Below, piece by piece: positions 1 through 10,855 of a stretch of 10,855 bases of DNA; the stretch's first letter is position 1; every line of letters begins with the position of its first letter. The position numbers and the translations under genes are program-made. This stretch comes from Polyangiales bacterium (GTDB lineage Bacteria; Myxococcota_A; Polyangia; Polyangiales; Polyangiaceae). Where the stretch lies: contig JBBRLQ010000067.1 of the NCBI GenBank assembly GCA_038231275.1, forward strand, positions 1 to 10,855. The letters are read 5' to 3'. The notes under the pieces are model-generated. The model saw only the letters and a program-made list of their open reading frames with translations, had not been told where the DNA came from and searched no databases.

Positions 1-177
1 CCCGGCGGCGCCCGCCCGGATCGCGGGCGCCATGAACGCGGCGTTCAGCGCCCCCGAGCTCGTCGCGACGACGCGCGTGACGTCGAGGCACGGGAGCTCG
101 TTGAAGAGGACGGCGCACGCGCCCGCGCCAAAGGCGCCCTTTGCGACGCCGCCCGCCAAAACCAATGCATCGGACAT
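1..177 (-). CDS. Patatin-like phospholipase, N-terminal part (runs off the window edge)
   Basis: Manual translation from ATG 177: MSDALVLAGGVAKGAFGAGACAVLFNELPCLDVTRVVATSSGALNAAFMAPAIRAGAAG. It has the patatin Gly-rich loop (LVLAGGVAKGAF) and a nucleophile elbow (ATSSG, a GxSxG variant). AGGAG RBS at 184-188. Not in the ORF track. Confidence 0.88.
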   Translation of the reverse strand, partial: MSDALVLAGGVAKGAFGAGACAVLFNELPCLDVTRVVATSSGALNAAFMAPAIRAGAAG

Positions 178-192
178 GGACCACTCCTGTGA

Positions 193-212
193 CCGCGCGC
201 GCTCGCGCGCGG
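193..212. repeat. GC-only inverted repeat (hairpin) between the last operon gene and patatin
   Basis: CCGCGCGCG-CT-CGCGCGCGG, perfect 9-bp arms. No U-tract, so not called a terminator. Confidence 0.45.
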
Positions 213-290
213 GGCCTTCTCACGTGTCGTTGGTGTTGCGGCCGGCGACCGGCGGCGCCGAGGGGCGTGCTCTCCCTCCGCGCGTGCGCC

Positions 291-794
291 TCAGCGCGAG
301 GAGGACGAATAGACGCGGGCAAAGAAGTAGCTGTCGACCATCGGATCGCTCGTCGCGGCGTTCGTGCCGGCCGAGACCTTCACCACGTACTCGTCGCATC
401 CCGTCGCGCCCCTGAGCGTGATCGGCTGATCGACCGCGGTGATGGGCGCACGCGCGAGCTCCACCTCGCTGCCCGGCGTACGCCCCATCAGGCGCACGGT
501 GCCGCCGAGGAGGTTCGGCGCCTTCCGTGGGTCGAACGTCACGTCGATGCGCGGGCCCCAGGGAAGGGCGAGGACTTCGCGCTCCATCTTCTCGCGGATG
601 GCGCGGAACGCTTCGCTTCGGACGCTCGTCCAGAAGCGATCGGAGATCCCTCGCATCGAGGGGTCGACGTTGGGGCCGCGGCTGTTGTTGTCGCAGGGCA
701 TCGGGGTCGGATCGAGTTCCATGGTTCGGCTGACTTTCTCGTGAAGGTTGGTGACGTAGGCAAAGAGGCGAAGCACGACGGCCTGGCCGGTCAT
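291..794 (-). CDS. Hypothetical beta-rich protein, 167 aa (possible penton/minor capsid protein)
   Basis: ATG 794 overlaps the upstream stop (ATGA 791-794): MTGQAVVLRLFAYV... The C-terminal half has strand-like segments (RIDVTF, TVRLMG, ITLRG, EYVVKVS, YFFARVY). The track's N-terminal extension to 1115 overlaps the upstream gene and is likely spurious. Confidence 0.7.
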   Translation of the reverse strand: MTGQAVVLRLFAYVTNLHEKVSRTMELDPTPMPCDNNSRGPNVDPSMRGISDRFWTSVRSEAFRAIREKMEREVLALPWGPRIDVTFDPRKAPNLLGGTVRLMGRTPGSEVELARAPITAVDQPITLRGATGCDEYVVKVSAGTNAATSDPMVDSYFFARVYSSSSR

Positions 795-1435
795 CGTTTC
801 GCGTAGGCGAAGAGGAGCACCGGCGTGATGGTCGCCGGGCCGGCCGCCCCCTCGTAGGTGAAGGTGATCGACCACTTCTGAAGCGCGCTGACGGGGTAGC
901 CCTCGTCCTCGCCGTTCGGTCCCTTGAGGCGGAACCACGCGTGCGTGCCCGGTGCGAACGCGATCATCGGAACCGACGCCGGGGCTTGGCCCGTCGTGAA
1001 GAGGTCTTCGCTCCCGTTGATCGTGATGCGCACCGAGACGCGCGAGAGGCTCGCCGGATCGCCGTCGAGCGTGGTCGCGTAGATGGCGGAGGCGAAGCCC
1101 TCGCCGCCCGGCCACTCGACCTTGAGTTGCAGCGAGCTCTCGCCCGGGACGAGCGCGGGCGCGTTTTCGACGCGCACGATCTTCGACGCGCCGAGCGCGG
1201 CGAGCGGTCGGGCGAGCGGCGAGACGACGCGCTCGAGGCGGTCCAAGACCGCCGCGAGACGGTCGCCGGCCGCGCCGCCAGGTGAGCTCACGTCGCCCAT
1301 CGCCGTGGCTTGCTGCTGCTCAGCGCGCGCGCGCCGAAGGAGGCTCACCACCTTGTCCTGGTTCCGCATCGCGACGACCGGATCGGTCCCGGCCTCCGCG
1401 AGCTGGAGAGCGCGATCGAGGTAGGCGGAGTTCAT
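791..1435 (-). CDS. Hypothetical protein, 214 aa; putative single jelly-roll capsid protein
   Basis: True start inferred at ATG 1435 (MNSAYLDRA), with GAGG overlapping the upstream stop. A helical N-terminal ~80 aa is followed by about 8 strand-like segments (KIVRVE, LQLKVEW, ASAIYATT, VSVRITIN, AWFRL, YPV, KWSITFTY, PVLLFAY). The fold is an inference. Confidence 0.65.
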   Translation of the reverse strand: MNSAYLDRALQLAEAGTDPVVAMRNQDKVVSLLRRARAEQQQATAMGDVSSPGGAAGDRLAAVLDRLERVVSPLARPLAALGASKIVRVENAPALVPGESSLQLKVEWPGGEGFASAIYATTLDGDPASLSRVSVRITINGSEDLFTTGQAPASVPMIAFAPGTHAWFRLKGPNGEDEGYPVSALQKWSITFTYEGAAGPATITPVLLFAYAKR

Positions 1436-1443
1436 CGCCGCCC

Positions 1444-2328
1444 TCACTGCTGCTTCGAGCGCGGGGTGATCTCGCGCGTGTGGAGGTACACCACGATGTC
1501 GACAAAGGTCCCGATCGCACCGTCCTGCGTGGGGGGCGCGTACTCGGTGACACCCGGCGCCGCGGCGCGCGAGGTCACGTCGAAGAAGACGTCGCGCTTG
1601 ATCTCGAAGCGCACCTGAAACTTCGAGTCGACCATGCTCGAGGGGTTCCAGCGGATCTTGTCGCTCAACTTGTAGAAGTTGTTCGCGTGCGGCATGCCGT
1701 TCGTCATCGAGCCGACGTGCGCGACGGACTCGCCCACGCCGGGCACGACCGCCCGCGACTCGCCCGAGCCGTAGAGACCGCCCGGGGAGCTGATGCGCCC
1801 GAGGCGCCCGAGGAGCGCGTAGCGCGTGCTCCCGTCGAGCGTGATGTCGGCGAAGCACTCCGACCAGATCAACTTCGCGAGGAAGGCATCGCTCGTTTCG
1901 GAGAGGTGGAGCGAGATGCCGTGGATGTCGACGACCGAGCCGCCGGTGTCGTGCCGGCTGACGAGGTTCGTGTCGGCGTCGTTCGAGCGGTAGCCGGCCG
2001 GGAAGCCGGCGGCCGTCATGTCCTCGCCGCCCGTGCCGTACGAGAAGGCCACGAGCGACTTCTTCGCCAGCGTGTAGCGGAAGGTGGCGGGCGCGTTGGG
2101 GCCCGAGCTGACCTGCGTGACCGTGAAGGGGAAGCGAACCGCCGAGTAGTAGTTCTTCTGCTTCTTCATCACCTGCGAGCCGAGCGACTGGCGCGCGATG
2201 AATTTGCGGATGTGCGGGGGCACGAGGCGCGCCTGCTCGAGCATCTGCTGCCTCTGAAGGGCGTTCATCGCCGGCGACTGCCGCACTGCGCTTGCGACCT
2301 GACCCGCTCCGTTGTTCGTTCCAGCCAT
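1444..2328 (-). CDS. Putative major capsid protein (jelly-roll type), 294 aa
   Basis: Clean ORF with an A-rich leader. An N-terminal arm precedes a beta-rich body (YYSAVRFPFTV, LVAFSYG, DADTNL, VDIHGISLHL, FADITLD, KFQVRFEI, VDIVVYLHTREI). Size and context fit a non-HK97 capsid protein. The CDS is secure; the product is inferred. Confidence 0.65.
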   Translation of the reverse strand: MAGTNNGAGQVASAVRQSPAMNALQRQQMLEQARLVPPHIRKFIARQSLGSQVMKKQKNYYSAVRFPFTVTQVSSGPNAPATFRYTLAKKSLVAFSYGTGGEDMTAAGFPAGYRSNDADTNLVSRHDTGGSVVDIHGISLHLSETSDAFLAKLIWSECFADITLDGSTRYALLGRLGRISSPGGLYGSGESRAVVPGVGESVAHVGSMTNGMPHANNFYKLSDKIRWNPSSMVDSKFQVRFEIKRDVFFDVTSRAAAPGVTEYAPPTQDGAIGTFVDIVVYLHTREITPRSKQQ

Positions 2329-2388
2329 GACCGTCTCTCTTTCTTCTATATTTGATGTGTCGTTGTTTTGGTGTTTGTCGGGCGCGCG
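2329..2388 (-). promoter_or_regulatory. A-rich unstructured leader upstream of the putative major capsid gene
   Basis: The minus strand reads ...ACAAACACCAAAACAACGACACATCAAATATAGAAGAAAGAGAGACGGTC-ATG, a conspicuous AT-rich island in very GC-rich DNA. Confidence 0.55.
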
Positions 2389-2631
2389 TCAGTCGTCGTC
2401 GCCGAACGCCCCGAAGGGATCGTCGAAGCCGTCCATCTCGTCGCCGAAGTCGTCCGCGTCGCCGAGCGTGTCGGCGACCACGACGCCATTGATCGGCTCG
2501 AACCCGTTGATCGGCTCGAAGCCGTCCATCTCGGTGTCGCCGAGCGTGTCGGCCATGACCACGCCCTCCATCTCCGCGTCGCCGAGGGTGTCGGCCATCA
2601 CGACGCCCTCGATGTCGTCCATGCCGCGCAT
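2389..2631 (-). repeat. Coding tandem repeats: GVV(M/V)ADTLGD x3 and FEPING x2
   Basis: Translation MRGMDDIEGVVMADTLGDAEMEGVVMADTLGDTEMDGFEPINGFEPINGVVVADTLGDADDFGDEMDGFDDPFGAFGDDD. The units are 42 nt and 18 nt, with several synonymous differences between copies. Confidence 0.9.
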
Positions 2632-3381
2632 GGCCCGAGCTCCGACCGCCATCATGCGGTTGGGCGCCGCGATGCCGCTGCCCATCCGCGCCGTCGCGGT
2701 CTGACGCTGAAGCGCGTTCGCGGCCTGGCCGCGCGTCGCGCCCGGCGCGAGCGCCCACTGGCCCGCGGCCACCGCGTAGTTGTGCGCGATGAGGGTGCCC
2801 GCCGTCTGGTCGAACATTCCCACCAGCCCGCCGATCACGCTGCCGGCGAGGTTGGCGGCGATGTTCGCTACCTTGCTGTCGGGGCTCAGGTGCGCGATGG
2901 CCGCGCCTCCCGCGAGGCCGGCGACCGCCGCCACGGTGCCGAAGGCCATCGCCTTCATGCCGCGGTGGAGATCCATCGTCTTGTGCTCCTCGGGCGGAGG
3001 GTTCTGCTTGTGCGGGTGATGGCCGGTGTGGGGGTGGTGGCGGCGCTTCTTGCGCGGCTTCTTGGCCGGGTTCGAGGCGTGGCCCAGGTCCGAGGCACGG
3101 ACGAGCACCATGCCCGCGGGCACCGGCCCGCGGCGCTTCGTGCGCTTCTTCCGCGGCTTGGTCGTCCTCGCGGCCCCCGCGTGGTGGGTCGTGGTCGCGC
3201 GTCGCTTCGAGGTCTTCTTCTTCGCCATGACGGGTTCCTGTGCCTTCTTCTTGGGTGCAGCCTTTGGGGCCTTCGCCTTCCGGGTCTTTCCGTGTTTCGG
3301 GCCCACGTGCGCGGGCGCTGGATTCGCCACAGTCGCCTTAACGGCCCCGCGTCTAATCAATGATGCCGCGCTCGTTGACAT
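2389..3381 (-). CDS. Tripartite core/scaffold-like protein, 330 aa: K/R/H-rich N-terminus, hydrophobic middle, acidic repeat tail
   Basis: Basic tracts (KTRKAKAPKAAPKKK, KPRKKRTKRR, KKPRKKRRHHPH), Gly/Ala hydrophobic helices (AMAFGTVAAVAGLAGGAAIA, IAANLAGSVIGGLVGMF) and a D/E-rich repeat tail. Alternative start at ATG 3228 (MAKKKTSKRR). Confidence 0.8.
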   Translation of the reverse strand: MSTSAASLIRRGAVKATVANPAPAHVGPKHGKTRKAKAPKAAPKKKAQEPVMAKKKTSKRRATTTHHAGAARTTKPRKKRTKRRGPVPAGMVLVRASDLGHASNPAKKPRKKRRHHPHTGHHPHKQNPPPEEHKTMDLHRGMKAMAFGTVAAVAGLAGGAAIAHLSPDSKVANIAANLAGSVIGGLVGMFDQTAGTLIAHNYAVAAGQWALAPGATRGQAANALQRQTATARMGSGIAAPNRMMAVGARAMRGMDDIEGVVMADTLGDAEMEGVVMADTLGDTEMDGFEPINGFEPINGVVVADTLGDADDFGDEMDGFDDPFGAFGDDD

Positions 3382-3658
3382 GATAAATTCCGCCTGTGAT
3401 CACGAGGAGGCTCGTGTTTTTCTCGAAGGTGAGGAGCGGCAGGCCCCTCGTGCTGAACGTGTGGTGGTAGTCCGTGGGCATGTGGTCCTTTCCCTTCCGC
3501 GTCCGGTAGACGACCTCGACGAGCTGCCCGAGCTCGACGAGCGGAAGGAGCGGGTTCGCCGCCACCGTGTGCAGAACACGGCCGTTTCCTTCGCGGCCCC
3601 AATGCACGCGCCGAAACTCCTTCTTCGCCTCTGAATCAGTCATCCTTCGCGGTGCCAT
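3353..3658 (-). CDS. Hypothetical small beta protein, 101 aa
   Basis: ATG 3658 with a strong AAGGAGG RBS: MAPRRMTDSEAKKEFRRVHWG...LVELGQLVEVVYRTRK...DYHHTF...LLVITGGIYHVNERGIID. Globular composition. Overlaps both neighbours. Confidence 0.82.
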   Translation of the reverse strand: MAPRRMTDSEAKKEFRRVHWGREGNGRVLHTVAANPLLPLVELGQLVEVVYRTRKGKDHMPTDYHHTFSTRGLPLLTFEKNTSLLVITGGIYHVNERGIID

Positions 3659-4373
3659 CGCTCGGCCCTCCTTTCGGGTGCTTCTTTCGCCAGTACGCCC
3701 ACGCCGCTGCGCCGCCGCCCGCCAGGACGACGCCGCCCACCGCCCACGGAATCCACGTTTGTTGCGTCTCCGACTCGGCGATTGATTTGAAGACGCCCCA
3801 AACCTCCGGGTCGATCTGTCCGTTCCGCGCGAGCTGCTCGCGCGCGAGGTTCGCCACCTCGGAGGCGATCGCCGTCGTCCGAACGTTCCGGCCCTCGACC
3901 TGGATGGTCTCGCGCCGCGTGAAGTACCAGGCGGTCCCCACCACCGCGGCGATCGCGATGACGGTGAGCGCGACGATGAGTCCCCCGGTCGGATCGCCGA
4001 GGGCGAGCGCGGCACTCCGCTGCGCGCCGAGGCCGTTCAGTCGCGGGAGGGCGCCGTCCCACGGCTTCGCTTGCGCGTGGGTCGAGCGCACGAGCGCGTG
4101 CGTCGCGAGGTAGATCGTGCGGACGTCCTCGGGGGCGTGCGCGATGCTCTCGCGCGCGGCGCCCACGGTGACGAGGCCACGTTCCCCGGTGGGAAGCGTG
4201 ATCCAGGGAACCACACCCGCCTCGGCGGCGAGAAACTCCGCATCCAGGAGCGCCGCCATGGCGCCCTGCGTCCAGTCCTCGCCGTCGATGGCGAGCGCGC
4301 CGTCCCCGGCGCGCGCCATGCGGGCGAGCGCGGCCCGCCCCTTCGCGTTGTCGTATTCAAACGTGGCCGCCAT
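3636..4373 (-). CDS. Hypothetical membrane protein, 245 aa, two predicted TM helices
   Basis: AAGGAG RBS. Hydrophobic segments GLIVALTVIAIAAVVGTAWYF-TRR and WIPWAVGGVVLAGGGAAAWAYW-RKK. Confidence 0.85.
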   Translation of the reverse strand: MAATFEYDNAKGRAALARMARAGDGALAIDGEDWTQGAMAALLDAEFLAAEAGVVPWITLPTGERGLVTVGAARESIAHAPEDVRTIYLATHALVRSTHAQAKPWDGALPRLNGLGAQRSAALALGDPTGGLIVALTVIAIAAVVGTAWYFTRRETIQVEGRNVRTTAIASEVANLAREQLARNGQIDPEVWGVFKSIAESETQQTWIPWAVGGVVLAGGGAAAWAYWRKKHPKGGPSDGTAKDD

Positions 4374-4403
4374 GGCGACCGATCTCCTTTCGTGCGGCGA
4401 CTC

Positions 4404-4781
4404 TCATCGCCGGCTCCGCGCGCGCTCTTGCTCGAGCTCCTGTGCGCTGTGGACGGCCCAGACGACCGCGCCGACCGCGACGACGCCGAGCGCGCCCGCC
4501 ACCCACGGGAGCGCGGAGGAGGCTTGGCTCATCGCCGCGCCCGGCGTGAAGCTCATCGGGAAGTAGTCGCCGTCGTCGCTCGAGGGCGGCGAGCTCGCGC
4601 CGCTACTCGACGTACGGACGCCGCCGCCCGGGGCGCGCGGGCGGTCCGCGACGATGGGCGTCCCCCGCTGCGGCAGGGAAGGCGGCTTTGTCTTGAGGAT
4701 GTAGGGCTTGGTGATCGGGGTGTCGTGCTCGATGAAGCGCGTTTGCTCGCCGAGGTCCCCGATGGTGGTCACGCGCTTCAT
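4404..4781 (-). CDS. Hypothetical tail-anchored membrane protein, 125 aa
   Basis: ATG 4781 in an ATGA overlap: MKRVTTIGDLGEQ... Pro/Ser-rich linker, then TM ALPWVAGALGVVAVGAVVWAV. Confidence 0.75.
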   Translation of the reverse strand: MKRVTTIGDLGEQTRFIEHDTPITKPYILKTKPPSLPQRGTPIVADRPRAPGGGVRTSSSGASSPPSSDDGDYFPMSFTPGAAMSQASSALPWVAGALGVVAVGAVVWAVHSAQELEQERARSRR

Positions 4782-5083
4782 CGGTGGCCTTCTTTCTTCG
4801 CGGCGTTCCGCCGGTAGACGTAGACGCCGCCCGCGACCGCACCGACCAGGAGCCCGCCCGCGATGAAGGTGCCGACGCCGCGCGCGGTGTCGTTCATCGC
4901 GTTCTTCACGCCCGCCTCCACGCGCTTCTGCGCGATGCCCGCGGCGCGCTGCGCCTTCTCGTCGACGTACTGGTTGATCTTCGTGTCGACCTTCGAAGGG
5001 ATCTTCCGGATCCCGAACGGGTCGATGAAGTCGGCGAGGTCGCCGAGGGGTTCGTAGCCAATGCCGTAGAGCGGTGCGTTCAT
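4778..5083 (-). CDS. Hypothetical tail-anchored membrane protein, 101 aa
   Basis: ATG 5083 in an ATGA overlap with a GGAGG RBS: MNAPLYGIGYEPLGDLADFIDPFG... TM VGTFIAGGLLVGAVAGGVYVY followed by RR. Confidence 0.8.
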   Translation of the reverse strand: MNAPLYGIGYEPLGDLADFIDPFGIRKIPSKVDTKINQYVDEKAQRAAGIAQKRVEAGVKNAMNDTARGVGTFIAGGLLVGAVAGGVYVYRRNAAKKEGHR

Positions 5084-6099
5084 CGTCGTCCTCCATGCGC
5101 GCCGTCGGGCTCGTGCTCTTGCTGTTGCTTCCACCACCAGAACGCACCCCCTCCGGCCGCTGCTGCGGCGGCGACGCTAAGGAGAACGGCCGCCGTGTGG
5201 CCGCCCTGGGCGGGCGCAGGCGTGCCCGCAGGGGGCCGCTGGACCATCAGGGCCATCCGCGGATGCGGAGCCGCGTACTGCGGCGCGGACGCGCGGCGCA
5301 CGCCCGGTGCGGGGGGCCGAGCTCCGCCGGGCCTCCCTTGCGGCGCCATCCGCGCGACCGCTGCGGCGGTCGCGCCTTCGAGGGGCTTGCCCGCGAGCGC
5401 GCGCTTGGTCATCTCGAACGCCCCCTGAGCGAGGGGGTTGTTGGGCACGAAGTGGCTCGCTGCGGCGAGCCCCACGTCTTGCAGCTTCTTCCCCTGCGCG
5501 AGTGCGAGCCCCGTGTCGAAGGCGATCTTGCCGGCCTCGCCGCCGGGCAGGCGGCTCCGCACGGCGTTGAGGGCGATCTCGTCCCAGCGCTTGCCGGACG
5601 CGACGTCCACCGCCGCCTTCATTCCAAGGTCGACCGCTTGGGCCACGAGCGGTCCGCCGGGGATCGCCCCCTTCACGCCTGCGATGAGCGCCTCGGTGAT
5701 GGGCTTGCCGTTCGCGAGGGCGAGGCCGGCACCGATGGCGGCGCTGATCCCCTGCCCTACGCCTGGAATGAACGAGAGGCCGATCTGTGCAAACGGCGCC
5801 GCGGTCTTGAAGATGTCGACCTGGTTCTTGCCCGCGTCGAGGAGCGCCCGATCGATGCGCTGCCCGTGGGCGATGTTGTCGGCCGCGTCCCACGCCATTT
5901 TCGCCGGACCGACCGCGGCGCCCATGGCCTTTCGGAACCAATGCGGCGTCGCGCTCACGTAGGCCTTGTCGAGCGACTCGACGGCCTTGCCCACGAAGTC
6001 GAAGAAGCCGTCGACGTCCCCGAGTCCTTCGAGCTCGTCGAAGCCGTCGAGGCTGTCCGCCTGCGGTCCGAGGACCGCGACGACGTACGCGTTTTTCAT
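5080..6099 (-). CDS. Gly/Ala-rich repeat membrane protein, 339 aa (possible DNA-delivery or membrane-penetration protein)
   Basis: ATG 6099 in an ATGA overlap. Acidic leader, amphipathic helix GFFDFVGKAVESL, ~35-aa helical repeats, Pro-rich linker, and C-terminal TM AAVLLSVAAAAAAGGGAFWWW-K. Confidence 0.8.
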   Translation of the reverse strand: MKNAYVVAVLGPQADSLDGFDELEGLGDVDGFFDFVGKAVESLDKAYVSATPHWFRKAMGAAVGPAKMAWDAADNIAHGQRIDRALLDAGKNQVDIFKTAAPFAQIGLSFIPGVGQGISAAIGAGLALANGKPITEALIAGVKGAIPGGPLVAQAVDLGMKAAVDVASGKRWDEIALNAVRSRLPGGEAGKIAFDTGLALAQGKKLQDVGLAAASHFVPNNPLAQGAFEMTKRALAGKPLEGATAAAVARMAPQGRPGGARPPAPGVRRASAPQYAAPHPRMALMVQRPPAGTPAPAQGGHTAAVLLSVAAAAAAGGGAFWWWKQQQEHEPDGAHGGRR

Positions 6100-7058
6100 G
6101 ACGCCACCCGACGCGCGGTCGCCGTGGCGATCGCGGTGAGGCTGTACGCCGCCGCGGCGGCGCCGAAGACGAGGGCGGCGAGCGCCGCGAGCCATCCGAG
6201 CGCGGGCGACCGCTCCGTCGCCGGCAGCGTGTCGGGCGCGTCGTCGACGCCGCACGCGCCCATGCGGATGCACGCGTCGTCGTTCCAGAACGCGACGAAG
6301 CGCAGCGGCACGCGGTCGTCGTAGACAGGCGCGAGACCCCACGCGTTCGCGGTCGATGGATGCGCAATCGCGGCGCCGTAGTGAAACCGGCACGCGAGCG
6401 GATCGGCGAGGACCTCGCGGGCGAAGTGCGCGAGATGCGCGATGCCGCAGGCGAGCGAGTTCTCAGGCACCCACAACACGGCGCGGTAGAGCGAGGGATC
6501 GACCCCCGCGAACAGATCCGGCCGTACCATCGTCGCGACGCCGACAAGCGTCTGCATGAGGCCGTGCGAGGAGTGCATGCCGCGGCTCGCGCGCCAGTCC
6601 TCGGCGTCGCGGGCGAAGTCGCCCGGATCACTCTCGCCCGTCCGACGGGGGTAGCCGCGCTCGGTGCGCGGCGCGCGCACGTAGCCGTCCCGGTCGGGGG
6701 CGACGTCGCCGGCTTCGCATGCGAGCGTGGCCAGGACGAAGCGCTCGTCGATGCCGAGCGGATCGGCCACGGCGCGCACGGTCTCGCTCCAGCGCGCGGC
6801 GAGGTGAATCATCGTCCGCGGCGCCTTCTCGGTGCGGAGGATCCATCCGTCGCCGTCGCCGGCACGCGACCAGGTGAGGCCGATGCGCGCGAGGGGGAGC
6901 TCGACGAAGCCCGCGCCGGTGTTCACGCGCGCCGTCGCGAGCGGCGGCGCGGCGGGATCGGCGCCACGCAGGCGGAGCGCGCCTGTCTCGTCGAGGCGGT
7001 GCTCGAGCACGGAGCTCGGCGAGAGGCGGCGCCAAGCGAAGGGTTCAAGGGACAACAT
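6096..7058 (-). CDS. Lytic transglycosylase (SLT/lysozyme-like fold) with C-terminal membrane anchor, 320 aa
   Basis: Catalytic helix VLATLACE (Glu at 6714-6716), SHGLMQ motif (GLMQ 6552-6563), LWVPENSLACGIAHL segment, HYGA in place of AYNAG, and TM LGWLAALAALVFGAAAAAYSL. Start ATG 7058 with GGAG upstream. Confidence 0.85.
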   Translation of the reverse strand: MLSLEPFAWRRLSPSSVLEHRLDETGALRLRGADPAAPPLATARVNTGAGFVELPLARIGLTWSRAGDGDGWILRTEKAPRTMIHLAARWSETVRAVADPLGIDERFVLATLACEAGDVAPDRDGYVRAPRTERGYPRRTGESDPGDFARDAEDWRASRGMHSSHGLMQTLVGVATMVRPDLFAGVDPSLYRAVLWVPENSLACGIAHLAHFAREVLADPLACRFHYGAAIAHPSTANAWGLAPVYDDRVPLRFVAFWNDDACIRMGACGVDDAPDTLPATERSPALGWLAALAALVFGAAAAAYSLTAIATATARRVAS

Positions 7059-7518
7059 CGGCAAAATCTCCAAACGGGTACGCGACCCCAAAGACGTGGA
7101 CGACGCCGGCGATCCGCGTCGGTGCGGCGTACGCCGGGGCATACGGGTGAAGAGGCACGAGCTCCGGTGCGGTGGCTTCCGGCTCGAGGTCGGCCGACCA
7201 GGCGTCGGCGATGCGGACGTCTTCGGTGAGGGCGCGCGTGAGCGACGCGGAGCGCGTCGGCGTCGCCGCGACCCACAGGAGCCATTCGAGATCCGCGGGC
7301 TTCGGCACGTCACCGCCGCGGAGCCATCCGGCGGGCGGCAGTGGCCACGCCCGGACGTCGCGGAAGCCGACGTCCTCGAGCGCGTGGGTGAGGTGAGCGA
7401 TTCCGCCCGCCGCGAGCACGCTCACGACGGACGGATGCACGACGAGAACGGCGTGCAGGCGTTCGCCCTCGCTCACCTCCAGGCGGTCAGCCGACAGATG
7501 CACGGCTCTCCGCCTCAC
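7045..7518 (-). CDS. Hypothetical protein, 152-157 aa
   Basis: Fills the gap in the operon and overlaps both neighbours. Globular alpha/beta composition (LEDVGFRDVRAW, WLLWVAAT). Start is GTG 7518 or GTG 7503. Confidence 0.7.
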   Translation of the reverse strand: MRRRAVHLSADRLEVSEGERLHAVLVVHPSVVSVLAAGGIAHLTHALEDVGFRDVRAWPLPPAGWLRGGDVPKPADLEWLLWVAATPTRSASLTRALTEDVRIADAWSADLEPEATAPELVPLHPYAPAYAAPTRIAGVVHVFGVAYPFGDFADVVP

Positions 7519-8005
7519 GGCGCGTACGCTCGCGCCCCTCGAGCGTGTCTTTCAGATCGGGGAACTCGCGCGCGAGGTCCGCCATCGCCGCGGCGAACGC
7601 ATCTTCTTCCGCCTTCGTTTTATCGGCGGTGCCGATGAGTCGGGCGACCAGGGCCGGGATCAGAGCTTCCGCGAGCCCGCCCAGCCTCATCATGAGTGCC
7701 TCGCGCACGTAGCGCGACGCGATCACCTCCGCTTGCTGCGCCACGAAACAAGCGGCTTCTTGGTCGAGCCGCTTCGCTTTGAGCCTGAGCTCCTGGGCCT
7801 CGGCCTCGGCGTCCGACTCCTGGAGTCGTAGTCGACGACGCTCGAAGCCGAGGAGGGTCCTGACCGTGCGGTGCTCGAAGGTCAGCGGCTCTCCCAGCCG
7901 GATGATCGTCGGCTCTTCGTCGAAGACGAAGCCACTGCTGTCGTCGGTGTTCTCGTTCGCAGGCAACACGTCGCCTGCCGACTGCGTATGCGTCGTTCCC
8001 ATCAC
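7487..8005 (-). CDS. Hypothetical helical/coiled-coil protein, ~172 aa
   Basis: AAGGA RBS at 8012-8016, start GTG 8005 or ATG 8002. Charged helical segment RRRLRLQESDAEAEAQELRLKAKRLDQEAA. Confidence 0.75.
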   Translation of the reverse strand: MMGTTHTQSAGDVLPANENTDDSSGFVFDEEPTIIRLGEPLTFEHRTVRTLLGFERRRLRLQESDAEAEAQELRLKAKRLDQEAACFVAQQAEVIASRYVREALMMRLGGLAEALIPALVARLIGTADKTKAEEDAFAAAMADLAREFPDLKDTLEGRERTRREAESRASVG

Positions 8006-8035
8006 GATTGGTCCTTTCGGGTTTCGGTGGCTTCG

Positions 8036-8659
8036 TTACGGGGCGCTCGTGCCCCTCACGTTTCTTCGGTCGGCCCAGATGTCCGGGCGCTCGCGTACAA
8101 GTCCAAGTCGTTGCGCGGCGGCGCGCGGGTGCTCGCCGAAGCGGGCGTCCACGGTTGTCTCGGCCCAATGCCAGGCGCGCCCGTCATGGATGAGCGGCGC
8201 GACGTGCGAGACGGCGCCGCGGGCGTTCTTCACGCCGCGCACGCTCGCGCGGAGGCCTCCGGCGCGGGCCAGCGCCACGACGGCGCGCGCGTGGTCGTCG
8301 CAGTCCCCTGCCCTGTGCTTCAGCGTGTAGAGCGCGTGCTGGAAGGTCTCGCGCACCTCACGTACGAACCGCACCACGGCCTTCACGAACGCTTGCACGG
8401 CCTGCGCGTAGTCGAGCGGCGCGCCGTGGGCGCGGCGGATCCAGAGCGCGAGCGCGCGGAGGTTCGGGTGTCCCGCGTCGAGCGACGCGGCGCGGTTCAA
8501 GAAGTCGATGGCCTGCGCGTTGTCGGCGCACTCGAGCTCGAGGACGGGCCAACTTGCGCCGCCGTCGTTGTGCACGCCGCGGGCAAGCACGCGGCACCCC
8601 GCGCTCTCGGCCGCCCGGGCGAGCTCGTCTCCGGCAAGTTGTAGGGCCTGGGCGTTCAT
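8036..8659 (-). CDS. Transglutaminase-like cysteine protease superfamily protein, 207 aa
   Basis: Motifs QAFVKAVVRFVRE, TLKHRAGDCDDHA (Cys 8300-8302), SHVAP (His 8204-8206) and WHWAETT (Glu 8159-8161, at the usual Asp position). Start ATG 8659, 10 nt after the upstream stop. Confidence 0.88.
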   Translation of the reverse strand: MNAQALQLAGDELARAAESAGCRVLARGVHNDGGASWPVLELECADNAQAIDFLNRAASLDAGHPNLRALALWIRRAHGAPLDYAQAVQAFVKAVVRFVREVRETFQHALYTLKHRAGDCDDHARAVVALARAGGLRASVRGVKNARGAVSHVAPLIHDGRAWHWAETTVDARFGEHPRAAAQRLGLVRERPDIWADRRNVRGTSAP

Positions 8660-8669
8660 GGTCGCGACT

Positions 8670-9947
8670 TCAGTTCGGCTTGTTCGAGGGGTCTTTTTTG
8701 GGCGAGCGGATGTCGGGGATCGAGAGCGGGCCCTTTCCATCCATCAGCTTCGCGGCGAAGAATTGCGCGATACCGCCGAGGTGCGGCATGACCTGGACGA
8801 TCGCCTCCCGAATGGGATCGGGCGGGGCGGCAGGCGCCAGGGGCGCGCTCGGTGCCACGCTCCCCTCGGGCACCATGACGTACTCGTCGTCGTCGTCCTC
8901 TTCGTCTGCCTCGTCCTGGCGTTCGACGAGCTTGGTCACGAGCGCGCGGAGTTCGGCCATCTCGGGATCCGGACCCCGCCCACCCCGCCCGATCGCCTTC
9001 GCCTGGAGCTCCATCTGCACGATGCGCTCCTTGGACGCGAGGCGCTCGCGCTCCATCTGAAGGTCCATCTCCGCGCGGTAGCGCGCTTCGCGCTCCTTGG
9101 TCTCGCCGCTGATGCGCTGGAGCTCCTGATGGGACAGCGCCCGCGCCTCGGCGTGGGCGCGCGCCTCGGCGTCGCGCATGTACGTAATCACGGCCCACGG
9201 GTCCATCAGCGTTCCTAGGGCCGTCTGGGGCGCAGGAACGGGCATCGACGGAGGGGGTGGGGGTGCGGGCATCGGTACCGCCGCCGGCAACGGAGCCTCG
9301 TCCGGGAGCGGCGGGCCGGCGGCGATGGCGGAGCGTCCTTGCACGAGAAGCGCGCGCGACCGACCTACGGGGCGCCGCTTGCCGTCCTCGACCATGATGT
9401 ACTGGACGACGTACTGACCATCGCCCCAGCGGTCGGCGATGAGGTCCGCCGAGCACGTTCGGATCGGCCACTCGTTCGCGAAGATGCCGTCCCCCTTCGC
9501 GTCGAAGGTCAGAAGCTTTCGGTATCCCGAGGGCTCCAGGCGAAAGCATCGCCAGTCCGTCGCCTTCTCCGATCGCTGCCCGAGCCGCTGATCCTTCGCC
9601 ATCGCCCTACCTCGCTCCTTTGGGGTCTCCTCCCGCGCACCGCCGTCCGAGCACTCCTCGACGACGGCGGTCGGCGCCGCCGGTTCGGCCTCCCCTTCGT
9701 CTTCCTCGTCGCCTTCGTCTTCCTCGTCGTCCGTCTCGTCCTCCTCCTCGTCGTCTTCGTCACTGAGGGCGGTGGCGGCGCCGCTCGCGGCGTCCGCGGC
9801 CACCTCCCACAGCTCGACGTCGTCGCCGTCCGCGCGCGCCTTCGCCTCGTCGGCGCAGAGCGCGGCCACCGTGCTGAGTACCGAGGCCGGCCCGTGCGCC
9901 ACGAGCAGGGCTCGAAGCTCTCCAAGCTGTCGCGTTGAATCGTCCAT
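8670..9947 (-). CDS. Hypothetical acidic/Pro-rich coiled-coil protein, 425 aa (310 aa from internal start 9602)
   Basis: ATG 9947 (MDDSTRQL). Helical N-domain, D/E tract, globular domain (IADRWGDGQYVVQY), poly-Pro linker, coiled coil and a second acidic tract. Internal ATG 9602 has AAGGAG and GAGGT upstream. Confidence 0.75.
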   Translation of the reverse strand: MDDSTRQLGELRALLVAHGPASVLSTVAALCADEAKARADGDDVELWEVAADAASGAATALSDEDDEEEDETDDEEDEGDEEDEGEAEPAAPTAVVEECSDGGAREETPKERGRAMAKDQRLGQRSEKATDWRCFRLEPSGYRKLLTFDAKGDGIFANEWPIRTCSADLIADRWGDGQYVVQYIMVEDGKRRPVGRSRALLVQGRSAIAAGPPLPDEAPLPAAVPMPAPPPPPSMPVPAPQTALGTLMDPWAVITYMRDAEARAHAEARALSHQELQRISGETKEREARYRAEMDLQMERERLASKERIVQMELQAKAIGRGGRGPDPEMAELRALVTKLVERQDEADEEDDDDEYVMVPEGSVAPSAPLAPAAPPDPIREAIVQVMPHLGGIAQFFAAKLMDGKGPLSIPDIRSPKKDPSNKPN

Positions 9948-9956
9948 CGCTACTTC

Positions 9957-9975
9957 CGAGACGTCGCGCGTCTCG
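9957..9975. repeat. Inverted repeat just upstream of the first operon gene
   Basis: CGAGACG-TCGCG-CGTCTCG, perfect 7-bp arms, 9 nt from ATG 9947. Confidence 0.45.
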
Positions 9976-10001
9976 CTCCCATGAAAAGCCAACTCAGGAA
10001 A

Positions 10002-10017
10002 CTGAAGAACTGTTCCG
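10002..10017. promoter_or_regulatory. Possible LexA (SOS) box, Myxococcus type
   Basis: CTGAAG-AACT-GTTCCG matches the palindrome CTGAAC-N4-GTTCAG at 5/6 per arm. It lies in an AT-richer patch ~55 nt upstream of ATG 9947. Confidence 0.4.
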
Positions 10018-10055
10018 AACGATGGGGGTGCAAGCGCAAGTCCATGCGCGCGCCC

Positions 10056-10526
10056 CACGTGCACGGTGCGGAGAGTCACGTGCGAGCCACGCAGACCGAG
10101 CGCGTGGCTCACGCGAACGGAGCGCGTGAACCACGCGGAAGGCACGCGCGATTCACGCAAAATCCACGCGAATCACCGAGCCATTCACGTGAGGCGTGCG
10201 TGCCCGAAGACGTGATTTTTGCGTGGCTCACGCGTGGTTTCCGCGCTCCCTCCGCGTGGCTCGCGCGTGCCCTCGACGTGATTTCGGAGAGGCCCCCCGT
10301 ACCTTCCACGCTCCGTCCACGTGCCTCGCGCGTGAAGCGCGCGCGGTGCGACGTGCCCCGCGCGTGAATTCGGACGGAGGCTGCGCACCTCGCGCGTGAA
10401 TCCCGAACCTCGCTGCGCTCCGCACGCGTGACTTCGCGCGCGCACTGCGTGACCCCCGCAACGTCGCTCCGCACTTTCGCGACGGCGTTCCGCACACTTC
10501 GCGTGGCGCTTCGAAATGTGCACGTG
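10056..10526. repeat. Helically phased, mirror-symmetric CACG/CGTG array
   Basis: CACG at 10077, 10088, 10110, 10132, 10143, 10154, 10165. Palindrome TCACGTGA at 10185-10192. CGTG at 10211, 10222, 10233, 10255, 10266, 10277, then 10320, 10331, 10352, 10363, 10395, 10427, 10448, 10502, 10523. Confidence 0.85.
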
Positions 10527-10652
10527 GCGATCGCTTTTCGCGCAACATTTTTCTCCAAGGCGCCGCTGTCGTGGCCGTGCCGAACGGCACACCCCACGTG
10601 CCCCGCCCGCTCTCTCCTGTCGTCGTTCCGTGCCCCGCTCTTCATGAGGAGG

Positions 10653-10684
10653 AATCTACGGGCCCCACGCGACAGAACTTGTCA
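10653..10684 (-). promoter_or_regulatory. Putative WYL-activator-dependent promoter (PafBC/RecA-NDp-like) facing the operon
   Basis: The minus strand reads TGACAAGTTC-TGTCGC-GTGGGGCCCG-TAGATT. This is a GACA-N5-TGTC palindrome (10671-10683) plus TGTCG(C)-N10-TA-N3-T with the -10 at 10658-10653. It lies ~30 nt from a divergent HTH gene. Confidence 0.6.
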
Positions 10685-10715
10685 GGTTGGACGCCCGTGA
10701 ATTGCAGGCCCAATC

Positions 10716-10855
10716 ATGCGTGACGATGCCTCGACCCCGAAGAGCCGCTTCTTTCTCGCGCAAACCTTGGTGCGCCGTCCTGGCGGCGTGACGTTGCGCG
10801 CCCTGACGGAACGACTCGGCGTCTGCGAGCGCACCGCGCTCCGCTACCTCCGGGA
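10716..10855 (+). CDS. Helix-turn-helix transcriptional regulator, N-terminus (HTH_11/DeoR-like; probably WYL-domain family), runs off the edge
   Basis: Manual translation MRDDASTPKSRFFLAQTLVRRPGGVTLRALTERLGVCERTALRYLR matches the T..L.E.LGV..RT..RY wHTH pattern of YafY/PafB-like regulators. The WYL domain itself is outside the window. Not in the ORF track. Confidence 0.75.
   Translation, partial: MRDDASTPKSRFFLAQTLVRRPGGVTLRALTERLGVCERTALRYLR

Follow-up and report, generated by a model that had tools for sequence, protein, structure and literature searches.

Segrosomes, origin complexes and enhancers are large protein-DNA assemblies that form on helically phased sites in plasmids, phages and chromosomes. 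In the Escherichia coli origin, oriC, two opposed arrays of low-affinity DnaA sites set in an 11-bp register guide oligomer growth, and classical iterons are 17-22 bp long and spaced ~22 bp apart. PhoB/PhoP-type (OmpR/PhoB) operators consist of head-to-tail 11-nt direct repeats, known operators of WYL regulators consist of one or two dyads or palindromes, and heteroimmune phages differ from one another in the sequence of their operator sites. R1 parC is described as two sets of five 11-bp iterons that bind about one ParR dimer each, on curved DNA that serves as both operator and centromere (PMC2241845).

We analysed the whole of contig C67 (10,855 bp; hereafter the window) from a Polyangiaceae assembly of 9.28 Mb, 69% GC and 164 contigs. 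By codon-phase GC content, minus-strand genes follow one another without a break from 9947 down to position 1, a plus-strand gene begins at 10716, and 9948-10715 is non-coding. This interval holds ~25 short boxes spread over 470 bp (~44 helical turns), one per turn, between an operon of roughly 16 genes and a truncated, divergent gene for a YafY/WYL-type regulator (Table 1). The operon belongs to a rare, uncharacterised mobile element about 20 kb long that is almost wholly unannotated. Phased iteron-like arrays are already known; what is new here is the length of the array, unusual at ~25 sites, its bipolar polarity and the exchange of the box between sister elements. A literature search of limited coverage returned no description of such an array, nor of Polyangiaceae plasmids or viruses, and we know of no described plasmid or virus of this family; the partition papers on pMF1 reportedly concern a different myxobacterial plasmid.

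Table 1 Features of the intergenic array and its flanks, in window coordinates
Feature	Position	Strand or setting	Remarks
First operon gene	8670..9947	-	425 aa, acidic and coiled-coil regions, no known family
Promoter-like block	9991..10045	-	common to C67 and C95, faces the operon
Phased CACG/CGTG array	10056..10526	intergenic, between operon and divergent regulator gene	read from sequence
Near arm (operon side)	10056..10168		CACG-oriented boxes on + strand
Two 15-bp dyads, CGCGTG-N3-CACGCG	10101..10137		10101-10115 and 10123-10137, 22 bp apart
Central palindrome TCACGTGA	10185..10192		point of box-polarity flip
Far arm (regulator side)	10188..10526		18 CGTG-oriented boxes, overall period 10.8 bp
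Short block TCGCTTTTCGCGCAA (+ strand)	10531..10545		outer end of the array; also at the outer end of the C95 array
Outlying box-like copy CGCCCGTGAATT	10692..10703	+	13 bp upstream of the regulator start codon
Divergent regulator gene	10716..10853	+	N-terminal HTH of YafY/WYL type; cut by the contig end after 46 codons

Counting positions along the sequence reproduced the layout on which the original prediction was built. Seven near-arm boxes stand in an exact 11-bp register, with CACG at 10077, 10088, 10110, 10132, 10143, 10154 and 10165, and two further plus-strand boxes lie at 10056 and 10062. Beyond the TCACGTGA palindrome, CGTG cores occur at 10211, 10222, 10233, 10255, 10266 and 10277 and continue at steps of 43, 11, 21, 11, 32, 32, 21, 54 and 21 bp to end at 10523; the far arm is dense, with 11-bp steps, from 10211 to 10277 and proceeds by 21- and 32-bp steps further out. 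The inner arms form an inverted repeat that matches at 13 of 15 positions. Six CACGTG hexamers are present in the intergenic region (10056, 10077, 10186, 10318, 10521 and 10595), one of them within the central palindrome, and the two CGCGTG-N3-CACGCG dyads of the near arm are candidate dimer sites. The box itself is wider than its 4-bp core and reads roughly c-R-CGTG-R-m-t.

The interval 10056-10526 contains 15 of the 108 CACG and 22 of the 105 CGTG tetramers of the window, which corresponds to 32 and 47 per kb as opposed to 9 and 8 in the remainder. Together they number 37, whereas 1000 shuffles that preserve dinucleotides gave 13.1 ± 2.9 and at most 22, and the locus is the densest of all 470-bp windows of the genome (35 CACG plus CGTG, against a mean of 8.0 and a standard deviation of 3.1). 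At the six next-densest loci, which were inspected, most spacings are multiples of 3, and these loci resemble Cys-rich coding repeats. The phasing predicted for both arms is seen in the Rayleigh spectra: the 18 right-arm CGTG cores peak at 10.8 bp, a power matched by none of 1000 random placements, and the 10 left-arm CACG cores at 11.0 bp, matched by 10 of 1000. Same-orientation pairs at most 120 bp apart fall within 1 bp of a multiple of 10.8 bp in 98 of 157 cases, where ~28% would be expected, and A/T content is also periodic at 10.8 bp (power 10.4; the highest value among 400 genomic windows was 9.3). The mirror symmetry that had been claimed holds for polarity, which changes from 9 CACG and 4 CGTG to the left of 10187 to 5 and 18 to its right (Fisher p = 0.011), but not for arm length, the near arm measuring ~110 bp and the far arm ~340 bp. 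The best inverted repeat is centred at 10184 or 10189.5 and is offset from the palindrome centre at 10188.5.

The array is non-coding, as anticipated: GC content by codon phase is flat over 9961-10700, every flanking gene has a GC3 of 0.8-0.98, and none of the six ORFs overlapping the array matches Pfam at E <= 0.1. Its own genome contains the stretch once only. A comparison of the intergenic DNA with 41 related genomes gave only chance-level matches of 31-53 bp (E 4e-5 to 7e-4) and no homologous region.

A second array is found in the same assembly. Contig C95 encodes a paralogue of the 425-aa first operon protein (63% identity), and upstream of the same conserved promoter-like block lies an array of the same architecture that uses another box, GGTGCC/GGCACC. 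Its 14 RRTGCC/GGTGSG boxes reach a Rayleigh power of 12.4 out of a possible 14 at 10.9 bp, with steps of 21, 11, 10, 11, 21, 33, 22, 22, 44, 11, 22, 11 and 11 bp; the orientation flips across AATGCCCC-N17-GGGGCATT to GGCACC boxes at steps of 11, 11, 12 and 43 bp, and the contig stops inside the array. Exact GGTGCC/GGCACC hexamers number 13, compared with 0.52 in shuffles. Specificity has changed while the geometry was kept, which neither an RNA nor a composition effect would predict. Other loci dense in these hexamers, on contigs C33 and C2, are coding repeats. Relatives of the first protein were otherwise found at one locus in genome contigs (G015:C242), at one short metagenome locus (L019) and at none in viral contigs. 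In G015:C242 and L019 no phased array lies upstream of the homologous first gene, so that the operon can be controlled without one.

The promoter-like block shared by the two elements follows the pattern ATGGAC-N5-CTTGCAC-N6-CGTTCGGAACA-N-TTCTTC ... GAGTT and stands between the array and the first gene in both. Allowing up to 3 mismatches, it occurs solely at these two sites in 383 genomes of the family, and it has 0 matches among viral contigs. The consensus sequences TGG-N9-TTGCA and GGAAC-N18-GTT mark sigma-54 (-24/-12) and ECF promoters, respectively. The block fits the former, conserved in both elements with a variable spacer, although its -24 element differs at 3 positions from TGGCAC; it also fits the latter in an overlapping position, which leaves the promoter type ambiguous. 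Measured from the start of the block, near-arm box centres lie at -121.5, -99.5, -88.5 and -66.5 (C95: -119.5, -98.5, -87.5 and -64.5) and far-arm centres at -167.5, -178.5 and -189.5 (C95: -168.5, -179.5 and -190.5); with two arrays only, this agreement in register is statistically weak (p about 0.24 in one arm and about 0.35 in the other).

Sampled words of 9700-10855 were matched in 13 runs from 9 studies, none on record as RNA, and near-identical copies of this segment come from sediment, soil, aquatic, glacier and biocrust metagenomes. Contigs X1, X3 and X4 among the runs extend 149-262 bp past position 10855, and an 18,496-bp contig carries a 442-aa protein in identical form. Contigs were compared from four runs of four studies, whose pieces tile the array at ~95-100% identity. 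Among the variants listed, 22 positions lie inside 10056-10526, and all of them avoid the 138 positions that belong to cores (hypergeometric P = 4e-4). As judged from these variants, the 4-bp cores are under selection. The CGTG at 10576, outside 10056-10526, is struck by variants, and some of the outlying cores past 10526 are therefore probably not genuine sites. The general idea of the original prediction, that proteins load along a single face of the helix, has good support from the 10.8-11 bp register, by the C95 array with its different box and by variants that avoid the cores.

The same variants help to assess whether the mirrored arms could act through base pairing, either as a structured RNA or as a cruciform or hairpin in DNA, the paired arms serving as a leader or processing signal. 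Minus-strand RNA from 10070-10300 folds to -139.2 kcal/mol (z = -8.9), with arms 77-80% complementary across 35-39 nt. However, the pairing clusters in the boxes (20 of 23 core-core positions pair, as opposed to 42 of 93 elsewhere), the arms pair in several registers, each shifted by one 11-bp repeat unit, the far arm is three times as long as the near arm, and a 10.8-bp period is meaningless for a stem. Folding of the C95 array is weak (z = -3.0, with 2 of 200 shuffles equally good). No pair is compensated among the 14 natural variants, which disrupt 6 of the 11 paired positions of the minus-strand fold and 7 of the 9 of the plus-strand fold and shift the minus-strand minimum free energy to a weaker -120.9 kcal/mol. 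A search of Rfam returned no family at gathering score, its three hits to miRNA precursors lying far below (e.g. 31.9 vs 268 bits). A transcript from a promoter at 10653 had been supposed to cross the array; a sigma-70 scan of 9900-10855 found no promoter there or elsewhere in that interval, and none was found that reads across the array. The promoter-like block lies downstream of the array, which would hence not be transcribed from it. Weak folding of the sister array, uncompensated variants and the lack of a promoter across the region leave the stem unsupported, and we consider it the least probable of the explanations discussed here; in our view the hairpin is a side effect of the mirrored box arrangement.

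Based on these data, we tentatively favour a mechanism in which a filament formed cooperatively on the array acts as operator/enhancer of the divergent promoters of a mobile element. The ~25 sites would constitute a track for an oligomerising, element-specific DNA-binding protein and, because they recur at each helical turn, all bound protomers would occupy one face of the DNA. A symmetric dimer may nucleate at CACGTG dyads, after which protomers would be added head-to-tail and outward in both directions, in keeping with a polarity that is mirrored about the central dyad. On one side the filament could reach the conserved promoter-like block of the operon and on the other the promoter of the divergent YafY/WYL regulator gene, and it would repress (or, less likely, activate) the operon until the state of the regulator alters. 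The array is flanked by divergent genes, it abuts the conserved promoter-like block, and a box-like copy precedes the start of the regulator gene, all of which argue for such a control function.

The product of the divergent gene is the best candidate for the protein that binds the array. Its 46-aa N-terminus, of the HTH-WYL kind, is 78% identical over these 46 aa to a 328-aa HTH_11+WYL+PF25583 protein (P0002), relatives of which occur in 246 of 383 genomes of the family (E <= 1e-20). No contig end of the assembly carries a WYL gene that would complete the cut regulator, and the genome holds no paralogue of it. The arrangement resembles WYL systems such as CapW/BrxR, PafBC and DriD in that the regulator gene diverges from the operon that it possibly controls. 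It is also similar to OmpR/PhoB-type operators, with head-to-tail sites 11 bp apart, and to multi-site phage switch regions (Mu O1-O3); like heteroimmune phages, the sister elements differ in site sequence. However, ~25 sites over 44 turns far exceed the one or two palindromes of known WYL operators, which counts against this reading. The closest relatives of the regulator that were examined also lack arrays: the two nearest to P0002 (L029 and L030, each 57% identical) have intergenic regions of ~150 bp with no array, and a scan for phased 5-mers upstream of eight YafY-like relatives (L029-L036) gave one weak match, at L034. Together with the array-less G015:C242 and L019, this weighs against the control function.

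In another version of this control function, which is possible, the array would be an enhancer for a sigma-54 activator. The host genome has 89 matches to the sigma-54 activator domain (Sigma54_activat), which makes a sigma-54 promoter with an upstream enhancer plausible in this organism. As in the NtrC sites upstream of glnAp2, phased sites lie ~60-170 bp upstream of a possible -24/-12 promoter, and the C95 box GGTGCC resembles an NtrC half-site. Known sigma-54 enhancers, however, contain 2-5 dyad sites, whereas ~25 mostly tandem half-sites are present here; in addition, the element (C67 plus C71) has no sigma-54 activator gene, and the ECF-type reading of the promoter fits equally well.

A count of ~25 sites would suit centromeres better than operators, and the main rival to the control filament is a centromere-like partition site, possibly also an operator in the manner of R1 parC, whose segrosome would be moved by a partition NTPase. 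A small binder, for example one ribbon-helix-helix dimer per 11-bp unit, would coat both arms. R1 parC (PMC2241845) is matched in its 11-bp unit, in its short core and in having two repeat clusters beside a promoter (here a promoter-like block). Sister elements found together in one assembly differ in their boxes, a requirement for compatible partition systems, and G015:C242, an apparently circular relative, encodes ParA and a NikA-like RHH protein. The gene content nevertheless does not support the original prediction of a centromere: Pfam detects no ParA, ParM, TubZ or RHH gene in the 18.3 kb assembled from C67 plus C71, an element that is incomplete past 10855. In G015 the par genes are 3-4 kb away, and only a few palindromes of other sequence lie upstream of parA. 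R1 has 10 iterons, all in direct orientation, which flank a 39-bp promoter segment next to parM/parR, whereas the present locus has ~25 boxes in two opposed arms over 470 bp, no adjacent par genes, GC-rich DNA and only 4-7 conserved bp per unit. Moreover, this copy may be integrated in the chromosome, in which case partition would not be needed. A centromere is therefore possible but on balance unlikely.

An origin of replication is less likely than a centromere, and quite improbable. Here the two opposed arrays would be iterons that load an element-encoded initiator as two filaments. Two oppositely oriented site arrays in an 11-bp register reproduce the oriC layout, gene orientation diverges at the array, helically phased direct repeats, a feature of iteron origins, are present, and the different boxes of the sister elements agree with iteron incompatibility. 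The equivalent intergenic region of G015:C242 comes after the gene of a 544-aa protein of unknown family with a homologue in the present element (26% identity, E = 7e-14), and the cumulative GC skew is lowest just upstream of that region, a signal too weak to place an origin. Nevertheless, the iteron origin that had been suggested is not supported by the sequence, in which no recognisable rep gene adjoins the array and neither a DnaA-box-like site nor an AT-rich unwinding stretch is present. No 9-mer within 2 mismatches of the DnaA box occurs in 9948-10715 (background 0.43 per 768 bp), and the lowest 30-bp GC content, 40% at 9980-9985, lies outside the array; in both respects the array is unlike oriC. 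The flanking genes encode the YafY-like regulator and the 425-aa protein of no known family, and Pfam, PHROGs, NCBIfam and PADLOC recognise no rep family among the C67 and C71 genes. The spacing of ~22 bp in classical iterons, rather than 11, also argues against this reading, and G015 has no array at the equivalent place. Finally, a single host initiator cannot serve both arrays, since the box of the sister element is different.

The gene content of the element and its relatives provides further context. C67 is joined to C71 by an identical overlap of 141 bp, giving 18.3 kb of assembled element. C71 adds patatin-like, SprT-like and MerR genes and runs into histidine-kinase and KaiC-like genes, which is why this copy may be chromosomally integrated. 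The 22.3-kb G015:C242 is syntenic with C67 over 11 genes, looks circular because its contig ends overlap within one gene, and carries ParA, NikA-like RHH, MerR, WGR and SLT domains. Operon proteins gave no informative match in PHROGs, PADLOC or NCBIfam, and otherwise none in Pfam; in NCBIfam, two C71 proteins have sub-threshold matches only (patatin-like and HspR-like). For the first operon protein, the ESM Atlas offers only weak leads (0.85) to viral hypothetical proteins. The 348-aa SLT-like protein is present in only 2 of 383 Polyangiaceae genomes and has no tblastn match in plasmid and phage collections.

The possibility that the element is virus-like arises from its 294-aa operon protein, which has 230 relatives in a representative library and a neighbour of 217 aa. 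Its structural model (pLDDT 92.9) predicts a jelly roll with a capsid-like fold, and the best matches of this model are capsid proteins of membrane-containing viruses, SPV1 (Z 7.8) and HHIV-2 (7.2), followed by HCIV-1 (6.5) and P23-77 VP17 (5.6) and VP16 (5.0); Foldseek yields only weak capsid-type matches. The array might then be a packaging or genome-wrapping signal, its boxes bound by a small terminase-like or capsid-associated protein that bends the DNA and so initiates encapsidation. The predicted resemblance to membrane-virus capsid proteins, the many small operon proteins with one predicted membrane segment and the A/T content phased at 10.8 bp, suggestive of bendable DNA, are consistent with this. 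Yet the capsid fold matches are middling (Z under 8), C67, C71 and G015:C242 contain no terminase, portal or Walker-A packaging ATPase, related elements lack the array, as do three distant jelly-roll-carrying elements (L054-L056), and nothing links the array specifically to packaging, which we regard as very improbable. Given the middling Z scores and the lack of a packaging ATPase, the viral nature of the element is a lead rather than a finding.

A bolder proposal would unite several of these features. The array may be a bipolar filament track of an undescribed kind, in which a central dimer starts an outward polymerisation over more than 40 turns with one protomer per turn; its code would be exchangeable as a cassette (CRCGTGR vs GGTGCC) while the promoter geometry stays fixed, and it would act as the immunity switch and centromere-like maintenance site of a new, globally distributed Myxococcota element lineage with a jelly-roll capsid-like protein. 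We consider this proposal decidedly unlikely. Should the array turn out to serve in maintenance or as a switch, it may also yield components of genetic tools for natural-product producers that are hard to engineer. Independently of its function, the C67 and C95 arrays form a natural pair, with the same layout and promoter block and unrelated boxes, which makes each a ready specificity control for the other in biochemical work and offers a clear example in which to ask how a DNA-binding protein and dozens of sites change specificity together.

These two arrays were also the strongest non-coding ones in a genome-wide scan for phased 5-mers, which otherwise returned mostly background. Among the loci of YafY-like relatives, L034 has one weak phased 5-mer match (ACGCG, 6 copies), and L032 has only a 42-bp tandem repeat, located downstream of the YafY-like gene. 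The genome-wide scan also detected an unrelated non-coding array with a spacing of 21-22 bp on contig C83.

The 294-aa protein encoded near the start of the window (see table), for which 230 relatives were found, is confidently modeled as a jelly roll whose top structural matches are the single-jelly-roll capsid proteins of the membrane-containing viruses SPV1, HHIV-2, HCIV-1 and P23-77 (Z 5-7.8). Judged by its sequence, its 217-aa neighbor appears to be beta-rich. The element carrying the jelly-roll protein may represent a virus-like lineage of Myxococcota that is new. A search for a packaging ATPase gave none in the window, in C71 (the contig joined to it by overlap) or in G015:C242, a related contig of another genome.

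Feature coordinates in the element and in related or compared loci
Feature	Locus	Position	Strand or setting
294-aa jelly-roll protein	window	1447-2328	(-)
217-aa adjacent protein	window	794-1444	(-)
Protein with basic N-terminal half	window	2392-3381	(-)
530-aa protein, adjoins MerR	L022 (G000:C71)	3365-4954	(-)
Palindromes CATGGACCGTGGTCCAT and ATGGAGCGCACTCCAT; motif CCATGGAAYGAACCGTGGAATG	L021; L019	5750-5800 and 9700-9800; 530-560	palindromes upstream of parA in G015; motif in G015 and L019
Direct repeats of CTGGCGACCTC, n=5, spacing 21-22 bp	L024 (G000:C83)	2530-2640	intergenic
42-bp tandem repeats, n=3, and hexamer run	L032 (G423:C718)	1240-1400 and 3250-3350	

The protein encoded at 2392-3381 combines an extremely basic, Lys/Arg/His-rich N-terminal half with a single predicted membrane segment and a C-terminus that is acidic and bears GVVMADTLGD repeats. 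The 530-aa protein of C71 matched no known family. It has a homologue in G015 (26% identity, E = 7e-14), a 544-aa protein located before the intergenic region equivalent to the array region; an identical 442-aa form of the C71 protein lies on an 18,496-bp contig of a different assembly.

G015:C242 (L020+L021; 22,321 bp) is syntenic with the window contig across 11 genes and encodes ParA, a NikA-like RHH protein, MerR, and WGR and SLT domains. Because its two ends overlap inside a transglutaminase-like gene, this contig is probably a circular element of ~22 kb. The motif CCATGGAAYGAACCGTGGAATG lies 5' of the gene homologous to the operon's first gene, both here and in the short metagenome locus L019; it has ATGGA in common with the conserved block of the window contig and C95, the contig of the same assembly with a paralogous element.

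In one contig of the metagenome run X3, position 10651 is joined to 10717, and the 65 missing bp comprise the stretch immediately 5' of the start codon of the YafY-like regulator together with that codon's first base. This contig represents a naturally occurring variant with a deletion in the promoter region of the regulator.

The sigma-54 activator domain has 89 matches in the whole host genome, of which 81 reach E <= 1e-35; the host's complement of enhancer-binding proteins is unusually large. The same genome holds an iteron-like CTGGCGACCTC array on a 4-kb contig, for which no connection to the window contig or C95 was found. At L032, the 42-bp repeats lie immediately 3' of a YafY homologue, and a CACGCG/CACGTT hexamer run is located ~2 kb from them.

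Follow-up and report, generated by a model that had tools for sequence, protein, structure and literature searches.

A PafBC-like promoter layout with a palindromic site beside a WYL-type regulator gene in a mobile, probably virus-like element

The stretch of DNA analysed here (the window; 10,855 nt, G+C about 70%) is best explained, at positions 10643-10715, as holding the compact divergent control unit of a mobile, probably virus-like element. To one side of the unit lies the start of a plus-strand gene whose homologues are wHTH-WYL-WCX regulators. To the other side, third-codon-position G+C (GC3) outlines a single long minus-strand operon of roughly 12 genes that extends from about 9947 to 291. 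In the mechanism that we propose, a dimer of the adjacent regulator would bind the 17-bp dyad at 10669-10685, with the -10 hexamer TAGATT 10 bases off, on the strand leaving the regulator gene and with no -35. Because the -10 is only 10 bases away and a -35 is missing, the proximal half-site of the dyad would be placed like the -26 element of PafBC promoters. Once ligand is bound to its WYL/WCX module, the dimer would allow transcription by the housekeeping RNA polymerase to begin at about 10645-10646, and the transcript would cross a leader of about 700 nt filled with repeats before entering the operon, which encodes jelly-roll and membrane proteins among others. The element would then read DNA damage directly, without cleavage of a LexA/CI-type protein. 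Taken as a whole (WYL dimer, dyad, -10 and a damage-switched virus-like operon), this is the explanation that we modestly favour. The features on which it draws are listed below.

10716..10853, plus strand: opening 46 codons of the regulator's reading frame, which runs off the window end; recognition helix CERTALRYLR
10669..10685, both strands: 17-bp dyad (6-N5-6), putative operator for the regulator dimer, matching the family dyad at a conserved position
10671-10674 (GACA) and 10680-10683 (TGTC): palindrome GACA-N5-TGTC, with arms of 4 bp
10674..10653, minus strand: motif TGTCGC-N10-TAGATT, a PafBC-type pattern
10674..10669, minus strand: proximal half-site TGTCGC, at -28..-23 or -29..-24 for a start at 10646 or 10645, respectively
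10668..10659, minus strand: 10-nt spacer GTGGGGCCCG between TGTCGC and TAGATT
10658..10653, minus strand: putative -10 hexamer TAGATT, 10 nt from the dyad; the same hexamer is found in the syntenic locus L001
10643..10645, minus strand: ATG 7 nt past the -10 hexamer, coinciding with the transcription start predicted at 10645-10646 and possibly serving as a leaderless start codon
9948..10642, minus strand: leader of about 700 nt, non-coding by GC3 and filled with repeats
8670..9947, minus strand: gene 1 of the operon by GC3, 425 aa from ATG 9947, of no known family
291..8740, minus strand: remaining operon by GC3, about 11 genes, with transglutaminase-like, membrane and jelly-roll proteins
8036-8740, minus strand: transglutaminase-like protein (Pfam Transglut_core, E = 3.9e-7, the sole domain past the cut-off)
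1444-2328, minus strand: g10, a jelly-roll protein of 294 aa by its structure model

The promoter motif and its relatives

A first-pass annotation of the window had claimed a minus-strand TGTCGC-N10-TAGATT embedded in a GACA-N5-TGTC palindrome, about 30 nt from a divergent wHTH gene. Each of these is present. The motif, at 10674..10653, is the sole PafBC-type match in the window; the palindrome, at 10671-10683, sits within the larger 6-N5-6 dyad; and 30 nt separate the end of the dyad from the regulator ATG at 10716. The 4-bp arms of GACA-N5-TGTC are trivial taken alone. The dyad reads GCGACA-GAACT-TGTCAG on the plus strand and CTGACA-AGTTC-TGTCGC on the minus strand, and is imperfect, with four of its six pairs complementary.

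How often such patterns arise by chance was estimated with 200 shuffles. TGTCR-N11-TANNNT matches once on the two strands of the window, against a mean of 0.04 in the shuffles (at least one match in 8 of them). The family dyad CTGACA-N5-TGTCAG, allowing up to two mismatches, also matches once, at 10669-10685 (mean 0.14, with at least one match in 27 shuffles). The looser GTC-N12-TANNNT is not rare, with matches in 96 of the 200. Judged from the window alone, then, the motif is only suggestive; it goes beyond chance because the same layout is kept in related loci. As for a conventional promoter, a sigma-70 consensus scan of 9800-10855 returned no -35/-10 pair, and no -35-like hexamer stands at a spacing of 16-18 nt upstream of TAGATT. 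The distal half-site CTGACA was considered as an ordinary -35 and rejected because of its 21-nt distance from the -10.

The related loci were obtained by scanning the regulator alignment over one genome per species, which gave 25 loci, nearly all in Myxococcota genome bins (354,669 nt in total, searched on both strands). TGTCR-N11-TANNNT has 12 matches in them, 10 of which are on the strand opposite the regulator and 70-191 nt upstream of its start; on the regulator's own strand, none was found within 400 nt upstream in the 25 loci. One layout, consisting of the 17-bp dyad, 10 nt and a hexamer pointing away from the regulator, is kept in all 20 sites of a table that was hand-picked from the motif-search outputs. 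The hexamer is TAnnnT in 13 of these sites, CATAnT in six and TATCTA in one, and the proximal half-site has the GTC triplet in 17, the exceptions being L001, L003 and L022. Furthermore, the dyad keeps a fixed place relative to the regulator ATG, with its first base 47 nt ahead of that codon in the window, L001 and L003. The full dyad-N10-hexamer site was not obtained in six of the 25 loci (L002, L009, L019, L020, L021 and L025), several of which have short or truncated upstream sequence; in L002 the dyad GTCTCG-N5-TGAGAC is present and the hexamer is missing.

The genes on the far side of these sites are informative. The divergent neighbour is recA in 10 loci by Pfam and, by translation, in L012. 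A DEAD/Hel308-like helicase gene follows recA in L010, L023 and L025, and is itself the direct neighbour in L011. Other loci have a gene for a protein of about 500 aa (p500), for which the only match is to a helicase and is far sub-threshold, and the ATG of this gene stands 6 nt past the hexamer in all six such loci. Because this is a leaderless-mRNA arrangement, we take the hexamer to be a -10 element, and the constant register in turn places the window's transcription start, as deduced from sequence, at about 10645-10646. The annotation had predicted a start near 10645-10647, in keeping with this register. In the window itself, as well as in L001, L003, L017 and L018, an ATG stands 7 nt past the hexamer.

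The closest syntenic relative of the window is L001. The two intergenic regions align poorly except at window positions 10637-10662, a segment with 25 of 26 positions identical that holds TAGATT and the downstream ATG. Where the window has TGTCGC, L001 has TGCGAC, and it has a better dyad, GTCTCA-N5-TGCGAC, in the same place. Since this closest syntenic relative has TGCGAC, the PafBC-like GTC is not constant in the sub-family.

The half-sites vary together with the recognition helix of the regulator, as follows.

Helix xRTA[IL]RYL: half-sites of the TGTCA type; recA, helicase and p500 loci, and the window (there CERTALRYL, with half-sites TGTCAG and TGTCGC)
Helix SRATAxRYL: GTCTCA/TGAGAC type; L001, L002 and L022
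Helix SRITVWRLL: GTTTCA-N5-TGAAAC; L003

This is the pattern that a cognate regulator-operator pair would show, small as the numbers are. The helix and half-site of the window (RTALRYL and TGTC) are of the recA-linked type. In PafB, two recognition-helix arginines four residues apart are reported to read the GTC triplet (PMC8635444); the arginines of the window helix appear equally spaced (R-TAL-R), by our own reading rather than from an alignment.

The regulator family and known WYL systems

The 46-aa fragment encoded in the window matches no Pfam family at E <= 0.01. In a set of 5.8 billion proteins, it has a single longer homologue, P0001 (328 aa), with 78% identity over all 46 residues. 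The domains of P0001 are HTH_11 (E = 1.7e-5), WYL (1.3e-8) and WCX (5.1e-18). The L001 regulator has the same three (HTH_11, 2.2e-4; WYL, 1.5e-8; WCX, 1.8e-15), and is 85% identical to P0001 and identical to the window fragment at 32 of 46 positions, as counted on the alignment. The fragment, itself below Pfam detection, aligns end to end with the HTH_11-matching region of both proteins. The WYL type that had been proposed for the window gene is therefore supported by these two homologues, the fragment itself stopping at codon 46. In addition, P0001 and the L001 regulator open alike (MRD...), which supports ATG 10716 as the start codon.

With P0001 as the query, 28 proteins were retrieved (E <= 1e-10), with identities mostly of 53-88%, and 19 of the 28 were used to build a family profile. 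Searched against solved structures, the profile finds DriD (8tp8) at 6.4e-16 over the full length, PafB at 2.4e-4 and PafC at 2e-3; there is no further match at E <= 0.01, so that the structures of CapW and BrxR are absent. A neighbour-joining tree (Biopython, without support values) has two groups, one P0001-like and the other linked to recA, helicase or p500 genes. A tblastn search of 50,697 phage records with P0001 gave no match.

Several systems with known regulators can be compared with the window, and each resembles it in part. First, PafBC promoters are reported to lack a -35 and to have the 22-nt pattern tGTCgg(N10)tA(N3)T, whose 5' portion occupies -23 to -28; the heterodimer inserts itself between sigma region 4 and the DNA (PMC8635444). 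The site is described as non-palindromic and bound by the heterodimer (PMC6789036). The likeness to this PafBC/RecA-NDp type consists of the GTC element (at about -23 to -28 from the predicted start), the 10 nt, the TAnnnT, the apparent lack of a -35, a regulator of WYL type by its homologues and, in the relatives, recA as the target. In contrast to PafBC, however, the window and its relatives have a dyad site and a single regulator gene (followed in L001 by a DksA/TraR gene), the similarity to PafB and PafC is weak, and the relatives belong to Myxococcota genome bins rather than to Actinobacteria. Thus, the annotation's assignment of a PafBC-type promoter holds for the 22-nt layout, which recurs before recA and helicase genes, but not for the protein or the form of the site: the regulator, being a single gene and closest to homodimeric DriD, is not a PafBC member, and the site is a dyad.

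Second, DriD of Caulobacter crescentus is reported to be a homodimeric wHTH-WYL-WCX activator that binds the promoter of its own gene and regulates recA; its site, a palindrome of 20 bp, precedes a normal -35 at promoters that have a -10 as well, and 11 of its residues are reported in contact with single-stranded DNA (PMC9186387). DriD is the closest solved structure to the regulator family, with similarity over the full length. Unlike in DriD promoters, only 10 nt separate the dyad here from the -10; it overlaps the place where a -35 would be, and no -35 is present. Of the 11 contact residues, two (Tyr192 and Arg204) are identical in the family-profile alignment to 8tp8, by our own mapping on the homologues; Trp206 and Arg288 are both replaced by Phe, and Tyr168, Ser172, Arg176, Arg178, Lys202, Arg207 and Tyr240 are not kept. 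By homology, the ligand would most likely be single-stranded DNA, arising from damage or from the replication of foreign DNA, although its identity is uncertain.

Third, DdaA of Acinetobacter/Moraxellaceae is described as a WYL protein that activates recA along with further repair genes; its palindrome, CGWCA-N5-TGWCG, is located some 50 bp ahead of the start (PMC12392091). Compared by site sequence, CGACA-GAACT-TGTCA of the window fits nine of the 10 specified bases; it differs in position, being only 10 nt from the -10. The unit therefore seems to mix a DriD-like protein, a DdaA-like dyad sequence and a PafBC-like spacing to the -10. As a palindromic, DriD-like variant, it is not PafBC proper, but most likely it would work similarly to PafBC.

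Activation, repression and the induction of mobile elements

Binding of the regulator to the dyad could in principle act in either direction. We favour activation because there is no -35, the spacing is PafBC-like, activators come closest to the family profile, and the relatives sit at recA. Alternatively, the WYL dimer might be a repressor of the CapW/BrxR type that occupies the dyad and is released by single-stranded DNA, in which case damage would induce the operon by de-repression; we regard this as the less likely course. CapW and BrxR are reported to be wHTH-WYL-WCX repressors whose palindromic targets lie in promoters of adjacent operons on mobile islands, and which let go of the DNA once they bind single-stranded DNA (PMC11662680). 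The window resembles them in the domain order of the regulator's homologues and in having a palindromic operator before a neighbouring operon on mobile DNA, and the ligand suggested above is the CapW/BrxR signal. In addition, the dyad would cover about -23 to -40, overlapping the -35 region that a repressor would occlude, so that a dimer placed there could equally well obstruct the polymerase, and the distal half-site CTGACA resembles TTGACA. On the other hand, CTGACA is too far from the -10 for a -35 (21 nt, with nothing -35-like at 16-18 nt), the layout equals the -26 arrangement of PafBC, and the family profile reaches DriD, PafB and PafC but neither CapW nor BrxR at the threshold used. Moreover, the relatives sit at recA, as do the activators PafBC, DriD and DdaA, and CapW and BrxR repress defence systems, whereas the window operon has no PADLOC match. 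Under activation and repression alike, the operon would respond to the ligand.

Prophages are induced mostly through RecA-stimulated cleavage of CI/LexA-type repressors, or through antirepressors. A main operon driven directly by a WYL sensor would, if true, represent a different induction logic for mobile elements, and a literature search at the level of abstracts returned no paper on a mobile element with such an arrangement. As a tentative and rather doubtful proposal, the element may carry its own copy of the LexA-independent damage master regulator of its high-GC, probably myxobacterial host, together with the matching promoter type, as its induction switch; a homodimeric WYL protein at a -26-type position would then perform sigma adaptation outside Actinobacteria and on a palindrome. 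The RTALRYL helix and the TGTC half-site match those of the recA-linked regulators of chromosomes, so that cross-activation between the element and the repair regulon of its host could follow.

Two further points bear on the wider relevance of these sites. The '-26 element, no -35' arrangement of PafBC has so far been described for the actinobacterial heterodimer. The same spacing is found here with a palindrome and a DriD-like regulator encoded by one gene, next to recA and helicase genes in many Myxococcota bins, and these sites make a wider spread of sigma adaptation directly testable. Second, part of the genes in the LexA-independent damage response of myxobacteria are reported to be still without an identified regulator, and two damage-induced WYL proteins of unknown role have been described there (PMC12288472). 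The recA-linked WYL family provides a concrete candidate for the missing myxobacterial regulator.

The element, its operon and the leader

L001 is the only locus of the 25 with homologues of the window operon. Its gene 1 is 44% identical and the start of its gene 2 is 72% identical to the window counterparts, and both are divergent from the regulator. Beyond the L001 regulator come genes for a DksA/TraR zinc-finger protein, a ParA-like ATPase and a tyrosine integrase. Since the L001 regulator is found between the gene 1/gene 2 operon and these genes, the regulator is placed inside the mobile element and not in flanking host DNA. The integrase and the ParA-like gene are visible in the syntenic locus L001 only, and not in the window.

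Together with g10, the L001 integrase and ParA-like gene make a temperate virus-like element probable, and we hold this with moderate confidence. The g10 model is a confident jelly-roll (pLDDT 92.8), and the g10 family comprises 230 clusters. Every one of its 30 feature neighbours in the Atlas is a near-wholly viral cluster (97-100% in the rows shown), with scores of 0.91-0.93 and low recognition. Foldseek searches with the model gave six BFVD matches at E <= 1e-3, which, with TM <= 0.46, are a lead only, and no PDB match at E <= 1e-3. A tblastn search of the 50,697 phage records with g10 had no match, and a profile search of the genome contigs with a smaller version of the family alignment found no relative. 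As a capsid protein, g10 is a weak candidate.

Searches with 14 window proteins gave no match in PHROGs and no family in PADLOC, leaving the operon without a recognised defence system; nor could a gene for a packaging ATPase, portal or tail be recognised in the window. Pfam and NCBIfam hits to DUF4307, PopD and LpqS were far below the cut-offs and were disregarded. A reading of 6096-7058 as a lytic transglycosylase, based on a 'GLMQ' motif, was dropped, as it had no support in Pfam or elsewhere.

It is conceivable, though we think it the less probable case, that the operon is non-viral, and that an integrative element carries it as cell-envelope or defence-type cargo under WYL control. The absence of PHROG matches and of a packaging ATPase, portal or tail gene would fit such cargo, as would the many membrane proteins and the transglutaminase-like protein of the operon. 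Many defence islands are under WYL control, and WYL regulators are reported to flank defence systems commonly (PMC9122601). However, none of the 14 proteins has a PADLOC match, and the g10 protein, with its confident jelly-roll, its viral Atlas neighbours of low recognition and its six low-TM BFVD matches, points the other way.

The product of gene 1 is acidic and proline-rich, with coiled-coil stretches, and has only six homologues in the set of 5.8 billion proteins, none with an informative name. The long open reading frame of gene 1 opens at 10160; its GC3 rises to a gene-like level only from about 9935, so that ATG 9947 is its likely start. Between this start and the plus-strand regulator ATG at 10716, the stretch 9948-10715 (768 nt) is non-coding.

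A transcript from the predicted start would have to read through this leader to reach gene 1. With about 700 nt from the -10 to gene 1, the promoter might instead serve a local product, either a leaderless small ORF or a structured leader RNA, while the operon has a promoter of its own nearer 9947; we judge this quite improbable. In the window as in L001, an ATG stands precisely 7 nt past the -10, which would suit a small ORF, and the leader RNA folds better than shuffles, with a z of -3.9 against 20 shuffles only. However, the 178-codon ORF from ATG 10645 was rejected as a gene: its G+C by codon position (0.66/0.64/0.70) is not gene-like, and it has no likeness to its 189-codon, likewise ATG-opened counterpart in L001 (protein score 53, against 38.7 +/- 6.6 and a maximum of 69 in shuffles). 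A structured RNA finds no Rfam match anywhere in the window at E <= 1. Furthermore, no terminator-like site was found in 9800-10855, and so none between promoter and gene 1, and the sigma-70 scan of that region gave no promoter nearer gene 1. We thus return to read-through from about 10645-10646 into the operon as the preferred course of transcription. Given the distance of about 700 nt to gene 1, a second, nearer promoter is possible.

A blastn search of 72,556 plasmids with positions 9900-10855 gave no match. The leader repeats are short, with periods of 11, 22 and 32 nt and the core CGCGTGA and its inverse, and the copies proximal to gene 1 are oriented opposite to those proximal to the promoter. 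Their helical phasing suggests protein-binding sites, for example the iterons of an origin or a partition site. The L001 leader resembles that of the window in length and design but has another repeat core.

Promoters divergent from WYL regulators in Myxococcota genome bins

Members of a WYL regulator family in Myxococcota genome bins lie divergent from one of three kinds of gene: recA, in 11 of the 25 loci; one encoding a Hel308-like helicase; or one encoding a protein of about 500 amino acids, termed p500 here. Promoters divergent from the regulator were examined 70–200 nt upstream of it (loci L004–L008, L010–L018 and L023–L025). The loci linked to recA, the helicase or p500 carry a dyad-N10-(-10) promoter with PafBC-like spacing, except that no full site was obtained for L025. 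These regulators are candidates for controlling a LexA-independent damage response in the phylum Myxococcota. No description of this family was found in the literature searched, PMC12288472 included.

Starts of the p500 gene were examined at the following positions.

L004, 8440
L005, 9796
L008, 9800
L015, 9838
L016, 9806
L024, 1624

In all six, the start codon lies 6 nt past the -10 hexamer, a placement implying that the p500 mRNAs would be leaderless. The protein has no match in Pfam or the PDB, and its sole signal is a helicase match far below threshold.

Regulator-side hexamers and second dyads

In the syntenic relative L001 (2215–2247), the dyad is followed by TATGAT 10 nt off on the regulator's side too, giving a symmetric two-way promoter. 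No TATGAT of this type occupies the regulator-side position 10 nt from the dyad in the window (CGTGAA) or in L003 (CTTCTT). Because CGTGAA stands where L001 has TATGAT, the window regulator's own promoter was not identified.

Several loci contain a second dyad, which possibly serves autoregulation or further targets.

L007, 1018: second dyad at -70, with TTGACA 10 nt beyond on the regulator's side
L010, 9931: second dyad at -70, with TTGACA 10 nt beyond on the regulator's side
L025, 9932: second dyad at -69, without TTGACA
L005, 9909: second dyad at -93, without a hexamer
L003, 11751: second complete site, lying downstream, 1.75 kb from the regulator start

Leaders of the window and L001

In both the window and L001, an ATG past the -10 opens an ORF. 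The window leader (9948–10642) contains a dense repeat array.

Window, 10109–10645, minus strand: ORF of 178 codons, ATG 7 nt past the -10
L001, 1622–2191, minus strand: ORF of 189 codons, ATG 7 nt past the -10
Window, 10100–10540: dense array of short repeats, core CGCGTGA

Gene-like composition was not found in either ORF, and the two products show no protein similarity beyond their first ~8 residues (MKS..RN), to which their likeness is confined. If the mRNA is leaderless, both ORFs could be translated even so.

The CGCGTGA core occurs 12 times in the window, 7 of these inside the array, at spacings of 11, 22 and 32 nt; the copies at 10109 and 10228 are opposite in orientation to those at 10329–10425. 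Iterons are one possible reading of these repeats, and a partition site is another. One similar copy, CGCCCGTGAATT (10692–10703), lies between the dyad and the regulator ATG. The L001 leader (1590–2180) is of similar length and likewise packed with repeats, with periods of 11 and 33 nt, but its core is unlike that of the window (GCACTCC / GGACACTC, with an inverted AGTGC near gene 1). Between the window and L001, the leader repeats seem to have changed in step with the element that carries them.

Operon proteins

Three operon products in the window have distinctive features.

1444–2328, minus strand: g10, member of a sizeable unannotated family
2389–3381 and 5080–6099, minus strand: two proteins with acidic short repeats at the protein end or beginning

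At E ≤ 1e-3 the g10 family has 230 clusters, and a cut-off of 1e-30 leaves 18; no Pfam family matched, and no close relative was found among species-representative genomes. The predicted structure of g10 is a confident jelly-roll fold. The acidic repeats contain many D, G and F residues; one example is GVVMADTLGD, which occurs twice. Hydrophobic stretches lie at the C terminus of several proteins of the window's operon.
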